A stretch of DNA of 44,883 nucleotides from the NCBI GenBank assembly GCA_030395855.1, contig GCA_030395855.1_4325.1, one strand, 5' to 3'. Positions 1 to 44,883 of this stretch are shown here, one piece after another. Every line of letters begins with the position of its first letter. Position 1 is the stretch's first letter. The notes under the pieces were generated by a model. The model ran no database searches. It worked only from the letters and a program-made list of their open reading frames with translations, and had not been told where the DNA came from. The translations under genes and the position numbers were made by a program. Source of the stretch: a phage.

Positions 1-85
1 AGTCAGTAAGCGACCTTGTGGCTATGTGGGATAGTGACCCGTACACTTTTCTCAGCCAGTACCAACAAGAGCCTGTAGCGCTGGG
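1..85. repeat. 85-bp duplication: window positions 1..85 are identical to 44799..44883 (wrap-around of a circular/permuted genome)
   Basis: Direct comparison of first and last 85 nt; implies unit genome of 44798 bp. Confidence 0.9.
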
Positions 86-689
86 TGGTAACCTAATTAA
101 CGTAGATTGGTTCCAGCGCCTTAGTGATGCATTCAGGCCTCCAGCTAAGTATGATTACAGATTCATCACATGCGATACTGCGATGACCACAAAGAGTTAT
201 AGTGACTTCTCTGTACTTCAGTTGTGGGGATATAAAGATGCTAAGATTTACCTGATAGACCAGCGGCGTGGTAAATGGGAAGCGCCGGAGTTGGAAGCTG
301 AACTACTGGACTTCGAGAAGAAATCAAGGGCAACAAGTCAGACAGATGGCATCCTCCGAAAGATTATCATCGAGAAGAAAGCCTCTGGTATCGGCCTGAT
401 TCAATCGGCAGGTAGAGTTATGCGAACACCGATAGAGCCTTACGTGCCGGATAACGACAAGCTAACCAGGGTGATGAGCGCGTTGCCACAGATTAAGGCT
501 GGTAACGTCGTTCTTCCAGAGTCAGCGCCGTGGCTAAGCGGATTACTTACGGAGATTGCGGCTTTTACGGCAGACGACTCGCATAAGCATGATGACCAAA
601 TTGACTGCCTAACAATGGCGGTAAACCTTGTTCTAAATATCGCAGATGATCCTAAGGCCCGACTAATGCGCATAGCGGGAATTAAATAG
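1..689 (+). CDS. terminase large subunit, C-terminal part (continues the ORF starting at 43922 across the window junction)
   Basis: Reading frame is continuous from 43922..44798 into 3..689 (about 521 aa total); lies directly after the small terminase gene; stop TAG at 687-689. Confidence 0.8.
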   Translation, partial: SVSDLVAMWDSDPYTFLSQYQQEPVALGGNLINVDWFQRLSDAFRPPAKYDYRFITCDTAMTTKSYSDFSVLQLWGYKDAKIYLIDQRRGKWEAPELEAELLDFEKKSRATSQTDGILRKIIIEKKASGIGLIQSAGRVMRTPIEPYVPDNDKLTRVMSALPQIKAGNVVLPESAPWLSGLLTEIAAFTADDSHKHDDQIDCLTMAVNLVLNIADDPKARLMRIAGIK

Positions 690-729
690 CACGAATTGCC
701 AAACACTTAGGCCACGGATGGCGTATAGT
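687..729 (+). promoter_or_regulatory. conserved promoter/operator-like element copy (TAGCA-N5-TGCCA, 22-nt spacer, TATAGT)
   Basis: tagcacgaattgcca at 687-701, TATAGT at 724-729; upstream gene stop TAG lies inside the element. Confidence 0.6.
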
Positions 730-759
730 TACTTCACACAAACGAGAGGAGTTAAACAA

Positions 760-1143
760 ATGGCACGTACTTCAAAGGCTGTATATCTTGGTAACATTGG
801 TAATGAATACTGTGGATTCACAGTGGGTAAGGAATATGATGTCCACAATTATGAAACTAGATATAACTACATTGGTGTTTTTGGTGATGATGGTGGTTTT
901 CGTTACATCAGGAACGGAGCATTCCACGAGTTTGATATCCGCGAGGATGGCGAGGGTTTCGTAACTGAGACCGAGCACGAAGTCGTATCGTCTGGTGTTG
1001 ATAAAAATCCAGGACTCAGATATTACATAAACGGACATGAGGTTGACGAGATTGAGTTCGGAAGTGTGTACCGTACTGTATATGAGCTTGATCGGGATGG
1101 CATAAAGTGCGACACAATCAAGTTCGAAGTAAAATTCGAGTAA
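760..1143 (+). CDS. hypothetical protein (self-contained cassette between terminase and portal)
   Basis: ORF with RBS GAGAGGAG upstream of ATG 760; own promoter element upstream and intrinsic terminator downstream. Confidence 0.6.
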   Translation: MARTSKAVYLGNIGNEYCGFTVGKEYDVHNYETRYNYIGVFGDDGGFRYIRNGAFHEFDIREDGEGFVTETEHEVVSSGVDKNPGLRYYINGHEVDEIEFGSVYRTVYELDRDGIKCDTIKFEVKFE

Positions 1144-1164
1144 TTAAAAGCCGCGTGATAAACT

Positions 1165-1186
1165 AGCCCCTACATGGGGCTTTTTT
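1165..1186 (+). terminator. intrinsic terminator
   Basis: Hairpin agcccc-tacat-ggggc followed by TTTTTT. Confidence 0.7.
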
Positions 1187-1199
1187 ATTGGAGAAAAAC

Positions 1200-2468
1200 A
1201 TGGTCAAGACAGACAGCTACGCCAATATCTTTCTAGGCGGCAGTGATGGCAGTGAGATTTACGGGAGTTTACAGAATCAAGACCCTACAATTCTTGCTTC
1301 GATTTATGCGAATAATGCTCTGGTGCGTCGAATTATCGACACAATCCCTGAAACAGCATTGGCGGCAGGCTTCCACATTGATGGTATTGATGATGAGCCA
1401 GCATTCTGGTCGCGCTGGGATGATTTGGAGATGACGCAGAATATTAACGACGCGTGGTCATGGGCGCGATTATTTGGCGGCGCTGCAATTGTAGCTATCG
1501 TCAGGGACAATAGGGCGCTAACAAGTCCGGTCAGAGAAGGTGCCGAACTTGAAACCGTCCGTGTTTACGACCGTACGCAAGTAAAAGTACAAACTCGCGA
1601 GGAGAATCCCCGCAACGCACGTTTTGGTAAGCCACTAACCTATCGCATCACCACTAATGAGAGCGATATGTTCTATGATGTTCACTACAGCCGAATTCAC
1701 ATCATTGACGGAGAGCGAATCCCTAACGTAATGCGTCGGCAGAATGATGGTTGGGGCCGCAGCGTTCTTTCCAGTGACATTCTTGACTCAATCAAGGATT
1801 ACACCAACTGCGAACGACTGGCTACCCAACTACTGAGACGAAAGCAGCAAGCAGTGTGGAAAGCCAAAGGTCTGGCTGAGTTGTGTGATGATAGCGAGGG
1901 ATTTGGTGCCGCAAGGTTGCGCCTAGCACAGGTTGATAACAATAGCGGCGTTGGTCAGGCTATTGGCATTGACGCGGAATCTGAAGAATACAGCGTTCTA
2001 AACTCTGATATTGGCGGGATTGATGCGTTCCTGGATAAGAAGTTTGACAGAATCGTTGCACTGAGCGGAATTCATGAAATCATCCTGAAGAACAAGAACG
2101 TCGGAGGCGTATCGTCAAGCCAGAATACAGCGCTTGAGACATTCCATAAGCTGATTGACCGCAAGCGTAACTCTGAGCTGCTTCCTATTCTTGAGTTCTT
2201 AATCCCGTTTATCGTTAACGTTGACGAATGGTCAGTTGAGTTTAATCCGTTAGCTCAGGAGTCCAGCAAGGATAAGGCTGAGATTCTTGAGAAGAACGTA
2301 AGCAGCATCGCGACGCTAATTGCATCTGGCGCTATGGATATTGACGAGGCAAGAGATACATTGCGCACAATCGCTCCAGAGGTTAAGATTAGTGACGGTT
2401 CAGTAGAAACAGAGGTGACAATTAGTGAAACCAGTAATGACCCGCTGGAAGTACCCACAGACAATTGA
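1200..2468 (+). CDS. portal protein
   Basis: 423-aa ORF immediately after the large terminase region, RBS GGAG before ATG 1200; position and size typical of a portal. Confidence 0.7.
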   Translation: MVKTDSYANIFLGGSDGSEIYGSLQNQDPTILASIYANNALVRRIIDTIPETALAAGFHIDGIDDEPAFWSRWDDLEMTQNINDAWSWARLFGGAAIVAIVRDNRALTSPVREGAELETVRVYDRTQVKVQTREENPRNARFGKPLTYRITTNESDMFYDVHYSRIHIIDGERIPNVMRRQNDGWGRSVLSSDILDSIKDYTNCERLATQLLRRKQQAVWKAKGLAELCDDSEGFGAARLRLAQVDNNSGVGQAIGIDAESEEYSVLNSDIGGIDAFLDKKFDRIVALSGIHEIILKNKNVGGVSSSQNTALETFHKLIDRKRNSELLPILEFLIPFIVNVDEWSVEFNPLAQESSKDKAEILEKNVSSIATLIASGAMDIDEARDTLRTIAPEVKISDGSVETEVTISETSNDPLEVPTDN

Positions 2469-3156
2469 GAGTCAGGTAAACCGCAATCTTAGCATTGCGG
2501 TAACTGAGCTAATTTCAGCAATGAGGGAATCAGCAACAAGACTTAAAATTGATACTGCAGAGGAACTGGAGGAAGAGGATGGATATCTTGACGGGATAAT
2601 TGCGGCGCTGGTGGCTTCATTTATATCAACCATCCCAGCCATAGGTGCAGCTATATACAGATACAATAGCTCGCAATTTCTTGTGCTTGCAATAAAGACC
2701 GGAGGAAGGTCCAATCCTAGCGTTATGAACCTTGAGGTTAACGGCATCAATGGTGATGAGCCTTGGTATAATGATGACCTAAATCAGTGGATTTACACCA
2801 CTAATAAGTCAGCGATTAAATTACTGAATAACATTAAAGATGATTTCTTGCAGACGGCTGCAACAATACAGAATGGTGACTACGTTAACCTATCTGATAG
2901 GTACAAAATCTACAGGAAGCGAACGGCAAACATTGCGTCTGGGATTGTTTCAAGTCTGAATTCCACACTTATGAGACGCAGGCTTGAGGATGCTGGTGTT
3001 AGCCGTTACATCTGGCATGGCATGCTAGATGAAAGGGAACGGCTAACCCACATAAAAAAGGAGGGGGTTAGCTTTTCGCTTGATGGTGATGATTTTTTCC
3101 CTGGTCAAGAATACGGCTGTCGATGCTGGGCAGTTCCAGATTGGCAATCACAATAG
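2425..3156 (+). CDS. head morphogenesis protein (Mu F / SPP1 gp7-like)
   Basis: C-terminal PGQEYGCRC motif typical of Mu-F-like minor head proteins; overlaps portal stop; start GTG 2425 (RBS AGAGGTG) or ATG 2437. Confidence 0.65.
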   Translation: MKPVMTRWKYPQTIESQVNRNLSIAVTELISAMRESATRLKIDTAEELEEEDGYLDGIIAALVASFISTIPAIGAAIYRYNSSQFLVLAIKTGGRSNPSVMNLEVNGINGDEPWYNDDLNQWIYTTNKSAIKLLNNIKDDFLQTAATIQNGDYVNLSDRYKIYRKRTANIASGIVSSLNSTLMRRRLEDAGVSRYIWHGMLDERERLTHIKKEGVSFSLDGDDFFPGQEYGCRCWAVPDWQSQ

Positions 3157-3201
3157 GAGTGTGAATGATGAATTTGATGGCTTTTAGTGAGGAGAATTGG
3201 G

Positions 3202-4290
3202 ATGTGTAAAATCCGCTATGATAGTGTAAAGTTTAAAGCAACAATCGACGAGAATGGATTCTTGGTCGATACACCAGTAGTCGCACGTCTAGGTGTGCAA
3301 GTCTACTACATGGAGGACGGTCGCACGGTTCGAGAGTTTCGCCCAGCCGAGGAAGTCTTCAAGGATGAATCCCTCGCTAGTTACCAGGGTAAGCCAATGA
3401 CTCTTGATCATGTTTTCGTTAACTCAGAGAACGCTAAAGAGGTAGTGGTAGGTTCCGTTACTGGCAAAGCTGAGCCATTAGGTAGCTCAGTGGTTGCTCC
3501 GATTGTTGTTTACGATAACACAGCCATTCAGGAAGCTATGGCAGGTAACGCCAAGGAGTTATCCGTTGGCTACTCCGCAATTCTTGACGAAACTCCTGGC
3601 TGGGGCGACCCCATTACTGGCGAGTACGTCCTTAAATCTGATGGTGATCAATTCGATGCGCCAGAAGGATGGCAGGAGTTCGACGCAATTCAGCGTGACA
3701 TTAAAGTGAACCATCTCGCAATGGTATATCGCGGTCGCGCAGGTATTGCCAAATTGAATATGGACGGTGAGCAGGAAAACCCGTATACTACTGACGTTGA
3801 TATCAATAAAGAGGATAAACAGGAAATGACAGTTAAAATTAAACTGGACGGCGCGCAGGAATTTGAGGTCGCCCCGGAAATCGCTTCTCACATCGAAGCG
3901 CTGAACGCAAAGGCTGACACTGCAATCGCAGAGCGTGATGCACTGAAAGCCAAAGTAGATGCAATGCCTGCTGAAATCGAAGCTGCAGTTGCTAAAGCGA
4001 AAGCTGATGCTGATGCCTTGGCTGCTCTGGTCGCCGTTGCTGCTGAAGCTGGTGTTAAAGCTGATGGCCTGGATGCTAAAGGTATTAAAGTGGCCTACGT
4101 TAAAGAAGTCTCCGGCCTTGATGTTTCCGAGAAGTCTGACGCGTACATCGACGCAGCGTTCGACATTGCCAAAGAATCTGATAAAATGGCTGAAGTACGT
4201 AAAGCAACTACCGCTTCCGACAAATCTGACAGCGCCGATGAGCCTAAGAAATTAGACCCGCGTGCTCGTTTAGCTAAAATTAAGAAATAA
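3202..4290 (+). CDS. capsid scaffolding-like protein (Ala/Lys-rich coiled-coil C-terminus)
   Basis: RBS GAGGAG before ATG 3202; C-terminal low-complexity AEAKAD-type helical region; sits between head morphogenesis and capsid genes. Confidence 0.5.
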   Translation: MCKIRYDSVKFKATIDENGFLVDTPVVARLGVQVYYMEDGRTVREFRPAEEVFKDESLASYQGKPMTLDHVFVNSENAKEVVVGSVTGKAEPLGSSVVAPIVVYDNTAIQEAMAGNAKELSVGYSAILDETPGWGDPITGEYVLKSDGDQFDAPEGWQEFDAIQRDIKVNHLAMVYRGRAGIAKLNMDGEQENPYTTDVDINKEDKQEMTVKIKLDGAQEFEVAPEIASHIEALNAKADTAIAERDALKAKVDAMPAEIEAAVAKAKADADALAALVAVAAEAGVKADGLDAKGIKVAYVKEVSGLDVSEKSDAYIDAAFDIAKESDKMAEVRKATTASDKSDSADEPKKLDPRARLAKIKK

Positions 4291-4302
4291 GGAGTTATAA
4301 GC

Positions 4303-4797
4303 ATGGCAATTCGTTCCGTAGCACTGGCTGGTATGATTTCTGATACTTCGCTCTATAACATCGACGGCGCTTGCGTAGTTGGTGGTGCAGCACCGATTCC
4401 GGCTGGCACTGTTGTTAAGTTTTCAACCGCTCAGCCTGTAGATGGCCACAAGCTTGTGGAAGCGACTGGCCTCACTGCGGGTAATGCTCTCGGTGTGGTT
4501 GTTCGCTCTCATTATGGGACCCCGGATGGAACTGCTCGCGTAAATGAATCGGTTAACGTAATGACTCACGGTAGAATCTGGGTTCGCTCAAGCCTTACTT
4601 CTGCACCAACGTTTGGCCAACCAGTTAAAGTTTCTACCACTGGATTGGTTGAAGATTCAGGCACGATTGACACTGGATGGACTTTTGCGGGTGGTTACAT
4701 CAAAAACACGGGCACAGACCCGCAAGACCTAAGCGTTGATGGCGCACTAGTTGAAGTTCAGCTTATTCAATCCGCAGAATCAACTAATGCAGTTTAA
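4303..4797 (+). CDS. putative head decoration / minor capsid protein
   Basis: RBS AAGGAG before ATG; located between scaffold and major capsid genes; function inferred from position only. Confidence 0.35.
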   Translation: MAIRSVALAGMISDTSLYNIDGACVVGGAAPIPAGTVVKFSTAQPVDGHKLVEATGLTAGNALGVVVRSHYGTPDGTARVNESVNVMTHGRIWVRSSLTSAPTFGQPVKVSTTGLVEDSGTIDTGWTFAGGYIKNTGTDPQDLSVDGALVEVQLIQSAESTNAV

Positions 4798-4812
4798 TGG
4801 TTGGGACATATA

Positions 4813-4836
4813 AAGCCTCCTTCGGGAGGTTTTTTA
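4813..4836 (+). terminator. intrinsic terminator
   Basis: Hairpin cctcc-ttcg-ggagg followed by T-run. Confidence 0.7.
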
Positions 4837-4841
4837 TGTCA

Positions 4842-4869
4842 TTGCGTGGGCTAAAAACTCGTGTATAAT
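4842..4869 (+). promoter_or_regulatory. sigma70-like promoter upstream of major capsid gene
   Basis: TTGCGT (4842-4847), 16-nt spacer, TG + TATAAT (4864-4869). Confidence 0.5.
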
Positions 4870-4907
4870 GAATCCGTAGACACATAACTGAAAAGGAACA
4901 ATAAAGA

Positions 4908-5849
4908 ATGGCCATTAGATTTGATGCAGAACAAGCAAAAATCACCGCCCACCTCGAGCAGATGGGCGTAGATAAAGCAGATGCCGCTGGTATCTGGACT
5001 GTTAGCCAGCTTACCGCTGCTCTGAATCGCGCTTACGAAAAAGAATACGCAGAAAACTCAGTTGTTAATATCTTCCCTGTAACAAATGAAATTCCTGGTC
5101 ACGCGAAGTATTTCCAATACCCAGAATTTGATGGTGTTGGCATTGCTCAGATTATCGCTGATTACTCTGACGATCTGCCGCTGGTTGATGCCTTCATGAC
5201 TGAGAAACAGGGTAAAGTTTTCCGTTTCGGTAACGCATTCCTGATTTCTACCGATGAAATTAAAGCTGGCGCTGCAACTGGTCAGTCTCTGTCAACTCGC
5301 AAGCAGGAACTTGCTTTCGAAGCGCACGACAATCTGCTTGATAAGCTGGTTTGGTCTGGCTCTACTCCGCACGGTATCACTAGCGTATTCAACCATCCGA
5401 ACATCAACAACGTTGTTGCTGGTACGTGGAACTCCGCAGCTGCCGTCATGACTGATATCACCGCACTTATTGATGCAATCGAGACTTCGACCAATGGCAC
5501 TCACACCGCAACTGATATCTTGCTGCCCGCTTCCGCTCGCCGCCTGATGCAAGAGCTGGTTCCCAACACCTCTATCAGTTACGCGCAGCTGTTCGCTACC
5601 AACAACTCGGGCATCAATCTGCGTTATCTTCAGTTCCTGGATAACTACGATGGCGCAGGTGGCAAGGCTGCTCTGGCGTTTGAGAAGAATCCACTCAATA
5701 TGTCTATCGAGATTCCGGAAGCTACCAACGTTCTTCCAGGACAACCTAAGGACTTGCACTTTAAGTACCCTGTAACATCAAAAGCTACAGGTTTGATCGT
5801 TTATCGTCCACTGACGATGGCTGTAATGAAAGGCATCAAATTCTCGTGA
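4908..5849 (+). CDS. major capsid protein
   Basis: 313-aa ORF with its own promoter and flanking terminators, RBS AAGGAA; position after scaffold and decoration genes. Confidence 0.7.
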   Translation: MAIRFDAEQAKITAHLEQMGVDKADAAGIWTVSQLTAALNRAYEKEYAENSVVNIFPVTNEIPGHAKYFQYPEFDGVGIAQIIADYSDDLPLVDAFMTEKQGKVFRFGNAFLISTDEIKAGAATGQSLSTRKQELAFEAHDNLLDKLVWSGSTPHGITSVFNHPNINNVVAGTWNSAAAVMTDITALIDAIETSTNGTHTATDILLPASARRLMQELVPNTSISYAQLFATNNSGINLRYLQFLDNYDGAGGKAALAFEKNPLNMSIEIPEATNVLPGQPKDLHFKYPVTSKATGLIVYRPLTMAVMKGIKFS

Positions 5850-5855
5850 TAAATC

Positions 5856-5879
5856 GCCCTCTTCGGAGGGCTTTTTTTT
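5856..5879 (+). terminator. intrinsic terminator
   Basis: Hairpin gccctc-ttcg-gagggc followed by T8. Confidence 0.75.
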
Positions 5880-5943
5880 ACGTCTGTACCAAATGGAATT
5901 GTTGGGTTATAATCACTCAATCAGATAAACAAAGGAGACAAAA

Positions 5944-6189
5944 ATGATTCGTTTAGAGCATACTGGCGCTTGCCTTATCGTTTACAAGGGTGAGAAATAT
6001 TTACCTGGTGACACTCTCGAGGTTGATGTAATTTGCGACGGACTCAAGCGTTTAATCGCAGAGGGTAAACTCACTATTGAAGGTGACGCTAAAGCAACCA
6101 AGCAAATCGCGCAAGAAATTGCTAGCAAGAAAAAGCGCAAAGAACCGAAAACCATCTCCGAAGCTGAGACTGGCAACGAGTACAAATAA
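5944..6189 (+). CDS. hypothetical protein (promoter-gene-terminator cassette)
   Basis: 81-aa ORF, RBS AAAGGAGA, TATAAT at 5908-5913 upstream, terminator downstream. Confidence 0.55.
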   Translation: MIRLEHTGACLIVYKGEKYLPGDTLEVDVICDGLKRLIAEGKLTIEGDAKATKQIAQEIASKKKRKEPKTISEAETGNEYK

Positions 6190-6195
6190 CAAACA

Positions 6196-6217
6196 GGGCG
6201 CTTCGGCGCCCTTTATT
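6196..6217 (+). terminator. intrinsic terminator
   Basis: Hairpin gggcgc-ttcg-gcgccc followed by TTTATT. Confidence 0.6.
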
Positions 6218-6230
6218 GTATGGAGCTAAT

Positions 6231-6632
6231 ATGAATGATGCAATTTTGGCGTTTATGCGCTCGCTTGTTCCGGCACTCAAAGCGGTGGATGACGAATCAA
6301 TTAATGTATGGATTGATTTGGCACGTCTATACGTATGCGAAAGCAAATTTGGTGCAGACAAAGACAAGGCAGTAGGACTTTACGCGCTACACCTGATGAT
6401 TGCTGATGGCGCGTTTAAGGGTGAGAGTGAAGGGCTGGAAACATACAGCCGCAGGATGGCAAGTTATGCACTGAGCGGTGAATTCTCTGTCACCTATGAT
6501 AACCAATCAGCAGCATCTGGCGACTTATCATCTTCTCAATTCGGCCGTATGTACAAAGCACTGCTCCGCAAGAAAGGCGGCGGCTTCGGTTTAATTACTT
6601 CCGCTGGTGGCGGTGGGTGCGGTTGCCGATGA
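6231..6632 (+). CDS. putative head-tail connector / head completion protein
   Basis: ORF in head-tail joining block, RBS TGGAG; function inferred from position. Confidence 0.4.
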   Translation: MNDAILAFMRSLVPALKAVDDESINVWIDLARLYVCESKFGADKDKAVGLYALHLMIADGAFKGESEGLETYSRRMASYALSGEFSVTYDNQSAASGDLSSSQFGRMYKALLRKKGGGFGLITSAGGGGCGCR

Positions 6633-7000
6633 ACTACAACGAAATCGAATCAATCACTCGCGCTGGCATTAACTTCTTTAGTGATGCTAATGGCGTATAC
6701 GAGATGAGCACAGGTGATGGATATGTTGAAATTGTTAACGGCGTTGAAGTTGAAGTGCCAGCGCAAACATTCAAGCTAAAAGGTTTGGTGCGAGAAATCA
6801 AGACTCGCGATATTGATGGTGAGTTTATCCAGTTTGGCGATAAGCGTGGAATCTTTACGGCTCAGGTTGAAATCAAGCAGGGTTATCAGATTAAAGTTGA
6901 TGGTGAGATTTTTGTTGTTGTTGACCCGCGACCTGTAAAACCAACCGGGACAGTTGTTGGCTACAGGCCGATTCTTCGTAGGGTGGCTACTTATGGCTAG
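6629..7000 (+). CDS. putative head-tail joining protein
   Basis: ATGA start/stop overlap with upstream gene; position in head-tail block. Confidence 0.4.
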   Translation: MNYNEIESITRAGINFFSDANGVYEMSTGDGYVEIVNGVEVEVPAQTFKLKGLVREIKTRDIDGEFIQFGDKRGIFTAQVEIKQGYQIKVDGEIFVVVDPRPVKPTGTVVGYRPILRRVATYG

Positions 7001-7442
7001 TTTTATACCGAAGGCTAATGGCGGTGTTATTGAATTTAGCCGCTCCATTTCTGAATGGATAGATAAGGTTGAATCTGGAGTTGATGAGGTTGTTGCAGGA
7101 ACCATTATCAAGACAGCTAAGGGGCTGGTAGATCAGTCACCAGTTGACACTGGCAGGTTCAAAGCCAACTGGCAAATAACAGCTAACTCCCCGGCGCAAC
7201 AATCAGTAATTGATTATGATAAGGTCGGGACCGAGACAAAAAGAGCTCTTGCAAGACAGGCAAGGGCGGTAGCCAGAGCAAAGGGAACAAAGGTCATTTA
7301 CATAACAAACAGGCTTGATTACTCAATCCACCTTGAGTATGGCGGCTCAGGCCAAGCGCCAAACGGAATTATTAGGATTGTTCAGATGCGGCTTGGTAGA
7401 TACTTCCAGGAAGCGGTAGAGGAGGCTAAACGTGCACTATGA
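6993..7442 (+). CDS. HK97 gp10-like tail completion / head-tail connector protein
   Basis: Contains a DTGRFK motif resembling the HK97 gp10 family; position. Confidence 0.45.
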   Translation: MASFIPKANGGVIEFSRSISEWIDKVESGVDEVVAGTIIKTAKGLVDQSPVDTGRFKANWQITANSPAQQSVIDYDKVGTETKRALARQARAVARAKGTKVIYITNRLDYSIHLEYGGSGQAPNGIIRIVQMRLGRYFQEAVEEAKRAL

Positions 7443-7833
7443 ATTATCTATAGCTGCCAGAAAATATGTTAATGATTTGGTGGTGAACAACTTCCCTGTC
7501 AGATATCCAGTTGCGTGGGAGAATGCTTCATTCACTCCTCCAGCAGATGGCTCTATCTGGCTTAAGTACGACTACACAGAAGTTGATACTGTAACCTACG
7601 GATTAAGCAGGAAGTGCAAATACTATGTAGGAATGGTGCAGGTTTCTGTCTTCTTCAGTCCAGGTACTGGCATTGATAAGCCGAGACAAATCGCTAATCG
7701 ATTGGCAGAATCTATCGTTGATGGTACAATGCTTGACACCGGGACCATTTATGAGTCTGGAGTTGTTAACCCAGTTATCAAATCCAAGTCTGGGTGGTTT
7801 ATCCCGGTTCATTTTTATGTTCGTCTAGACTAA
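7432..7833 (+). CDS. putative tail terminator protein
   Basis: GTG start with RBS GAGGAGG, overlaps upstream stop; immediately precedes major tail protein gene. Confidence 0.4.
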   Translation: MHYELSIAARKYVNDLVVNNFPVRYPVAWENASFTPPADGSIWLKYDYTEVDTVTYGLSRKCKYYVGMVQVSVFFSPGTGIDKPRQIANRLAESIVDGTMLDTGTIYESGVVNPVIKSKSGWFIPVHFYVRLD

Positions 7834-7848
7834 CAAAAGGAAAAATAC

Positions 7849-8505
7849 ATGGCTCATTTATCAAATGGCACGCAGGTCTTCGTGGAAGGATCTCGCGGAA
7901 CTGCAATTGAAGTAACTGCAATCTCTAACGCAGCTACCCCTGTTTTAACTGTATCTGACGGATCCGGCCTGGCTAAGGGTGACTACCTTCTGTTTACCGC
8001 CTCCAGCTCAACCCTACTTAGCGACAAGCAGGTGAGAGTAACTGAAGTTTCTGGCACTTCGGTAACAGTTGAAGGTATTGATACCTCCAACACCACCAAG
8101 TTCCCGACCGGCTTAACTGGTGAAGTTGTTAAGATTGAATCATGGTTAGAAGTTCCGTGCGTTCAGGACGTTTCCACTGATGGCGGAGAACAGCAGTTCG
8201 TTAACTTCCAGTGTTTGTCCGATGACCGCGAGCAGCAGATTCCTACTTATAAATCTTCGGTAACTAACACCTTCACCTTTGCTCATGAGTACACCAACCC
8301 GGTTTATCCGGTTCTGCGTAAGTATGATGAGTCTGGTCAGGTTGTTGCTATTCGCCTGTTCGTACCTCGTGCCAAGGAAATGCGCTTGCAGTCCGGCACT
8401 ATCTCCTTCAACGACACCCCGACCATTGGTGTTAACGAAATCGAAACGGTATCCATCGCTGTATCCATTCGTGGCCGACTGTCCTCTGTGGCGGCTGAAG
8501 TTTAA
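7849..8505 (+). CDS. major tail (tube) protein
   Basis: 218-aa ORF directly upstream of chaperone and tape measure genes, strong terminator downstream. Confidence 0.6.
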   Translation: MAHLSNGTQVFVEGSRGTAIEVTAISNAATPVLTVSDGSGLAKGDYLLFTASSSTLLSDKQVRVTEVSGTSVTVEGIDTSNTTKFPTGLTGEVVKIESWLEVPCVQDVSTDGGEQQFVNFQCLSDDREQQIPTYKSSVTNTFTFAHEYTNPVYPVLRKYDESGQVVAIRLFVPRAKEMRLQSGTISFNDTPTIGVNEIETVSIAVSIRGRLSSVAAEV

Positions 8506-8513
8506 AACATAAA

Positions 8514-8534
8514 CCCTCTTCGGAGGGTTTTTTA
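8514..8534 (+). terminator. intrinsic terminator
   Basis: Hairpin ccctc-ttcg-gaggg followed by T7. Confidence 0.75.
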
Positions 8535-8539
8535 TTGCA

Positions 8540-8582
8540 TAGCACTTTTTGCTAAAGCACTTATACAATCTTACTGTATAGT
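8540..8582 (+). promoter_or_regulatory. conserved promoter/operator-like element copy
   Basis: tagcactttttgcta at 8540-8554, 22-nt spacer, TATAGT at 8577-8582, leader CATCGAAACGAA. Confidence 0.6.
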
Positions 8583-8615
8583 TCATTCATCGAAACGAAA
8601 TGAGGGAATTAAGAA

Positions 8616-8741
8616 ATGAAAGCAATCATCGCAATCTCAGCAGTAACCGCGGCAACAATCCTTTCAATTACTTATGTTAAGTTTTGCATGTCAGTGGCTG
8701 AGAGATACTCAATCTGGCAATTTGCAACTCATTGGCACTAA
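8616..8741 (+). CDS. small hydrophobic protein (41 aa, putative membrane protein)
   Basis: Not in ORF track (<60 aa); RBS GAGGGA before ATG 8616; predicted single hydrophobic helix; preceded by the conserved element. Confidence 0.35.
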   Translation: MKAIIAISAVTAATILSITYVKFCMSVAERYSIWQFATHWH

Positions 8742-8783
8742 GTGTTAGAATGCTTACTCACAAACAATAAGAGGATTAACAAA

Positions 8784-9098
8784 ATGGCAAAGTTCAAACT
8801 TTCACTGGCGGCACTCCCTGACTTTAAGCTGCCTGTAAAATTCAAGTTGGCTAATGACCAGGATGTAGAGGTTATCTTTACAGTCAAGCACAAGAAAACA
8901 TCTGAGTTGCAGGAATTGCTTAGCAAGGAGAATTTAAGCACCAAGGAACTCATTATGGCAATTGCTTCTGATTGGGATTTGGAAGAAGAATACAACGAGG
9001 ATAACGTTAATGAGTTCTCAGACCTGTTCCCAGCCTCAACAGTTGCACTGACCACCGCTTATATGCAAGCACTTGCTGGTCAGCGAGTAAAAAACTAA
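8784..9098 (+). CDS. tail assembly chaperone (lambda gpG-like)
   Basis: RBS AAGAGGA before ATG 8784; directly upstream of tape measure gene; ends just after a slippery heptamer. Confidence 0.65.
   Translation: MAKFKLSLAALPDFKLPVKFKLANDQDVEVIFTVKHKKTSELQELLSKENLSTKELIMAIASDWDLEEEYNEDNVNEFSDLFPASTVALTTAYMQALAGQRVKN
9089..9095 (+). other. programmed -1 ribosomal frameshift slippery site A_AAA_AAC
   Basis: Heptamer A AAA AAC in the G frame three codons before its stop; the -1 frame continues open to 9418. Confidence 0.65.
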
Positions 9099-9418
9099 AA
9101 CGAGCGGTGTATCTACAGTACCAGTCAGAGCCAACTGATGCCGAACTGGAAGCCATTGGGATGCGCCGCTCTGATTACGAAGATGAAGAGCCTGAAGTTT
9201 TACACTTCGACGAGAACATGATGAAGGCCTGGGACATTTATTGTTCAATGGCTACGCAGTGGAGAGTCGGAGCTAACGGAGCAACAGGCCTTGATTACAA
9301 CGTGCTAAATTTCCTCTTTAGAGTGTATAATGTTTCTGAAGAAGAATTGGTGCTCAGCGATTTACGCATCCTTGAAGCTAAGGCTCTAGAGATGATGGAT
9401 AACCTGAGGAAAAAATAA
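9095..9418 (+). CDS. T extension of tail assembly chaperone (expressed as G-T fusion by -1 frameshift)
   Basis: Open frame in -1 relative to G with no convincing independent start; conserved G/GT arrangement before tape measure gene. Confidence 0.55.
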   Translation, partial: LKRAVYLQYQSEPTDAELEAIGMRRSDYEDEEPEVLHFDENMMKAWDIYCSMATQWRVGANGATGLDYNVLNFLFRVYNVSEEELVLSDLRILEAKALEMMDNLRKK

Positions 9419-9453
9419 CCCGCTTCGGCGGGTTTTCTATTATGGAGGCTTAG

Positions 9454-12435
9454 ATGGCAACAAATGAATTAGCCGGAATCACACTAGCCGTAGACGTATT
9501 TCAAGTAGACAGGGGTACGCAATCCCTACAAAAGTTTAGGCAGGCAAACCAGCAAGCCGCTTCCGGCATTGGTGAATTCGTCAATGCAGAGCAGGTTGCA
9601 AAGACTCAGGCCAGGGACACAGCTCGTGCACTGGCTGAGCAGCAAGCATCTTTTGCCAAATTGCAAACAGCTATTGATCCAACTGCAGCAAAGTTCCGTA
9701 AGCTCCAGGAGGCTGCTGTAGGCTTGGACAAGGCTTTCGCGGCTGGCGTAGTTCCTGATGAGGAGTTTTTCCGATTAGGTGAGGCGCTTGAAACGCAAAA
9801 CGCAAAACTTGCTCGTTCACGCGCGGCTCTAACTGAAGAGGGAAGAGCGGCGGCGCAGGCTGCAAAGGATAAGGCAAAAGCGAAGGCTGAAGCTGACAGG
9901 TTCATTGCGTCACTTGAGCGACAGGCTCAAGCGGCAACATTGACGCGTGAGGAGTACTTAAAATTACAGGCTGCCCAGCTTGGCGTGAGTTCTCAGGCAG
10001 CGCCTATTATTGACAGAATCGCCGATGCATCACAGAAGGCAAACACCCAGCTAATTGCTCAGAGCAAGGCCTTTCAACGCTCTGGCTTAAGCGCAGGTCA
10101 ATACAAGGCTGCAATCTCTCAATTGCCAGCGCAGATTACAGATATTGGGACATCACTTGCTGGCGGCATTCCGATTTGGCTTATTGCAATTCAGCAAGGC
10201 GGACAAATTAAGGATGCATTTGGAGGTATTGGTAACACCTTTAGATTCGCGCTCGCAGCCTTAAATCCATTCAATGTTGCTGTTGGCGTTTTGGGTGGGG
10301 CACTTGTTGCTCTCGGTATCGGTGCTGCTCAGGCAGAGAGTGAATTCAGAGCATTAAACTCTGCAATAGCTTTTTCCAATAACTCAACAATCGCATCAAT
10401 CTCGCAGGTTAGAGAGTTGGTTAGCTCTGTTTCTGATGCTACTGGTGCAACCAGAGGACTTGTGACTAGCATCGCAACAAGCCTTATTGAGCAAGGGAAC
10501 CTTACTCTGACGCAGATTGACAAGATTACCAAATCAACCGCCAGATGGGCGCAGTTGACAGGTAAGGATGCTAGGGAGATTACTGGTTACTATAACCAGA
10601 TTGCAAGTGACCCAATCCATGGTTTAGTTGATTTGGATAAGCGCTTTAACTTCCTAACGCAGGGGCAGTTGACAACAATCGAAAACCTGAGAAAGACAAG
10701 GGGAGAAGTTGAGGCAGTTACTGCCGCGATTGATATTTTCAGCAAGTCACAGGAGGCCAACATTAACGACATTGCAGCACAGTTAACTCCACTTGAGTTA
10801 GCCTGGAATGATTTCAGAAAGTACACCTCTGATATCTGGGATGCAATTAGTCGTAGAACGGTTGGGGCGCTTAACCTGTTTGTTGACGTAATCGCCGGAA
10901 CAATTGAGCAGATCAGGGTATTCATTAACCAGGGCGACGCTCTGATTGGTGAATTTGTAATTAGCGCAACTCAGGCATTGCAGAACATCCCAGGCCTTGA
11001 TGGTGTCGGTGATGATGTAATCAAGAGTCAGCAGAAGATTATCGATGCCGCCAAGAGGCAAAACCTTGAGTTGGAAAAGTCTATCAAGGAGCGCGATGCC
11101 AGAATCAGAGACGGAGAGCTTGGTTACGTTACTCGCAGGGAAAATCAGAATACCAACGAGCAATCAGGCACGGATGAGGAGTTTGCAAAAAGGAAGAAGG
11201 CGCTTCAGGATGAACTTGATGCGATCAAGAAGAACAGGAAAGAAGAAAATGGTAGGGTTAAAGAGCAAAGAGACCTTACAATTGGTTACGAATCTGGCGT
11301 GCTGGCACTTCAGGCTCAACTCAAGGTTCTTCAGGAAAATAGGGATATTGGCGCAGTAATAAGTAATGAGCGAAAGCAGTATCTTCAGGAGGTTGCCAAA
11401 TTCCAGATTCTTGAGCAAAGACAAAGTGATGGCTCAATAAAAAAAGAGCAGGCAAGACTTCTAATTGAAAAGGATAAAGTTCTTGAGCTAGCTAGACAGA
11501 AGGCTGAGCTAGGCGACCAGATTGTTTTGCAGGAGAGAGCTAATAAGTTGGCTGAAGATAACCGCAAGAAGATTCTTCAGATTAACAATGAGGCAAGCAA
11601 TATTAATTTGGGGTCTGGATTATCATCTCGCGAGCAGCAAAGAGCTAAGGAGATTCAGGCACTCAAATCCAATCAGGTTAATGCTGGCGGTGCGATTGAT
11701 GACGTTGATTTTCAACAGCTACTGGAGGCAAGACGTAACTTTTATGCTCAGGAGGATGCGCTACGTGAAAACTGGCTCGCTGGTGTGAATCAATCCTTTG
11801 CAAATTGGGCTGAGAGCGCGACGGATGCATTCTCAATTGCTGGAAGTTTAACCACAACAGTCTTTGAGGGAATTACTGACCAGATCACTAACCTTGTAAC
11901 AACTGGCGAAACAAACTTCAGAGAGTTTACGGTTAGCATTCTTAAGCAGATTGCTAAGATTGCAACTCAGCTTCTTGTTGTCAAGGCTATCGAGTCTAGC
12001 TTGAGTAGCTTTGGTGGCACTGGTGGCGCTATTGGTTCTATAGCATCCGCGATTGGCGGCGGATTCGCTAGTGGTGGCTACACTGGTGATGGCGGGAAGT
12101 ATCAGCCAGCAGGAACGGTACACCGAGGTGAGTTTGTGTTCACAAAAGAAGCGACTAGCAGAATTGGTGTTAAGAACCTTTACGCACTAATGAAGGGTTA
12201 TGCGAATGGCGGCGCTGTAGGTGGTCCATCTGGTTATGCTAATGGCGGCTTGGTTTCTGGTGGTACAGATGTTAATGTTAGCGGCATCACTGTTAACGTA
12301 AACTCCGGTGTAGGTAGCGACCCAGAGCAAGCTAAGGCATTGCAAAGTGGTGTCAAGGCTATCGTAGCGGAAGAGATTGCGCAGTCTTTCCAGCAGGGCG
12401 GCAGGGCGTATCAGTACCTGCGCGGATTCAACTAA
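9454..12435 (+). CDS. tail tape measure protein
   Basis: 993-aa ORF, RBS GGAGG; Ala/Gln-rich helical N-terminus, Gly-rich C-terminal region; follows the G/GT chaperone. Confidence 0.85.
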   Translation: MATNELAGITLAVDVFQVDRGTQSLQKFRQANQQAASGIGEFVNAEQVAKTQARDTARALAEQQASFAKLQTAIDPTAAKFRKLQEAAVGLDKAFAAGVVPDEEFFRLGEALETQNAKLARSRAALTEEGRAAAQAAKDKAKAKAEADRFIASLERQAQAATLTREEYLKLQAAQLGVSSQAAPIIDRIADASQKANTQLIAQSKAFQRSGLSAGQYKAAISQLPAQITDIGTSLAGGIPIWLIAIQQGGQIKDAFGGIGNTFRFALAALNPFNVAVGVLGGALVALGIGAAQAESEFRALNSAIAFSNNSTIASISQVRELVSSVSDATGATRGLVTSIATSLIEQGNLTLTQIDKITKSTARWAQLTGKDAREITGYYNQIASDPIHGLVDLDKRFNFLTQGQLTTIENLRKTRGEVEAVTAAIDIFSKSQEANINDIAAQLTPLELAWNDFRKYTSDIWDAISRRTVGALNLFVDVIAGTIEQIRVFINQGDALIGEFVISATQALQNIPGLDGVGDDVIKSQQKIIDAAKRQNLELEKSIKERDARIRDGELGYVTRRENQNTNEQSGTDEEFAKRKKALQDELDAIKKNRKEENGRVKEQRDLTIGYESGVLALQAQLKVLQENRDIGAVISNERKQYLQEVAKFQILEQRQSDGSIKKEQARLLIEKDKVLELARQKAELGDQIVLQERANKLAEDNRKKILQINNEASNINLGSGLSSREQQRAKEIQALKSNQVNAGGAIDDVDFQQLLEARRNFYAQEDALRENWLAGVNQSFANWAESATDAFSIAGSLTTTVFEGITDQITNLVTTGETNFREFTVSILKQIAKIATQLLVVKAIESSLSSFGGTGGAIGSIASAIGGGFASGGYTGDGGKYQPAGTVHRGEFVFTKEATSRIGVKNLYALMKGYANGGAVGGPSGYANGGLVSGGTDVNVSGITVNVNSGVGSDPEQAKALQSGVKAIVAEEIAQSFQQGGRAYQYLRGFN

Positions 12436-12465
12436 TTAACGGGGCTTCGGCCCCTAAGGATTTTT

Positions 12466-12816
12466 ATGGCTATCGATACTTTTAACTGGTGCACGCAGAT
12501 TCAGGGAGGGTCCGCATCTTTCAGTAACACAAACAACGTGCGAATTGTTAGCTTCGGTAATGGTTACGAACAGCGCGGAACGGGAGGATACCGCAGCAAC
12601 AAGCGCAGTTATCAGATGGCTTACACTAACAAGGACTGGCGCGATGTGATGGACTTTTGCTTCAACCACATCATTACTCCATTTTTCTGGACTACGCCGC
12701 AGGGCGATACATCCATGTTTGTTATTCAGCAGGATAGCATTAGCGTCACTCCGCTCAGTAAGGAAGTTCAGACTGTGAGCATGCAATTCGTAGAAGTATT
12801 TAGTTCAATGCGTTAA
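12466..12816 (+). CDS. minor tail protein (lambda gpM-like)
   Basis: 116-aa ORF directly after tape measure gene; gene order H-M-L-K-I-J. Confidence 0.55.
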   Translation: MAIDTFNWCTQIQGGSASFSNTNNVRIVSFGNGYEQRGTGGYRSNKRSYQMAYTNKDWRDVMDFCFNHIITPFFWTTPQGDTSMFVIQQDSISVTPLSKEVQTVSMQFVEVFSSMR

Positions 12817-12820
12817 ACTA

Positions 12821-12843
12821 AGCCCCTATGCGGGGCTTTTTTA
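12821..12843 (+). terminator. intrinsic terminator-like hairpin
   Basis: agcccc-tatg-cggggct followed by T6. Confidence 0.5.
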
Positions 12844-12855
12844 TTGGAGAAATAT

Positions 12856-13611
12856 ATGCTAAGTCCAAAGTTTGAAAATCAGTTGCAAAGCCTTTTCCCT
12901 GGCGAGATTGTGACACTAATCCAGGTTGACGGAACCTCCTTCGGAAGTCTCGTTTACAACTTCCACAATGAGAACATTTCATACACGCCAGAAGAGATTA
13001 TGATGGCTCAAATGAATGGCGAGCCACTACCAGAAAAGACAATTACATTTCGCGGTGAAGAGTACGGTCCTAGACCTTTTGGTATCTCTGGCATCAATAT
13101 GACATCTGACGGCAAAGCCAACAAAGTGACGCTAACAGTATCAAACGTAGACCAGCGTATCAGCGCATTGATTCGCACATACAACGGACTTGTTAAGGCA
13201 AAGGTTACTATCTGGATTACTACGCGAGATAACATCAATGAAGACGGAAGCATTGCTGATGGTGATTATCGCAGATTTGTTTACTTCATTGAGCGACCTA
13301 AGCAGGTTGATTATAAGACGGCATCGTTTGAGCTAAGTAGCCCGATGGATATGGATGGTATTTATATCCCCGCAAGACTTGTTCAGTCTGTTTGTTATTG
13401 GGCTTCTAGGGGTTGGTATCGTAGCGGCAATGGCTGTTCCTATGCAGGTAATCGATACTTCGACAAAGATGACAACCCGGTAGACGACCCATCTCTAGAC
13501 TTCTGTGCAGGAACTGTTAACAGTTGCAAGCTTAGATTTGGTGAGAATAATCAGTTGGATTTCGGCGGTTGTGCAGCAGCAAGCCTTCAGGCCAAAGCGA
13601 ATCAGAGCTAA
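12856..13611 (+). CDS. minor tail protein (lambda gpL-like, Cys cluster)
   Basis: C-terminal cysteine cluster (CYWASRGW...CSYAG...CAGTVNSC...C) as in gpL; position. Confidence 0.6.
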   Translation: MLSPKFENQLQSLFPGEIVTLIQVDGTSFGSLVYNFHNENISYTPEEIMMAQMNGEPLPEKTITFRGEEYGPRPFGISGINMTSDGKANKVTLTVSNVDQRISALIRTYNGLVKAKVTIWITTRDNINEDGSIADGDYRRFVYFIERPKQVDYKTASFELSSPMDMDGIYIPARLVQSVCYWASRGWYRSGNGCSYAGNRYFDKDDNPVDDPSLDFCAGTVNSCKLRFGENNQLDFGGCAAASLQAKANQS

Positions 13612-13621
13612 GGGGAGATAA

Positions 13622-14380
13622 ATGTTAACACCAAAAGTTAAACTTGAGATATTCCAGCACGCAAAAGAAGTTTTCCCGCATGAGTGCTGTGGGATTGTTA
13701 CGCAGAAGGGTAGGGCACAGAAATACCACAGAATCAAGAACGCCAGTAAAGACCCAGAAAATGAGTTTATCCTTGATTCAAATGAGTATTCTAATATCGC
13801 ATTTGGCTTAGCTGACAATGAGTCAATTGTTTACGTAGTTCACTCCCACACGGGTGATGGAGCCACAACAAGACCCAGCCCTGCTGATATCTGTAGCTGC
13901 AATGAGTGCGAGATTCCGTATGTTATCGTAAGTATACCAGAGGGAGATATGAGAATCCTTGAACCATCAACGATGCCTCTTATTGGTCGCCCGTGGGGTT
14001 TGGGTAGCTTTGACTGCTGGGAGCTGGTGATGGCATTCCACAAGAAATACGGCGTAAAACTGAATGACTACCGCGTCAATTACCCGTGGTGGGAGAAGCG
14101 GTACGGTGAAAATATATATGACGACAACTGGGTTAAGGAAGGATTTGAGCTGGTAAAAACTTCAGATATTCCGATTGGCTCAGTGATTATGATGCAGGTG
14201 CAAAGCGAGGTGACGAACCATGCCGGAATCTACATTGGCAATAACAGATTCATTCATCACCTTTATGGTAAAATGAGTTCAGTTGATATCTACTCCGATT
14301 ACTGGCGAGAGCGCACAGTGCGGATCGTTCGCCATAAGGATTTACCAGAGGATGTAATTTATGACCCAGAAACTGATTGA
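13622..14380 (+). CDS. tail assembly protein (lambda gpK-like, JAB/MPN + NlpC/P60-like)
   Basis: HSHTGDG...SPAD motif (JAB-like); C-terminal Cys/His region; position between L-like and I-like genes. Confidence 0.6.
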   Translation: MLTPKVKLEIFQHAKEVFPHECCGIVTQKGRAQKYHRIKNASKDPENEFILDSNEYSNIAFGLADNESIVYVVHSHTGDGATTRPSPADICSCNECEIPYVIVSIPEGDMRILEPSTMPLIGRPWGLGSFDCWELVMAFHKKYGVKLNDYRVNYPWWEKRYGENIYDDNWVKEGFELVKTSDIPIGSVIMMQVQSEVTNHAGIYIGNNRFIHHLYGKMSSVDIYSDYWRERTVRIVRHKDLPEDVIYDPETD

Positions 14381-14933
14381 TATTAAGCTAGGCCTGTCTC
14401 TAGGTAGAAAGTTTGGAAAGATTCACCAAATGGCAGTGAGTAGTGTGCCCGAGGCTATGCGAGCGCTTTGCTCACAGATTCCTGCATTCAAAGAATTCAT
14501 GAACAGTCATGTCGGTCAGAACACAAGATACGCCGTGTTCGTTGATGGCAAAAATGTGAATGAGCATCGAATCTCTGATTTTAGTGCCGTTCAGGAGATA
14601 CGCATCCTGCCAATCCCTCAAGGTCGTAAGTCTGGCGGCTTGTTTCAGACTATTTTAGGCGCCGCTCTTATCACGGTTGGCATCTTTACCGGGCAGGTTT
14701 ATCTTGTTGGCGCTGGTGTTTCTCTGGCTGCTGGCGGTATTGCTCAATTACTCTCGCCGCAAGCAACTGGATTGAAGACTCAGAACAACCAAACAAGTAA
14801 CAGGGCCTCTTACGCATTTGGCTCAGCCGTAAACACGGTGGCTGCTGGATATCCAGTTTGTCTTCCTTATGGGTATCGAACGGTTGGCGGTTCGGTATTT
14901 TCGGCAGGCAGCTACGCCGAAGACAATGCTTAA
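14361..14933 (+). CDS. tail assembly protein (lambda gpI-like)
   Basis: Overlaps K-like gene; C-terminal hydrophobic Gly-rich segment; position before J-like gene. Confidence 0.55.
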   Translation: MTQKLIDIKLGLSLGRKFGKIHQMAVSSVPEAMRALCSQIPAFKEFMNSHVGQNTRYAVFVDGKNVNEHRISDFSAVQEIRILPIPQGRKSGGLFQTILGAALITVGIFTGQVYLVGAGVSLAAGGIAQLLSPQATGLKTQNNQTSNRASYAFGSAVNTVAAGYPVCLPYGYRTVGGSVFSAGSYAEDNA

Positions 14934-14940
14934 ACATCAT

Positions 14941-14963
14941 ACCCGCCTAGTGCGGGTTTTTTA
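14941..14963 (+). terminator. intrinsic terminator-like hairpin
   Basis: acccgc-ctagt-gcgggt followed by T6. Confidence 0.5.
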
Positions 14964-14974
14964 TTTAGTGTAGA

Positions 14975-17900
14975 ATGGCACAAATGATCAAAACAAACAT
15001 GAGGCTTTGTGATATGGCTGAAGAGATTAAGATTTATGGTGCTAAAGGTGGGAGCCAGAAGCAGCATCAACCAGTGGAGCAGGAAGACAACCTGATTTCA
15101 CTAAACAAGGTTAAGGTATTGCTTGCTGTAGCTGATGGAGAGGTGGATCCAAACTTCTCAATGAAGGATTTATACCTTGCTGACGTTCCGGTGCAAAACC
15201 AGAATGGTAGCTACAACTACGAAGGTGTTCGCGCTGAGTTCCGTGCTGGTACGCAGTATCAGGACTATATCGCTGGCCTTGATGGTGCAAATTCAGAGAT
15301 TCAGGCATCCAGAGAGATCACGAACGATACCCCGTACATCATTGCGGTTAACAATACTCAGCTATCAGCAATTCGAGTAAAGCTATACTGGCCTCGACTA
15401 GTTAAGCAAGAAAGCAATGGCGACCTGAACGGAACTACATGCGAGTATGCAATTGATCTTTCTGTTAATGGCGGCGCTTATCAGGAATACACTCGAGGAG
15501 TTGCAAACGGAAAAACAACTACAGGTTACGACCGCAGCATTCGTGTAAACCTTCCGGCAGAGTTCGATAGCGCCCTGGTTCGAATCCGTAAAATTACGCC
15601 AGATTCAACAAGTAGCACACTGGTTAATGGAATGCAGATTACAACCTATCAGGAAGTAATTGATGCTAAATTCCGCTATCCGCTTACGGCTCTGGTTTAC
15701 GTTGAGTTTGGTTCTGACTTGTTCCCTAACGGAATCCCGACAATCTCCATCAAGAAGAGATGGAAACTGATTCAGGTGCCGACAAACTACAACCCGGAGA
15801 CAAGGACTTACAGCGGCACGTGGAATGGCCTGTTCAAGATGGCATGGTCAAACAACCCGGCGTGGGTTCTTTATGACCTGGTAACAAACCGACGCTATGG
15901 TCTTGATCAGAGAGAGTTGGGTGTAGAGATTGATAAATGGGGACTGTACGAAGCTGCGCAATTCTGCGACCAGATGGTGCCAGATGGTAAGGGTGGGATG
16001 GAGCCGCGCTACCTATGCGACATGGTTGTGCAGAATAAAGTTGAGGCCTACACACTAATTCGTGATATCTGTTCAATCTTCCGTGGCCTGACTTTCTATG
16101 ACGGCGAAAAGATTGGCATCGTGGTTGATAAGCCTCGCAACCCATCTTACATCTTCACCAATGATAACGTTGTAAACGGATTGTTCAGTCGAACCTTTGC
16201 CAGTGATAAAAGCCTTTACACCACGGTAAACGTTCAGTTTGATGATGTTGAGAACAACTATCAACAAGATGTAGAGCCGGTATTTGAATTAGAGGCAACT
16301 CGTCGTTTTGGATTTAACCCTGTAGATTTAACTGCGATTGGATGCACGCGAAGAAGCGAAGCAAACAGACGTGGCAGATGGCTCCTGAAAACCAACCTGA
16401 GAAACGAAACTATCAGCTTCACTACCGGTCTGGAAGGCATGATTCCGATGATTGGCGAGGTAATTGCGGTCAATGACGCAGCATGGTCGAGCAACTATCA
16501 GCTAAACCTTTCCGGTCGTATTGAATCAGTTCAGGGATTGCAGGTTTTTACCCCATTTAAAGTTGACGCAGCGCCTGGTGACAGAATTCTCCTGAACAAG
16601 CCTGACGGAAGTCCAGAAGCAAGAACTATTGCAAGCGTATCTGAGGATGGTAGGACGATTAACCTTAACACGGCTTTCAGCTTTGTAGCTCAGCCTGATA
16701 CTGTATTCGCAATAGATAAGGATAATCTCGCTCTTCAGCAATATGTGGTGACCGGGATTCAAAAAGCAGATTCTGACGGTTCTGATTCGTTCCAGTATAC
16801 AATTACCGCGGTGGAGTATGACCCTAACAAGTATGACGAGATTGACTACGGCGTTAACATTGTTGACCGCCCGACTTCAATCGTTGAACCTGACAGATTG
16901 TCGCCACCTGATAACTTAACAGTATCAAGCTACAGCAAGGTTGTTCAGGGTTTATCTGTTGAGACGATGGTAATTGGTTGGGATAAAGCGCCATACGCTA
17001 AAACATACAATGTTCAATGGAGAAAGGAAAATGGCAACTGGATTAACGTACCCAGAACGGCTAGCACAGAAGTTGATATCGAAGGCATTTACGCAGGAAT
17101 CTATGACGTTAGGGTTCGCAGCGTATCAGATACTGAAAACGTGTCTTCTTGGTCTGATATTGTAACTGTATCGCTAACTGGCAAGATTGGACGCCCTTCC
17201 GCACCTACGGTTATCACGGCATCAACTGATGAAGTATTTGGCATTCGTGTTAAATGGGGATTCCCTGATGGCTCTGGTGACACCGCTTACACTGAACTTC
17301 AGCAGGTTCCAGACAATGGTGATGGTACATACAATCCTGATAACGCGAGCTTGCTTACACTGCTTCCGTATCCGGCCTACGAATACTGGCATACGCCAAT
17401 TCAGCCCGGTAAGGTGATTTGGTATCGCGCAAGATTGATCGACAGAATCGGCAATACCTCTGATTGGTCTAATTTCGCTAGAGGCATGAGTACTGACGAC
17501 GCCAACATCATCAACAATTATATCAAGGTTGATATTGAAGGCTCGGAAGGATTCAAATATCTAGAGCAGAATGCAATTGAGAAAAACCAGGACATTCAGA
17601 ATCAAGCCGAGGCAATCATCGAGAACGCACTGGCTAATGATGGTGATGTTCGCAGAATGACAAAGGAGAACGGCAAGCGTAAGGCTGAATATGTTCAGGC
17701 AGTGAATCTCATAGCCGATGAAACTCAGGCTCGAGTAGAGGCTCTAACGGCCCTTAAAGCGCAGATAGATGATGAGGTTGTTGGTCAGATTACAACAATT
17801 GAAACAGCGCTAGCCACAGAGACAGAGGCAAGAGCGACAGCCGACACGGCTTTGAGCGCAAGGGTTGGTAATAACGAGGCGGCTCTAAACCAGAAGCTGG

Positions 17901-18400
17901 ATGCTTTCTCTAATGCCACGTCAACTGGTGTGCAGTACGGAATTAGTCTTGGTCTGAAATACAATGGTCAGACTTATTCATCGGGGATGAGCATGGAACT
18001 TGTCGGCACTGGTGATAATGTTCGTAGTCAATTCATTTTTGACGCAAACAGATTCGCAATCAGTAACGGCATTGGTTCTGGTTCCGGACAATGGCAGCTC
18101 CCTTTCGTTGTCGAGAACGGAAACGTAATCATCCAAAGCGCAGTAATCGGCGATGGCTCAATTACTAACGCTAAGATTGGTAATATAATTTCATCAAATG
18201 ATTATGTAGTAGGCTCTCAGGGATGGGCGATACTGAAAAGTGGTGCTTCAGAGTTCAATAACACAACTGTAAGGGGCAGTCTTTACGCTGACAATGGTAA
18301 CTTTGCTTTTAACGGAACCAATAACACGGTTCAGATTAACAATAACGGAATCACTGTAAACTTACCGAACGGAGGAAGAGTGGTAGTTGGAGTGTGGTAA
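14975..18400 (+). CDS. central tail fibre / host specificity protein (lambda J-like)
   Basis: 1141-aa ORF following K/I-like genes; internal VPTNYNPETRTYSGTWNG segment resembles the conserved J core. Confidence 0.8.
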   Translation: MAQMIKTNMRLCDMAEEIKIYGAKGGSQKQHQPVEQEDNLISLNKVKVLLAVADGEVDPNFSMKDLYLADVPVQNQNGSYNYEGVRAEFRAGTQYQDYIAGLDGANSEIQASREITNDTPYIIAVNNTQLSAIRVKLYWPRLVKQESNGDLNGTTCEYAIDLSVNGGAYQEYTRGVANGKTTTGYDRSIRVNLPAEFDSALVRIRKITPDSTSSTLVNGMQITTYQEVIDAKFRYPLTALVYVEFGSDLFPNGIPTISIKKRWKLIQVPTNYNPETRTYSGTWNGLFKMAWSNNPAWVLYDLVTNRRYGLDQRELGVEIDKWGLYEAAQFCDQMVPDGKGGMEPRYLCDMVVQNKVEAYTLIRDICSIFRGLTFYDGEKIGIVVDKPRNPSYIFTNDNVVNGLFSRTFASDKSLYTTVNVQFDDVENNYQQDVEPVFELEATRRFGFNPVDLTAIGCTRRSEANRRGRWLLKTNLRNETISFTTGLEGMIPMIGEVIAVNDAAWSSNYQLNLSGRIESVQGLQVFTPFKVDAAPGDRILLNKPDGSPEARTIASVSEDGRTINLNTAFSFVAQPDTVFAIDKDNLALQQYVVTGIQKADSDGSDSFQYTITAVEYDPNKYDEIDYGVNIVDRPTSIVEPDRLSPPDNLTVSSYSKVVQGLSVETMVIGWDKAPYAKTYNVQWRKENGNWINVPRTASTEVDIEGIYAGIYDVRVRSVSDTENVSSWSDIVTVSLTGKIGRPSAPTVITASTDEVFGIRVKWGFPDGSGDTAYTELQQVPDNGDGTYNPDNASLLTLLPYPAYEYWHTPIQPGKVIWYRARLIDRIGNTSDWSNFARGMSTDDANIINNYIKVDIEGSEGFKYLEQNAIEKNQDIQNQAEAIIENALANDGDVRRMTKENGKRKAEYVQAVNLIADETQARVEALTALKAQIDDEVVGQITTIETALATETEARATADTALSARVGNNEAALNQKLDAFSNATSTGVQYGISLGLKYNGQTYSSGMSMELVGTGDNVRSQFIFDANRFAISNGIGSGSGQWQLPFVVENGNVIIQSAVIGDGSITNAKIGNIISSNDYVVGSQGWAILKSGASEFNNTTVRGSLYADNGNFAFNGTNNTVQINNNGITVNLPNGGRVVVGVW

Positions 18401-18405
18401 TAAAT

Positions 18406-18434
18406 AAAGCCCCTTAATTGGGGCTTTTCTTTTA
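18406..18434. terminator. bidirectional intrinsic terminator
   Basis: Hairpin agcccc-ttaatt-ggggct flanked by an A-run upstream and T-run downstream; between convergent genes. Confidence 0.7.
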
Positions 18435-19394
18435 GTAGAAGTTTGGGATAAATGGAAGTGCCATTGATATGTTCGTGTCGAAAGGAAACTGAGCGCCTGT
18501 CTGAGTTGAGTAGTTACCTATTACAGATCCAGGAACAGCCCTAACGGAGCCTCCAGACATGCAAACACCCTTGTATCGTAAGTTGTTATACCCTCCGGTA
18601 ACTCTAGTCGTAGCGCCGCACCTAAGCAGCGGGAAGAAACCACCATTTATTGACTGATATCCATTGCTTATTTGTATAAATCCACCAAGAACGAATGGGC
18701 GGCGAACACTTGAAAAAACAATCTGACCAGAACTATTTGACATTGTGAGTCCGGGTCCAGCTGGTGGTGGTTCATTCCTGAATATCACCAATTGAACGTA
18801 AGTACTTGCCGCAACATCATCTGTACCTCCGTAGGTTATATCCCTACACCATATTGTTGATCCATCTGATTCAAGTGATACGTTTGGATTATCCCACTTG
18901 CCGAATGGTATTCCGCTAACTGGTAGCGATGCTGCACCGTTAACCTGTATACCCCCAACCCATGCTGCTGACATTAGTCTCGAGTTGCTTGATATAGCAA
19001 GGAAATCAGTTGAGTTCTCAACAAGTATTCCAGGACTTGATGAGGATGAAGCCGGTAGTATCTCAAAGCAATTCCCTGCAAAGTCAATTATTCGACCATT
19101 AGCACCGTTAAAGTTACTAAGCGTTATCCTTCCAACTCCGTCATTAACCTTTTGGAATCCATTCATATAATAAACTTCAGGTATAACATCGTAAGCATCA
19201 ACGTGAACAGCCTTTATTGGTAGACAGAAGGCCGTAGAACCAGGTGACATTGTCAATCCAAAATCCCACGAACTTGCAGGAGTTGAAAGTCCATTGGTAT
19301 TTATTGAGCCAGTCACGGCTGGTGCCCTTAATCCTGCCGTTATTTCCATCGCTGGTCTTCCGTCATTGAGGTCAATCAATATACCCTGCGGCAT
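18432..19394 (-). CDS. hypothetical Gly/Ser/Asn-rich protein (320 aa), co-transcribed with upstream lipoprotein gene
   Basis: RBS AAGGAG before ATG at 19394; TAATG stop/start overlap with the lipoprotein gene. Confidence 0.6.
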   Translation of the reverse strand: MPQGILIDLNDGRPAMEITAGLRAPAVTGSINTNGLSTPASSWDFGLTMSPGSTAFCLPIKAVHVDAYDVIPEVYYMNGFQKVNDGVGRITLSNFNGANGRIIDFAGNCFEILPASSSSSPGILVENSTDFLAISSNSRLMSAAWVGGIQVNGAASLPVSGIPFGKWDNPNVSLESDGSTIWCRDITYGGTDDVAASTYVQLVIFRNEPPPAGPGLTMSNSSGQIVFSSVRRPFVLGGFIQISNGYQSINGGFFPLLRCGATTRVTGGYNNLRYKGVCMSGGSVRAVPGSVIGNYSTQTGAQFPFDTNISMALPFIPNFY

Positions 19395-19639
19395 TATTTC
19401 CACTCCTTGCTGCCATGATCTGCAATGGAGCCACCGTAACCGCCGCCAGCTTTGCTTTCAATGCCAGCGTAGCGAATATCAACCTCACCAGCCGGAACAA
19501 CTACGCCACCCTTCCATTTAGCTACGCACACACCAATTGCTTGCGTTGCACACCAACCATCCGGGCGAGGACCGGAAGAACAACCAACTGTCATGATTAC
19601 TGCTGCGGCGATGATTGCTGATTTGATTAGGTTAGTCAT
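19394..19639 (-). CDS. small lipoprotein (82 aa), candidate Cor-like superinfection exclusion protein
   Basis: N-terminal signal peptide ending in lipobox MTVGC; RBS GAGGAA; conserved promoter element upstream on minus strand. Confidence 0.55.
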
Positions 19640-19678
19640 TTTGTATTCCTCATTAAGTTGTTTCGTTTCGATGGAGTA

Positions 19679-19722
19679 ACTATACACGCAACCAGCGTTG
19701 GAGTCTTTAGCTATTTGTGCTA
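19679..19722 (-). promoter_or_regulatory. conserved promoter/operator-like element copy (minus strand)
   Basis: Minus strand reads tagcacaaatagcta, 23-nt spacer, TATAGT, then CCATCGAAACGAA leader. Confidence 0.55.
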
Positions 19723-19818
19723 TTGCATACGCGTAACCGATGTAACTCGATGTATACAATCTCATCCGCGGGAAATGATATACGATCTGTTACGCCAATT
19801 TACGCATTAGTTACATTA

Positions 19819-19882
19819 AAATATCTATATATATCAACCTTTTACTCTTATTATTATTATATATATATTACTGTGTATATCA
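19819..19882. repeat. AT-rich repeat block A (AATATCTATATATATCAACCTTTTACT + (TTA)n + TATATAT...TACTGTGTATA)
   Basis: Shares a 27-bp identical core and overall architecture with block B at 37846-37912; lies in a divergent intergenic region. Confidence 0.7.
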
Positions 19883-20183
19883 TGTAACTACTTCTATAGA
19901 GTGTTCCGGTTATAAATTTCTAACATGTACATTTATACAGTATTTAATCACACGCACACCAATGCACCCTCCGCTAGAAATGATATACACGATATACACG
20001 CTGGTTACATTGAGCTATAGCAGGGCTGAGGCTTTAAAAAACGTAACTAGTGGCAATACCTACAGGTAATTACAAGGATTCACGCGTAAACTTGAATCAG
20101 CGATTGGCAAAACCAATTGGACTGGTTACGGTGCCGAATATATAGTTAACCAATCGAAAGCAAACAACCAGAGAGATACAGAA

Positions 20184-20378
20184 ATGACCTACTACATTAT
20201 CAAAGAGAAAAACAACGCACTGTTCGGTGACTGCTACTTTGGTGGCACTGCTGGATACACCACAGATAAGAGTGAAGCTGACAGATTCGAGACTAAAGAA
20301 GAAGCCCGAGATGTGCTGACTGGTTACTTCACTGAAGAAGATTTGAAGTCTGTTAAAGTAGTTAAGGTAAAGGGGTGA
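20184..20378 (+). CDS. hypothetical protein (64 aa), first gene of rightward early operon
   Basis: RBS AGAGAGA before ATG 20184. Confidence 0.5.
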   Translation: MTYYIIKEKNNALFGDCYFGGTAGYTTDKSEADRFETKEEARDVLTGYFTEEDLKSVKVVKVKG

Positions 20379-20381
20379 GTT

Positions 20382-21347
20382 ATGAGCTTTAAGGTTTTTA
20401 CAAGGGAAGAGCTATCAAACTCGGAGTACCACGCTGAGACCGACCACATATCTGGTAGCTCACTTGTCGAGATTATCCAGGGTTCCCCGGCAAAGTGGAA
20501 ATTTAAGCAGCGCAACAATAATAGCAAAGCTCTTAAGTTTGGCACACTGAGCCACACGATGATTCTCGAGCAAGATGTATTCGAAAAGGAGTATTTGCGA
20601 GCTACAGACCTTGATGCAATTGAAGGCTTAATTACAAGTCAGACTGGATTATCGGCAGCGTTGAAAAAAGTTGGTGTAGCTGGGACGTCAGGTAAGGGCT
20701 ATAGCGAGCTCGTAGAGATGATGTATCGCTCTGGTGAGGATTGGGATGTTAAGTGGCTAATTGAGCAGCAGGAGAGCGCTCAGGCGCTTGCTGAGGGCAA
20801 GGAGCTAGTTAGCGCAGCAGACTATGACAAAGTGGTAGCGATGCGCGAGGTTCTTTGCAACATTCCGGCATATGATGCAATTGTGAACAGCGAGACGGCG
20901 CAGAAAGAGCTGTCAATCTTCGGTGAGATTCTAGGTGTTGGCGTTAAGATTCGAATCGACCATGTTGATGTTGTTGATGGTGTCGTCAAGCTGACGGATT
21001 ACAAAACGACCGCAGACGCAAGCCCAGAAGGATTCGGTAAGTCTGCATTCTCTCACGGATACCTTGCAAAAATGGCTCTTCAGCGCGATCTGTTTGTGAA
21101 GGCATTCAACGAGAAGCGAAAGGTTGTTGTAGGGTTGTTGGCGCAGGAGAAGGTAGAGCCATATTTACCAATGCTGTACACCTTGACGGACGAACAGCTA
21201 CGAATTGGCCGCTTGCAGTATCTTGAGGCGCTCGCCACTTACAAGAAGTGTAAGGAGCTAGATATCTGGCCTGGATACTCGAATGGCATTACAGAGCAAG
21301 AGTTACTAGTTCCTGAATGGGCCATTAAACAATACAAAGAAATCTAA
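20382..21347 (+). CDS. putative PD-(D/E)XK-type exonuclease (recombination exonuclease)
   Basis: 321-aa ORF with IDHVDVV...KLTDYKT motif region (D...D/E-x-K-like); sits upstream of Erf and SSB genes. Confidence 0.55.
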   Translation: MSFKVFTREELSNSEYHAETDHISGSSLVEIIQGSPAKWKFKQRNNNSKALKFGTLSHTMILEQDVFEKEYLRATDLDAIEGLITSQTGLSAALKKVGVAGTSGKGYSELVEMMYRSGEDWDVKWLIEQQESAQALAEGKELVSAADYDKVVAMREVLCNIPAYDAIVNSETAQKELSIFGEILGVGVKIRIDHVDVVDGVVKLTDYKTTADASPEGFGKSAFSHGYLAKMALQRDLFVKAFNEKRKVVVGLLAQEKVEPYLPMLYTLTDEQLRIGRLQYLEALATYKKCKELDIWPGYSNGITEQELLVPEWAIKQYKEI

Positions 21348-21348
21348 A

Positions 21349-21391
21349 TAGCACGAATCGCTAAAGACAAAATTAAAAGGTGGGGTATGAT
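21349..21391 (+). promoter_or_regulatory. conserved promoter/operator-like element copy
   Basis: tagcacgaatcgcta at 21349-21363, 22-nt spacer, TATGAT at 21386-21391 within the GGGGTA/TACCCC inverted repeat. Confidence 0.6.
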
Positions 21392-21420
21392 TACCCCATC
21401 AACAACGAACGAGGTTAAAG

Positions 21421-22071
21421 ATGCAAATTTCAGAATCATGCAAATCAATTTTAAACGCACTACACACTGCTAAATCGCTATTTGCGAAGGCTGAAAAGTC
21501 GAAGCAGAACTCGCACCTCAAGAACAAATACGCCACCCTAGAAGACGTTTTGGCGGCGGTTGAACCAGGACTTGATGAGTGTGGGTTGGTGATGTTCCAG
21601 AGCGTGCTTGATGACGAGCAAACGAATCGTATGAAGGTTGAGACAAAGCTGTTTCACGCAGAATCTGGAGAGTGGGTTAGCTTCTTGATGATCGTACCAA
21701 TCAGCAAGCAAGACGCTCAAGGTTACGGCTCAGCCTTAACATACGCTCGTCGCTACGGAATCACGGCGGCATTAGGACTTAGCCAGGCAGATGATGACGG
21801 CAATCTCGCAGCGAAGGGTGTTAAGGATTTCAAGCGAGAACTCGAGAAATGCAATACTCTTGATGAACTTCGTAATGTTTGGAAAGAAGCCAAACAGTCA
21901 CTTGATGCGGCAGGATGGAAGGTCTTTGAGCCTCATATTATCGAGCGCAAAGCAGAGATTGAAGCAAATGCAATGACTGGCTTCAACCCAGCAACACCAA
22001 AGAAAGTTGCAGAAAAAAGTAGTCCTGAAGAAAAGATTGAAGTAGAATCACAACAAATCGACACATTCTAA
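21421..22071 (+). CDS. Erf-family single-strand annealing recombinase
   Basis: Motifs NKYATLEDV and ALTYARRYGI resemble the Erf family; position between exonuclease and SSB. Confidence 0.65.
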   Translation: MQISESCKSILNALHTAKSLFAKAEKSKQNSHLKNKYATLEDVLAAVEPGLDECGLVMFQSVLDDEQTNRMKVETKLFHAESGEWVSFLMIVPISKQDAQGYGSALTYARRYGITAALGLSQADDDGNLAAKGVKDFKRELEKCNTLDELRNVWKEAKQSLDAAGWKVFEPHIIERKAEIEANAMTGFNPATPKKVAEKSSPEEKIEVESQQIDTF

Positions 22072-22114
22072 TTTAAGAGGGGCTTCGGCCCCAGAAAACA
22101 TAGAGAGATAAAAC

Positions 22115-22540
22115 ATGCACGTAATTACTGGTCAGATTCGCCGCGCTCCGTTCACCAAAGAGGGTCAAAACGCTAACGGTAACTGGAAAATGTTTGCGGT
22201 TGATTTAAGTGAGCGATACAAGGATAAAGATGGGCAGACTCAGTATAGTAACTATCGCGCCGTCTTCTTCGCGAATGAGTCAACGTTAGATTGGTACAAT
22301 GAGGCATTTCAAGATGGTAAAGTTGTCAGCGTTAGCGCAGAGACTCTTTCTGTTGATGTTCGCGATAAAGATGGCAAGACTTACGTAACAATCAACATGA
22401 ATAACCCTCGGCTTGAGTTTAGTCAGCGTGGTGATGGTGGCGTGCAACATCAGCAGCCTAGGCAGCAGCAACAATCACCACAGCAACAGCAGCAGCAACC
22501 GCAGCAGAAAAGCCAATTCGATGACGATATACCATTCTGA
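22115..22540 (+). CDS. ssb: single-stranded DNA-binding protein
   Basis: C-terminal acidic tip DDDIPF preceded by a Gln/Pro-rich linker; OB-fold-sized N-terminal domain. Confidence 0.85.
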   Translation: MHVITGQIRRAPFTKEGQNANGNWKMFAVDLSERYKDKDGQTQYSNYRAVFFANESTLDWYNEAFQDGKVVSVSAETLSVDVRDKDGKTYVTINMNNPRLEFSQRGDGGVQHQQPRQQQQSPQQQQQQPQQKSQFDDDIPF

Positions 22541-22544
22541 TAAA

Positions 22545-22573
22545 AGATAAAGCCCCTTTCGGGGCTTTTTATT
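22545..22573. terminator. bidirectional intrinsic terminator
   Basis: Hairpin agcccc-tttc-ggggct with A-rich upstream and T-rich downstream; between convergent ssb and tailspike. Confidence 0.75.
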
Positions 22574-25154
22574 AACCTATTTTAGTGTAAGTCCATTTGT
22601 AAGTAGCTGTGCCAACTGCAGTTATGCTAACAGTCCTTGAGCTAACATCCATTGTTGTAAATGCTGCCGTCTTAGTGACTGTAATTGATGATGTGGATCC
22701 ATCAAATAGAACGTCAGCTATGACGCTATAGTTTGTTCCAGCATTAGCCACCCAGGTACAAACCTTGTACAAACCTGGTGAGTTTGGTAATTCAAATAGC
22801 CCAGTTGGAACGCTTGCCTGTACCACCTTTGAACCTTTATCCGTATAAACACCATTAGTCTTCAATCCTTCTGATGAGTATGTCTGCTTATAACCACCAG
22901 CAATAGAACCACCCATAGGCTCAGTAAACCAGTTCACATTGCCCTGACTAACAACCGATATCGCAGGGGAGCCCCCTTTAGCTGACTGGAACCTACCGCT
23001 GAGAATATCAATCCTTGATGCCGAATCTGCCGCGTAAATTGTTACAGGGTATCCACCTGTTCCAGTGTAAACCAATCCGTCATTGTTAATATCATCTTCA
23101 GACGAGTCAATGATGACGTGAGAAGTTCCAGAGGCCTTGATATATGAAACCACACCACCAGAACCACCTCCAGTTGTTCTAACCTCGTTTTTCCATGAAG
23201 TTAGTCCGGAAATCCTGCCATTTGAGTTATTAAACCTAATAAGGCAGCAATCCTGAGAGCCGTTGGTGTCAATAATGTTACCTTCAACGTCCATCCCTAG
23301 TATGTTTACGCTATGACTGTTAATAAAGTTAATTCCAGCCCCACCATTAGAACCTGATGTTGATGATATATTACTGGCATCCATTGCGCAGTTAATCATT
23401 GTCACACTCATTACTGAACCAAATTCAAAAGGAGAAACGCAACCAGATGCGTAGCATGTTTCCATGAGAATTGTAGTTCCTGTGGCTTTAATGAATCCGT
23501 TTCTACAGTTCCTTGCCCATACGTTTTGCAGCTTTGTTTGATACGTTCCAGTAGTATCAAGGTAGCAACCCCACGCGCCATGAACTGTGCAATCTTTGAT
23601 GCATGAATTTTCTAGCCCTGTAGTGGAAGCAACATTAGAAGCAAAGTTGAATGCTATCTTTTTATCATTTCCTGATCTTACGGTTGGCGTAGTTCCTGGG
23701 TTATAAAAAATGTAAAGTCCCTCAATAAACACTTGATACATTCTTATGTTTTGCGCATCACCCTGAACCAGGGCAAACAGGTTTATGTTCCCATCAACTG
23801 AGATGAATGTTTGAGCCCTGTTAATCTGTCCCGTTCCTTCACCAATGATTCTTGTGCTATTTCCAATCCTTACCGTCCTGTTAATGAACATAAAACCTTT
23901 TGGTATGTATACCGTCTTGCCGGTATTAACTGCCGCCTGAAGCGCAACCGAGTCAAGCGACTCTTTAAGGTTTGATGCAAATGGATAAACAGCCCGTGCA
24001 GCCTCAATTGTAGAGAATTTAGATGACAGAGGAACTAAAGTACCATTGTTTGTAGCACCAAAATCCATGACGTTAACAAAGTCACCAAGTTTACTATCCT
24101 TACTCCTTTCTACAAACGAGGCCAATGTAGATTTGTAATTCATCGAACTGAATTGTGATTGAGTCTCTGTCTTTGAATAAACATCTGATCTTGGGTAAAC
24201 CTCTGATTTTGAATAAACATCAAGCAAACCCCTAGCTCTTTCAGCAGTGGCGCCGCCAGCCGACTTCCCGCCTTCAACCATAATGTATTCGCGTAAGTAG
24301 AACTTTCTTGATCCTTTAGCGCCCGTCATCCTGAGGTGAGTAGCCCTAAATGATGAATCAGAATTAAATGACGGATATATATCAATCTCATAAGAGCCTT
24401 GCGCTCCACTTGTGCCCCTAACACATATAAAAAGCGTAGCGTTGGCTGTAGTGTATGTCGCAGCTAGTGATGCTGGAACGTTTGTCATGTTAGATACTAC
24501 AACTCGATAATTACCACCACTTTTAAATTCAACTTGCTGCCAATCCAATGATGGCATAGATATTGTCGATGTGCTTGCGATACCCTCATTGGCTAGAGTA
24601 ACCAAAGTTGCAGCATCACCAGCGTTGGCAATGACATTAACTGTGTTGTTGTATGCCTCCTGCGCACTACTTGCGCTTGATTCAGCCTGAGCCTTGCTTG
24701 TAGCGGCAGCTTGCTGGCTGGCAGATGCAGCCGATTCGCTTGCAGCCGCATTTGTTTCGCTTGCCTTCGCCTCATCAACTAATCGTTGTAACTTACCGAA
24801 ATCAAAATCACCAGATTCAGCCAACTCAACAAGTGACGCAACCTCAGTTTCACGTGACTGATAGTAACGAAGAGTTTCCGCAACATCCTGAGCTAGCCCC
24901 TGAACGGTAATTCCATCATGCGCAAGGATAGCGTAACCAGTTCCAGCAGGAACAGTTTCGGAGTTAGGGTTGTAAACATTAATCTGCGTATCGCTGATAA
25001 TTTCTGAGATGGTGTAAATCTGTACTGGTTCAGTTTTAAATACAATGGTTGCACCTACGCGAATCAGTGTAAGAGGTGCTTTCCATGTTGTCCCGACGCC
25101 AGTCACCTCACCACTTGCTGCTAGAGAAGCTGTTCCTGAGTCATAAATTGCCAT
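22572..25154 (-). CDS. tailspike / polysaccharide depolymerase (beta-helix, pectate-lyase-like)
   Basis: 861-aa minus-strand ORF (start at MAIYDSG, RBS GGAGA); N-terminal Ala/Ser-rich linker; central NVMDFGATNNG segment typical of right-handed beta-helix glycanases. Confidence 0.7.
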   Translation of the reverse strand: MAIYDSGTASLAASGEVTGVGTTWKAPLTLIRVGATIVFKTEPVQIYTISEIISDTQINVYNPNSETVPAGTGYAILAHDGITVQGLAQDVAETLRYYQSRETEVASLVELAESGDFDFGKLQRLVDEAKASETNAAASESAASASQQAAATSKAQAESSASSAQEAYNNTVNVIANAGDAATLVTLANEGIASTSTISMPSLDWQQVEFKSGGNYRVVVSNMTNVPASLAATYTTANATLFICVRGTSGAQGSYEIDIYPSFNSDSSFRATHLRMTGAKGSRKFYLREYIMVEGGKSAGGATAERARGLLDVYSKSEVYPRSDVYSKTETQSQFSSMNYKSTLASFVERSKDSKLGDFVNVMDFGATNNGTLVPLSSKFSTIEAARAVYPFASNLKESLDSVALQAAVNTGKTVYIPKGFMFINRTVRIGNSTRIIGEGTGQINRAQTFISVDGNINLFALVQGDAQNIRMYQVFIEGLYIFYNPGTTPTVRSGNDKKIAFNFASNVASTTGLENSCIKDCTVHGAWGCYLDTTGTYQTKLQNVWARNCRNGFIKATGTTILMETCYASGCVSPFEFGSVMSVTMINCAMDASNISSTSGSNGGAGINFINSHSVNILGMDVEGNIIDTNGSQDCCLIRFNNSNGRISGLTSWKNEVRTTGGGSGGVVSYIKASGTSHVIIDSSEDDINNDGLVYTGTGGYPVTIYAADSASRIDILSGRFQSAKGGSPAISVVSQGNVNWFTEPMGGSIAGGYKQTYSSEGLKTNGVYTDKGSKVVQASVPTGLFELPNSPGLYKVCTWVANAGTNYSVIADVLFDGSTSSITVTKTAAFTTMDVSSRTVSITAVGTATYKWTYTKIG

Positions 25155-25178
25155 TGTGTAGAGTCTCCATTTGTAAAA

Positions 25179-25193
25179 TAGCACGAATTGCTA
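25179..25193. promoter_or_regulatory. palindromic operator-like site (TAGCACGAATTGCTA) without the usual -10/leader, just upstream of tailspike start
   Basis: Exact copy of the palindrome 25 nt upstream of the tailspike ATG, adjacent to the minus-strand terminator. Confidence 0.5.
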
Positions 25194-25218
25194 AAGTGGA
25201 TTGTAGCATCTTTATGAC

Positions 25219-25242
25219 ATAAAAAAACCTCCAGAAGGAGGT
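25219..25242 (-). terminator. intrinsic terminator (minus strand) after primase gene
   Basis: Hairpin acctcc-agaa-ggaggt; A7 on plus strand gives a T-run on the minus strand. Confidence 0.7.
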
Positions 25243-26168
25243 TAGTCTAGTAATTCACTTGCTTTGTATATTCTCTTTCTTATGCCTGACTTGAAAAAAT
25301 TACCATCATTTGGCATTACCACATCAAGATTGCGATCGTCAGCAACGGCGAGTAAATCAAAAGAGTGGCGAGCACAAGCGACGCGTAACTTGTAGTTTCT
25401 AAGCGCATAAGCAACCATTTCCATGTTGTAGCTGGAGTGGCAAACAAGCACGCAGCGGTTGCCAGCAGCAAGATGAACGCGAACACCATCAATCCAGTTA
25501 TCGACCAGATAAGCGTACTCACTATCCTTAAAGGCACCAACAACAGCAATAGACTGGCGAGTATAATCTTTTGCAGCATAACTAACATCTCCCTCTTCAT
25601 TGATAAACATTACGTTGCACATTTCTTCTGATATGCCGTCATTATAAGCCATAAAACACGGTATTGCGTGTATTAGTTCTCCTGATTTTGTTCTGCCAAC
25701 ATCAAAGCCAAACTCGCTATAGATACCCTCGTATGTACTGAGTGGAGTTGATTCTACTCTTTCCGTCCTTTCCATTATCTCTAAGCATCTTTCGTGGTCA
25801 ATCTGAGCGCCCATTTTGTATGGTGATGTTCTTGAAGCTCTTTTGTTTGCTTTTGATATAACCTCTACTGGAACTAGATTCAGCCAATCACCAAGCGTAT
25901 CTATTGTTTCACTATAACTCATTCCGGAACACTTCATTACCCAACCAACACCAGAATCATTTCCGCACTGGTTGCATATTGCTGCGCCATTTCCCTTTTC
26001 CTGACCTAACTCATCAGTGAAGCGAAACCTATCCCTGCCAAAGCAGTAAGGGCACGGACCATGTTTCTTGCTGAGATTCTCCTTTGTCCATCCAAGGTGC
26101 GATGAGTAGAATTCGCCCCACATTCCCTTCATTTTTGCTATCACTTCGTTCTTATCATGGTGACTCAT
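25242..26168 (-). CDS. DNA primase (zinc-finger type)
   Basis: N-terminal CPYCFGRDRFRF...CNQCG zinc-binding motif; RBS GGAGGT before ATG (MSHHDKN); conserved promoter element upstream. Confidence 0.65.
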   Translation of the reverse strand: MSHHDKNEVIAKMKGMWGEFYSSHLGWTKENLSKKHGPCPYCFGRDRFRFTDELGQEKGNGAAICNQCGNDSGVGWVMKCSGMSYSETIDTLGDWLNLVPVEVISKANKRASRTSPYKMGAQIDHERCLEIMERTERVESTPLSTYEGIYSEFGFDVGRTKSGELIHAIPCFMAYNDGISEEMCNVMFINEEGDVSYAAKDYTRQSIAVVGAFKDSEYAYLVDNWIDGVRVHLAAGNRCVLVCHSSYNMEMVAYALRNYKLRVACARHSFDLLAVADDRNLDVVMPNDGNFFKSGIRKRIYKASELLD

Positions 26169-26193
26169 AGTTACCTCCATAAACAATAAAGGC

Positions 26194-26236
26194 ACTATAC
26201 ACAATGTATAGCGCCACTGTTTATCAATTCGTGCTA
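26194..26236 (-). promoter_or_regulatory. conserved promoter/operator-like element copy (minus strand) driving primase
   Basis: Minus strand reads tagcacgaattgata, 22-nt spacer, TATAGT. Confidence 0.55.
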
Positions 26237-26716
26237 TTTCCCTTGCTCTTTAGCTTTTCGTGCTGCCTCGTTAGCGGCCTTAATCTTGCGCCATGATCGA
26301 CACTCTGGCTTGGTGGCTAATTCAGCCTCAGTAACAACACGCAGCATGTGACGCTTTTTGCAACGCAGAGTTAGCGGCTTCCCGTTACCGTCGAATTGCA
26401 AATCTGGTCGGCAGAATGTAGCGCGAAAACCCTCCCCAGTTCGTTTGTAGTAGTTGTGCGACAACTGAGCACCTCGCGCAGAAATCATACCGCGCTTAAA
26501 CCATTCCTCTACAGCCTGTGGTGTTACCTTTAATTGCTTTGCCATATTTGCCTTTGTGCCGAAGAAATCAAGAACTATCTCCAGGCGTGCCCGTAACCCG
26601 GCTCTTACTTCATCTTTTAAAACGTAGTAGCCTGAAGGTCGTTTTCGCTGCTTTTTATCTTCAGTGCGGATGGTTCCGTTATTGCCGTTAATGGTTCTCT
26701 TGTCGACTGTATTCAT
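26234..26716 (-). CDS. HTH DNA-binding protein (Cro/YdaS-like putative transcriptional regulator)
   Basis: Segment MAKQLKVTPQAVEEWFKRG resembles a helix-turn-helix; basic termini; RBS GAGGT; divergent from helicase gene. Confidence 0.55.
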   Translation of the reverse strand: MNTVDKRTINGNNGTIRTEDKKQRKRPSGYYVLKDEVRAGLRARLEIVLDFFGTKANMAKQLKVTPQAVEEWFKRGMISARGAQLSHNYYKRTGEGFRATFCRPDLQFDGNGKPLTLRCKKRHMLRVVTEAELATKPECRSWRKIKAANEAARKAKEQGK

Positions 26717-26817
26717 CTTATTACCTCGATAGCATTTTTTGTTAAAAGTCATCCTGATTTGATGGTAATATTGTACTCAATTAAACGCTACAAGACAATT
26801 TTTATAGGAATTTAGAT

Positions 26818-28812
26818 ATGTTGCCTATCGAGAAGCTGGTTGCAAACTTCGATAAAGAAAGAATTAAACAGATTCAGAAAGATTACCAGTTTGGCGAGAT
26901 AACCCCTTACGAGTTCCAGTGCGTTACATTTGATGCTATCGGAAAGGCTATTGGAAAGTACGAGGCACCATTTATCGCAGACCTTTCAGTATCTGCTGGT
27001 AAGACAATCATTCTCGCCATGATTGGAAAGCGCATGGAGCAATTGGGGTTGCCTTACATGGTTCTTTCTCGCCAGTCAGAGATAATAAGCCAGAACTCAG
27101 AAGAACTTCGTAATTTCGGCATCCGCAACAGCGTCTACTGCGCCGGACTTAACGTTAAATCAGTTTACTACCCAACCATAGTTGCTAGTGAGGGCACGGC
27201 AGCCAACGGCCTATTTAAGGGGCTTGGTGACTATGTTCCGGCAGTTATTGCAATCGATGAGTGTCATATGGTTGATCACATGGATATCGTTGAGGCTGAA
27301 GAGAACGAAGAAACATTTGAGCAAATGAGTACAAAGAAAGGCGAGATGGTTTTTAAGGATGGCGTTAATACTGGATTGCTTGGTACTGGTCGTGCGCAGT
27401 ACACGCTAATCATTACTGAGATGAAGCGTCGTTGTCGTGAGAAGTACGGGCGGGAGCTTCGTATATTCGGCCTAACTGGTAGCCCTTATCGAAACAATGA
27501 CCATATCGTCGTTAGCAATCCAAACATCCGTGGATTCTGGCGCAAAACAGTGATTCAGGTGCCAACCAATTACCTTGTTGATTTGGGTTTCGTGGTACCT
27601 ACTGTTTATGGCGAGGTTGGCGATTTAGGTTATGACCTTAGCGAGTTTGTTCCAGACGGTAGTGATGGCGTGAAAGACTTTAGCAAGAGAGAAATGGATG
27701 CAATGGCAGCGAAGATTCACGACAACCAATCCATGACTCAAAAGATAATGGGTTTTGTTGTAAAAATACTAGAGACTCGTAACGCCGCATTGGTAACGTG
27801 TGCTGGTAAACTTCACTGCGAAGAAGCTGCTGCAGCGCTACCAGATGGATACCCTTATGCCATCATCACCGACTCCACGGGAGAGAGGAGGCGCAGAGAG
27901 ATTCTGGCTGATTGCCAGACAGGGAAGTACAAAATAATATTCCAGATTGGTTGTCTAACCACAGGCGTAAACCAACCGCTGTGGGATACTAGCGTCATAC
28001 TACGCAAGATTGGCAGCCTAACCTTAATGATTCAGCTTCTTGGTCGTGGAATGCGAAAACTAAAAAAGGCGCACATAGATGCTGGATTTAAGAAAGATGA
28101 TCACCTTGTTTTAGACTTCGCTGGCGCGCTTGATGATATGGCGGAACTTTACTTTGACCCAATAATTGAGGAGATACAGGCCGAGAAGTTTAAATCTTCA
28201 AGAAAAGGTGGTGATGAGGTTCGCCAGTGTCCACAATGTGGATATGAGAACTCGCCATTTGCTAGACGCTGTAGCAATAAGATTAATGGCGTTAGATGCG
28301 ATCACTTTTTCCAGTTCACAACATGTGATGATATTACCGACCAACAAACAAAGGCGGTAATCAAGAAAGGTTGTGGAGCTAAAAATGACATAGCAGCAAA
28401 AGTTTGTCGTGAATGCGGAGAAATGCTTAAAGACCCAAACGCTAACCTGACTGGAAAGATGTATCGTCGCGGAGACTATTTGCGGGTTTATGATTTTCAA
28501 GTTGGTTTAACCAAGAATCAAACTGGCATTGTAGTTAAGTACAATATCATGGCCCACAACGGAGAAAGATTTAACGCTTGGGAGTTCTTTAATCCAGAAT
28601 CTGACCATAGGGTTTGTAGTGTGCTTTGGAAAAACTTTTGCCTTGATCACATTGAAAATCGCGCTGAAGCAGCACGAATTGGCAGACTGAAGAATGCCAG
28701 AATGATTATGACTAACGCAGATAAGTTTCGTGCGCCAGTCCAGGTGACACACCGCAAGAATAGCAAAGGAAAGGATATAATAGCTTTTAAGAATTTTGGA
28801 GAATTGTTATGA
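26818..28812 (+). CDS. superfamily-2 DNA helicase with C-terminal zinc ribbons
   Basis: Walker A SAGKT and DExH box IDECH; two C-terminal CxxC...CxxC clusters. Confidence 0.75.
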   Translation: MLPIEKLVANFDKERIKQIQKDYQFGEITPYEFQCVTFDAIGKAIGKYEAPFIADLSVSAGKTIILAMIGKRMEQLGLPYMVLSRQSEIISQNSEELRNFGIRNSVYCAGLNVKSVYYPTIVASEGTAANGLFKGLGDYVPAVIAIDECHMVDHMDIVEAEENEETFEQMSTKKGEMVFKDGVNTGLLGTGRAQYTLIITEMKRRCREKYGRELRIFGLTGSPYRNNDHIVVSNPNIRGFWRKTVIQVPTNYLVDLGFVVPTVYGEVGDLGYDLSEFVPDGSDGVKDFSKREMDAMAAKIHDNQSMTQKIMGFVVKILETRNAALVTCAGKLHCEEAAAALPDGYPYAIITDSTGERRRREILADCQTGKYKIIFQIGCLTTGVNQPLWDTSVILRKIGSLTLMIQLLGRGMRKLKKAHIDAGFKKDDHLVLDFAGALDDMAELYFDPIIEEIQAEKFKSSRKGGDEVRQCPQCGYENSPFARRCSNKINGVRCDHFFQFTTCDDITDQQTKAVIKKGCGAKNDIAAKVCRECGEMLKDPNANLTGKMYRRGDYLRVYDFQVGLTKNQTGIVVKYNIMAHNGERFNAWEFFNPESDHRVCSVLWKNFCLDHIENRAEAARIGRLKNARMIMTNADKFRAPVQVTHRKNSKGKDIIAFKNFGELL

Positions 28813-29228
28813 ACATTACAGACAAAGTTGATTACATTGAGTTTTACTCTGGACCTGTTAAGTCGTGTCCGAAAGAGGATGACGAACAAATCTTTTGCTC
28901 TGATTGGGTTAAGTATAACTATCCAGATATGGTATTTTTCCACTGCGTAAATGAGGGTAAGAAAACCATTGGTCAAGCAAGGAAGGACCAGGCTAAAGGA
29001 TTGCTCAAAGGGGTCTCGGACTGTTTATTCCTGATACCTGAATCGCTTAGAGGCAGTTATCCATTTGGAGCCATAGAGCTAAAGAGGGCAGGAAAAACTC
29101 AGGCTAGCCCGGTCAGCGATGAGCAGAGGTCCTTCCTTAAAAGCGTAAGGGAATCAGGAGGTTTCGCCGCCGTGGCCTACGGACGCGAGGGCTTTCTAGC
29201 AGCATTCAAAGAAATGATTTCAAAATAG
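28809..29228 (+). CDS. VRR-NUC domain nuclease
   Basis: DCLFL...GAIELK...SDEQ segment resembling the VRR-NUC PD-(D/E)XK core; ATGA overlap with helicase stop. Confidence 0.6.
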   Translation: MNITDKVDYIEFYSGPVKSCPKEDDEQIFCSDWVKYNYPDMVFFHCVNEGKKTIGQARKDQAKGLLKGVSDCLFLIPESLRGSYPFGAIELKRAGKTQASPVSDEQRSFLKSVRESGGFAAVAYGREGFLAAFKEMISK

Positions 29229-29268
29229 CACGAATTGCTAAAGACGATTTTAAAAGATGGGGTATAGT
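29226..29268 (+). promoter_or_regulatory. conserved promoter/operator-like element copy (canonical)
   Basis: tagcacgaattgcta 29226-29240, 22-nt spacer, TATAGT 29263-29268, leader CCATCGAAATGAA, then RBS and ATG 29305. Confidence 0.65.
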
Positions 29269-29304
29269 TACTCCATCGAAATGAAACAAAGAGAGAGAAA
29301 CAAA

Positions 29305-29517
29305 ATGGCTACTATCTACACCACTAAGAAATACATTTCACGTAAAACTGGTTATGAGTATGAATTAGTAATCACCGCTGATGGTTATGTTCTTGATGAT
29401 GGTGAAGGTTATGCTTTCGAAGTTAGCCCAACTTACAAGGATGATTTAGAAACTGTTAAAAACGAATTTGGCGAAAAATTTGATGAGGTATCAGACAATG
29501 GCAATTTTTACATTTGA
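29305..29517 (+). CDS. hypothetical protein (70 aa)
   Basis: RBS AGAGAGAGA before ATG 29305; downstream of the conserved element. Confidence 0.5.
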   Translation: MATIYTTKKYISRKTGYEYELVITADGYVLDDGEGYAFEVSPTYKDDLETVKNEFGEKFDEVSDNGNFYI

Positions 29518-29719
29518 GAATCAATGGGAAGCATTTAAGTTAATGGCAGTTCAGGAGCTCAAGAAATCTGGATATAACAAAAACCCGTGGGACTTAGCAT
29601 TTTGCCTGGACATGAGTTTTGAAGAAGATTACCTGAACACTGATATCGAAACATGGCGTGACTGTATGGTTGCTGATATCGAAGAAATGAAGAAAGATTG
29701 CCAGGAGGATTTTGAATAA
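29498..29719 (+). CDS. hypothetical protein (73 aa)
   Basis: RBS GAGGT before ATG 29498; overlaps previous gene end. Confidence 0.45.
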   Translation: MAIFTFENQWEAFKLMAVQELKKSGYNKNPWDLAFCLDMSFEEDYLNTDIETWRDCMVADIEEMKKDCQEDFE

Positions 29720-29844
29720 TGAAAATTGTAGACAAAGAGATGTTCGAAATTGCACAGACTTATGCAAGTGACGCAGTAAAAACTGGTTCAGAATATTGCT
29801 GGATGTGTGCTCGAGAATACCTGAAAATGGCTTACGGACTATGA
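29719..29844 (+). CDS. small hypothetical protein (41 aa)
   Basis: Not in ORF track; strong RBS AGGAGG 9 nt upstream of ATG 29719; ATGA coupling to next gene. Confidence 0.4.
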   Translation: MKIVDKEMFEIAQTYASDAVKTGSEYCWMCAREYLKMAYGL

Positions 29845-30089
29845 TAGTTGAAACCGGACGCGCCGCAGTTTGGGCGCACTGCGGAGAGGCGGGGTTGCAA
29901 GATGACATTAAGCAGATATCCCGATTCTTTGACATAAAAGATATCAGCGTTGTGTTTAATGGGAAGCTCTCTTACATGGAGGAGCGCCCAAGAAAATACG
30001 TAAGAGTTAAGCCAGGAGTTAGAATTGATGTTAACGAGTTCCTTAAATCTGAGGGATTCAAGTTTAAGATAACGAAGCCTAAGGATTGA
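29841..30089 (+). CDS. hypothetical protein (82 aa)
   Basis: ATG 29841 overlaps upstream stop (ATGA). Confidence 0.45.
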   Translation: MIVETGRAAVWAHCGEAGLQDDIKQISRFFDIKDISVVFNGKLSYMEERPRKYVRVKPGVRIDVNEFLKSEGFKFKITKPKD

Positions 30090-30091
30090 GT

Positions 30092-30343
30092 ATGTTGGGT
30101 TTGGATTTTCAGCCAGAGCATTACGATTTAGTGTATGGGCAAAGTGGGGCTAAGTTTAGGGCGATACCTATTACTGACTGGTTCCCTCCTGATTATTTGG
30201 ATGTGAACGCAAAAACTAAAGACTGTAAGTGGGTGCAGATTTACTACTCAGCAGCTTGCGGAAACCTGTGCATGACTGACCTTGACCAGAAATTAGCAAT
30301 TAGTGCGGAAGTTATCGACTACTGGTTGAAAGAAGTTGAATGA
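30092..30343 (+). CDS. hypothetical protein (83 aa)
   Basis: RBS AAGGA before ATG 30092. Confidence 0.45.
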   Translation: MLGLDFQPEHYDLVYGQSGAKFRAIPITDWFPPDYLDVNAKTKDCKWVQIYYSAACGNLCMTDLDQKLAISAEVIDYWLKEVE

Positions 30344-30426
30344 AGAGCCTGATACCAGTAGCATTAGTCCCACTGTTTAGCTTTACTATCTTATACTTTA
30401 TCGTAATGAATTAAGGAACTTATATA

Positions 30427-31557
30427 ATGGCAACTGCAAAAATAACCAACGAAGAGCTGCGCGAAGAACTGGCAAGCGGCATGACCAACAAGGCAATAGC
30501 AGAGAAGTACGGAATGAACATTCGCAACGTTGAATTGCGTCGTAGTAAGCTGGCTAAGAGTGGAGAATTGCACGGAAACCCAGGCATCAAGAAGCTAGTT
30601 CCTGACGGTTATTTGGTCAAAGGTACTTCAACCATGATTGACGCGGAAGGAAACGAGAAGATCCGTTGGGTTAAGACCTCAATTGATAATGAGCGCCTTG
30701 ATGTTCTGATGGAGAAAGCTCGCGAGGCATTCTGCTCTGATTTGCCAAAGGCAGATGTAGTCACCCACTCAGGTAATGAAGTTAACTCTGAATTGATGAC
30801 TCTTTATCCGATTTTCGATATCCATATCGGTATGATGGCACATCGTCATGAGTCTGGTGAGAATTATGACACGAACACGGCAGAGGAATTGATGGGATCA
30901 TATTTTGACCATGCAATTTCTGTATCTCCAGCCTCAGAGAAAGCAGTAATTTTAGTTGGCGGCGACTTCCTTCACTCAGACGGACTTGAGGCTGTAACCC
31001 CAGCAAGCGGACACTGCCTTGATCAAGATAGCCGATATGCTAAGTTAGTTTATGTGGCAATTCGCTCAATTCGTGGCGCGGTAGAGAAGATGCTTAAGAA
31101 ACACAAGGAAGTAGAGATTCAAATCATAGAGGGAAATCACGACCAGAGTGGTATGATTTGGCTCCGTGCGGCAATGGCTGCATTTTATGAAAACGAGAAT
31201 CGCGTGTTTGTTGATACTAGTCCGGCAATCATGCACAAGACGCGATTTGGCTCAACATTACTTGGTTACACGCACGGCCACACAATGAAGAAAGCTGAGG
31301 GTCGACTCGCGGCAATGGCGACAGACTACCGCAAAGACTTTGGTGAATGTGAATTCGTTTACTGCCATTCCGGCCATTTCCATCATGCAACCGTTACAGA
31401 ATGCACTCTTGGTATTGATGAGGTGCACCCTGCACTTGCCAGTAAGGATGCATATGCAGCACGGGGAGGGTGGCGATCATACCGACAGGCGGCTGCAATT
31501 GTTTACCACAAGAATTTTGGCGAGGTTGGTAGACACATTTATCGTCCTGGTATGTAA
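30427..31557 (+). CDS. calcineurin-like metallophosphoesterase with N-terminal HTH-like domain
   Basis: Motifs DIHIG, GGDFLHSD, GNHD, GHTH, GHFH match the metallophosphoesterase signature; N-terminal TNKAIAEKYGMNIRNVELRR is HTH-like. Confidence 0.7.
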   Translation: MATAKITNEELREELASGMTNKAIAEKYGMNIRNVELRRSKLAKSGELHGNPGIKKLVPDGYLVKGTSTMIDAEGNEKIRWVKTSIDNERLDVLMEKAREAFCSDLPKADVVTHSGNEVNSELMTLYPIFDIHIGMMAHRHESGENYDTNTAEELMGSYFDHAISVSPASEKAVILVGGDFLHSDGLEAVTPASGHCLDQDSRYAKLVYVAIRSIRGAVEKMLKKHKEVEIQIIEGNHDQSGMIWLRAAMAAFYENENRVFVDTSPAIMHKTRFGSTLLGYTHGHTMKKAEGRLAAMATDYRKDFGECEFVYCHSGHFHHATVTECTLGIDEVHPALASKDAYAARGGWRSYRQAAAIVYHKNFGEVGRHIYRPGM

Positions 31558-31558
31558 A

Positions 31559-31601
31559 TAGCACTTTTTGCCTAAAACATGCCGTAGAAATGCGGCATAA
31601 T
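31559..31601 (+). promoter_or_regulatory. conserved promoter/operator-like element copy
   Basis: tagcactttttgcct, 22-nt spacer, CATAAT, leader AAATCGAAACGAG. Confidence 0.55.
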
Positions 31602-31631
31602 CACCAAATCGAAACGAGATGAGGAATTGTA

Positions 31632-32105
31632 ATGATTTACGTATTTGATATCGATGGAACTATAGCTAATAATGAGCATAGAAGTCACCTCTTGCCATCC
31701 AGCGACCTTCACTTGACTTCAAGTTGGAAGGATTACAATAAAGCCTGTTCTGGAGACTCACCAATAATCCCAATGATAAAAATGATGAATGCTTTAGCTG
31801 AGTCATCTCAAGTTTACATAATGACCTCAAGAAGTGATGAAGTTGAATTGAGAACCCTTGAGTGGCTTCAGGATAATGAGATTGAGTGTGATTCGATATA
31901 CATGAGAAGTAGACATGACAACCGAAAAGATTACAAAATAAAAGAGCAATGGCTTAATGAAATCAGTGGTGGCGATAAAGGCAATGTGGTTATTTTTGAA
32001 GATAACCCAAAAGTAATTAAGCACCTAAGAAGTCGCGGATACACAGTTATGGCTGTATGTGAATATGAAGAACTACCTAAAGATTGCGAATCTCACGGAG
32101 AATGA
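31632..32105 (+). CDS. HAD-superfamily phosphatase (polynucleotide 3-phosphatase-like)
   Basis: N-terminal FDIDGT motif (HAD motif I); 157 aa. Confidence 0.6.
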   Translation: MIYVFDIDGTIANNEHRSHLLPSSDLHLTSSWKDYNKACSGDSPIIPMIKMMNALAESSQVYIMTSRSDEVELRTLEWLQDNEIECDSIYMRSRHDNRKDYKIKEQWLNEISGGDKGNVVIFEDNPKVIKHLRSRGYTVMAVCEYEELPKDCESHGE

Positions 32106-32107
32106 AA

Positions 32108-32662
32108 ATGACTAAATTATTTATCCTTAACGGACCGGCTGGAGTTGGCAAGGACACTATCGCAGATATTATGCTCGAGTTGGGTGTTGTTGATGGGAAA
32201 GTTTCATTCAAGTCACCAATGTTCGATGTAGCCAGGGGGATGCTATCAAAGGGTGAATTTGATTGGTTTATTGAGAACTACAACAACCGAGACGAGAAAG
32301 AAAAGCATCAAGAGATACTTGGCGGTAAAAGCATTCGAGAATTCATGATTTGGATTAGCGAGTCTGTAATGAAGCCAGTCTTTGGTGATGATGTCTTCGG
32401 TAAAAGGCTCGCCCAGTCACTTGGTGATGGTTGCTACATTTGCGCTGACGGTGGATTTACTAGCGAGATTAAGACACTGGTCGACGCTGGTGTTGAGGTC
32501 ACGTTAATTAGATTGCATAGGGAAGGGTACACATTTGATGGCGATAGTCGCTCATACATTCACGGGGTGTGCGCAAGAGAAATTGATGTTCGTGTTGTTG
32601 ATTGTGATATTAATGAAACATCAGCATTGGTAAGGCACGTAATAAATAGCACGAATTTCTAA
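32108..32662 (+). CDS. P-loop kinase, dNMP-kinase-like (paralog 1)
   Basis: Walker A GPAGVGKDT near N-terminus; about 45 percent identical by eye to the ORF at 39543..40160. Confidence 0.6.
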   Translation: MTKLFILNGPAGVGKDTIADIMLELGVVDGKVSFKSPMFDVARGMLSKGEFDWFIENYNNRDEKEKHQEILGGKSIREFMIWISESVMKPVFGDDVFGKRLAQSLGDGCYICADGGFTSEIKTLVDAGVEVTLIRLHREGYTFDGDSRSYIHGVCAREIDVRVVDCDINETSALVRHVINSTNF

Positions 32663-32688
32663 AACACAAATCAAAAGATGGGGTATAT
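32646..32688 (+). promoter_or_regulatory. conserved promoter/operator-like element copy
   Basis: tagcacgaatttcta, 22-nt spacer, TATATT; the element encodes the last codons and stop of the kinase gene. Confidence 0.6.
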
Positions 32689-32721
32689 TTACTCCATCGA
32701 AACAAACGAGAGTATACAAAT

Positions 32722-32907
32722 ATGGCTAAGTTCAAACAATCAGATGCACAGATCGAAGTTAAAAACGTTGGCCTTGGTAATACATTTAAGATTGCCCAGG
32801 CGTATGGTTCTAGCGAAGAAGGTGTGAAAGTTGACACCATTAACCTTACTGCTAAAAACGCGCGTGAAATTGCTAACGCAATCCTTTCGGTACTTGGAGA
32901 AAAATAA
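32722..32907 (+). CDS. hypothetical protein (61 aa)
   Basis: Downstream of the conserved element; ATG 32722. Confidence 0.5.
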   Translation: MAKFKQSDAQIEVKNVGLGNTFKIAQAYGSSEEGVKVDTINLTAKNAREIANAILSVLGEK

Positions 32908-32908
32908 C

Positions 32909-33094
32909 ATGGCTGACTTTTCATCAACAAAATATGATAGTTCTTTCGAAGACTGGTTTGAGCAGGTAGTCACGCTTGTAGAGTTTAACGGCTACAATCC
33001 AAGAATGATTGACGAAGATACTTTTAGATTCAAATACGATGATGGCGACATGGTTGACGATGCATTCTATTCTGAATACGACATTGAGGATTAA
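32909..33094 (+). CDS. hypothetical acidic protein (61 aa)
   Basis: RBS GGAGA before ATG 32909. Confidence 0.45.
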   Translation: MADFSSTKYDSSFEDWFEQVVTLVEFNGYNPRMIDEDTFRFKYDDGDMVDDAFYSEYDIED

Positions 33095-33098
33095 AGAA

Positions 33099-33272
33099 AT
33101 GAATAAATTATTCTGCGTTAGCAACAAATCTAAATCACTGCCTTTCACTGTAAACAATACTTACAGCGCTGAGTGCCAGGGTGATGGATACTACAAGATT
33201 TATGGCGACGATATGACGCACATCTTAGCGCCGATTGATGGTTCGTTAGTTGAATTTATTGTCGCTGACTAG
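33099..33272 (+). CDS. hypothetical protein (57 aa)
   Basis: RBS GAGGA before ATG 33099. Confidence 0.4.
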   Translation: MNKLFCVSNKSKSLPFTVNNTYSAECQGDGYYKIYGDDMTHILAPIDGSLVEFIVAD

Positions 33273-33298
33273 CGCAGAAAAAACATAGCGTTACGAAC

Positions 33299-33324
33299 GG
33301 GGAGCCTTTTGGCTCCCTTTTTTT
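33299..33324 (+). terminator. intrinsic terminator
   Basis: Hairpin ggggagcc-tttt-ggctccc followed by T7. Confidence 0.7.
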
Positions 33325-33403
33325 ATGCTTCTTTTCCGAGCGGTGATAATGTATCATTCTTTTACTAACTTAAACATTGACAAATACATAAGTGGAGGAT
33401 CAC

Positions 33404-33619
33404 ATGAGGGAAGTAATCAACGCTGCTACTGCGTCAACTGGCGGTGCTGCGTTTACTGGAGCGGCAACTGGTCAAATGACTATAGCAATAATCAGCCTTA
33501 TCGCTCTAATCATTTTTGGAGCATGGGGTGCTTACTGGAAGTATAAGGATAGCCAGGCGATTCGCAGAGCTCTTGAATCGGGAGACTTGAAAACAGCAAT
33601 CAATATAAGGAGTAAATAA
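33404..33619 (+). CDS. holin, pinholin-like (two hydrophobic segments)
   Basis: 71 aa; weakly hydrophobic Gly/Ala-rich segment followed by a strongly hydrophobic helix and charged C-terminus; immediately upstream of endolysin. Confidence 0.55.
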   Translation: MREVINAATASTGGAAFTGAATGQMTIAIISLIALIIFGAWGAYWKYKDSQAIRRALESGDLKTAINIRSK

Positions 33620-34105
33620 ATGAAGCAGAAGCTGCTAATTAGCGCGGCTACGGCTTCGGCAATATACATCGCAGCGCCGATTATTGAGCTCGTTGAGGGT
33701 GTGGAGAACAAACCTTACATTGACATTGCCGGAATACCTACAGTCTGCGCGGGTATCACTGGTCCTGACGTAGTTTGGGGTAAGACTTACAGCAACAGGG
33801 AGTGCCGGAACCTGCTTGAGAATCGCATCCAGATTCATGGAAAGCATGTTCAGGATGCAGTTACCTACCCAATTACACCGCAGACAAGGGCAGCGTTAAT
33901 CAGCTTTAGCTATAACGTTGGTGGTCATGCCATGAAGAATTCAACGGCCGTTAAGTTAATCAACCAGGGTAAAGTGGAGCAAGGTTGTAAGGCTTTGGGT
34001 CTTTGGAATAAAGCTACCGTTAATGGTAAGAAGGTTGTGGTTAAGGGTTTGGTAAACCGCAGGAATGAGGAGATTAAGTTATGCTTAAGAGGATTGCAGC
34101 GTTAG
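33620..34105 (+). CDS. endolysin, lysozyme-like with N-terminal signal-anchor (SAR-type)
   Basis: N-terminal hydrophobic Ala/Ile-rich segment followed by E...D...T catalytic-like region typical of phage lysozymes. Confidence 0.65.
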   Translation: MKQKLLISAATASAIYIAAPIIELVEGVENKPYIDIAGIPTVCAGITGPDVVWGKTYSNRECRNLLENRIQIHGKHVQDAVTYPITPQTRAALISFSYNVGGHAMKNSTAVKLINQGKVEQGCKALGLWNKATVNGKKVVVKGLVNRRNEEIKLCLRGLQR

Positions 34106-34470
34106 TAATGTGCGTAGCTTTATCTGGATGCTCAGCGACATCCGCACTGACCGGATTAATTGGCAGTAAGCCAGAGATTAGCGCCCAGGCTGGTTCCGAG
34201 AACAATAAGGTTGGTGTTGGGTTAACGAACAAGGTTGACTCCAGTAGCTCCAGTGAAGCCACGGTTAAAGATTCTAAGGTTGGGTCACTGGATAGCTCTA
34301 GCGGGAAAAAGACTGCTGACAACTCGATTAAGGCCTCCACAATCACTGCCGAAAAGATTGAAATTACCAATAACGAATCATCAGCGCTTCCGTGGGTTGG
34401 AACAGGAGCTATGGGTCTGCTGGTTTTAATTCTCATGGCATTAATCTTAAGGCGTAAAAAAGCCTCCTAA
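34081..34470 (+). CDS. unimolecular spanin (N-terminal lipoprotein signal + C-terminal transmembrane helix)
   Basis: Lipobox LSGC at residues 14-17 and C-terminal hydrophobic helix followed by RRKKAS; last gene of the lysis cassette. Confidence 0.6.
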   Translation: MLKRIAALVMCVALSGCSATSALTGLIGSKPEISAQAGSENNKVGVGLTNKVDSSSSSEATVKDSKVGSLDSSSGKKTADNSIKASTITAEKIEITNNESSALPWVGTGAMGLLVLILMALILRRKKAS

Positions 34471-34486
34471 TGGAGGCTATATTTTT
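34455..34486. terminator. bidirectional intrinsic terminator
   Basis: Hairpin agcctcc-taa-tggaggct flanked by A5 and a T-run; between convergent operons. Confidence 0.7.
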
Positions 34487-34820
34487 AGCTAAATAACTCG
34501 TCGTCAGTCATTGTTCCTATATTCATCATCTCTTTTATGTACTTGCTCTGATACCCGCTAAGTGCCTCGAAGTTAAACTCAAATGGCCTTTTCAAACTCC
34601 CCTTGCTAACAAACTCACCGCACTTACCATCAATGTAACCTGCACTCAACATCTTCGCGCAAAACTCCTTTGATGCAGCACTGCAAAACTCTCTATGCGG
34701 CAACCCGGCCGCCTTGCTGAACCTCTCAGAGTCCTTATGTTGGTAGATGAATCGCGCCAAATGCTGGCGCGTGAAATAGGAATACGACTCGCAGAACTTA
34801 AATATATCCAGCAGGAACAT
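34485..34820 (-). CDS. hypothetical protein (111 aa)
   Basis: Minus-strand ORF, RBS GGGGTG, downstream of the DUF3987-like gene in the same operon. Confidence 0.5.
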   Translation of the reverse strand: MFLLDIFKFCESYSYFTRQHLARFIYQHKDSERFSKAAGLPHREFCSAASKEFCAKMLSAGYIDGKCGEFVSKGSLKRPFEFNFEALSGYQSKYIKEMMNIGTMTDDELFS

Positions 34821-34823
34821 TCA

Positions 34824-36407
34824 TCACCCCAATAGTCTTGGATTAATGTAAACTTTATCACCAATCAGGCATGTATAGTTTTTCTCATCAAGCATTGGCA
34901 GTAAGTGATCTTTAATCTTCGTCATTACTCCCGCCTGGGCCTCGAACGGCTTAACCTTACGCGCTGCCTCGTACAGAGAACGAATACCCACTACACCTTT
35001 GCCGTTCCTTCCTTGCTTAATCAGAATATCAATCAGCTTATTCATCTCTGCATTGTCGCCAGCGTGACCAGCGGCGTTGGCAGATGACAAATAAGTCTTA
35101 CTCAGTTCCTGGAACATAATCACAGCCTCTTGCATGGTATCGAGTTCAATCTCTCTGGACTTCTGAGGGCTACCGCCATTTGGGTTGAACCAGTTACGAA
35201 CAGTGTGAAGGACAGCCGCAATCCTGATGGCTTGCTTATCGAACTTACCCAGAGCGCCGCGCAACATTGTGTGTGAATACTTCCCGCCGTCAGCAAGGTG
35301 AGGTTCCATTTCCTGACGCGCGCGGTTGAGATATTTCATTGCTGAATTACTAACTGTCAACTTAACTTCCTGCTCATTCATTATCTCGTGAACTAAACGG
35401 AAGTAATCAGCCTTCAACCCGGCATCAATTGGTTCATAAGTCGATTCGCCATTTTCATCAACGAATACACGCTCGCCCAGTAATGACTTTTCACGTACAA
35501 GCAGGAAACGCTCAGATACACCGATACCACGCGCGCCAGCGTTCATGATAGCGTTGATTGTCTCATCCTGCGCAATTACAGAGATGCAACCCATAGCGAC
35601 GAAACTCATGTTGTTTTCTGCGTTCGCACGCGCAATGGACACGTTACCAGCATCCCACGCCTTCAGAACAAGCTCGCTGTTAGTTTTCTTAGAGCCGTCA
35701 CCATAGGTCATTCCAAGAAGCGAGTTCACGCTCGTTGCTTCGTCAGAAATTACCGCAAAGTTTCCCTGGCGGTTGTTTATTCTCGCAAGGCCCTCTGGTG
35801 TGGTGTCTGATACGGGGAAAACGATATCGCAAAGTTTCTCGAGCTTTTCCTCAAGCTCATCCTTCTCCTCGAAAAGAGAAGCCATCTCTGACGGGGATTT
35901 TTCCTGCTTCATCTCTTTGGATAATGCAGATAGTTTAGCCATGATCTTTTTGCGCTCACGCTTTCGGACTTCATTCAGTCGCTCAGTCTCAGCAATCATT
36001 GGAGCAATAGATAGCGAGTTAATGGCTGACTTACCAGTCGATGGAGGCTGGCTTGTTACTACGTAAAGCGAGGTTGGTTGTTGAGTTCCATTATATTCCA
36101 CCGTAAAACGGCCTAGCATCGCAGCGGAAATACACCCCAGGAAGTGCATGTAAGCTGAAGACTCTGGAAACTGAACCGAACGGGCGATGTTAGATGAAAG
36201 TTTACCAACAACATCAACATCATTTCCGAGTGAGATTACGGGATACTTGTCGTTAGCTGCATCAATCTCGACCGGAGCCTTCCAGAATGATTGAGACTGG
36301 CGATAGCCATTAGCATTAATAGCGACTCGCAGGGGTGGGAGGTTGTCTGCGGCAGCAATTGCCATAACCTGTTCAACAGATAGCTTATCTTCGTTGAAAT
36401 CAAACAT
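34824..36407 (-). CDS. putative replication NTPase (DUF3987-like, helicase/primase-associated)
   Basis: 527 aa; Walker-A-like PPSTGKSA; RBS GGAGAG; family assignment from memory of motif pattern, not verified. Confidence 0.45.
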   Translation of the reverse strand: MFDFNEDKLSVEQVMAIAAADNLPPLRVAINANGYRQSQSFWKAPVEIDAANDKYPVISLGNDVDVVGKLSSNIARSVQFPESSAYMHFLGCISAAMLGRFTVEYNGTQQPTSLYVVTSQPPSTGKSAINSLSIAPMIAETERLNEVRKRERKKIMAKLSALSKEMKQEKSPSEMASLFEEKDELEEKLEKLCDIVFPVSDTTPEGLARINNRQGNFAVISDEATSVNSLLGMTYGDGSKKTNSELVLKAWDAGNVSIARANAENNMSFVAMGCISVIAQDETINAIMNAGARGIGVSERFLLVREKSLLGERVFVDENGESTYEPIDAGLKADYFRLVHEIMNEQEVKLTVSNSAMKYLNRARQEMEPHLADGGKYSHTMLRGALGKFDKQAIRIAAVLHTVRNWFNPNGGSPQKSREIELDTMQEAVIMFQELSKTYLSSANAAGHAGDNAEMNKLIDILIKQGRNGKGVVGIRSLYEAARKVKPFEAQAGVMTKIKDHLLPMLDEKNYTCLIGDKVYINPRLLG

Positions 36408-36481
36408 TACTTCTCTCCGTATTGTTTCTAAGCGGCCATTATAACAACGACCGCTTATAATTCATTATCAATTTGTGCTTA

Positions 36482-36835
36482 TTATCGGTATTGCGCCTCA
36501 AAGCGATAGTCGCCACAAACTGTAACAAAGCCAACATCTTCGTCACGATATAGCTGCCATGCGCTACCCTCTTTATCGTAAATGTATCCAGCACGCTGCC
36601 CAAGTCCAGCGTGGAGATCTACTTGATATCGCCTCCCTTCAGTGAAGTACTTGCGAATGGATGAGCGATGATTAACCTTTGTGCAGTAGATGGTCTTGGT
36701 CTTGATGTACTTACCACGCTCTTCCAGGTTAATCCATTTTCCATCTTTCTTAATCTGCTCTACACCATCTTTAACGCGAGCTTTGTATAGCACGTTTTCT
36801 TTGCTGATCCAGTTTTTAGTAATCGTAGTAGTCAT
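36482..36835 (-). CDS. hypothetical protein (117 aa)
   Basis: Minus-strand ORF directly downstream of a conserved element. Confidence 0.5.
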   Translation of the reverse strand: MTTTITKNWISKENVLYKARVKDGVEQIKKDGKWINLEERGKYIKTKTIYCTKVNHRSSIRKYFTEGRRYQVDLHAGLGQRAGYIYDKEGSAWQLYRDEDVGFVTVCGDYRFEAQYR

Positions 36836-36871
36836 TTTGATTGCCTTTGCATGTTTCGTTTCGATGAGATG

Positions 36872-36914
36872 AATATACAGGAAAAGCCCCGAAGGGCCTT
36901 AGCAATTCGTGCTA
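36872..36914 (-). promoter_or_regulatory. conserved promoter/operator-like element copy (minus strand)
   Basis: Minus strand reads tagcacgaattgcta, 22-nt spacer containing a gccc-cgaa-gggc hairpin, TATATT, leader CATCGAAACGAA. Confidence 0.55.
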
Positions 36915-37063
36915 TTACGTGCCTGTTCTATCGCCTTGAGCATAATTTCGTGACTTTCTAGCAAGTCCTCGCGAAACCAATCCCCGCATGGCCAACCCTT
37001 ACCGCTGTAAGCTGCAATGGTGCAAAGATCGTAATAGTTGATATCTGATGGCAATAGCATCAT
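36899..37063 (-). CDS. small hypothetical protein (54 aa)
   Basis: Not in ORF track; RBS GAGGTG; ATGA coupling to upstream gene; its stop TAA lies inside the conserved palindrome. Confidence 0.35.
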   Translation of the reverse strand: MMLLPSDINYYDLCTIAAYSGKGWPCGDWFREDLLESHEIMLKAIEQARNSTNC

Positions 37064-37299
37064 TTCACCTCGTCAAAAGTTGCAATCCCAGGGATGAGCA
37101 TTCCAACCTTCCAGCCTGCAATGGCAATCCACCCAGAATCGTGCTTGTGCGGTCGCTCAGCGCCATTAATCAACCATTCGTTCTGGATTACCTTGCCGTT
37201 AATGATTAGTGGCTCAGCGTCGTATACAGAGCCTTTTACGAATGGTGTTAATACTTTCTTATCGGTACTGGTGATGCAATTGGTGCAGTGAATTTTCAT
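37060..37299 (-). CDS. hypothetical protein (79 aa)
   Basis: RBS GAGGA before ATG at 37299. Confidence 0.5.
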   Translation of the reverse strand: MKIHCTNCITSTDKKVLTPFVKGSVYDAEPLIINGKVIQNEWLINGAERPHKHDSGWIAIAGWKVGMLIPGIATFDEVK

Positions 37300-37302
37300 A
37301 TC

Positions 37303-37488
37303 TCAATCCTCAAATGAATGGTAAACATTCGACGCAGCCAAGTCCATCGCAGCACGGAATTCATCCTCTGACTGGAATTGCCTGGCAATGTCAATATCAA
37401 TCTTGCCGAGCAAAACAAGTGCAGTGTAAATCTCATTCAACCCAATCAGTGTGCATTCGTGACGTAATTCATCTTTATCAATCTTCAT
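37303..37488 (-). CDS. hypothetical protein (61 aa), first gene of leftward operon
   Basis: RBS GAGGG before ATG at 37488; conserved element upstream. Confidence 0.5.
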   Translation of the reverse strand: MKIDKDELRHECTLIGLNEIYTALVLLGKIDIDIARQFQSEDEFRAAMDLAASNVYHSFED

Positions 37489-37515
37489 ATCTATACCCTC
37501 GTTGTTGATGAGCTA

Positions 37516-37559
37516 ACTATATCCTCACTAACTCCTAATGTCTTTAGCAAAAAGTGCTA
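37516..37559 (-). promoter_or_regulatory. conserved promoter/operator-like element copy (minus strand)
   Basis: Minus strand reads tagcactttttgcta, 23-nt spacer, TATAGT. Confidence 0.55.
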
Positions 37560-37845
37560 TTCGTTAGATTTATGGATTGATGCAGATATTGCAATGATTC
37601 ATATGATTATTGCACATACAGCAATATTGCTTCCGATGCAATGATGTTTTTGATTGTTGCGAAAAGTGAAATGAAGTGGGGAGTGAGTGAATGAAAGATT
37701 GATGGACTACCATACAAGTTGATTTTTACCAATCTATGGGAGCCTCACGGATATACGCGTATCCTCCGTATACTCATTGTCGTCACAAAAGTTAGTGACC
37801 ACTAACCTACGTTTTTACGCGATATATACACACGATATACAATAT

Positions 37846-37912
37846 AATATCTATATATATCAACCTTTTACTTTATTATTATTATTATTATTATATATAT
37901 GTATACTGTGTA
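37846..37912. repeat. AT-rich repeat block B (same core as block A, with longer (TTA)n tract)
   Basis: AATATCTATATATATCAACCTTTTACT + (TTA)5-6 + TATATAT + TACTGTGTATA; second divergent intergenic region. Confidence 0.7.
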
Positions 37913-38189
37913 TACCGGCAATTGGTGAGATTATTGATATGTTCCGCGCAGATATTCTGACACCTGTCAGAAATGGATGGCATTGTAGGAATAAAAGGCA
38001 CATATATAGGGAATGGCTTCAAAAATCTGTACACATCGGATACGGCACATTTACAACCAGCAATGGAGGGGCCTCTGGAGGCAAAAAGCGTATCCATGAT
38101 AAAATAGACGAAAATATACATTGACCGACACGTAAATAGATGGCAATATAGCAGTCACTGAAACGAAGTAAAACAAACGAGGTATCAAC

Positions 38190-38738
38190 ATGCAGAAAGT
38201 AACACTAGGTGAAGTTATCCGTGAGATGGTGCGCAACGCGATGGTGTCCGAGAGTGGTGAGTTTAAAGTTCCGGTTAGCCAGATATTCAAACTGGTTCGC
38301 GGCAAGGAATACCCTGAAATGGTGTATGACGAAGAGACTAGTGAGATCCTCAACCTGGCAGATAGGGCGATACCGGAACTAAAGAACTCATACATCTATA
38401 ACACAGTGTCGAGAATGACAGAGCTTCGCGATGCTAATAAGCGAGCGAGATATAAGTTCATCTGGATTGATGATGACGGAGAGCAAACAAGGCCCGGTAG
38501 CTTCGATGGTGATGGCGCTGATAAATACCTGGTCATATACATTGAGAACGGCGCGCACTGGACTGGGAGTCGCGAAAAGAAAAAGCAGGAAGCGGAGAAA
38601 GAGGCGGCTATCATTGAAAAGTTCAAGTCTAGACTGCTCAAGCTGTCACCAAGTGTTGCTGGCTTGGAAGGTGAAGAACTTAAGGGCGCTGTTACAATGA
38701 TTAATGCTTATCAGGAAATGATTAAGGAGACTAAGTAG
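38190..38738 (+). CDS. hypothetical protein (182 aa), first gene of second rightward operon
   Basis: RBS ACGAGG before ATG 38190. Confidence 0.55.
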   Translation: MQKVTLGEVIREMVRNAMVSESGEFKVPVSQIFKLVRGKEYPEMVYDEETSEILNLADRAIPELKNSYIYNTVSRMTELRDANKRARYKFIWIDDDGEQTRPGSFDGDGADKYLVIYIENGAHWTGSREKKKQEAEKEAAIIEKFKSRLLKLSPSVAGLEGEELKGAVTMINAYQEMIKETK

Positions 38739-38826
38739 TAGACTACCATACCACTTGAGGTACAGTGAGGAGGTTGAGTCGGCAATTGAGTTCTGCCGGA
38801 AAGCTAAATCACTCCTGAGTGGTGAA

Positions 38827-38869
38827 TAGCACGAATTGCTAAACAATAAATCGGGTAGTCGGTTATGAT
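38827..38869 (+). promoter_or_regulatory. conserved promoter/operator-like element copy
   Basis: tagcacgaattgcta, 22-nt spacer, TATGAT, leader CCCCATCGACAACGAA. Confidence 0.6.
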
Positions 38870-38893
38870 TACCCCATCGACAACGAAGAGGAA

Positions 38894-39100
38894 ATGAAGA
38901 TGATGGCTGTAATTATCGAAGATTTCGTAGGTGACAGCACTGAGGTGTCGGCTTCAGTATATTACGACGGAATAGTGAGCATTGACATTGACACGGATAA
39001 CTTAGGTGATGAATGCACGCTAGCTCACTATACACCAGAGGCAGCGCGCAAACTTGCGGCGGCATTAATCCTGGCGGCGGACGAGGCGGATAAGCAATGA
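38894..39100 (+). CDS. hypothetical acidic protein (about 66-68 aa)
   Basis: Several in-frame ATGs at 38894-38905 after RBS GAAGAGG. Confidence 0.45.
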   Translation: MKMMAVIIEDFVGDSTEVSASVYYDGIVSIDIDTDNLGDECTLAHYTPEAARKLAAALILAADEADKQ

Positions 39101-39360
39101 AACGTTTAATGACATGCATGACCATTATTGCGGCAATGATTGCTCTTACTGGTTGCGAGAAGGCACCAGAGGTTCAGATTCAGTCAGGTGAATTCAATGT
39201 GGAGCGTCTATTCACAGTGGATGGATGTACCGCCTACAGATTCCGAGATAGCGATAGAGCCATCTACTACACAAATTGCCATGGCAGTACGCAGAGTGAG
39301 TACAGGTCCGGCAAGGTCATGAAGAAAGAAACAGTTCAGACAGATCGCACGAATTGGTAA
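39097..39360 (+). CDS. putative lipoprotein (87 aa)
   Basis: Signal peptide MKRLMTCMTIIAAMIALTGC with lipobox LTGC; ATGA overlap with upstream gene. Confidence 0.55.
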   Translation: MKRLMTCMTIIAAMIALTGCEKAPEVQIQSGEFNVERLFTVDGCTAYRFRDSDRAIYYTNCHGSTQSEYRSGKVMKKETVQTDRTNW

Positions 39361-39542
39361 AAGGGGGTTCATCATGACTGGTATAATCCCCAGCATCAAC
39401 CACATGAATGGAAGTTAAGTGACGATATACGAACATAAATTCAGTAGCAGGGGTATTGATATGCTCCTGCACTATATAGACGAAAAATACTCAAAGCTCA
39501 TGCTTAAGACGCATGGCGGCACAATAACGAGGATTAACATAA

Positions 39543-40160
39543 ATGGCTAAAATCATCATTCTCAACGGTCCGGCTTCGGTTGGCAAAGACACTATCGGTA
39601 ACGCGCTTGCTAAAGATTACAATTGCATCCCGACGAGCTTTAAGATTCCTATGTTTGAGATCGCAGCGTCAATCCTGGGCGCTCGGGCGTTCAGCAAATT
39701 CATCACCGCTTATGATGATCGAGATCAGAAAGAGATGCCTCATGATTTTCTCGGTGGGAAAACCTGCCGTGAGTTCATGATCTGGATTAGCGAGTCGGTG
39801 GTCAAGCCGCTATTTGGCAATCAGCAGTTCGGTAAGCTGACGAGCGAGCGCATCCAGCTTTGTGACGAGGGATTTAGCTTTGTTTGCACTGATGGCGGTT
39901 TTCCTGATGAGGTTATCCGTCTGGTGGAAGACGGCCACTATGTTACCGTTGTGCGCCTATTTATGGATGGCAAGACCTTCGATGGAGATAGTCGTGATTA
40001 TATCCGCATCAAGGAATCGCATTTCCCTGATTATAAGCAATATAACGAGCATGACGTGCATCTGTTGAATGGTGATATTGACGGCGGCGTCATGGCAGTG
40101 GTTCGCGCCTGCGGTATCCGTCCTGCAATCGACGAGTGGGCCGACAATATTCCCTGGTAA
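39543..40160 (+). CDS. P-loop kinase, dNMP-kinase-like (paralog 2)
   Basis: Walker A GPASVGKDT; shared FMIWISESV and TFDGDSR blocks with the ORF at 32108..32662. Confidence 0.6.
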   Translation: MAKIIILNGPASVGKDTIGNALAKDYNCIPTSFKIPMFEIAASILGARAFSKFITAYDDRDQKEMPHDFLGGKTCREFMIWISESVVKPLFGNQQFGKLTSERIQLCDEGFSFVCTDGGFPDEVIRLVEDGHYVTVVRLFMDGKTFDGDSRDYIRIKESHFPDYKQYNEHDVHLLNGDIDGGVMAVVRACGIRPAIDEWADNIPW

Positions 40161-40161
40161 A

Positions 40162-40204
40162 TAGCACGAATTGCCAAACCCGCTCCGGCGGGTTTTGTTA
40201 TAGT
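40162..40204 (+). promoter_or_regulatory. conserved promoter/operator-like element copy with terminator hairpin in its spacer
   Basis: tagcacgaattgcca, spacer containing cccgc-tccg-gcggg + TTTTGTT, TATAGT at 40199-40204. Confidence 0.6.
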
Positions 40205-40232
40205 TAGTTAACACCAAACGAGAGGAAAGAAA

Positions 40233-40325
40233 ATGAAGCAATACCCATCAAGCGATCACCATAACGGTCACATCATGCAGTTCTATCGCCACAATCTGAA
40301 GACGAAAGGAGTATTTGGAAAATGA
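40233..40325 (+). CDS. small hypothetical protein (30 aa)
   Basis: Not in ORF track; RBS GAGAGGAAAG before ATG 40233; ATGA coupling to next gene. Confidence 0.3.
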
Positions 40326-40552
40326 TTACGATTAACCTGTCAGATAAAGACGCGGCGATGATAAAGAGTATCATCATGAAACCAATGTACTCCACGCTAT
40401 CATTCGAACAGATGCGCGTAGTGAAAGAAGTTGGCGCGCAGATTAATAATCAACAACTCGACGTTAGTGACTTCGAGTCATCGCGTCAATACGAGGCGCT
40501 AAGCGTTAATGCTGCGTACCTGACTAACTGGGATAAGGCGACAAAGAAATGA
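40322..40552 (+). CDS. hypothetical protein (76 aa)
   Basis: ORF track; start overlaps upstream stop. Confidence 0.45.
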
Positions 40553-40686
40553 TTTACATCCACACATACTACACTGGCAAGTTTAATAGCGTTAAGCACG
40601 CCATTGTTCACGATAGCTACGATAGCGCAAAGGCTCAATGGTTGGTTCTTGGCGGCGATATTAATTCATATAGAATCGCTAAATAG
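40549..40686 (+). CDS. small hypothetical protein (45 aa)
   Basis: Not in ORF track; ATGA coupling; stop TAG embedded in the next conserved element. Confidence 0.3.
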   Translation: MIYIHTYYTGKFNSVKHAIVHDSYDSAKAQWLVLGGDINSYRIAK

Positions 40687-40727
40687 CACGAATTGCTAAA
40701 ACAGTATTGGGGGTAATTTGTTATAGT
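40684..40727 (+). promoter_or_regulatory. conserved promoter/operator-like element copy
   Basis: tagcacgaattgcta, 23-nt spacer, TATAGT inside a GGGGGTAA/TTACCCC inverted repeat, leader CCCCATCGAAACGAA. Confidence 0.6.
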
Positions 40728-40757
40728 TACCCCATCGAAACGAACCAGGAATAAGAA

Positions 40758-40970
40758 ATGAAAATTGAAATTATCGACGTAGACTATGTTGCTGATGGCA
40801 ACACGCTTACCCTGGAAGAATGCGGATTTAAGGTTGGCGATGTGGTCGAGGTGTGCGGCGAATGCAATAATGGCGACTTGTCGATTCAGGCAATCCGTGA
40901 GACTAGGTTCGTCAATATCGGCAATGAAGTAAGTATCAGTGAGCATGAATACAAGGTGGTGGAAGAATGA
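40758..40970 (+). CDS. hypothetical protein (70 aa, Cys-x-x-Cys pair)
   Basis: RBS AGGAA before ATG 40758; CGEC motif. Confidence 0.5.
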   Translation: MKIEIIDVDYVADGNTLTLEECGFKVGDVVEVCGECNNGDLSIQAIRETRFVNIGNEVSISEHEYKVVEE

Positions 40971-41146
40971 GATTTCAACAATCAGAACCAAAGCTACAAG
41001 TAAACAACTTCGACGGATGCGCAACGTTCATCATTGCACAGGCTTGCGGAATGCGTGAAGACCCACAGGTTCACACCATCCATATGACCGAGGAACAGGC
41101 TCGGGAGATGGCTTACGAAATTCTTGAGCAATTGAACCGAATTTAA
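40967..41146 (+). CDS. small hypothetical protein (59 aa)
   Basis: Not in ORF track; ATGA coupling to upstream gene. Confidence 0.35.
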   Translation: MRFQQSEPKLQVNNFDGCATFIIAQACGMREDPQVHTIHMTEEQAREMAYEILEQLNRI

Positions 41147-41195
41147 AGCGCCTAAAACGCATTCTAACGAACTATAATTTAAGTAAGGTGATTCT

Positions 41196-41357
41196 ATGAT
41201 TGAGATTGTTTATGTAGGTGAGAGTGATTATGTGGCACTCATTCAACGCGGTGATGTGCTATTCGCAGAGTTGAGTGAGGATGGTAGTTGCTACATCGTA
41301 AAGAATAAGAATGGCGAGGATATTTACCTCTCAAAAGATGAGGTCATCATTTACTAA
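41196..41357 (+). CDS. small hypothetical protein (53 aa)
   Basis: Not in ORF track; RBS AAGGTG before ATG 41196. Confidence 0.35.
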   Translation: MIEIVYVGESDYVALIQRGDVLFAELSEDGSCYIVKNKNGEDIYLSKDEVIIY

Positions 41358-41488
41358 TGGATAACTACGAATCACCAGTAGAGTGGTGCAAGCGAATGCA
41401 GGACAAAGCCAAAACGGGCGAAGATGCTATGGCTTACTACGAGCTGGCGCAAATTTGGATGGAGAGGGAGGACAAAAGCAATGGTTAA
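41357..41488 (+). CDS. small hypothetical protein (43 aa)
   Basis: Not in ORF track; TAATG stop/start overlap with upstream ORF. Confidence 0.3.
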   Translation: MDNYESPVEWCKRMQDKAKTGEDAMAYYELAQIWMEREDKSNG

Positions 41489-41633
41489 CACTTGCATTTA
41501 TTTTTATGGACATGAATTTATTGATGACTTAATGTACTTTCACGAAAAGTATGGCGACACATTCGAATGCGATGGTGACAGTCTTGAGGTTCTGGGAACA
41601 TTCAATAGAGGTGGCAAAAATGAGGCTCACTGA
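41481..41633 (+). CDS. small hypothetical protein (50 aa)
   Basis: RBS GGAGG before ATG 41481; part of track ORF 41424..41633. Confidence 0.35.
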   Translation: MVNTCIYFYGHEFIDDLMYFHEKYGDTFECDGDSLEVLGTFNRGGKNEAH

Positions 41634-41763
41634 ATATGTAATAGCGTGCGAGAGACTCGTCTTCGATATGAAGACTTTCCACTGGTTCATCATTAAGGAT
41701 TTAGTTAAGCCTTATAAGAAAGGCGTTGCGCCAGAGGCTTTTGTTAAGTCATTCTATAAATAG
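41620..41763 (+). CDS. small hypothetical protein (47 aa)
   Basis: RBS GAGGTGG before ATG 41620; stop TAG embedded in the next conserved element. Confidence 0.35.
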   Translation: MRLTEYVIACERLVFDMKTFHWFIIKDLVKPYKKGVAPEAFVKSFYK

Positions 41764-41803
41764 CACGAATTGCTAAATGCAGTCGCCACGGATGGCATAT
41801 AAT
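41761..41803 (+). promoter_or_regulatory. conserved promoter/operator-like element copy
   Basis: tagcacgaattgcta, 22-nt spacer, TATAAT. Confidence 0.6.
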
Positions 41804-41833
41804 TACCACATCAACACAACGAGAGATTGAGAT

Positions 41834-41944
41834 ATGACAAGTTATGGCTCTTACACACTTGGTGAGCTATATGACGCTTACTCATGGGGTGGTTCGGCAT
41901 CACAATGCGATGCAGACGCAAAGACAGTAATCATTGAGGGTTGA
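41834..41944 (+). CDS. small hypothetical protein (36 aa)
   Basis: Not in ORF track; RBS GAGAG before ATG 41834. Confidence 0.3.
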   Translation: MTSYGSYTLGELYDAYSWGGSASQCDADAKTVIIEG

Positions 41945-41947
41945 ATA

Positions 41948-42187
41948 ATGTTCGGACTAAATGAAGCGATGTTAAACGCAGTCAAGGGTCAGGCCAAAAA
42001 ACTAAACGATAAGTATGAGTCACTAGGTAAGCTGGACCGCAAGAATGACAAGTTGGTTGCTGGAGTTATCACTGAGATTTGGGAGCCTGTTTCTACAGTG
42101 ATTAGCAGGGATCGATTTGTTTGGGTGGCTGGTTATTTGCGAGGCCTGGTTGGTCATGACGAGAATGGGAATAGCCTTTATGAGTGA
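41948..42187 (+). CDS. hypothetical protein (79 aa)
   Basis: RBS GAGGG before ATG 41948. Confidence 0.5.
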   Translation: MFGLNEAMLNAVKGQAKKLNDKYESLGKLDRKNDKLVAGVITEIWEPVSTVISRDRFVWVAGYLRGLVGHDENGNSLYE

Positions 42188-42278
42188 GTTAACAATCTGG
42201 TTTATCGCGGGGCTGATTACTTGGGCTTACTTTTTAATCGTTTGGATGTGGATTGTTAAAAAGAGCTTGCATCACTGA
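42180..42278 (+). CDS. small hydrophobic protein (32 aa, putative membrane peptide)
   Basis: Not in ORF track; single hydrophobic helix IWFIAGLITWAYFLIVWMWIV; overlaps upstream stop. Confidence 0.3.
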   Translation: MSELTIWFIAGLITWAYFLIVWMWIVKKSLHH

Positions 42279-42579
42279 CCGGAATTATCTAACATTAACC
42301 ACGTAGACAAACAAAGCCATCCAAGATGGAGCGGCGCACGGAGCGAAACTACTAAGTCCGTTGCTCATTAAGTAGCGTATGCGGCACACATGGCCAGTGA
42401 GGGTAAGTCGTAAACCTCAATAAGTCGGCCCCAAGTCGAATAGTACGAGTCGACGTAAGGTTGCATAACATCCAAGTATGAGATTTATTCTCTTAGGGAC
42501 TTGTAAGACCTAGCGCAAATAGGCAAATCAAATCGGTCGTTTCAGTCGACTCCGGAGCCGTAACCGGAACCCATTCAAA

Positions 42580-42657
42580 GATCTGCTAGCTCAACAGGAA
42601 AGAAGCAACGACCTTCTAAGTCGTAGGTTACTGGTTCGAATCCAGTGCGGATCGCCA
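42580..42657 (+). tRNA. tRNA-Arg (anticodon UCU), with encoded CCA
   Basis: Folded by eye: acceptor stem GATCTGC/GCGGATC (one G-U), anticodon stem ACGAC/GTCGT, loop CTTCTAA (anticodon TCT at 42615-42617), T arm ACTGG-TTCGAAT-CCAGT, discriminator G, CCA. Confidence 0.8.
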
Positions 42658-42672
42658 ATTAAGGAGTTCATT

Positions 42673-42855
42673 ATGTGGGATGTGAAACTGTCCATTCGCC
42701 TAATGGGCCGCTCATGCAAGAATTGCACTCAAGATTACATCGCGTCAGTTGCCGCAATCAGCGCTGAGGATGCGGTAGCGAAAGTAAAAGAGATGTCAGG
42801 CGCTGACCCTGATACTCACAAATTCCTGGTAGCTTACGTTCGTGAGCGAAAGTAA
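42673..42855 (+). CDS. hypothetical protein (60 aa)
   Basis: Strong RBS AAGGAG before ATG 42673; terminator downstream. Confidence 0.5.
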   Translation: MWDVKLSIRLMGRSCKNCTQDYIASVAAISAEDAVAKVKEMSGADPDTHKFLVAYVRERK

Positions 42856-42900
42856 AAAAGTGTTATACCCTCGTTAAGTTTCGTTTCTCTCGTTGTTTTC

Positions 42901-42925
42901 AGCCCTCGCTTGAGGGCTTTTTTTC
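42901..42925 (+). terminator. intrinsic terminator
   Basis: Hairpin agccctc-gcttg-agggct followed by T7. Confidence 0.75.
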
Positions 42926-42934
42926 GTAAGCATG

Positions 42935-42963
42935 TTGACAATAATATATAGGTGCATTAGTAT
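42935..42963 (+). promoter_or_regulatory. sigma70-like promoter (consensus -35)
   Basis: TTGACA (42935-42940), 17-nt spacer, TAGTAT (42958-42963). Confidence 0.55.
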
Positions 42964-43004
42964 TATCTCATCGGGGCGACCCACTAACCAGAAGGAGATT
43001 CAAA

Positions 43005-43271
43005 ATGATGACATTAAAAGCAGTGTACAAAGACGGCAGCGAGGCAGTATTCGAGGTTAAGAACTACGGATATAGTGCGCCTAACGATAAAATTAGCTAC
43101 CACGTCGCAGATGGTGATGCTGGAGATATTCCTATCAGTGGCGATGTTGTTGTTGTTTACGCAATGAACTCAGCGGGTAGCACTATCGGTAAGTACTACA
43201 ATCACAGTATAGAAAGAGCAAAAGCAGAGCAAACATCAAGCCCCTTAATTGGGGCTTTTTTACGTCTGTAA
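43005..43271 (+). CDS. hypothetical protein (88 aa)
   Basis: RBS GAAGGAGA before ATG 43005; reading frame runs through the downstream terminator hairpin. Confidence 0.5.
   Translation: MMTLKAVYKDGSEAVFEVKNYGYSAPNDKISYHVADGDAGDIPISGDVVVVYAMNSAGSTIGKYYNHSIERAKAEQTSSPLIGAFLRL
43239..43261 (+). terminator. intrinsic terminator
   Basis: Hairpin agcccc-ttaatt-ggggct (same sequence as the 18409 hairpin) followed by T6. Confidence 0.7.
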
Positions 43272-43273
43272 TA

Positions 43274-43282
43274 TGGTATAAT
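43274..43282 (+). promoter_or_regulatory. extended -10 promoter element (TGgTATAAT)
   Basis: TGG + TATAAT at 43274-43282, immediately after a terminator and before the small terminase gene; no clear -35. Confidence 0.4.
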
Positions 43283-43305
43283 CTGACCTCAACAAAGGAG
43301 GATTT

Positions 43306-43812
43306 ATGAGCAAAGCAGCATTAAAGATGGGTGAGGGAAATTTCAAGGCGCTCTACAACAAGAAGTATGGCGATATTGCTATGGTGGCAATCAACCGCAA
43401 GTACACGCCTGAGGAAGTTTTCGATTTCGCAGTGAGATATTTCTCCTGGGCAGAGAGCGAGGCAATCAAAGCTATTGAGACGGCGGCTTTTCAGGGCGTA
43501 GTTAGTGAAAACCTTGTACACAAGCCTCGAGTGTTCACCTTAACTGGCCTGGCGCTCTTCATGGGTGTTAACATCAATAGATTCGCTAAATGGCGTACTG
43601 AGGCTGGATACTCTGATGTGATGGAATTCATTGATAACGTAATCTACGAGCAAAAATATCAGCTTGGCGTTGCAGGCATCATCAACTCCACCATCGTTGG
43701 TAAAGAGCTTGGCATTGATAAGCCGCAGGAGATTAAGATTAGCAACAACTCCACAGCTAACGACGTTGATAGCATGAAGGAAGCGCTAGAGTCTGTGATT
43801 AGTAAGCTATAA
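43306..43812 (+). CDS. terminase small subunit
   Basis: 168-aa ORF, RBS AAAGGAGGA, immediately upstream of the large terminase gene. Confidence 0.6.
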   Translation: MSKAALKMGEGNFKALYNKKYGDIAMVAINRKYTPEEVFDFAVRYFSWAESEAIKAIETAAFQGVVSENLVHKPRVFTLTGLALFMGVNINRFAKWRTEAGYSDVMEFIDNVIYEQKYQLGVAGIINSTIVGKELGIDKPQEIKISNNSTANDVDSMKEALESVISKL

Positions 43813-43921
43813 CAATGCGAGGGTATAATATGGTTATTTGCACATTTCTTGGCTGGTGGATGATGGCCAGGAATCTTAACGCAGGACTGCTATATATAGT
43901 TATTAATATGGGGGTTTCTCA

Positions 43922-44883
43922 ATGTCTTTAGTATGGGAAGAAATGACCATTCAGGAAAAGATGGCCGTCAAAGCGATATCAGAGCATAGCTTCGAGGGCT
44001 TTTTAAGGTGCTGGTTTTCAATAACGCAAGGCGAGCGATACATCCCTAACTGGCATCACAAATATCTATGCAGAATTATTGACGAGATTATCGCAGGAGA
44101 GCGCAAGGATACTATCATTAACATAGCACCAGGCAGCGGAAAGACAGAAATCGCTTCAATCCATTTTCCGGCCTACTCTATGGTTAAGCTGAAGAAGGTG
44201 CGCAACCTTAACATCTCTTTTGCCGACTCATTGGTTAAGCGTAACTCTAAGCGCGTTCGTGATCTTATCAAGTCTCAAGAATTTCAATCACTCTGGCCTT
44301 GCAAATTTGGCACATGTAAAGACGATGAGCTTCAAGTTCTTGATGAGAGTGGTAAGGTTAGATTTGAGTCAATATCGAAAGCGGCTGGTGGTCAGATTAC
44401 CGGTGCTCGCGGTGGGTACATAACCGAAACATACAGCGGAGCCGTTCTGTTGGATGATTTTGACAAACCCGCAGATATGCTATCAGCAGTGTACCGCTCG
44501 AATAATCACGTAATGCTCAAGAACACGATTAGATCACGCCGAGCTAGCTCTGTAAAAGAAAAGGCGACACCAATCATTTCGATACAGCAGCGCTTGCACG
44601 TTAATGACTCCACCTGGTTCATGATGGAAGGTGGTATGGGTATCGACTTTGACTTGATTAAGATACCGGCATTGGTCACTGAGGATTACATCGATTCACT
44701 TCCTGACTGGATTAAAGAGCAGTTTGCAGAGGATGTACTAAGCAGCGAATGCATTGAGCGAGATGGCGTAAAGTACTATAGCTACTTCCCAAAAAAGGAG
44801 TCAGTAAGCGACCTTGTGGCTATGTGGGATAGTGACCCGTACACTTTTCTCAGCCAGTACCAACAAGAGCCTGTAGCGCTGGG
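43922..44883 (+). CDS. terminase large subunit, N-terminal (ATPase) part, truncated by window end; continues at 1..689
   Basis: Walker-A-like APGSGKT; frame is continuous through the 85-bp duplicated junction into ORF 18..689. Confidence 0.8.
   Translation, partial: MSLVWEEMTIQEKMAVKAISEHSFEGFLRCWFSITQGERYIPNWHHKYLCRIIDEIIAGERKDTIINIAPGSGKTEIASIHFPAYSMVKLKKVRNLNISFADSLVKRNSKRVRDLIKSQEFQSLWPCKFGTCKDDELQVLDESGKVRFESISKAAGGQITGARGGYITETYSGAVLLDDFDKPADMLSAVYRSNNHVMLKNTIRSRRASSVKEKATPIISIQQRLHVNDSTWFMMEGGMGIDFDLIKIPALVTEDYIDSLPDWIKEQFAEDVLSSECIERDGVKYYSYFPKKESVSDLVAMWDSDPYTFLSQYQQEPVAL

What the first reader, a model, noticed from the sequence alone, without database searches (positions are those of the whole stretch)
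39097..40160. Second dNMP-kinase-like paralog next to a second lipoprotein gene
The ORF at 39543..40160 is a clear paralog of 32108..32662 (shared GPAxVGKDT, FMIWISESV, DGGF and TFDGDSR blocks, about 45 percent identity by eye). Two diverged copies in a 45-kb genome suggest different substrate specificities or a decoy/regulatory role. It lies downstream of an 87-aa lipoprotein (lipobox LTGC) and a 180-bp gap with no conserved element.
Basis: seen in the sequence. Interest (0 to 1): 0.5.

Follow-up and report, generated by a model that had tools for sequence, protein, structure and literature searches.

The report
Two dNMP kinase genes, one phage
This T1/Rtp-like phage carries two intact, anciently diverged copies of a known, dispensable phage enzyme (deoxynucleotide monophosphate kinase) in two swappable accessory-gene slots; this is an uncommon but ordinary product of modular gene exchange.

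Summary

The copies are not a local duplication. Synonymous sites between them are saturated. Each is about 94% identical to the single copy of a different relative (FP; JeanPiccard). Close relatives carry one copy or none. None of 40 isolate genomes with a close kinA or kinB homolog has both, but one independent metagenomic contig does.

The "empty" 180-bp gap is a conserved leader: an extended -10 promoter-like site plus a small ORF (phrog_12148). In another phage this leader drives a different gene. The lipoprotein is an uncharacterised DUF4884 protein that is not tied to kinB. No predicted substrate contact differs between the copies, and a decoy role is unlikely. Interest is low to moderate.

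The parts
39543..40160 (+). kinB: dNMP kinase (DNK), clade B, 205 aa. P-loop G9-T17 (GPASVGKDT), R60, R76, E84, K88, D117-G-G-F120, E123, D149-S-R151.
32108..32662 (+). kinA: dNMP kinase (DNK), clade A, 184 aa. Positional ortholog of Rao1 gp58 (R1DNK), 68% identity.
31632..32105 (+). HAD-superfamily phosphatase resembling the phosphatase domain of T4 Pnkp (PF25109). Its stop lies 2 nt before the kinA start, so it is the usual partner gene of this kinase.
30427..31557 (+). DNA repair exonuclease (T1 gp16 / Rtp61 type). Conserved left flank of hot spot A.
39097..39360 (+). 87-aa lipoprotein (lipobox LTGC, Cys20), DUF4884 / phrog_6360, ortholog of Rtp rtp3. Function uncharacterised.
38894..39100 (+). 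68-aa ORF (phrog_13316). Its stop overlaps the lipoprotein start (ATGA).
39379..39387 (+). Extended -10 promoter-like element, TGgTATAAT, with no recognisable -35. Conserved in most kinB loci.
   Evidence: sequence reading; not reported by the two-hexamer scan
39461..39550 (+). Small conserved ORF, 29 aa from the ATG (43 aa from GTG 39419), phrog_12148. SD is AGGGG, and the stop overlaps the kinB ATG. It is part of the conserved leader that also precedes a different cargo gene in L023.
40176..40195 (+). Intrinsic-terminator-like hairpin plus T-run directly after kinB. Homology with L023 resumes at window 40158, so this stretch lies within the right conserved flank of the cargo slot.
40233..40325 (+). 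30-aa homolog of T4 Stp (anti-restriction peptide and activator of the PrrC anticodon nuclease), equivalent to Rtp rtp6.
19397..19639 (-). The 'first' lipoprotein: homolog (75% identity) of Rtp45, the superinfection-exclusion lipoprotein that binds LptDE. Unrelated in sequence to the 39097 lipoprotein.

Best explanation
Both genes encode active phage deoxynucleotide monophosphate kinases (DNK) of the T4 gp1 / Rao1 R1DNK family. These enzymes use ATP to convert dNMPs to dNDPs, and host NDK then makes dNTPs for phage DNA replication.

They are accessory genes, not core genes. In Rtp-like phages DNK genes, with or without a Pnkp-type HAD phosphatase partner, sit in two variable hot spots:
- Hot spot A lies between the DNA repair exonuclease gene and the lysis cassette.
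- Hot spot B lies in the early region after the DUF7174 gene.

This phage received a clade-A cassette (HAD + kinA) at hot spot A. At hot spot B it received a clade-B DNK (kinB) behind a conserved promoter and small-ORF leader. The two-copy state is therefore a by-product of modular recombination, and the copies are largely redundant in chemistry. They may differ in timing and dose: kinB has its own promoter-like site and terminator, while kinA is translationally coupled to the HAD gene.

What is shown:
- homology, fold and conservation of functional residues;
- purifying selection on both copies;
- the patchy distribution among relatives;
- the sharp cassette boundaries.

What is taken from the literature: the enzyme activity of the ortholog R1DNK, its dispensability, and its role as trigger of the Kongming defence.

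What is inferred: the activity of kinA and kinB themselves, their redundancy, and promoter use.
For: Family assignment:
- Both proteins hit phrog_139 at about 1e-41. T4 gp1, whose sequence equals 1DEK, hits the same PHROG at 1.8e-65.
- hhalign of the family alignment against T4 gp1 gives probability 93%, E 2.6e-7, over 175 columns.
- kinA is 68% and kinB 51% identical to R1DNK. R1DNK lies at the same locus with the same neighbours.
- R1DNK phosphorylates dAMP, dGMP, dCMP and dTMP. Its K15A mutant is dead. Its deletion carries no fitness cost.
- The escape mutations R61Q, L136P and E158G hit residues conserved in kinA, kinB and both clades.

Origin of the two copies:
- kinA is 94% identical to FP's single copy, and kinB is 94% identical to JeanPiccard's single copy. 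A110b and T145P1 have none, and Rtp has only the HAD gene.
- All 17 kinA-type and 23 kinB-type isolate records have one place each.
- Between the two copies dS is saturated, the longest shared nucleotide word is 14, and GC content differs.
- Clade-B DNK also occurs at hot spot A with a HAD gene, and at hot spot B with a HAD gene.
- The kinB ORF is exactly replaced by an unrelated gene in L023, between flanks conserved at 95% and 92%.
- The independent contig L015 has the same double layout.
- dN/dS is about 0.08-0.21 for kinB and about 0.14-0.26 for kinA.
Against: - No enzymatic data exist for kinA, kinB or any clade-B member.
- Clade B has fixed losses of two arginines that are present in clade A and R1DNK. 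M141 replaces the Arg that aligns with T4 R197, an ATP-base contact, and L99 replaces R100. Clade B also has a longer C-terminus. The chemistry, for example donor preference, could therefore differ.
- The whole T1-type subfamily has Gly where T4 gp1 has the dNMP-binding R177.
- The strong gene linkage with a Pnkp-type phosphatase, including natural fusions, is not explained by a simple dNTP-supply role.
- The frequency of double carriers rests on a small sample.
Confidence: 0.7

Rival explanations
1. The two DNKs are functionally non-redundant (sub-functionalised). Clade B would differ from clade A in phosphate donor, dNMP range or expression timing, so carrying both broadens or re-times dNTP supply. 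It might also change how the phage is sensed by DNK-triggered immunity (Kongming).
For: - There are 21 fixed clade-specific differences. They include R138->M141 (equivalent to the ATP-base contact T4 R197) and R100->L99. The C-terminal segments also differ.
- kinB has its own promoter-like leader and terminator, whereas kinA is coupled to the HAD gene.
- Both copies are kept under purifying selection, and the double layout is seen in two independent sequences.
- In the Kongming study some phage DNKs did not trigger the system.
Against: - All mapped dNMP-contact residues and all R1DNK loss-of-function positions are identical in both copies.
- Most relatives manage with one copy of either clade, or with none.
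- Clade-B DNK occupies hot spot A in other phages, so the two clades look interchangeable.
Confidence: 0.2
2. The P-loop proteins are the 5'-kinase halves of a split polynucleotide kinase/phosphatase. Together with the HAD 3'-phosphatase they would heal broken RNA or DNA ends, for example tRNA cut by the PrrC anticodon nuclease that the neighbouring Stp-like peptide would activate.
For: - The HAD partner matches the Pnkp phosphatase domain PF25109.
- HAD-kinase adjacency recurs at both hot spots, and natural fusions exist in the order phosphatase then kinase.
- An Stp homolog lies directly downstream of kinB.
- Many database records call the HAD gene 'polynucleotide kinase'.
Against: - The ortholog R1DNK is a demonstrated dNMP kinase.
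- The P-loop is GKD-T as in T4 gp1, not GK[ST] as in Pnkp (sequence; the Pnkp motif is from my own knowledge).
- The arginines that bind the dNMP phosphate in T4 gp1 are conserved.
- kinB occurs in genomes with no HAD gene at all, for example JeanPiccard.
- I did not notice an RNA ligase gene in the window. This was not systematically searched.
Confidence: 0.06
3. One copy is a decoy, a pseudo-enzyme or a decaying remnant.
For: - Redundancy makes one copy dispensable.
- DNK loss is selected by Kongming.
- In phage DTL the kinB-type gene appears split into two ORFs.
Against: - Both window copies are full length with all invariant family residues.
- dN/dS is well below 1 for both.
Confidence: 0.03
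4. The two-copy layout is an assembly chimera of two co-occurring related phages.
For: - No isolate genome in the phage collection shows the layout.
- The window's exact proteins are not on record in the contig collection.
Against: - An independent contig from another sample (L015, Logan ERR12389522) has the same layout, with about 7 kb of ordinary collinear genes between the copies.
- The window is collinear with relatives throughout.
Confidence: 0.01

Closest known systems
Rao1 gp58 (R1DNK), the deoxynucleotide monophosphate kinase of Escherichia phage Rao1 (Zeng et al., bioRxiv 10.1101/2024.12.20.629578)
   Same: - Same phage group and the same locus as kinA: exonuclease, then HAD 'PNK', then DNK, then the lysis genes.
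- 68% identity to kinA and 51% to kinB.
- Same length class and the same motifs. K15, R61, L136 and E158 are conserved.
- Non-essential accessory enzyme.
   Different: - Rao1 has a single copy.
- Its HAD partner belongs to the other HAD clade (41% identical to the window's).
- gp58 has its own promoter, whereas kinA abuts the HAD stop codon.
- kinB belongs to a different clade, with M141 and L99 in place of arginines and a longer C-terminus.
- Neither kinA nor kinB has been assayed.
T4 gp1 dNMP kinase (PDB 1DEK/1DEL)
   Same: - Same PHROG, and the best structural match.
- GKD-T P-loop.
- Equivalents of R68, R132, M135, D175, E181 and D204 are conserved.
   Different: - Only about 16% identity.
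- The T1-type proteins lack T4's roughly 36-residue insertion.
- They have Gly at the position of R177 and lack the basic residues inside the P-loop.
- T4 gp1 excludes dAMP and dCMP, whereas R1DNK accepts all four dNMPs.
T4 polynucleotide kinase/phosphatase (Pnkp, pseT)
   Same: - The neighbouring HAD gene is homologous to the phosphatase domain of Pnkp.
- The kinase is a P-loop protein adjacent to, or fused with, that phosphatase.
- An Stp homolog lies nearby, as in the T4 stp/pseT/PrrC story.
   Different: - The kinase is of the gp1 type, not the Pnkp kinase type.
- The domain order in the fusions is phosphatase then kinase.
- The characterised ortholog acts on mononucleotides.
Rtp45 / Cor / Llp superinfection-exclusion lipoproteins
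   Same: The 39097 product is also a small phage-encoded lipoprotein with a lipobox. It has a non-Asp residue at +2, so outer-membrane targeting is expected (inference).
   Different: - No detectable similarity to the window's Rtp45 homolog.
- It is not located next to the receptor-binding protein gene.
- It belongs to DUF4884, and its function is unknown.

Membership tests
Phage dNMP kinase (DNK; T4 gp1 / R1DNK family, phrog_139) | Significant sequence or profile homology to characterised members | tested here: met
   phrog_139 at E 1e-41 for both copies. T4 gp1 falls in the same PHROG. hhalign probability 93%. BLASTP to R1DNK: kinA 68% (E 8e-96), kinB 51% (E 5e-52).
Phage dNMP kinase (DNK; T4 gp1 / R1DNK family, phrog_139) | P-loop of the G-x4-G-K-D-T type with the catalytic Lys (K15 in R1DNK) | tested here: met
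   GPASVGKDT in kinB and GPAGVGKDT in kinA. K15 is invariant in both clades.
Phage dNMP kinase (DNK; T4 gp1 / R1DNK family, phrog_139) | Fold of T4 gp1 (P-loop core plus helical substrate domain) | tested here: met
Phage dNMP kinase (DNK; T4 gp1 / R1DNK family, phrog_139) | Residues that bind the dNMP phosphate (T4 K37, R68, R132, R177) | tested here: inconclusive
   R68->R60 and R132->R76 are conserved. K34 lies near K37 but is offset in the alignment. R177 is Gly119 across the subfamily, including the active enzyme R1DNK. The escape mutation R61Q in R1DNK supports the role of R60/R61.
Phage dNMP kinase (DNK; T4 gp1 / R1DNK family, phrog_139) | ATP-dependent dNMP to dNDP activity | not testable with these tools
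   Shown only for the ortholog R1DNK.
T4 Pnkp-type polynucleotide 5'-kinase | Pnkp-type kinase fold and motifs (GxxGxGK[ST]; Asp general base near strand 2) | tested here: not met
T4 Pnkp-type polynucleotide 5'-kinase | Physical or genetic coupling to a Pnkp-type HAD 3'-phosphatase | tested here: inconclusive
   Met for kinA and for many relatives and fusions. Not met for kinB here, nor in JeanPiccard, L019, L021 or L036.
Superinfection-exclusion lipoproteins (Rtp45/Cor/Llp) | Lipobox signal peptide | tested here: met
   MKRLMTCMTIIAAMIALTG|C.
Superinfection-exclusion lipoproteins (Rtp45/Cor/Llp) | Homology to a characterised exclusion lipoprotein, or location beside the receptor-binding protein gene | tested here: not met
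   No alignment to the window's Rtp45 homolog. The Rtp45 homolog is at 19397..19639(-), beside the receptor-binding protein locus. The 39097 protein hits only DUF4884 / phrog_6360.

The most novel reading that the evidence does not exclude
Clade-B DNK (kinB) is a functionally distinct kinase. It would have an altered phosphate donor or acceptor range, or altered timing through its promoter and small-ORF leader. Double-DNK phages would then have a different relation to DNK-sensing immunity (Kongming): either they are much harder to rescue by escape mutation, or one copy does not feed the dITP signal. Related to this, the recurrent Pnkp-type HAD partner, which is sometimes fused to DNK, could be a nucleotide phosphatase that tunes the dNMP pools that trigger the defence.
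Probability: 0.15. Interest if true: 0.55.

Novelty: new member of a known kind. Interest (0 to 1): 0.27.

Why it matters
By itself this matters little. The gene family is known, and a close ortholog has been characterised.

It has some value as a natural test case. Phage DNKs are dispensable enzymes that also act as the trigger of the Kongming (dITP/NADase) defence. A phage with two diverged DNKs predicts a much lower escape frequency if both copies trigger the system. It also offers a ready pair for mapping which DNK features determine substrate range and immune triggering.

The analysis also documents two things that are useful for annotation and for hunting accessory or counter-defence genes in Drexlerviridae:
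- DNK and HAD cassettes shuttle between two hot spots.
- Hot spot B has a conserved promoter and small-ORF "expression platform" with exchangeable cargo.

Tried and rejected
- Pfam and NCBIfam gave no significant family for either kinase.
- PDB sequence searches, with a single sequence and with a profile, gave only generic P-loop matches; 1DEK scored E 0.014.
- The exact window proteins are not on record in the contig index.
- IMG/VR scans returned only 6 loci. The one metagenome scan returned only short contigs. The contigs carrying the closest kinA cluster ended before hot spot B. The frequency of double carriers therefore rests on 40 isolate genomes plus about 10 long contigs.
- I could not identify the roughly 5 of 1424 records that have two tblastn places. 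None is among the close kinA-type or kinB-type records.
- The leader has no credible Rfam match (one sub-threshold snoRNA hit, E 0.33, far below the gathering score) and an unremarkable fold (z -1.26). I rejected a riboswitch or structured-RNA reading.
- I considered the HAD gene as an anti-Kongming factor analogous to T5 Dmp. This is disfavoured because Rao1 carries such a HAD gene (gp57) and is still sensitive to Kongming.
- The per-phage Kongming sensitivity of Bas03, a kinB-type phage, is only given in a figure that is not held as text.

Full report
**What the window is.** The window is collinear with Rtp-like siphophages (Drexlerviridae, Braunvirinae) at about 87-89% nucleotide identity. 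The closest records are Veterinaerplatzvirus T145P1, Msk, the BEK phages and JeanPiccard.

**Checking the observation.**
- ORF 39543..40160 (kinB, 205 aa) and ORF 32108..32662 (kinA, 184 aa) are present.
- They align at 49% identity over 156 residues, E 2e-47.
- The kinA start at 32108 is supported by a GGAG 7 nt upstream. It lies 2 nt after the stop of the preceding gene. Gene calls in relatives use the same start.
- The 87-aa ORF 39097..39360 has a signal peptide and the lipobox LTGC.

**What the proteins are.**
- Pfam, NCBIfam and PDB sequence searches gave nothing useful.
- Both proteins match phrog_139 "deoxynucleoside monophosphate kinase" at about 1e-41.
- A 117-sequence family alignment aligns to T4 gp1 over its full length by hhalign (probability 93%, E 2.6e-7).
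- The same alignment gave an AlphaFold model of kinB with pLDDT 94.
- The family is large: 2484 representative clusters at E <= 1e-3.

**An experimentally characterised ortholog.**
- Phage Rao1 appeared among the kinA-type tblastn hits.
- Its gp58 lies at the same locus as kinA, after the exonuclease (gp56) and a HAD "polynucleotide kinase" (gp57) and before the lysis genes.
- It is 68% identical to kinA and 51% identical to kinB.
- gp58 is "R1DNK" of Zeng et al. (bioRxiv 10.1101/2024.12.20.629578). In vitro it phosphorylates dAMP, dGMP and dCMP, and also dTMP, with weak activity on dIMP. K15A inactivates it.
- Deleting it lowers dATP moderately, with no apparent fitness cost.
- Its activity triggers the Kongming defence (KomABC), which signals through dITP and depletes NAD+.
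- Escape mutants carry M45T, R61Q, L136P, E158G or promoter mutations.
- K15, R61, L136 and E158 are conserved in kinA (same numbering). In kinB they are K15, R60, L139 and E169. They are invariant or nearly so in 23 clade-A and 85 clade-B sequences.
- I mapped T4 gp1 residue roles (Table 2 of PMC10653934) through the hhalign alignment. R60 corresponds to T4 R68 and R76 to R132; both of these bind the dNMP phosphate. M79 corresponds to M135, D117 to D175, E123 to E181 and D149 to D204.
- T4 R177 is Gly in the whole T1-type subfamily, including the active enzyme R1DNK. T4's roughly 36-residue insertion is absent.

I conclude that both genes encode DNKs. This is inferred for kinA and kinB and demonstrated only for the ortholog.

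**Are the copies diverging functionally, or is one a decoy?**
- Within each clade conservation is high.
- 69 positions are at least 90% conserved and identical in both clades. Only 21 are fixed differences, and most of those are conservative.
- The notable differences are R138(A)->M141(B), which aligns with the ATP-base contact T4 R197, and R100(A)->L99(B). Clade B also has a longer C-terminus.
- No predicted dNMP-contact residue differs between the clades.
- dN/dS is 0.08-0.21 for kinB and 0.14-0.26 for kinA in the informative pairs.

A decoy or pseudogene is therefore unlikely. A difference in acceptor specificity has no support. A difference in donor use or timing cannot be excluded.

**Origin of the two copies.**
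- Between the copies, synonymous sites are saturated and the longest shared nucleotide word is 14.
- GC content differs: kinB 49%, kinA 43%, the HAD gene 37%, and the whole window 45%.
- tblastn of window proteins against whole genomes gave the following picture:

| Genome | Hot spot A (after exonuclease) | Hot spot B (early region) |
|---|---|---|
| FP, Msk | HAD + kinA (84-96% identity) | no lipoprotein, no kinB |
| JeanPiccard | no HAD, no kinA | lipoprotein (90%) + kinB (94%) |
| Rtp | none | lipoprotein, then a HAD gene; no kinase anywhere |
| T145P1 (closest genome overall) | none | lipoprotein only |
| A110b | none | none |

- In the 50,697-record phage collection, 1424 records match but there are only 1429 places. 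All 17 kinA-type records (at least 68% identity) and all 23 kinB-type records (at least 77%) have one place each.
- The layout is nevertheless real. The independent contig L015 (Logan ERR12389522) has exonuclease | HAD | kinA ... DUF7174 | lipoprotein | kinB.
- The clades are not tied to loci. Clade-B DNK with a type-2 HAD gene sits at hot spot A in L034 and L035 and at hot spot B in L017. Clade-B DNK stands alone at hot spot B in L019, L021 and L036.
- The HAD genes also form two clades, about 41% identical to each other. Type 2 is found at both hot spots.
- A 2026 survey had already noted PNK and dNMP-kinase genes between the exonuclease and the holin in many Drexlerviridae (PMC13164509).

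The two-copy state is best read as the chance combination of two accessory cassettes.

**The "gap" and the cargo slot.**
- The stretch from about 39349 to 39542 is conserved upstream of kinB even when the upstream gene differs, as in L019, L010 and L021.
- It holds an extended -10 (TGgTATAAT, 39379-87).
- It also holds a small ORF, 39461..39550, with SD AGGGG. This ORF matches phrog_12148 at 1e-15. In L010 its changes are mostly synonymous. Its stop overlaps the kinB ATG.
- In L023, a phage seen on at least 24 contigs, homology to the window runs through the lipoprotein and this leader (39026-39532, 95%). It is lost exactly over the kinB ORF, where an unrelated 109-aa gene sits. It resumes at 40158 (92%).
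- A terminator-like hairpin follows kinB at 40176-40195.
- The leader has no credible Rfam match (one sub-threshold snoRNA hit, E 0.33) and an ordinary folding energy.

Hot spot B thus looks like a fixed expression platform with exchangeable cargo.

**The lipoprotein.**
- It is the ortholog of Rtp rtp3.
- It belongs to DUF4884 / phrog_6360.
- It occurs in 118 phage records and is everywhere uncharacterised.
- It shows no similarity to the window's Rtp45 homolog at 19397..19639(-). Rtp45 is the known LptDE-binding exclusion lipoprotein (PMC12685063).
- It occurs with and without kinB, so the adjacency carries no functional implication.

**The HAD partner.**
- Its recurrent adjacency to DNK, and natural fusions in the order HAD then DNK (P0138, P0142), argue for a functional link that a plain "dNTP supply" role does not explain.
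- A split Pnkp for end-healing is a possible reading. The Stp homolog directly downstream of kinB (40233..40325; phrog_6763 at 3.7e-14) makes it tempting. The R1DNK biochemistry and the fold evidence argue against it for the kinase.
- A role like that of T5 Dmp, which counters Kongming, is disfavoured because Rao1 carries such a HAD gene and remains sensitive.

**Verdict.** The family assignment is right, and one copy now has an experimentally characterised ortholog. The suggested meanings (different specificities, or a decoy) are not supported. The finding is a new member, or an unusual combination, of a known kind. Its modest interest lies mainly in offering a natural two-DNK test case for DNK-triggered immunity.

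Noticed in passing
window 39349-39550; L023 17797-17976: A conserved leader (extended -10 plus the small ORF phrog_12148) precedes kinB, and in L023 it precedes an unrelated 109-aa gene. It is far more conserved than kinB itself: about 96% identity in L021, where kinB dS is about 1.1. A hairpin (GCAGGGG...CUCCUGC) could sequester the small ORF's SD and AUG.
   Followed up: partly
L023 17977-18306: The alternative cargo in the kinB slot is a 109-aa protein. It matches only the C-terminal part of longer phage families (phrog_2452; phrog_17613 'ATPase'). Its function is unknown.
   Followed up: partly
window 40233-40325: A 30-aa homolog of T4 Stp (75% identity over 24 aa; phrog_6763). T4 Stp is the peptide that inhibits EcoprrI restriction and activates the PrrC anticodon nuclease. 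The ORF lies directly downstream of kinB, and its end overlaps the start of the DUF7180 gene at 40322.
   Followed up: partly
proteins P0138, P0142 (not in the window): Natural fusion proteins (403-461 aa) with an N-terminal Pnkp-type HAD phosphatase, a roughly 70-110 aa linker and a C-terminal DNK domain. P0136, P0145 and P0163 are DNKs with long, low-complexity C-terminal extensions.
   Followed up: partly
window 31632-32105; L025 8406-8954; L002 1444-1983; L017 9333-9947: The partner HAD phosphatases form two clades, about 41% identical. Type 1 is 157 aa (window, FP, Msk). Type 2 is 180-204 aa (Rao1 gp57, Rtp4, L017, L034). Type 2 is found at both hot spots. The window's HAD gene has unusually low GC (37%, against 45% for the window).
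   Followed up: partly
phage DTL (L010 10001-10615; protein P0096): The kinB-type gene of phage DTL appears to be split. It is annotated as two hypothetical proteins, the product on record is 127 aa, and the apparent dN is inflated. It may be a decaying copy.
   Followed up: no
window 19397-19639 (-), beside ORF 18432-19403 (-): A homolog (75% identity) of Rtp45, the structurally characterised superinfection-exclusion lipoprotein that binds LptDE. It sits next to the putative receptor-binding protein gene, which suggests LptD is the terminal receptor of this phage.
   Followed up: partly
window 38190-38738 and 40322-40552: DUF7174 and DUF7180 genes form the conserved outer frame of hot spot B in all relatives examined. 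Between them the gene content varies from zero to about five genes.
   Followed up: partly
L019 7315-8121 and L026 15744-16550: Some relatives carry a PAPS-reductase-like gene (PF01507, weak hit) and HNH endonuclease genes in the leftward early operon between the two hot spots. The window lacks these.
   Followed up: no

Follow-up and report, generated by a model that had tools for sequence, protein, structure and literature searches.

The window analysed is a stretch of phage DNA of 44,883 nt, which proved to be a complete, circularly permuted genome opened inside terL. The phage is an Rtp-like coliphage of the Braunvirinae (Drexlerviridae). Between positions 40233 and 42278, 12 ORFs of 30 to 79 aa are tiled along the + strand, approximately 1 kb upstream of terS and co-directional with terS/terL. 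A tRNA-Arg gene lies downstream of the cluster at 42580-42657 and was the only match in an Rfam scan of 40100-43000. A sequence-only reading of this DNA had proposed an array of at least 11 small, coupled ORFs in the right early region. The array was borne out, while the word "right" reflects only the cut point in terL, as the cluster forms the left end in phage Rtp numbering. The 12 ORFs are as follows.

O1, 40233-40325, + strand: 30 aa, homologue of T4 Stp (PF08133, phrog_6763)
O2, 40322-40552, + strand: 76 aa, DUF7180 (PF23805), phrog_16063
O3, 40549-40686, + strand: 45 aa, phrog_3955, like Rtp rtp9 and T1 gp04
O4, 40758-40970, + strand: 70 aa, acidic, phrog_5684, accessory
O5, 40967-41146, + strand: 59 aa, phrog_7411, rtp11-like, core
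O6, 41196-41357, + strand: 53 aa, acidic, phrog_38524, accessory
O7, 41357-41488, + strand: 43 aa, phrog_1312, rtp12-like, core
O8, 41481-41633, + strand: 50 aa, start revised from 41424, no PHROG, movable cassette gene
O9, 41620-41763, + strand: 47 aa, start revised from 41551, basic, phrog_22596, rtp13-like, core
O10, 41834-41944, + strand: 36 aa, rare accessory gene, weak ribosome-binding site (RBS)
O11, 41948-42187, + strand: 79 aa, phrog_303, like rtp15 and T1 gp59, core
O12, 42180-42278, + strand: 32 aa, hydrophobic, first 21-22 codons conserved as an ORF

Stop/start overlaps of 1 to 14 nt were found at seven of the 11 junctions, and one further junction is a gap of 3 nt. Junction overlaps are also present in relatives.

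O1/O2, O2/O3 and O4/O5, + strand: 4-nt ATGA overlaps
O6/O7, + strand: 1-nt TAATG overlap
O7/O8 and O11/O12, + strand: 8-nt overlaps
O8/O9, + strand: 14-nt overlap
O10/O11, + strand: 3-nt gap
O3/O4, O5/O6 and O9/O10, + strand: larger gaps of 71, 49 and 70 nt

Between 40233 and 42278, ATG-start ORFs with a minimum length of 30 aa account for 90.6% of the + strand and 47.7% of the - strand. The corresponding coverage in 500 dinucleotide shuffles was 35.1 ± 11.5%, with a maximum of 70.6%. Shine-Dalgarno pairing energies for the 12 ORFs ranged from -3.0 to -11.4 kcal/mol, and seven ranked in the top 17% among all ATGs of the surrounding sequence. The strongest site belongs to O8 (-11.4 kcal/mol) and the weakest to O10 (-3.0 kcal/mol) and O12 (-4.2 kcal/mol).

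Conservation and gene content

For O1 to O9 and O11, the frame, start and stop were kept in 4 to 11 of 11 related phages, and pooled dN/dS values from up to 11 of these phages lay between 0.08 and 0.23. These codon comparisons place 10 of the 12 ORFs under purifying selection. With O10 passing on its protein-level homologues, conservation tests were passed by 11 of the 12 ORFs. It was deduced that O2 (present in 11/11 relatives, dN/dS 0.11), O3 (11/11, 0.15), O5 (11/11, 0.08), O7 (11/11, 0.23), O9 (10/11, 0.10) and O11 are core genes of the subfamily. The remaining genes O1, O4 (4/11, 0.20), O6 (4/11 plus one distant relative, 0.19), O8 (dN/dS 0.21) and O10 are exchangeable cassette genes in fixed slots, their presence and absence among relatives being mosaic. 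O8 is conserved at the protein level in 23 phage records and changes slot: it occupies the present position in T145P1, BEK2 and SU57 and the position before O11 in EC3a and ACG-M12. BEK2, BEK3 and phiA2-1 carry an unannotated O10 at 83% identity, and 27 further phage records (three named Kagunavirus) carry it at 52-58% amino acid identity, several of them with a CDS annotation. These 30 records extend its protein-level conservation to other siphoviruses; in the comparison with Bas71_0064, the start codon is shared and 18 of 34 residues are identical.

The ORFs previously listed from 41424 (69 aa) and 41551 (70 aa) most likely begin at 41481 and 41620, giving 50 and 47 aa, respectively. The later starts are preferred because they are both conserved and annotated in relatives and have the strongest RBSs.

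Very short ORFs can arise by chance, and both the weak RBSs of O10 and O12 and the interruption of the O12 frame in relatives would suit an interpretation of the stretch as non-coding or regulatory, with most of its micro-ORFs due to chance or to annotation noise. This interpretation is highly improbable. It is opposed by a coverage that no shuffle reached, by the conserved starts and stops and low dN/dS of ten ORFs, and by the recurrence of O10 in another phage group. The sole long antisense ORF (40635-41024, 129 aa) was rejected as a gene since it is full of stops, several of them, in relatives. On the comparative data, the conservation is taken to have already refuted the chance reading for 11 of the 12 ORFs. 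The proposal that the micro-ORFs are real genes was upheld, the weak one being O12, whose 32-aa form occurs only here. Real micro-genes can thus be recovered from reading the sequence alone.

The assertion that such genes are usually unannotated was accurate for a minority. O1, O10 and O12, among the smallest, are missed in many published annotations, whereas O2 to O9 and O11 are annotated as hypothetical proteins in relatives, all except O8 in PHROG families. In total, nine of the 12 ORFs have PHROG families. Scans of all ORFs against Pfam, PHROGs and NCBIfam gave names for O1 (Stp) and O2 (a DUF) only. O2 matched PF23805 at 84 bits against a cut-off of 27, with residues 1-76 corresponding to profile positions 1-73 of 79. 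Its 325 homologues all belong to PF23805, and those with a named source are, except for one, from phages of E. coli. An AF2 model of O2 had low confidence (pLDDT 69.7, pTM 0.44) and was too poor for a fold search. PDB sequence searches with O2, O11 and the kinase encoded upstream of the cluster returned nothing meaningful, and homologue searches with O11 and O2 returned close phage relatives only, without names. Altogether, Pfam, PHROGs, NCBIfam, PDB sequence and fold searches assigned no function to the 11 proteins other than O1. PHROG scans likewise gave no function for the genes found in relatives in place of O1, O4 and O10 or for those inserted after O11.

O12 requires separate treatment. 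Two single-helix hydrophobic peptides had been predicted in the array, and only one was found: O12 has a maximum 19-residue Kyte-Doolittle mean of 2.11, a stretch long enough for a membrane span, and the next highest ORF reaches 1.06. Codon 22 of O12 (42243-42245) reads TGG here, and seven relatives have TAG. This change lengthens the ORF to 32 aa, across a conserved promoter-like sequence.

Sigma-70-like promoter, 42267-42295, + strand: TTGCAT-17 nt-TAACAT, conserved, with an upstream A-tract; runs across the final codons of O12 and is directed towards the leader and tRNA-Arg

In relatives, the ORF proposed at 42180 is a frame of 21-22 codons that would encode a hydrophobic peptide and is unannotated in almost all cases; its 32-aa form is peculiar to the present genome. 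The shorter ORF is kept in nine of ten relatives and is frameshifted in FP. Its dN/dS of 0.41 is based on few substitutions (variable sites by codon position, 4/2/5), and its synonymous divergence (pS) is 0.14 compared to 0.31-0.68 in neighbouring genes. The block 42179-42386 is approximately 86-96% identical in all relatives. From these values, the constraint on O12 appears to act at the nucleotide level rather than clearly at the protein level.

It is quite possible, although short of probable, that O12 is not a functional 32-aa protein and that its sequence is kept as a recombination junction together with the promoter and leader of tRNA-Arg, with the frame, or at any rate its final 11 codons, being incidental. 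The TAG codon in seven relatives, the FP frameshift and the low pS and dN/dS of 0.41 all point this way. Furthermore, nucleotide conservation is equal on the two sides of the relatives' stop, the part beyond it forming TTGCAT-17 nt-TAAYAT plus an A-tract, and the segment opens with the motif ATGAGTGA, which also flanks inserted genes in ZL19, SU57, FP and JulesPiccard. Against this, T145P1, BEK2 and JulesPiccard retain the 22-codon hydrophobic ORF MSELTIWFIAGLITWAYFMVAA despite entirely different downstream DNA, the end of the ORF in these three overlaps the following gene by ATGA, and the amino acid changes observed in O12 are conservative.

Repeats and candidate promoters

Three copies of a repeat are present at the array, each as part of a promoter-like unit.

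P1, 40161-40204, + strand: 18-nt repeat ATAGCACGAATTGCCAAA at 40161-40178, 20-nt spacer, -10-like TATAGT at 40199-40204
P2, 40683-40727, + strand: repeat ATAGCACGAATTGCTAAA at 40683-40700, 21-nt spacer, TATAGT at 40722-40727
P3, 41760-41803, + strand: repeat ATAGCACGAATTGCTAAA at 41760-41777, 20-nt spacer, TATAAT at 41798-41803
Hexamer, 41173-41178, + strand: TATAAT in the 49-nt O5/O6 gap, a possible internal promoter on weak evidence

The repeats at 40161, 40683 and 41760, exact with no mismatch, precede the start codons of O1, O4 and O10 by 72, 75 and 74 nt, respectively. The P1 spacer contains a terminator-like hairpin (40176-40195), and the stop codons of O3 and O9 fall inside the P2 and P3 repeats. 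Nine of 11 relatives have the P1 arrangement at the corresponding position, and the three copies of the array mark the same junctions in relatives. A BPROM promoter is annotated in SU57 at the gap equivalent to O5/O6. Genome-wide, the repeat ATAGCACGAATTGCYAAA occurs 15 times compared to 0.12 expected, 14 of these copies being located 20-21 nt upstream of a TATnnT hexamer, and it also precedes genes elsewhere in the genome.

A 21-nt direct repeat of T1-like phages with the consensus aaATAGCACnnnTTGnTAAAA was described in the TLS paper and reported for TLS, T1, Rtp and Rogue1, approximately 76 nt upstream of start codons; its function was left open there as a stoperator, enhancer or UP element (PMC11447400). 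The present copies resemble it in consensus, in orientation with transcription and in their distance of approximately 75 nt to start codons. They differ from that description in preceding a -10-like hexamer by a fixed 20-21 nt, the hexamer having no -35 at the usual distance, and in forming an inverted repeat, TAGCA-N5-TGCTA, whose centre would lie near -42. The hexamer at fixed spacing hints that transcription may start downstream of the repeat.

The three ATAGCACGAATTGCYAAA copies likely split the array into three transcription units, which would probably be polycistronic and comprise O1-O3, O4-O9 and O10-O12. Each would begin approximately 72-75 nt past its promoter-associated repeat, which is followed after 20-21 nt by TATAGT or TATAAT. 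Most genes within a unit begin before the stop codon of the preceding gene has been passed, so that ribosomes ending one gene could restart on the next, and such restarts would allow genes with weak RBSs to be made. As the same class of repeat precedes genes all over the genome, no sequence mark sets this cluster apart as early. A literature search returned no transcriptome or ribosome-profiling study for any Drexlerviridae phage.

The Stp homologue O1 and the role of the cluster

O1 was assigned to the Stp family from its match to Pfam PF08133 (51.1 bits, cut-off 25, E 1e-13), in which residues 7-30 align to profile positions 2-25 of 26, and to phrog_6763 (E 3.7e-14). It is identical to RB32/T4 Stp at 18 of 24 residues, including 12 of the 17 within T4 residues 2-18. 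The N-proximal 18 residues of Stp have been implicated in its function, and T4 Stp inhibits type IC restriction and triggers PrrC (PMC3014915). Homologues of O1 were found by tblastn in 561 phage records. The ORF is kept in the same frame and length in six of 11 relatives, with a dN/dS of 0.08. Its counterpart in phage Rtp, rtp6, is already annotated likewise, and it is unannotated in FP, BEK6 and BEK2 and in most T4-like records.

Judged by its homology, O1 would inhibit type IC restriction enzymes such as EcoprrI and EcoR124I by binding to them, and would also activate the tRNA-Lys anticodon nuclease wherever the host carries prrC. In the genome, 9 EcoR124I, 8 EcoprrI and 26 EcoDXXI sites were counted. 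These are approximately the expected numbers, from which it follows that the genome would be a substrate for type IC enzymes. A test of type IA, IB and IC site avoidance detected no significant depletion in the genome.

The genome carries a HAD PNKP-type phosphatase at 31632-32105 and two phrog_139 P-loop kinases, one at 32084-32662 and one at 39543-40160, directly before O1. The scan for an RNA ligase, which took in part of the genome's ORFs, recognised none. A 376-aa ORF beside the PNKP-like phosphatase was tried as a ligase and rejected, as it is a DNA repair exonuclease. Without such a ligase, Stp would be a liability on prr+ hosts. The Stp gene is missing from five of 11 relatives, from which it is deduced to be dispensable. 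Among relatives, the first slot after P1 alternates between Stp and unrelated orphan genes of 42-63 aa.

Taken together, the region is probably the small accessory gene cluster of T1/Rtp-like coliphages, located just upstream of the tRNA-Arg and terminase genes, with three presumed repeat-led polycistronic units, putative coupling by overlap and a Stp homologue as its first gene. The suggestion that such micro-proteins act on host processes or defence was supported for O1 by its family, and for the other 11 proteins no function was assigned. These would most likely be small binders of host or phage proteins serving host takeover or anti-defence.

The cluster could alternatively be real and yet neither early nor host-directed, with products that regulate processes within the phage or assist packaging or morphogenesis and are expressed together with the terminase genes. 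Its orientation and distance of approximately 1 kb relative to terS/terL fit this proposal, and its promoters share their repeat class with those of other modules. We consider it unlikely. The Stp member is a host-directed anti-restriction peptide, delayed-early in T4, and half of the genes are dispensable cassettes that differ from one close relative to the next, as accessory genes for host interaction typically do and morphogenesis genes do not. The authors of the SU57 study likewise described the small end genes as the portion not common to relatives.

Returning to the accessory-cluster reading, a further and rather doubtful extension is that the fixed slots, above all the first after P1, form an anti-defence hot spot. 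O4, O6, O8, O10, their replacements in relatives and the peptide of 21-22 aa (here 32 aa) might in that case constitute new inhibitors of defence or of membrane functions in E. coli. Finding a Stp-type peptide in one more siphovirus bears on the host range of T1-like phages where strains carry type IC R-M or PrrC.

Comparison with known systems

Like T4 Stp, O1 is a stand-alone micro-gene of similar size with a conserved core. The T4 peptide has 26 aa, whereas O1 has 30 aa with a 5-residue N-terminal extension. T4 stp lies between ndd and ac, and O1 lies in a 45-kb siphovirus in ATGA overlap with a DUF7180 gene. In T4, Stp is accompanied by polynucleotide kinase-phosphatase and RNA ligase 1; here, no RNA ligase 1 was recognised among the ORFs scanned.

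The T7 class I genes 0.3-0.7 and the T5 pre-early genes are tightly packed, often overlapping and encode very small proteins, and some such early micro-proteins block host defences or host machinery. The T4 ndd-stp-ac region likewise consists of tightly packed, very small genes. Toxicity of T5 pre-early genes has been described (PMC13250531). Except for Stp, these T7, T5 and T4 early clusters have no sequence relationship to the present one.

A close likeness in layout is to the left end of phage Rtp (rtp6-rtp15) and to the Braunvirinae FP, BEK6, SU57, ACG-M12 and CEB_EC3a, which share the gene order and the three repeat-marked junctions. The cluster is real but largely ordinary, of the kind that specialists would look for at this point of a Braunvirinae genome. 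O1, O2, O3, O5, O7, O9 and O11 correspond to rtp6, rtp7, rtp9, rtp11, rtp12, rtp13 and rtp15, respectively. Rtp is without O4, O6, O8 and O10, and the present genome is without rtp8, rtp10 and rtp14. The small hydrophobic ORF of the Rtp type has 21 codons, as opposed to 32 here after loss of its stop codon.

Setting and tiling of the micro-ORF cluster

The closest DNA matches of 40100-42400 were Braunvirinae coliphages of the family Drexlerviridae (vB_EcoS_FP, Veterinaerplatzvirus T145P1, BEK6, BEK2, IME253, and Rtp), with 81-88% identity over 41-80% of the query. One terminase large-subunit query hit both ends of the window, over the first 630 nt and the last 950 nt; the window, at 44,883 nt, is therefore a complete genome in circularly permuted form, cut open within terL. 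The sequence-only reading had placed the cluster in a right early region; "right" has no biological meaning here, as the same region forms the left end in the Rtp numbering (genes rtp6-rtp15).

Micro-ORFs of the cluster (O1 to O12, numbered 5' to 3') and downstream landmarks
40233-40325, +, O1, 30 aa
40322-40552, +, O2, 76 aa
40549-40686, +, O3, 45 aa
40758-40970, +, O4, 70 aa
40967-41146, +, O5, 59 aa
41196-41357, +, O6, 53 aa
41357-41488, +, O7, 43 aa
41481-41633, +, O8, 50 aa
41620-41763, +, O9, 47 aa
41834-41944, +, O10, 36 aa
41948-42187, +, O11, 79 aa
42180-42278, +, O12, 32 aa
42580-42657, tRNA-Arg(TCT), the only tRNA of the genome, with the cluster just upstream
43306-43812, terS, about 1 kb downstream of the cluster

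The proposed array of tiled micro-ORFs was borne out. Stop/start overlaps were found at 7 of the 11 junctions between the twelve + strand ORFs (ATGA at three, TAATG at one, 8 nt at two, and 14 nt at one), with gaps of 3 nt at one and 49-71 nt at three of the others. ATG-ORFs ≥30 aa in length covered 90.6% of the array region on the + strand and 47.7% on the opposite strand, compared to 35 ± 11% (maximum, 70.6%) in 500 dinucleotide shuffles. A Shine-Dalgarno sequence was recognizable before most starts (−11.4 kcal/mol for O8) and was weakest for O10 and O12. For the two track ORFs given as starting at 41424 and 41551, the most likely true starts are 41481 and 41620, which are preferred because they are conserved and annotated in relatives. 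Upstream of the array, 39097-39360 encodes an 87-aa protein with a lipoprotein-type signal (…ALTGC…) and 87% identity to Rtp rtp3, which may be a superinfection-exclusion-type lipoprotein.

Conservation of the ORFs and the case of O12

The homologous region of eleven relatives was compared by tblastn and codon-level substitution counts. O2, O3, O5, O7, and O11 were found in all eleven, O9 in 10, O1 in 6, O4 in 4, O6 in 4, and O8 in 3. One further copy of O6 was distant, and two further copies of O8 occupied a different slot; across phage records, O8 was present in 23. Ten of the ORFs foreseen by the sequence-only reading are conserved in frame in related phages: start and stop codons were co-located in all relatives' copies of O1-O9 and O11, and pooled dN/dS for these ten was 0.08-0.23 at a synonymous divergence of 0.31-0.68 among the relatives compared, which points clearly to purifying selection on the proteins. 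O10 had only three close homologues (BEK2, BEK3, and phiA2-1), together with 27 further phage records at 52-58% amino-acid identity by tblastn, three of them named Kagunavirus; the homologue Bas71_0064 has the same first residue as O10 and is located among small genes arrayed in a similar way. These alignments are taken to show that 11 of the 12 ORFs are real genes. An antisense ORF at 40635-41024 (129 aa) was rejected as spurious, as several stops interrupt its frame in relatives.

A PHROG family was found for 9 of the 12 ORFs. The expectation that such ORFs are usually unannotated held for the very smallest, namely, O1 (missing from the annotations of FP, BEK6, BEK2, and most T4-like records), O10 (missing from those of BEK2, BEK3, and phiA2-1), and O12 (almost everywhere), and failed for most, which related genomes annotate as hypothetical proteins.

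Where two hydrophobic peptides had been suggested, O12 alone was hydrophobic enough for a membrane helix. When O12 and the DNA up to the tRNA were aligned across relatives, codon 22 of O12 was TGG in the window and TAG in Rtp, EC3a, BEK6, IME253, ZL19, and SU57 (in FP, TAG plus a 1-nt deletion); the 32-aa form is thus specific to the window genome. Rather less than even weight is given to the O12 open frame being incidental. Its synonymous divergence is just 0.14, and nucleotide conservation continues unbroken beyond the relatives' stop (42179-42386 at 86-96% identity in all these relatives) into a stretch that reads as a candidate sigma-70 promoter; however, T145P1, BEK2, and JulesPiccard have unrelated DNA after codon 18 and yet keep a 22-codon hydrophobic ORF (MSELTIWFIAGLITWAYFMVAA), whose stop overlaps the start of the inserted gene as ATGA. 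A hydrophobic micro-ORF of 21-22 aa is preferred as probably real and unannotated, and the 11-codon extension of O12 here is read as a recent read-through into promoter-like DNA. The insertions themselves span ~235-255 nt and hold at least one small gene (start MRTL...).

Inserted DNA in relatives
~3440-3676, T145P1 (L004)
~3211-3465, BEK2 (L006)
~3928-4176, JulesPiccard (L010)

O1 as a Stp homologue and the variable slots

O1 (30 residues) matched Pfam PF08133 (anticodon nuclease activator family) at 51.1 bits (cut-off, 25) as well as phrog_6763, and 18 of 24 aligned residues were identical to Stp of the T4-like phage RB32 (26 residues). A tblastn search recovered the peptide from 561 phage records; identity was 60-80% in 543 of these and 80% or more in the other 18. 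Among the matches listed, those at 60-80% were nearly all from ~165-170 kb genomes, the annotated ones naming stp, while those at 80% or more were two 43-48-kb phages, ZL19 among them. O1 is deduced from this homology to be Stp, an identification that is not new because Rtp rtp6 is already annotated as such. The proposal that the micro-proteins target host defenses is supported on this basis for O1 only, the others being without assigned function.

Stp, of 26 residues, is described as an inhibitor of the type IC enzymes EcoprrI and EcoR124I but not of type IA enzymes; this inhibition exposes PrrC, a latent tRNA-Lys anticodon nuclease that T4 counters through its polynucleotide kinase and RNA ligase 1 (T4 review, PMC3014915).

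Kinase and phosphatase genes
39543-40160, phrog_139 P-loop kinase, directly upstream of O1
32084-32662, paralogous phrog_139 P-loop kinase, its start overlapped by the adjoining HAD phosphatase
31632-32105, PNKP-type HAD phosphatase

The phosphatase and its adjoining kinase together resemble a split polynucleotide kinase-phosphatase. No RNA ligase was recognized among the ORFs scanned, a part of the genome's total. On prr+ hosts, Stp without a ligase would cut both ways, in line with 5 of the 11 relatives having no Stp. With recognition sequences that we take to be correct, the genome has 9 EcoR124I, 8 EcoprrI, and 26 EcoDXXI sites, about the expected number, suggesting that it would be a substrate for type IC enzymes.

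In close relatives the core genes O2, O3, O5, O7, O9, and O11 alternate with slots of variable content, three of which follow promoter-like units (P1, P2, and P3, before O1, O4, and O10). Six relatives have Stp in the slot after P1, where four others carry unrelated genes of 42-63 aa; the slot after P2 holds O4, rtp10-like genes, or nothing; and that after P3 holds O10, rtp14, or others, while extra genes can come after O11. O8 lies between O7 and O9 here and before O11 in EC3a and ACG-M12. No known function was found for the slot replacement genes of relatives. For SU57, small genes at the genome ends were described as the part not common to relatives (PMC7718038). Variable slots are typical of accessory host-interaction genes, and this is the main argument, an indirect one, that the remaining array proteins may also act on the host. 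Taken together, these genes form a cluster that is standard in T1-like phages.

Candidate leader region, promoter-associated repeat, and putative transcription units

At 42267-42295, a conserved A-tract followed by TTGCAT-17 nt-TAACAT/TAATAT is a plausible candidate sigma-70 promoter facing a leader and tRNA-Arg. The ~300 nt from O12 to the tRNA (42279-42579) are without an ORF and ~86-96% conserved in relatives, far above the synonymous sites of neighboring genes. The promoter-like TTGCAT-17-TAACAT stands at their start, and they include a hairpin whose stem shows a compensated change, reading CCATC-CAA-GATGG here and GCCAC-CAA-GTGGC in Rtp, FP, EC3a, and BEK6. A structured leader or a small RNA is a possible reading of this stretch, for which an Rfam search gave no match. 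Most relatives lack ~117 nt of it (42387-42503), their flanking sequences being joined directly, and FP has part.

The 18-nt sequence ATAGCACGAATTGCYAAA has 15 genome copies at ≤3 mismatches versus 0.12 expected (686, 8539, 19706(-), 21348, 25178, 26220(-), 29225, 32646, 36898(-), 37543(-), 38826, 39344, 40161, 40683, and 41760). The exact copies at 40161, 40683, and 41760 coincide with three larger gaps that lie within the array or at its start, and relatives keep them at the same junctions with similar spacers. For 14 of the 15 copies, a TATnnT hexamer, most commonly TATAGT, lies exactly 20-21 nt downstream; the copy at 25178 is without a −10. What usually follows the −10 is a conserved TTACyCCATCGAAACGAA leader and an RBS, with the ATG ~75 nt away from the repeat. 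Given these junction copies of a known T1-like repeat, we read the array as three putative transcription units, O1-O3, O4-O9, and O10-O12. A further weak promoter (TATAAT at 41173) may lie in the O5/O6 gap, at the equivalent of which a BPROM promoter is annotated in SU57. The P1 spacer holds a terminator-like hairpin (40176-40195). In at least two repeat-associated promoters (this one and that of the 36898-36915 (-) region), the 20-nt spacer between repeat and −10 is a GC-rich hairpin of this type, and termination of the upstream unit would there overlap with initiation of the next. Genes throughout the genome are preceded by the 18-nt repeat, and the sequence therefore offers no sign of the cluster being early.

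The repeat is an inverted repeat, TAGCA-N5-TGCTA, and with its TTGCTA 22-23 nt from the −10, a −35 at the normal spacing is lacking. At the predicted positions the palindrome is centered near −42, as class II activator sites are. In the TLS re-annotation (PMC11447400), the passages on the repeat report aaATAGCACnnnTTGnTAAAA at 21 sites, ~76 nt upstream of start codons, and also in T1, Rtp, and Rogue1, leaving its function open; those passages describe neither a fixed spacing to a −10 nor a palindrome, whereas both are seen here.

What the first reader, a model, noticed from the sequence alone, without database searches (positions are those of the whole stretch)
42279..42657. tRNA-Arg(UCU) preceded by a 300-bp ORF-free region rich in hairpins
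A well-formed tRNA-Arg(UCU), decoding AGA, sits at 42580-42657. The 300 bp upstream has no ORF of 60 aa or more on either strand and contains several perfect short hairpins (GTCGA...TCGAC at 42434-42453, TCCGG-agccgtaa-CCGGA at 42551-42570, CTACT...AGTAG near 42343-42370). This may be a tRNA leader, a small RNA, or a degraded tRNA array. A phage tRNA may simply match codon usage, or may replace a host tRNA depleted by a defence nuclease.
Basis: seen in the sequence. Interest (0 to 1): 0.5.

Follow-up and report, generated by a model that had tools for sequence, protein, structure and literature searches.

The report
Conserved T1-phage leader RNA carrying tRNA
The tRNA-Arg gene is real and already known in T1-like phages. 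The "empty" 300 bp before it is a promoter plus a folded non-coding leader RNA found across the T1 phage family, with different tRNAs or none behind it, and its function is unknown and apparently undescribed.

Summary
The window is an Rtp/T1-like coliphage (Drexlerviridae, Braunvirinae).

**The tRNA.** The tRNA-Arg(UCU) at 42580-42657 is genuine (ARAGORN; Rfam 55.7 bits). It is annotated in relatives. It fits the phage's codon use: AGA and AGG make up 38% of Arg codons.

**The upstream region.** It has no ORF of 60 aa or more, and its overall folding energy is unremarkable (z = -1.15). Comparison with about 30 relatives shows it is not a passive spacer. It contains:
- a sigma-70 promoter (-35 at 42267-42272, -10 at 42290-42295);
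- a leader RNA of about 275 nt with four hairpins (H1, H2, Ha, Hb) that are kept by many compensatory changes;
- invariant single-stranded motifs, including GUAA in the Hb loop.

The same leader sits at the same locus in phage T1 itself and in Rogunavirinae, Tlsvirus, Eclunavirus and Nouzillyvirus. What follows it varies: tRNA-Arg(UCU), Arg(CCU), Trp+Arg, Arg+Val, Ser(GCU), or no tRNA at all.

**Where else it occurs.** It has no Rfam family and no counterpart in E. coli genomes or plasmids. There is one copy per genome.

**Function.** This is inferred, not shown. I read it as a cis-acting leader or expression platform into which tRNAs have been inserted. A put-like antitermination role is the most interesting reading that remains open.

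The parts
42267..42295 (+). Sigma-70 promoter: -35 TTGCAT (42267-42272), 17-nt spacer holding the conserved block CACTGACCGG, -10 TAACAT (42290-42295). It overlaps the last codons of ORF 42117-42278.
   Evidence: The hexamers are invariant or promoter-compatible (TAnnAT) in 11 relatives, even where the upstream ORF differs. More distant relatives have TTGACN-17/18-(TGn)TAnnnT at the same distance from the leader's 5' end. The tool calls it in BUCT-XGG-1 (11 of 12, extended -10) and in T1. The window's own promoter falls below the scanner's threshold.
42301..42579 (+). Non-coding structured leader RNA, about 275 nt. The predicted 5' end is (C)ACGUAGAC at about 42301-42303.
   Evidence: No ORF. 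No Rfam family. Conserved in about 120 phage records and in distant Drexlerviridae. Covariation is shown.
42317..42329 (+). Hairpin H1: CCAUC-CAA-GAUGG. It is followed by AGCG here and by AACG in almost all relatives.
   Evidence: In alignment A7, all 5 pairs carry double changes and 96.8% of cells are paired.
42334..42346 (+). Hairpin H2: GCGC-ACGGA-GCGA. The outermost pair is a G.A mismatch in this phage.
   Evidence: In alignment A7, all 5 pairs carry double changes and 93.8% of cells are paired. Stems differ completely between subfamilies: GCAUC/GAUGC, GUGAGA/UCUCAC, GCAGCA/UGCUGC.
42358..42384 (+). Braunvirinae-specific stem CCGU/GCGG closing a 19-nt loop, UGCUCAUUAAGUAGCGUAU. The loop contains a boxA-like GCUCAUUAA.
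   Evidence: The stem is 100% paired in 14 sequences, with G-C to A-U and U.G/U-A/C-G variation. The boxA core is matched with 1 mismatch, and only in this subfamily.
42389..42528 (+). Variable hairpin modules, gained and lost as whole units between relatives:
- GGCC...GGCC 42392-42430, enclosing GAGG-GUAAGUCGUAAA-CCUC 42399-42418
- GUCGA...UCGAC 42435-42454
- GAGA-UUUAU-UCUC 42480-42492
- CCUA-GCGCAAA-UAGG 42509-42523
   Evidence: The alignment shows block indels that coincide with hairpins. The GAGG/CCUC stem becomes GCAAG/CUUGC in BUCT-XGG-1.
42536..42550 (+). Hairpin Ha: GUCG-UUUCAGU-CGAC, preceded by the conserved AUCG.
   Evidence: In alignment A5, 4 of 4 core pairs carry double changes and 100% of cells are paired across 23 distinct sequences.
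42552..42567 (+). Hairpin Hb: CCGG-AGCCGUAA-CCGG. The loop's 3' half, GUAA, is invariant.
   Evidence: In alignment A5, stems covary (CCGG/CCGG, CUGG/CCAG, CCGC/GCGG, CCGU/GCGG, GCGGG/CCCGC, GGGGG/CCCCC) and 100% of cells are paired. Model R1, built without the window, hits 42529-42579 at 65.4 bits, E = 2e-14, as the only hit in the window.
42568..42579 (+). Single-stranded tail AACCCAUUCAAA. This is the fixed junction after which the cargo begins: a tRNA, or a Shine-Dalgarno site plus ORF.
   Evidence: An (A)AUUC(A) tail is conserved in most relatives. It is followed directly by a tRNA 5' end, or by an SD in T1, S2_02, Ec_L1, DanielBernoulli and L076.
42580..42657 (+). tRNA-Arg(UCU), with encoded CCA.
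   Evidence: It is annotated in relatives.
42661..42855 (+). SD AAGGAG (42661-42666) and ORF60 (42673-42855). ORF60 is a conserved 60-aa protein of unknown function (phrog_2919) and is the last gene of the unit.
   Evidence: The AF2 model has a beta-beta-alpha-beta fold with no significant PDB match.
42901..42925 (+). Intrinsic terminator AGCCCUCGCUUGAGGGCU plus a U-run, ending the leader-tRNA-ORF60 unit. A separate promoter (42935-42963) and the terminase genes follow.
   Evidence: Equivalent terminators occur in T1, BUCT-XGG-1, EC3a and MM01.

Best explanation
The 300-bp "ORF-free region" is a sigma-70 promoter followed by a structured, non-coding 5' leader RNA of about 275 nt. Together they head a short transcription unit: leader, tRNA-Arg(UCU), ORF60, terminator. 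The unit lies at the boundary between the block of small (presumably early) genes and the terminase and structural genes.

**What is shown**
- The leader is a Drexlerviridae-wide element, in one copy per genome.
- It has a fixed order: 5'-(C)CGUAGAC, a purine-rich tract, H1, AACG, H2, variable hairpin modules, AUCG, Ha, Hb with a ...C(C/G)GUAA loop, and an AACCAUUCA tail.
- The four hairpins are kept by compensatory substitutions.
- G.U pairs occur only when the + strand is read, so the selected structure is an RNA of this strand.
- The leader does not depend on the tRNA. T1 and other relatives have it directly in front of an SD and ORF. Others have Arg(CCU), Trp+Arg, Arg+Val or Ser(GCU) at exactly the same junction.

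**What is inferred**
- tRNA genes were repeatedly inserted or exchanged at the junction between the leader tail and the next SD, using this strong promoter and leader as an expression platform.
- RNase P and 3' processing excise the tRNA and release the leader.
- The tRNA supplies decoding of AGA, and weakly AGG, for a phage that uses these codons about five times more often than E. coli does. The host figures are from my own knowledge.
- The leader itself acts in cis on its own transcript or on the transcribing RNA polymerase. The cargo between it and the next ORF can be swapped freely, so I consider a role in transcription or RNA fate more likely than a classical translational operator. Such roles include protection of a long untranslated RNA from Rho and RNases, or modification of elongation towards the downstream terminator and late genes.

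The anatomy and distribution are well supported. The mechanism is a guess, at roughly 30% for transcription-level control.
For: **tRNA.**

**Promoter.** Hexamers and spacing are conserved while the spacer and the upstream ORF change, and the promoter has been re-created 7-8 nt downstream in Braunvirinae.

**Leader structure.**
- Ha and Hb: 187 of 187 cells paired, 7 pairs with double changes, covariation score 0.615 against 0.121 shuffled (0 of 500 shuffles reach it), slid controls no higher than 0.083.
- H1 and H2: 95.4% paired, 10 of 10 pairs with double changes, score 0.713 against 0.147 (0 of 500).
- The P3 stem is 100% paired.
- G.U or U.G pairs are present, and there are no A.C cells.

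**Independence from the tRNA and variable cargo.**

**One copy per genome, and recognition by a model built without the window.**

**No host or plasmid counterpart.**

**No known RNA family.**

**No conserved small ORF.** The AUG or GUG in H1 opens different frames in different phages (reading).

**Codon usage.** AGA 142 and AGG 106 of 647 Arg codons.

**Transcription unit closed by a terminator.**
Against: - No expression data exist for any T1-like phage in the searched literature. The transcription start, the processing and the stability of the leader are all inferred.
- The window's own promoter is sub-consensus (TTGCAT/TAACAT) and is missed by the scanner.
- The whole-region MFE is not unusual.
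- My hairpin alignments were made by hand and so are fitted to the structure. They are anchored by invariant flanks, checked by slid controls, and checked again with an independently built covariance model.
- In tRNA-less relatives Hb sits only about 9-12 nt from an SD. That placement would also suit a translational operator.
- A separate promoter (42935-42963) precedes the terminase genes, so read-through from the leader unit is not obviously needed.
- The element was not detected in the syntenic 2.3 kb of a Klebsiella Webervirus.
Confidence: 0.6

Rival explanations
1. Processive antitermination RNA. The nascent leader, especially the adjacent Ha and Hb hairpins with the invariant GUAA loop, binds the transcribing RNA polymerase directly or through Nus factors. 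This makes the polymerase read through the terminator at 42901 and the many terminators inside the late operon, as HK022 put, B. subtilis EAR and Tn916 canT RNAs do.
For: - The leader sits just downstream of a strong conserved promoter, upstream of an intrinsic terminator, and at the entry to an 18-kb late operon.
- That operon carries at least 8 strong intrinsic terminators and few consensus promoters. A published annotation of T1-like phages counts 18-21 terminators against 5-10 promoters (PMC4070988).
- Function independent of the downstream cargo fits a transcription-level role.
- No Q- or N-like protein is known in T1 (my own knowledge).
- RNA-only antiterminators have precedent (PMC9378689, PMC11658703).
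- Braunvirinae also display a boxA-like UGCUCAUUAA in a loop.
Against: - Ha plus Hb span about 32 nt with 4-5 bp stems. put is about 70 nt with two long stem-loops and a triplex.
- There is no similarity to any Rfam family.
- The boxA-like motif is absent from T1 and most subfamilies.
- A separate promoter follows the terminator.
- There is only one copy per genome.
Confidence: 0.15
2. Trans-acting RNA. After RNase P cuts at the tRNA 5' end (or an endonuclease cuts in the AUUC tail), the leader accumulates as a stable structured RNA. It then acts as a regulatory sRNA, or as a sponge or decoy for a host protein, possibly a tRNA-directed defence nuclease.
For: - Single-stranded motifs and loop sequences are conserved while stems covary. 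This pattern is typical of recognition sites.
- The 5'-terminal CGUAGAC is conserved, in the manner of an sRNA seed.
- TAAGTC, identical to U36-C41 of the tRNA anticodon arm, occurs three times in the leader against about 0.07 expected. It is seen in 17 of 24 leaders that precede tRNA-Arg and in 0 of 7 that do not.
- tRNA-precursor spacers acting as sRNA sponges are known in E. coli (3'ETS-leuZ; my own knowledge).
Against: - There is no terminator or U-tail for Hfq.
- In tRNA-less phages nothing obvious defines a 3' end.
- The TAAGTC motif is not presented in an anticodon-like stem-loop.
- MM01 keeps the motif although its tRNA arm differs.
- The counts are not phylogenetically independent.
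- No target is known.
Confidence: 0.12
3. Translational operator or 5'-UTR control of the downstream small genes. A protein (for example ORF60 or a host factor) binds Hb and the tail next to the SD and sets the translation or stability of the mRNA.
For: - In T1, S2_02, Ec_L1, DanielBernoulli and L076 the Hb hairpin lies 9-12 nt upstream of an SD.
- In Ec_L1 the ORF that follows directly is the ORF60 homologue.
- ORF60 always accompanies the leader.
Against: - In most phages one or two tRNAs (75-160 nt, excised by processing) separate Hb from the next SD.
- H1 and H2, far upstream, are equally conserved.
- ORF60 has no recognisable RNA-binding domain or fold match.
Confidence: 0.1
4. Passive spacer or decayed tRNA array. 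The hairpins are chance features, or remnants of former tRNA genes, in an ordinary tRNA 5' leader.
For: - The MFE z-score is only -1.15.
- The locus gains and loses tRNAs.
- TAAGTC repeats resemble the anticodon arm.
Against: - There is family-wide conservation with extensive compensatory change.
- The leader is present without any tRNA in T1 and others.
- There is no second tRNA-model hit at E <= 10.
Confidence: 0.03

Closest known systems
Phage-encoded rare-codon tRNAs, e.g. the single arginyl-tRNA reported for T1-like phages (PMC4070988) and ileZ-argN-argO in the late-transcript leader of Stx lambdoid phages (the latter from my own knowledge)
   Same: A tRNA reading AGA/AGG in a coliphage that over-uses those codons. 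It is placed in an untranslated stretch just upstream of late genes and expressed from a host-type promoter.
   Different: Here the tRNA is interchangeable cargo behind a conserved structured leader. That leader also exists without any tRNA.
HK022 put RNAs, and other RNA-only processive antiterminators (EAR, canT)
   Same: A cis-encoded structured RNA downstream of a strong phage promoter and upstream of terminators. It has two adjacent stem-loops, needs no dedicated protein, and works regardless of what is transcribed next.
   Different: There is no sequence or size resemblance: Ha plus Hb span about 32 nt, against about 70 nt with a triplex. There are two further conserved hairpins near the 5' end and a variable insert of 0-200 nt between the pairs. 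There is one copy per genome, and activity is untested.
rrn / lambda nut boxA-boxB antitermination leaders
   Same: Stable-RNA operon leaders made of hairpins plus a single-stranded boxA. The window has UGCUCAUUAA, compared with the rrn UGCUCUUUAA, displayed in a loop.
   Different: The boxA-like motif occurs only in Braunvirinae and carries a mismatch in the core. There is no boxB-type GNRA-like pentaloop, and it is absent from T1.
tRNA-precursor spacer RNAs with functions of their own (E. coli 3'ETS-leuZ; the T4 tRNA-cluster stable RNAs) - from my own knowledge
   Same: A non-tRNA RNA co-transcribed with a tRNA and released by tRNA processing.
   Different: This one is a 5' leader rather than a 3' trailer, has no terminator hairpin, and is conserved without a tRNA.
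PeSL (promoter-early stem-loop) cassettes of T4-type phages - from my own knowledge
   Same: A conserved promoter-plus-hairpin unit that borders a hypervariable cargo site.
   Different: PeSLs are short, occur in many copies per genome and act as recombination sites. This element is long, single-copy and under selection for RNA structure.

Membership tests
tRNA (Rfam RF00005) | Cloverleaf scoring above the curated gathering score | tested here: met
   55.7 bits against 29. ARAGORN calls Arg(tct).
tRNA (Rfam RF00005) | Canonical 7-nt anticodon loop and a 3' CCA | tested here: met
   The loop is CUUCUAA and the CCA is encoded at 42655-42657.
Any described RNA family (Rfam 15), for the 300-nt leader | Covariance-model match | tested here: not met
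   No hit in 42279-42579 at gathering thresholds or at E <= 10. The only overlap is a HOTAIR_2 chance match at 42226-42295 on the - strand, which touches the first 17 bases.
Degraded tRNA array | Further tRNA-like segments upstream of the intact tRNA | tested here: not met
   The tRNA model finds only 42580-42654 at E <= 10. ARAGORN finds one gene.
HK022 put-type antiterminator RNA | About 70 nt, with two long stem-loops (the first forming a triplex), downstream of an early promoter | tested here: not met
   Ha plus Hb span 32 nt with 4-5 bp stems. The put description is from PMC9378689.
HK022 put-type antiterminator RNA | Cis-acting suppression of downstream terminators, dependent on the beta' zinc-binding domain | not testable with these tools
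   Needs reporter or in vitro transcription assays.
boxA (NusB/NusE) antitermination leader | Single-stranded GCUCUUUAA-type boxA conserved in the leader | tested here: inconclusive
   The window and Braunvirinae show 1-2 mismatches, in the loop of a covarying stem. T1, Rogunavirinae and others show 3-4 mismatches, which is chance level.
Drexlerviridae leader element (defined here) | Ha plus Hb plus tail recognised by a model built from other phages | tested here: met
   R1 hits 42529-42579 at 65.4 bits, E = 2e-14, as the sole hit in the window.
Drexlerviridae leader element (defined here) | Promoter, 5' CGUAGAC, H1-AACG-H2, and the syntenic position between the T1 gp59-like ORF and the ORF60/terminase genes | tested here: met
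   The window has AGCG instead of AACG and a G.A closing mismatch in H2.
Packaging (pac) site or other DNA-level element | Selection on duplex DNA sequence rather than on one strand's folding | tested here: not met
   Stems change sequence freely but stay complementary. G.U pairs occur with no A.C counterparts. GC skew shows no feature here.

The most novel reading that the evidence does not exclude
The leader is a protein-independent, or Nus-assisted, processive antiterminator RNA of the T1 family. Once transcribed from its conserved promoter, it rides on RNA polymerase and licenses read-through of the terminator at 42901 and the string of terminators inside the packaging and structural operon. 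That would make it the missing late-gene switch of phage T1, with rare-codon tRNAs hitch-hiking in the same leader.
Probability: 0.15. Interest if true: 0.8.

Novelty: new variant of a known kind. Interest (0 to 1): 0.55.

Why it matters
T1 is one of the seven classical T phages, and T1-like phages are frequent in phage collections and as laboratory contaminants. How they time late gene expression is still not understood.

A structured RNA with strong covariation support sits behind a conserved promoter at the early/late boundary. It is present from T1 to Rtp-like phages and is absent from Rfam and from the literature I could search. It gives a concrete, testable handle on that regulation.

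It also shows that the tRNA locus of these phages is a modular slot behind a fixed leader. This explains why related phages carry Arg(UCU), Arg(CCU), Ser, Trp or Val tRNAs, or none, at one site.

The practical consequence is that automated annotation leaves 120-340 bp blank here in hundreds of genomes.

Tried and rejected
- **Rfam.** Scans at gathering thresholds and at E <= 10 found nothing but the tRNA.
- **Single-sequence folding.** It was uninformative on both strands.
- **Small ORFs in the leader.** There is none of 20 aa or more on the + strand. The short AUG/GUG frames starting in H1 differ between phages.
- **Host or plasmid origin of the leader.** No match was found in 5,426 E. coli genomes or in PLSDB.
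- **Replication origin or skew feature.** GC skew simply follows gene orientation.
- **pac site.** Rejected on covariation and G.U asymmetry. By analogy only, the P22 gp3-type TerS (PF16677) also argues against it, since P22 pac lies inside the terS gene.
- **boxA as a universal feature.** It occurs only in Braunvirinae.
- **Homology to put.** The sizes do not fit.
- **Extra copies of the promoter/operator block or of Ha/Hb in the genome.** None were found.
- **ORF60 as a clue.** No Pfam hit, a PHROG of unknown function, only close homologues, and an AF2 fold without a significant PDB match.
- **Literature.** Searches for T1/Drexlerviridae transcript maps or for a description of this leader found nothing.
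- **IMG/VR scans.** Two 15-mer scans mostly returned chance matches outside Drexlerviridae.
- **Alignment handling.** One MAFFT alignment of the hairpin region was structurally inconsistent. I replaced it with N-padded manual alignments.
Full report
**What the window is.** Megablast of 41900-43000 finds 87 phage records, almost all Escherichia siphophages of Drexlerviridae/Braunvirinae, such as Rtp, IME253, SU57, EC3a, and BASEL AugustePiccard and JeanPiccard. The 44.9-kb window is essentially a whole genome. The small terminase (PF16677, phrog_606) starts at 43306, and the structural operon continues from position 1.

**Check of the observation.**
- ARAGORN finds one tRNA in the window, Arg(tct) at 42580-42657 on the + strand. 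Rfam's tRNA model gives 55.7 bits against a gathering score of 29. CCA is encoded.
- Between the stop codon of ORF 42117-42278 and the tRNA there is no + strand ORF of 20 aa or more, and only 34-39-aa ORFs on the opposite strand.
- As a single sequence the region is not unusually structured. The MFE is -76.1 kcal/mol with z = -1.15 on the + strand, and z = 0.06 on the - strand.
- No Rfam family matches it even at E <= 10.

**What comparison shows: a promoter.**
- In an alignment of 11 relatives the block AAAAAGAGC-TTGCAT-CACTGACCGGAAnnAnC-TAnnAT-TAAYCACGTAG is almost invariant. This holds even in phages whose upstream ORF is unrelated and ends earlier (AugustePiccard, JeanPiccard, MM01, TR1).
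- It reads as a -35 (TTGCAT, 42267-42272), a 17-nt spacer and a -10 (TAACAT, 42290-42295).
- More distant Drexlerviridae have better hexamers at the same distance from the conserved transcript start. These take the form TTGACA/G/T/C, then 17-18 nt, then (TGn)TATATT, TACATT, TAGTAT or TAGATT.
- The scanner calls these promoters in BUCT-XGG-1 (11 of 12 matches, extended -10) and in T1.
- In Braunvirinae a 7-nt insertion has displaced the hexamers relative to the conserved CACTGAC(C/T)GG block. A new -35/-10 pair with correct spacing is used instead. This is what selection for promoter function predicts.
- The predicted start is at about 42301-42303, so the RNA begins (C)ACGUAGAC.

**What comparison shows: a structured leader found across the family.**
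- I used the flanking genes as anchors. These are the T1 gp59-like 79-aa ORF (41948-42187), which matches 811 records, and the 60-aa ORF60 (42673-42855). With them I collected the same locus from 30 distinct phages and IMG/VR contigs.
- All except a Klebsiella Webervirus carry a leader with the same order of parts: promoter, 5'-(C)CGUAGAC, a purine-rich tract, hairpin H1, AACG, hairpin H2, a variable stretch of 0 to about 200 nt made of further small hairpins, AUCG, hairpin Ha, hairpin Hb whose loop always ends C(C/G)GUAA, and a single-stranded tail (A)ACCAUUCA.
- In the window these parts are H1 at 42317-42329, H2 at 42334-42346, Ha at 42536-42550, Hb at 42552-42567 and the tail at 42568-42579.
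- Stems differ completely between subfamilies but stay complementary.
- For Ha and Hb (23 distinct sequences), 187 of 187 cells pair and 7 pairs show changes on both sides. The covariation score is 0.615 against 0.121 for shuffles (0 of 500 reach it) and no more than 0.083 for slid partners.
- For H1 and H2 (27 sequences), 95.4% of cells pair and all 10 pairs show changes on both sides. The score is 0.713 against 0.147 (0 of 500). The few unpaired cells include two rows that MAFFT misregistered.
- G.U and U.G pairs occur and A.C never does. The structure is therefore selected in an RNA of the + strand, not in duplex DNA.
- These alignments were made by hand and padded with N, so they lean towards the structure. 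As an independent check I built a covariance model from ten other phages' Ha-Hb-tail segments. It finds exactly one hit in the window, at 42529-42579, with 65.4 bits and E = 2e-14. It also finds weak hits at the syntenic spot in T1, Tlsvirus, Eclunavirus and Rogunavirinae loci.
- Within Braunvirinae a further stem, CCGN/NCGG (42358-61 with 42381-84), is 100% paired and closes a nearly invariant 19-nt loop. That pairing is seen in only 67% of cells, although some rows are misaligned for it.

**The tRNA is cargo, not the reason for the leader.** What follows the tail differs between phages:

| Cargo after the tail | Phages |
|---|---|
| tRNA-Arg(UCU) | The window, most Braunvirinae, L074, L077 |
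| tRNA-Arg(CCU) | TR1, AN_ECEAS, BUCT-XGG-1, Sf12, C119 |
| tRNA-Trp then Arg(CCU) | Sd1 |
| Arg(CCU) then Val | L033 |
| tRNA-Ser(GCU) | L075; also LF82 phages |
| Arg(UCU) plus an unannotated 99-nt tRNA-like gene | EC3a |
| No tRNA | See below |

- In T1 (NC_005833 7581-7756, between genes 58 and 57), S2_02, DanielBernoulli, Ec_L1 and L076 the tail runs straight into a Shine-Dalgarno site and an ORF.
- In Ec_L1 that ORF is the ORF60 homologue.
- The unit ends in an intrinsic terminator (42901-42925 here; equivalents in T1, BUCT-XGG-1, EC3a and MM01). The terminase genes follow, behind their own promoter.
- The leader has no counterpart in 5,426 complete E. coli genomes, where only the tRNA part matches at 78%, or in PLSDB plasmids.

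**The tRNA's likely use.** In 68 greedily chosen ORFs (13,383 codons), AGA is 10.6 and AGG 7.9 per 1000 codons. Together they make up 38% of Arg codons; the tape-measure gene alone has 35. From my own knowledge, E. coli uses these two codons at about 2 and 1 per 1000, with correspondingly rare tRNAs. Codon supplementation is therefore the simple explanation. The anticodon loop is the canonical CUUCUAA, as in an E. coli tRNA-Arg(UCU). Nothing in the sequence points to evasion of an anticodon nuclease, and that idea remains untested. A single arginyl-tRNA in T1-like phages is already in the literature (PMC4070988).

**How the leader may work.**
- Shown: a conserved promoter, a conserved RNA structure with invariant loop and linker motifs, a fixed position at the boundary between the small-gene block and the packaging genes, one copy per genome, and indifference to the cargo that follows.
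- Inferred: because one or two excisable tRNAs can be placed between Hb and the next ribosome-binding site, a classical translational operator seems less likely than an effect on transcription or RNA fate. That effect could be protection of a 350-nt untranslated RNA from Rho and RNases, or modification of the elongating polymerase.
- The late operon contains at least eight strong intrinsic terminators and few consensus promoters. RNA-only processive antiterminators also have precedent: put, EAR and canT.
- Against this, Ha and Hb are far smaller than put, the boxA-like motif is confined to Braunvirinae, and a separate promoter precedes terminase.
- A released trans-acting RNA is also possible. 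One oddity bears on it. TAAGTC, identical to U36-C41 of the tRNA, occurs three times in the window's leader against about 0.07 expected. It is seen in 17 of 24 leaders that precede tRNA-Arg and in none of 7 others. However, the counts are not phylogenetically independent, and MM01 keeps the motif although its tRNA arm differs.
- ORF60 gave no functional clue.
- I found no transcript data for any T1-like phage.

**Verdict.**
- The tRNA is real, ordinary and already annotated in relatives.
It is a promoter plus an apparently undescribed, covariation-supported leader RNA shared by the T1 family, behind which tRNAs are swapped in and out.
- The anatomy and distribution are well supported. The function is open.
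- I rate it moderately interesting: a new variant of a known kind, namely phage cis-acting leader RNAs. It would be clearly more interesting if the antitermination reading were confirmed.

Noticed in passing
L002:1613-1711 (KY398841, phage EC3a); weaker copy at L074:1381-1480: An unannotated 99-nt tRNA-like gene lies directly after tRNA-Arg. It scores 41.3 bits on Rfam tRNA (gathering score 29). Its anticodon loop is CUUAUAC (UAU) and it has a variable arm of about 26 nt. ARAGORN misses it. The window has no equivalent.
   Followed up: partly
window 42353, 42404, 42421 and 42617 (+ strand): The hexamer TAAGTC is clustered, with three copies in the leader and one in the tRNA anticodon arm (U36-C41). 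CUACUAAGUCCG (42349-42360) matches tRNA C32-U43 at 10 of 12 positions. The motif tracks with tRNA-Arg cargo across relatives, but not independently of phylogeny.
   Followed up: partly
window 42362-42371: A boxA-like UGCUCAUUAA (compare the rrn boxA UGCUCUUUAA) lies in a 19-nt loop closed by a covarying stem. It occurs only in Braunvirinae.
   Followed up: partly
window 1165, 5856, 6195, 8511, 9417, 12820, 14941, 18406 (+ strand): The packaging and structural operon is punctuated by at least eight strong intrinsic terminators, with few consensus promoters between them.
   Followed up: no
window 42273-42282, and the equivalent position in relatives: The block CACTGAC(C/T)GG inside the promoter spacer is conserved across most subfamilies, which is unusual for a spacer. 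It may be an operator for an unknown regulator. In Braunvirinae the promoter hexamers have shifted about 8 nt relative to it.
   Followed up: partly
window 42673-42855: ORF60 (phrog_2919) always accompanies the leader. It has a single CxxC and a conserved His. The AF2 model has a beta-beta-alpha-beta fold (best pLDDT 88.5; the other four models 54-75) and no significant PDB match.
   Followed up: yes
window 42964-43004: The 5' UTR behind the next promoter (42935-42963) reads AUCGGGGCGACCC-ACUAACCAGAAGGAG. This loosely repeats the "AUCG, hairpin, AACCA, SD" layout of tRNA-less leaders. The covariance model does not hit it.
   Followed up: no
phage records MG065688 (A110b) and MG065673 (A119), and one "Pseudomonas" record: Records labelled as Campylobacter or Pseudomonas phages match this E. 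coli T1-like locus. A110b matches at 82.8% DNA identity, A119 only at protein level, and the Pseudomonas record was not listed. The host labels look doubtful.
   Followed up: no
window 42117-42278: A 53-aa hydrophobic ORF, annotated as a putative membrane protein in EC3a, ends inside the leader promoter. Its last codons, KKSLHH*, overlap the -35 region.
   Followed up: no
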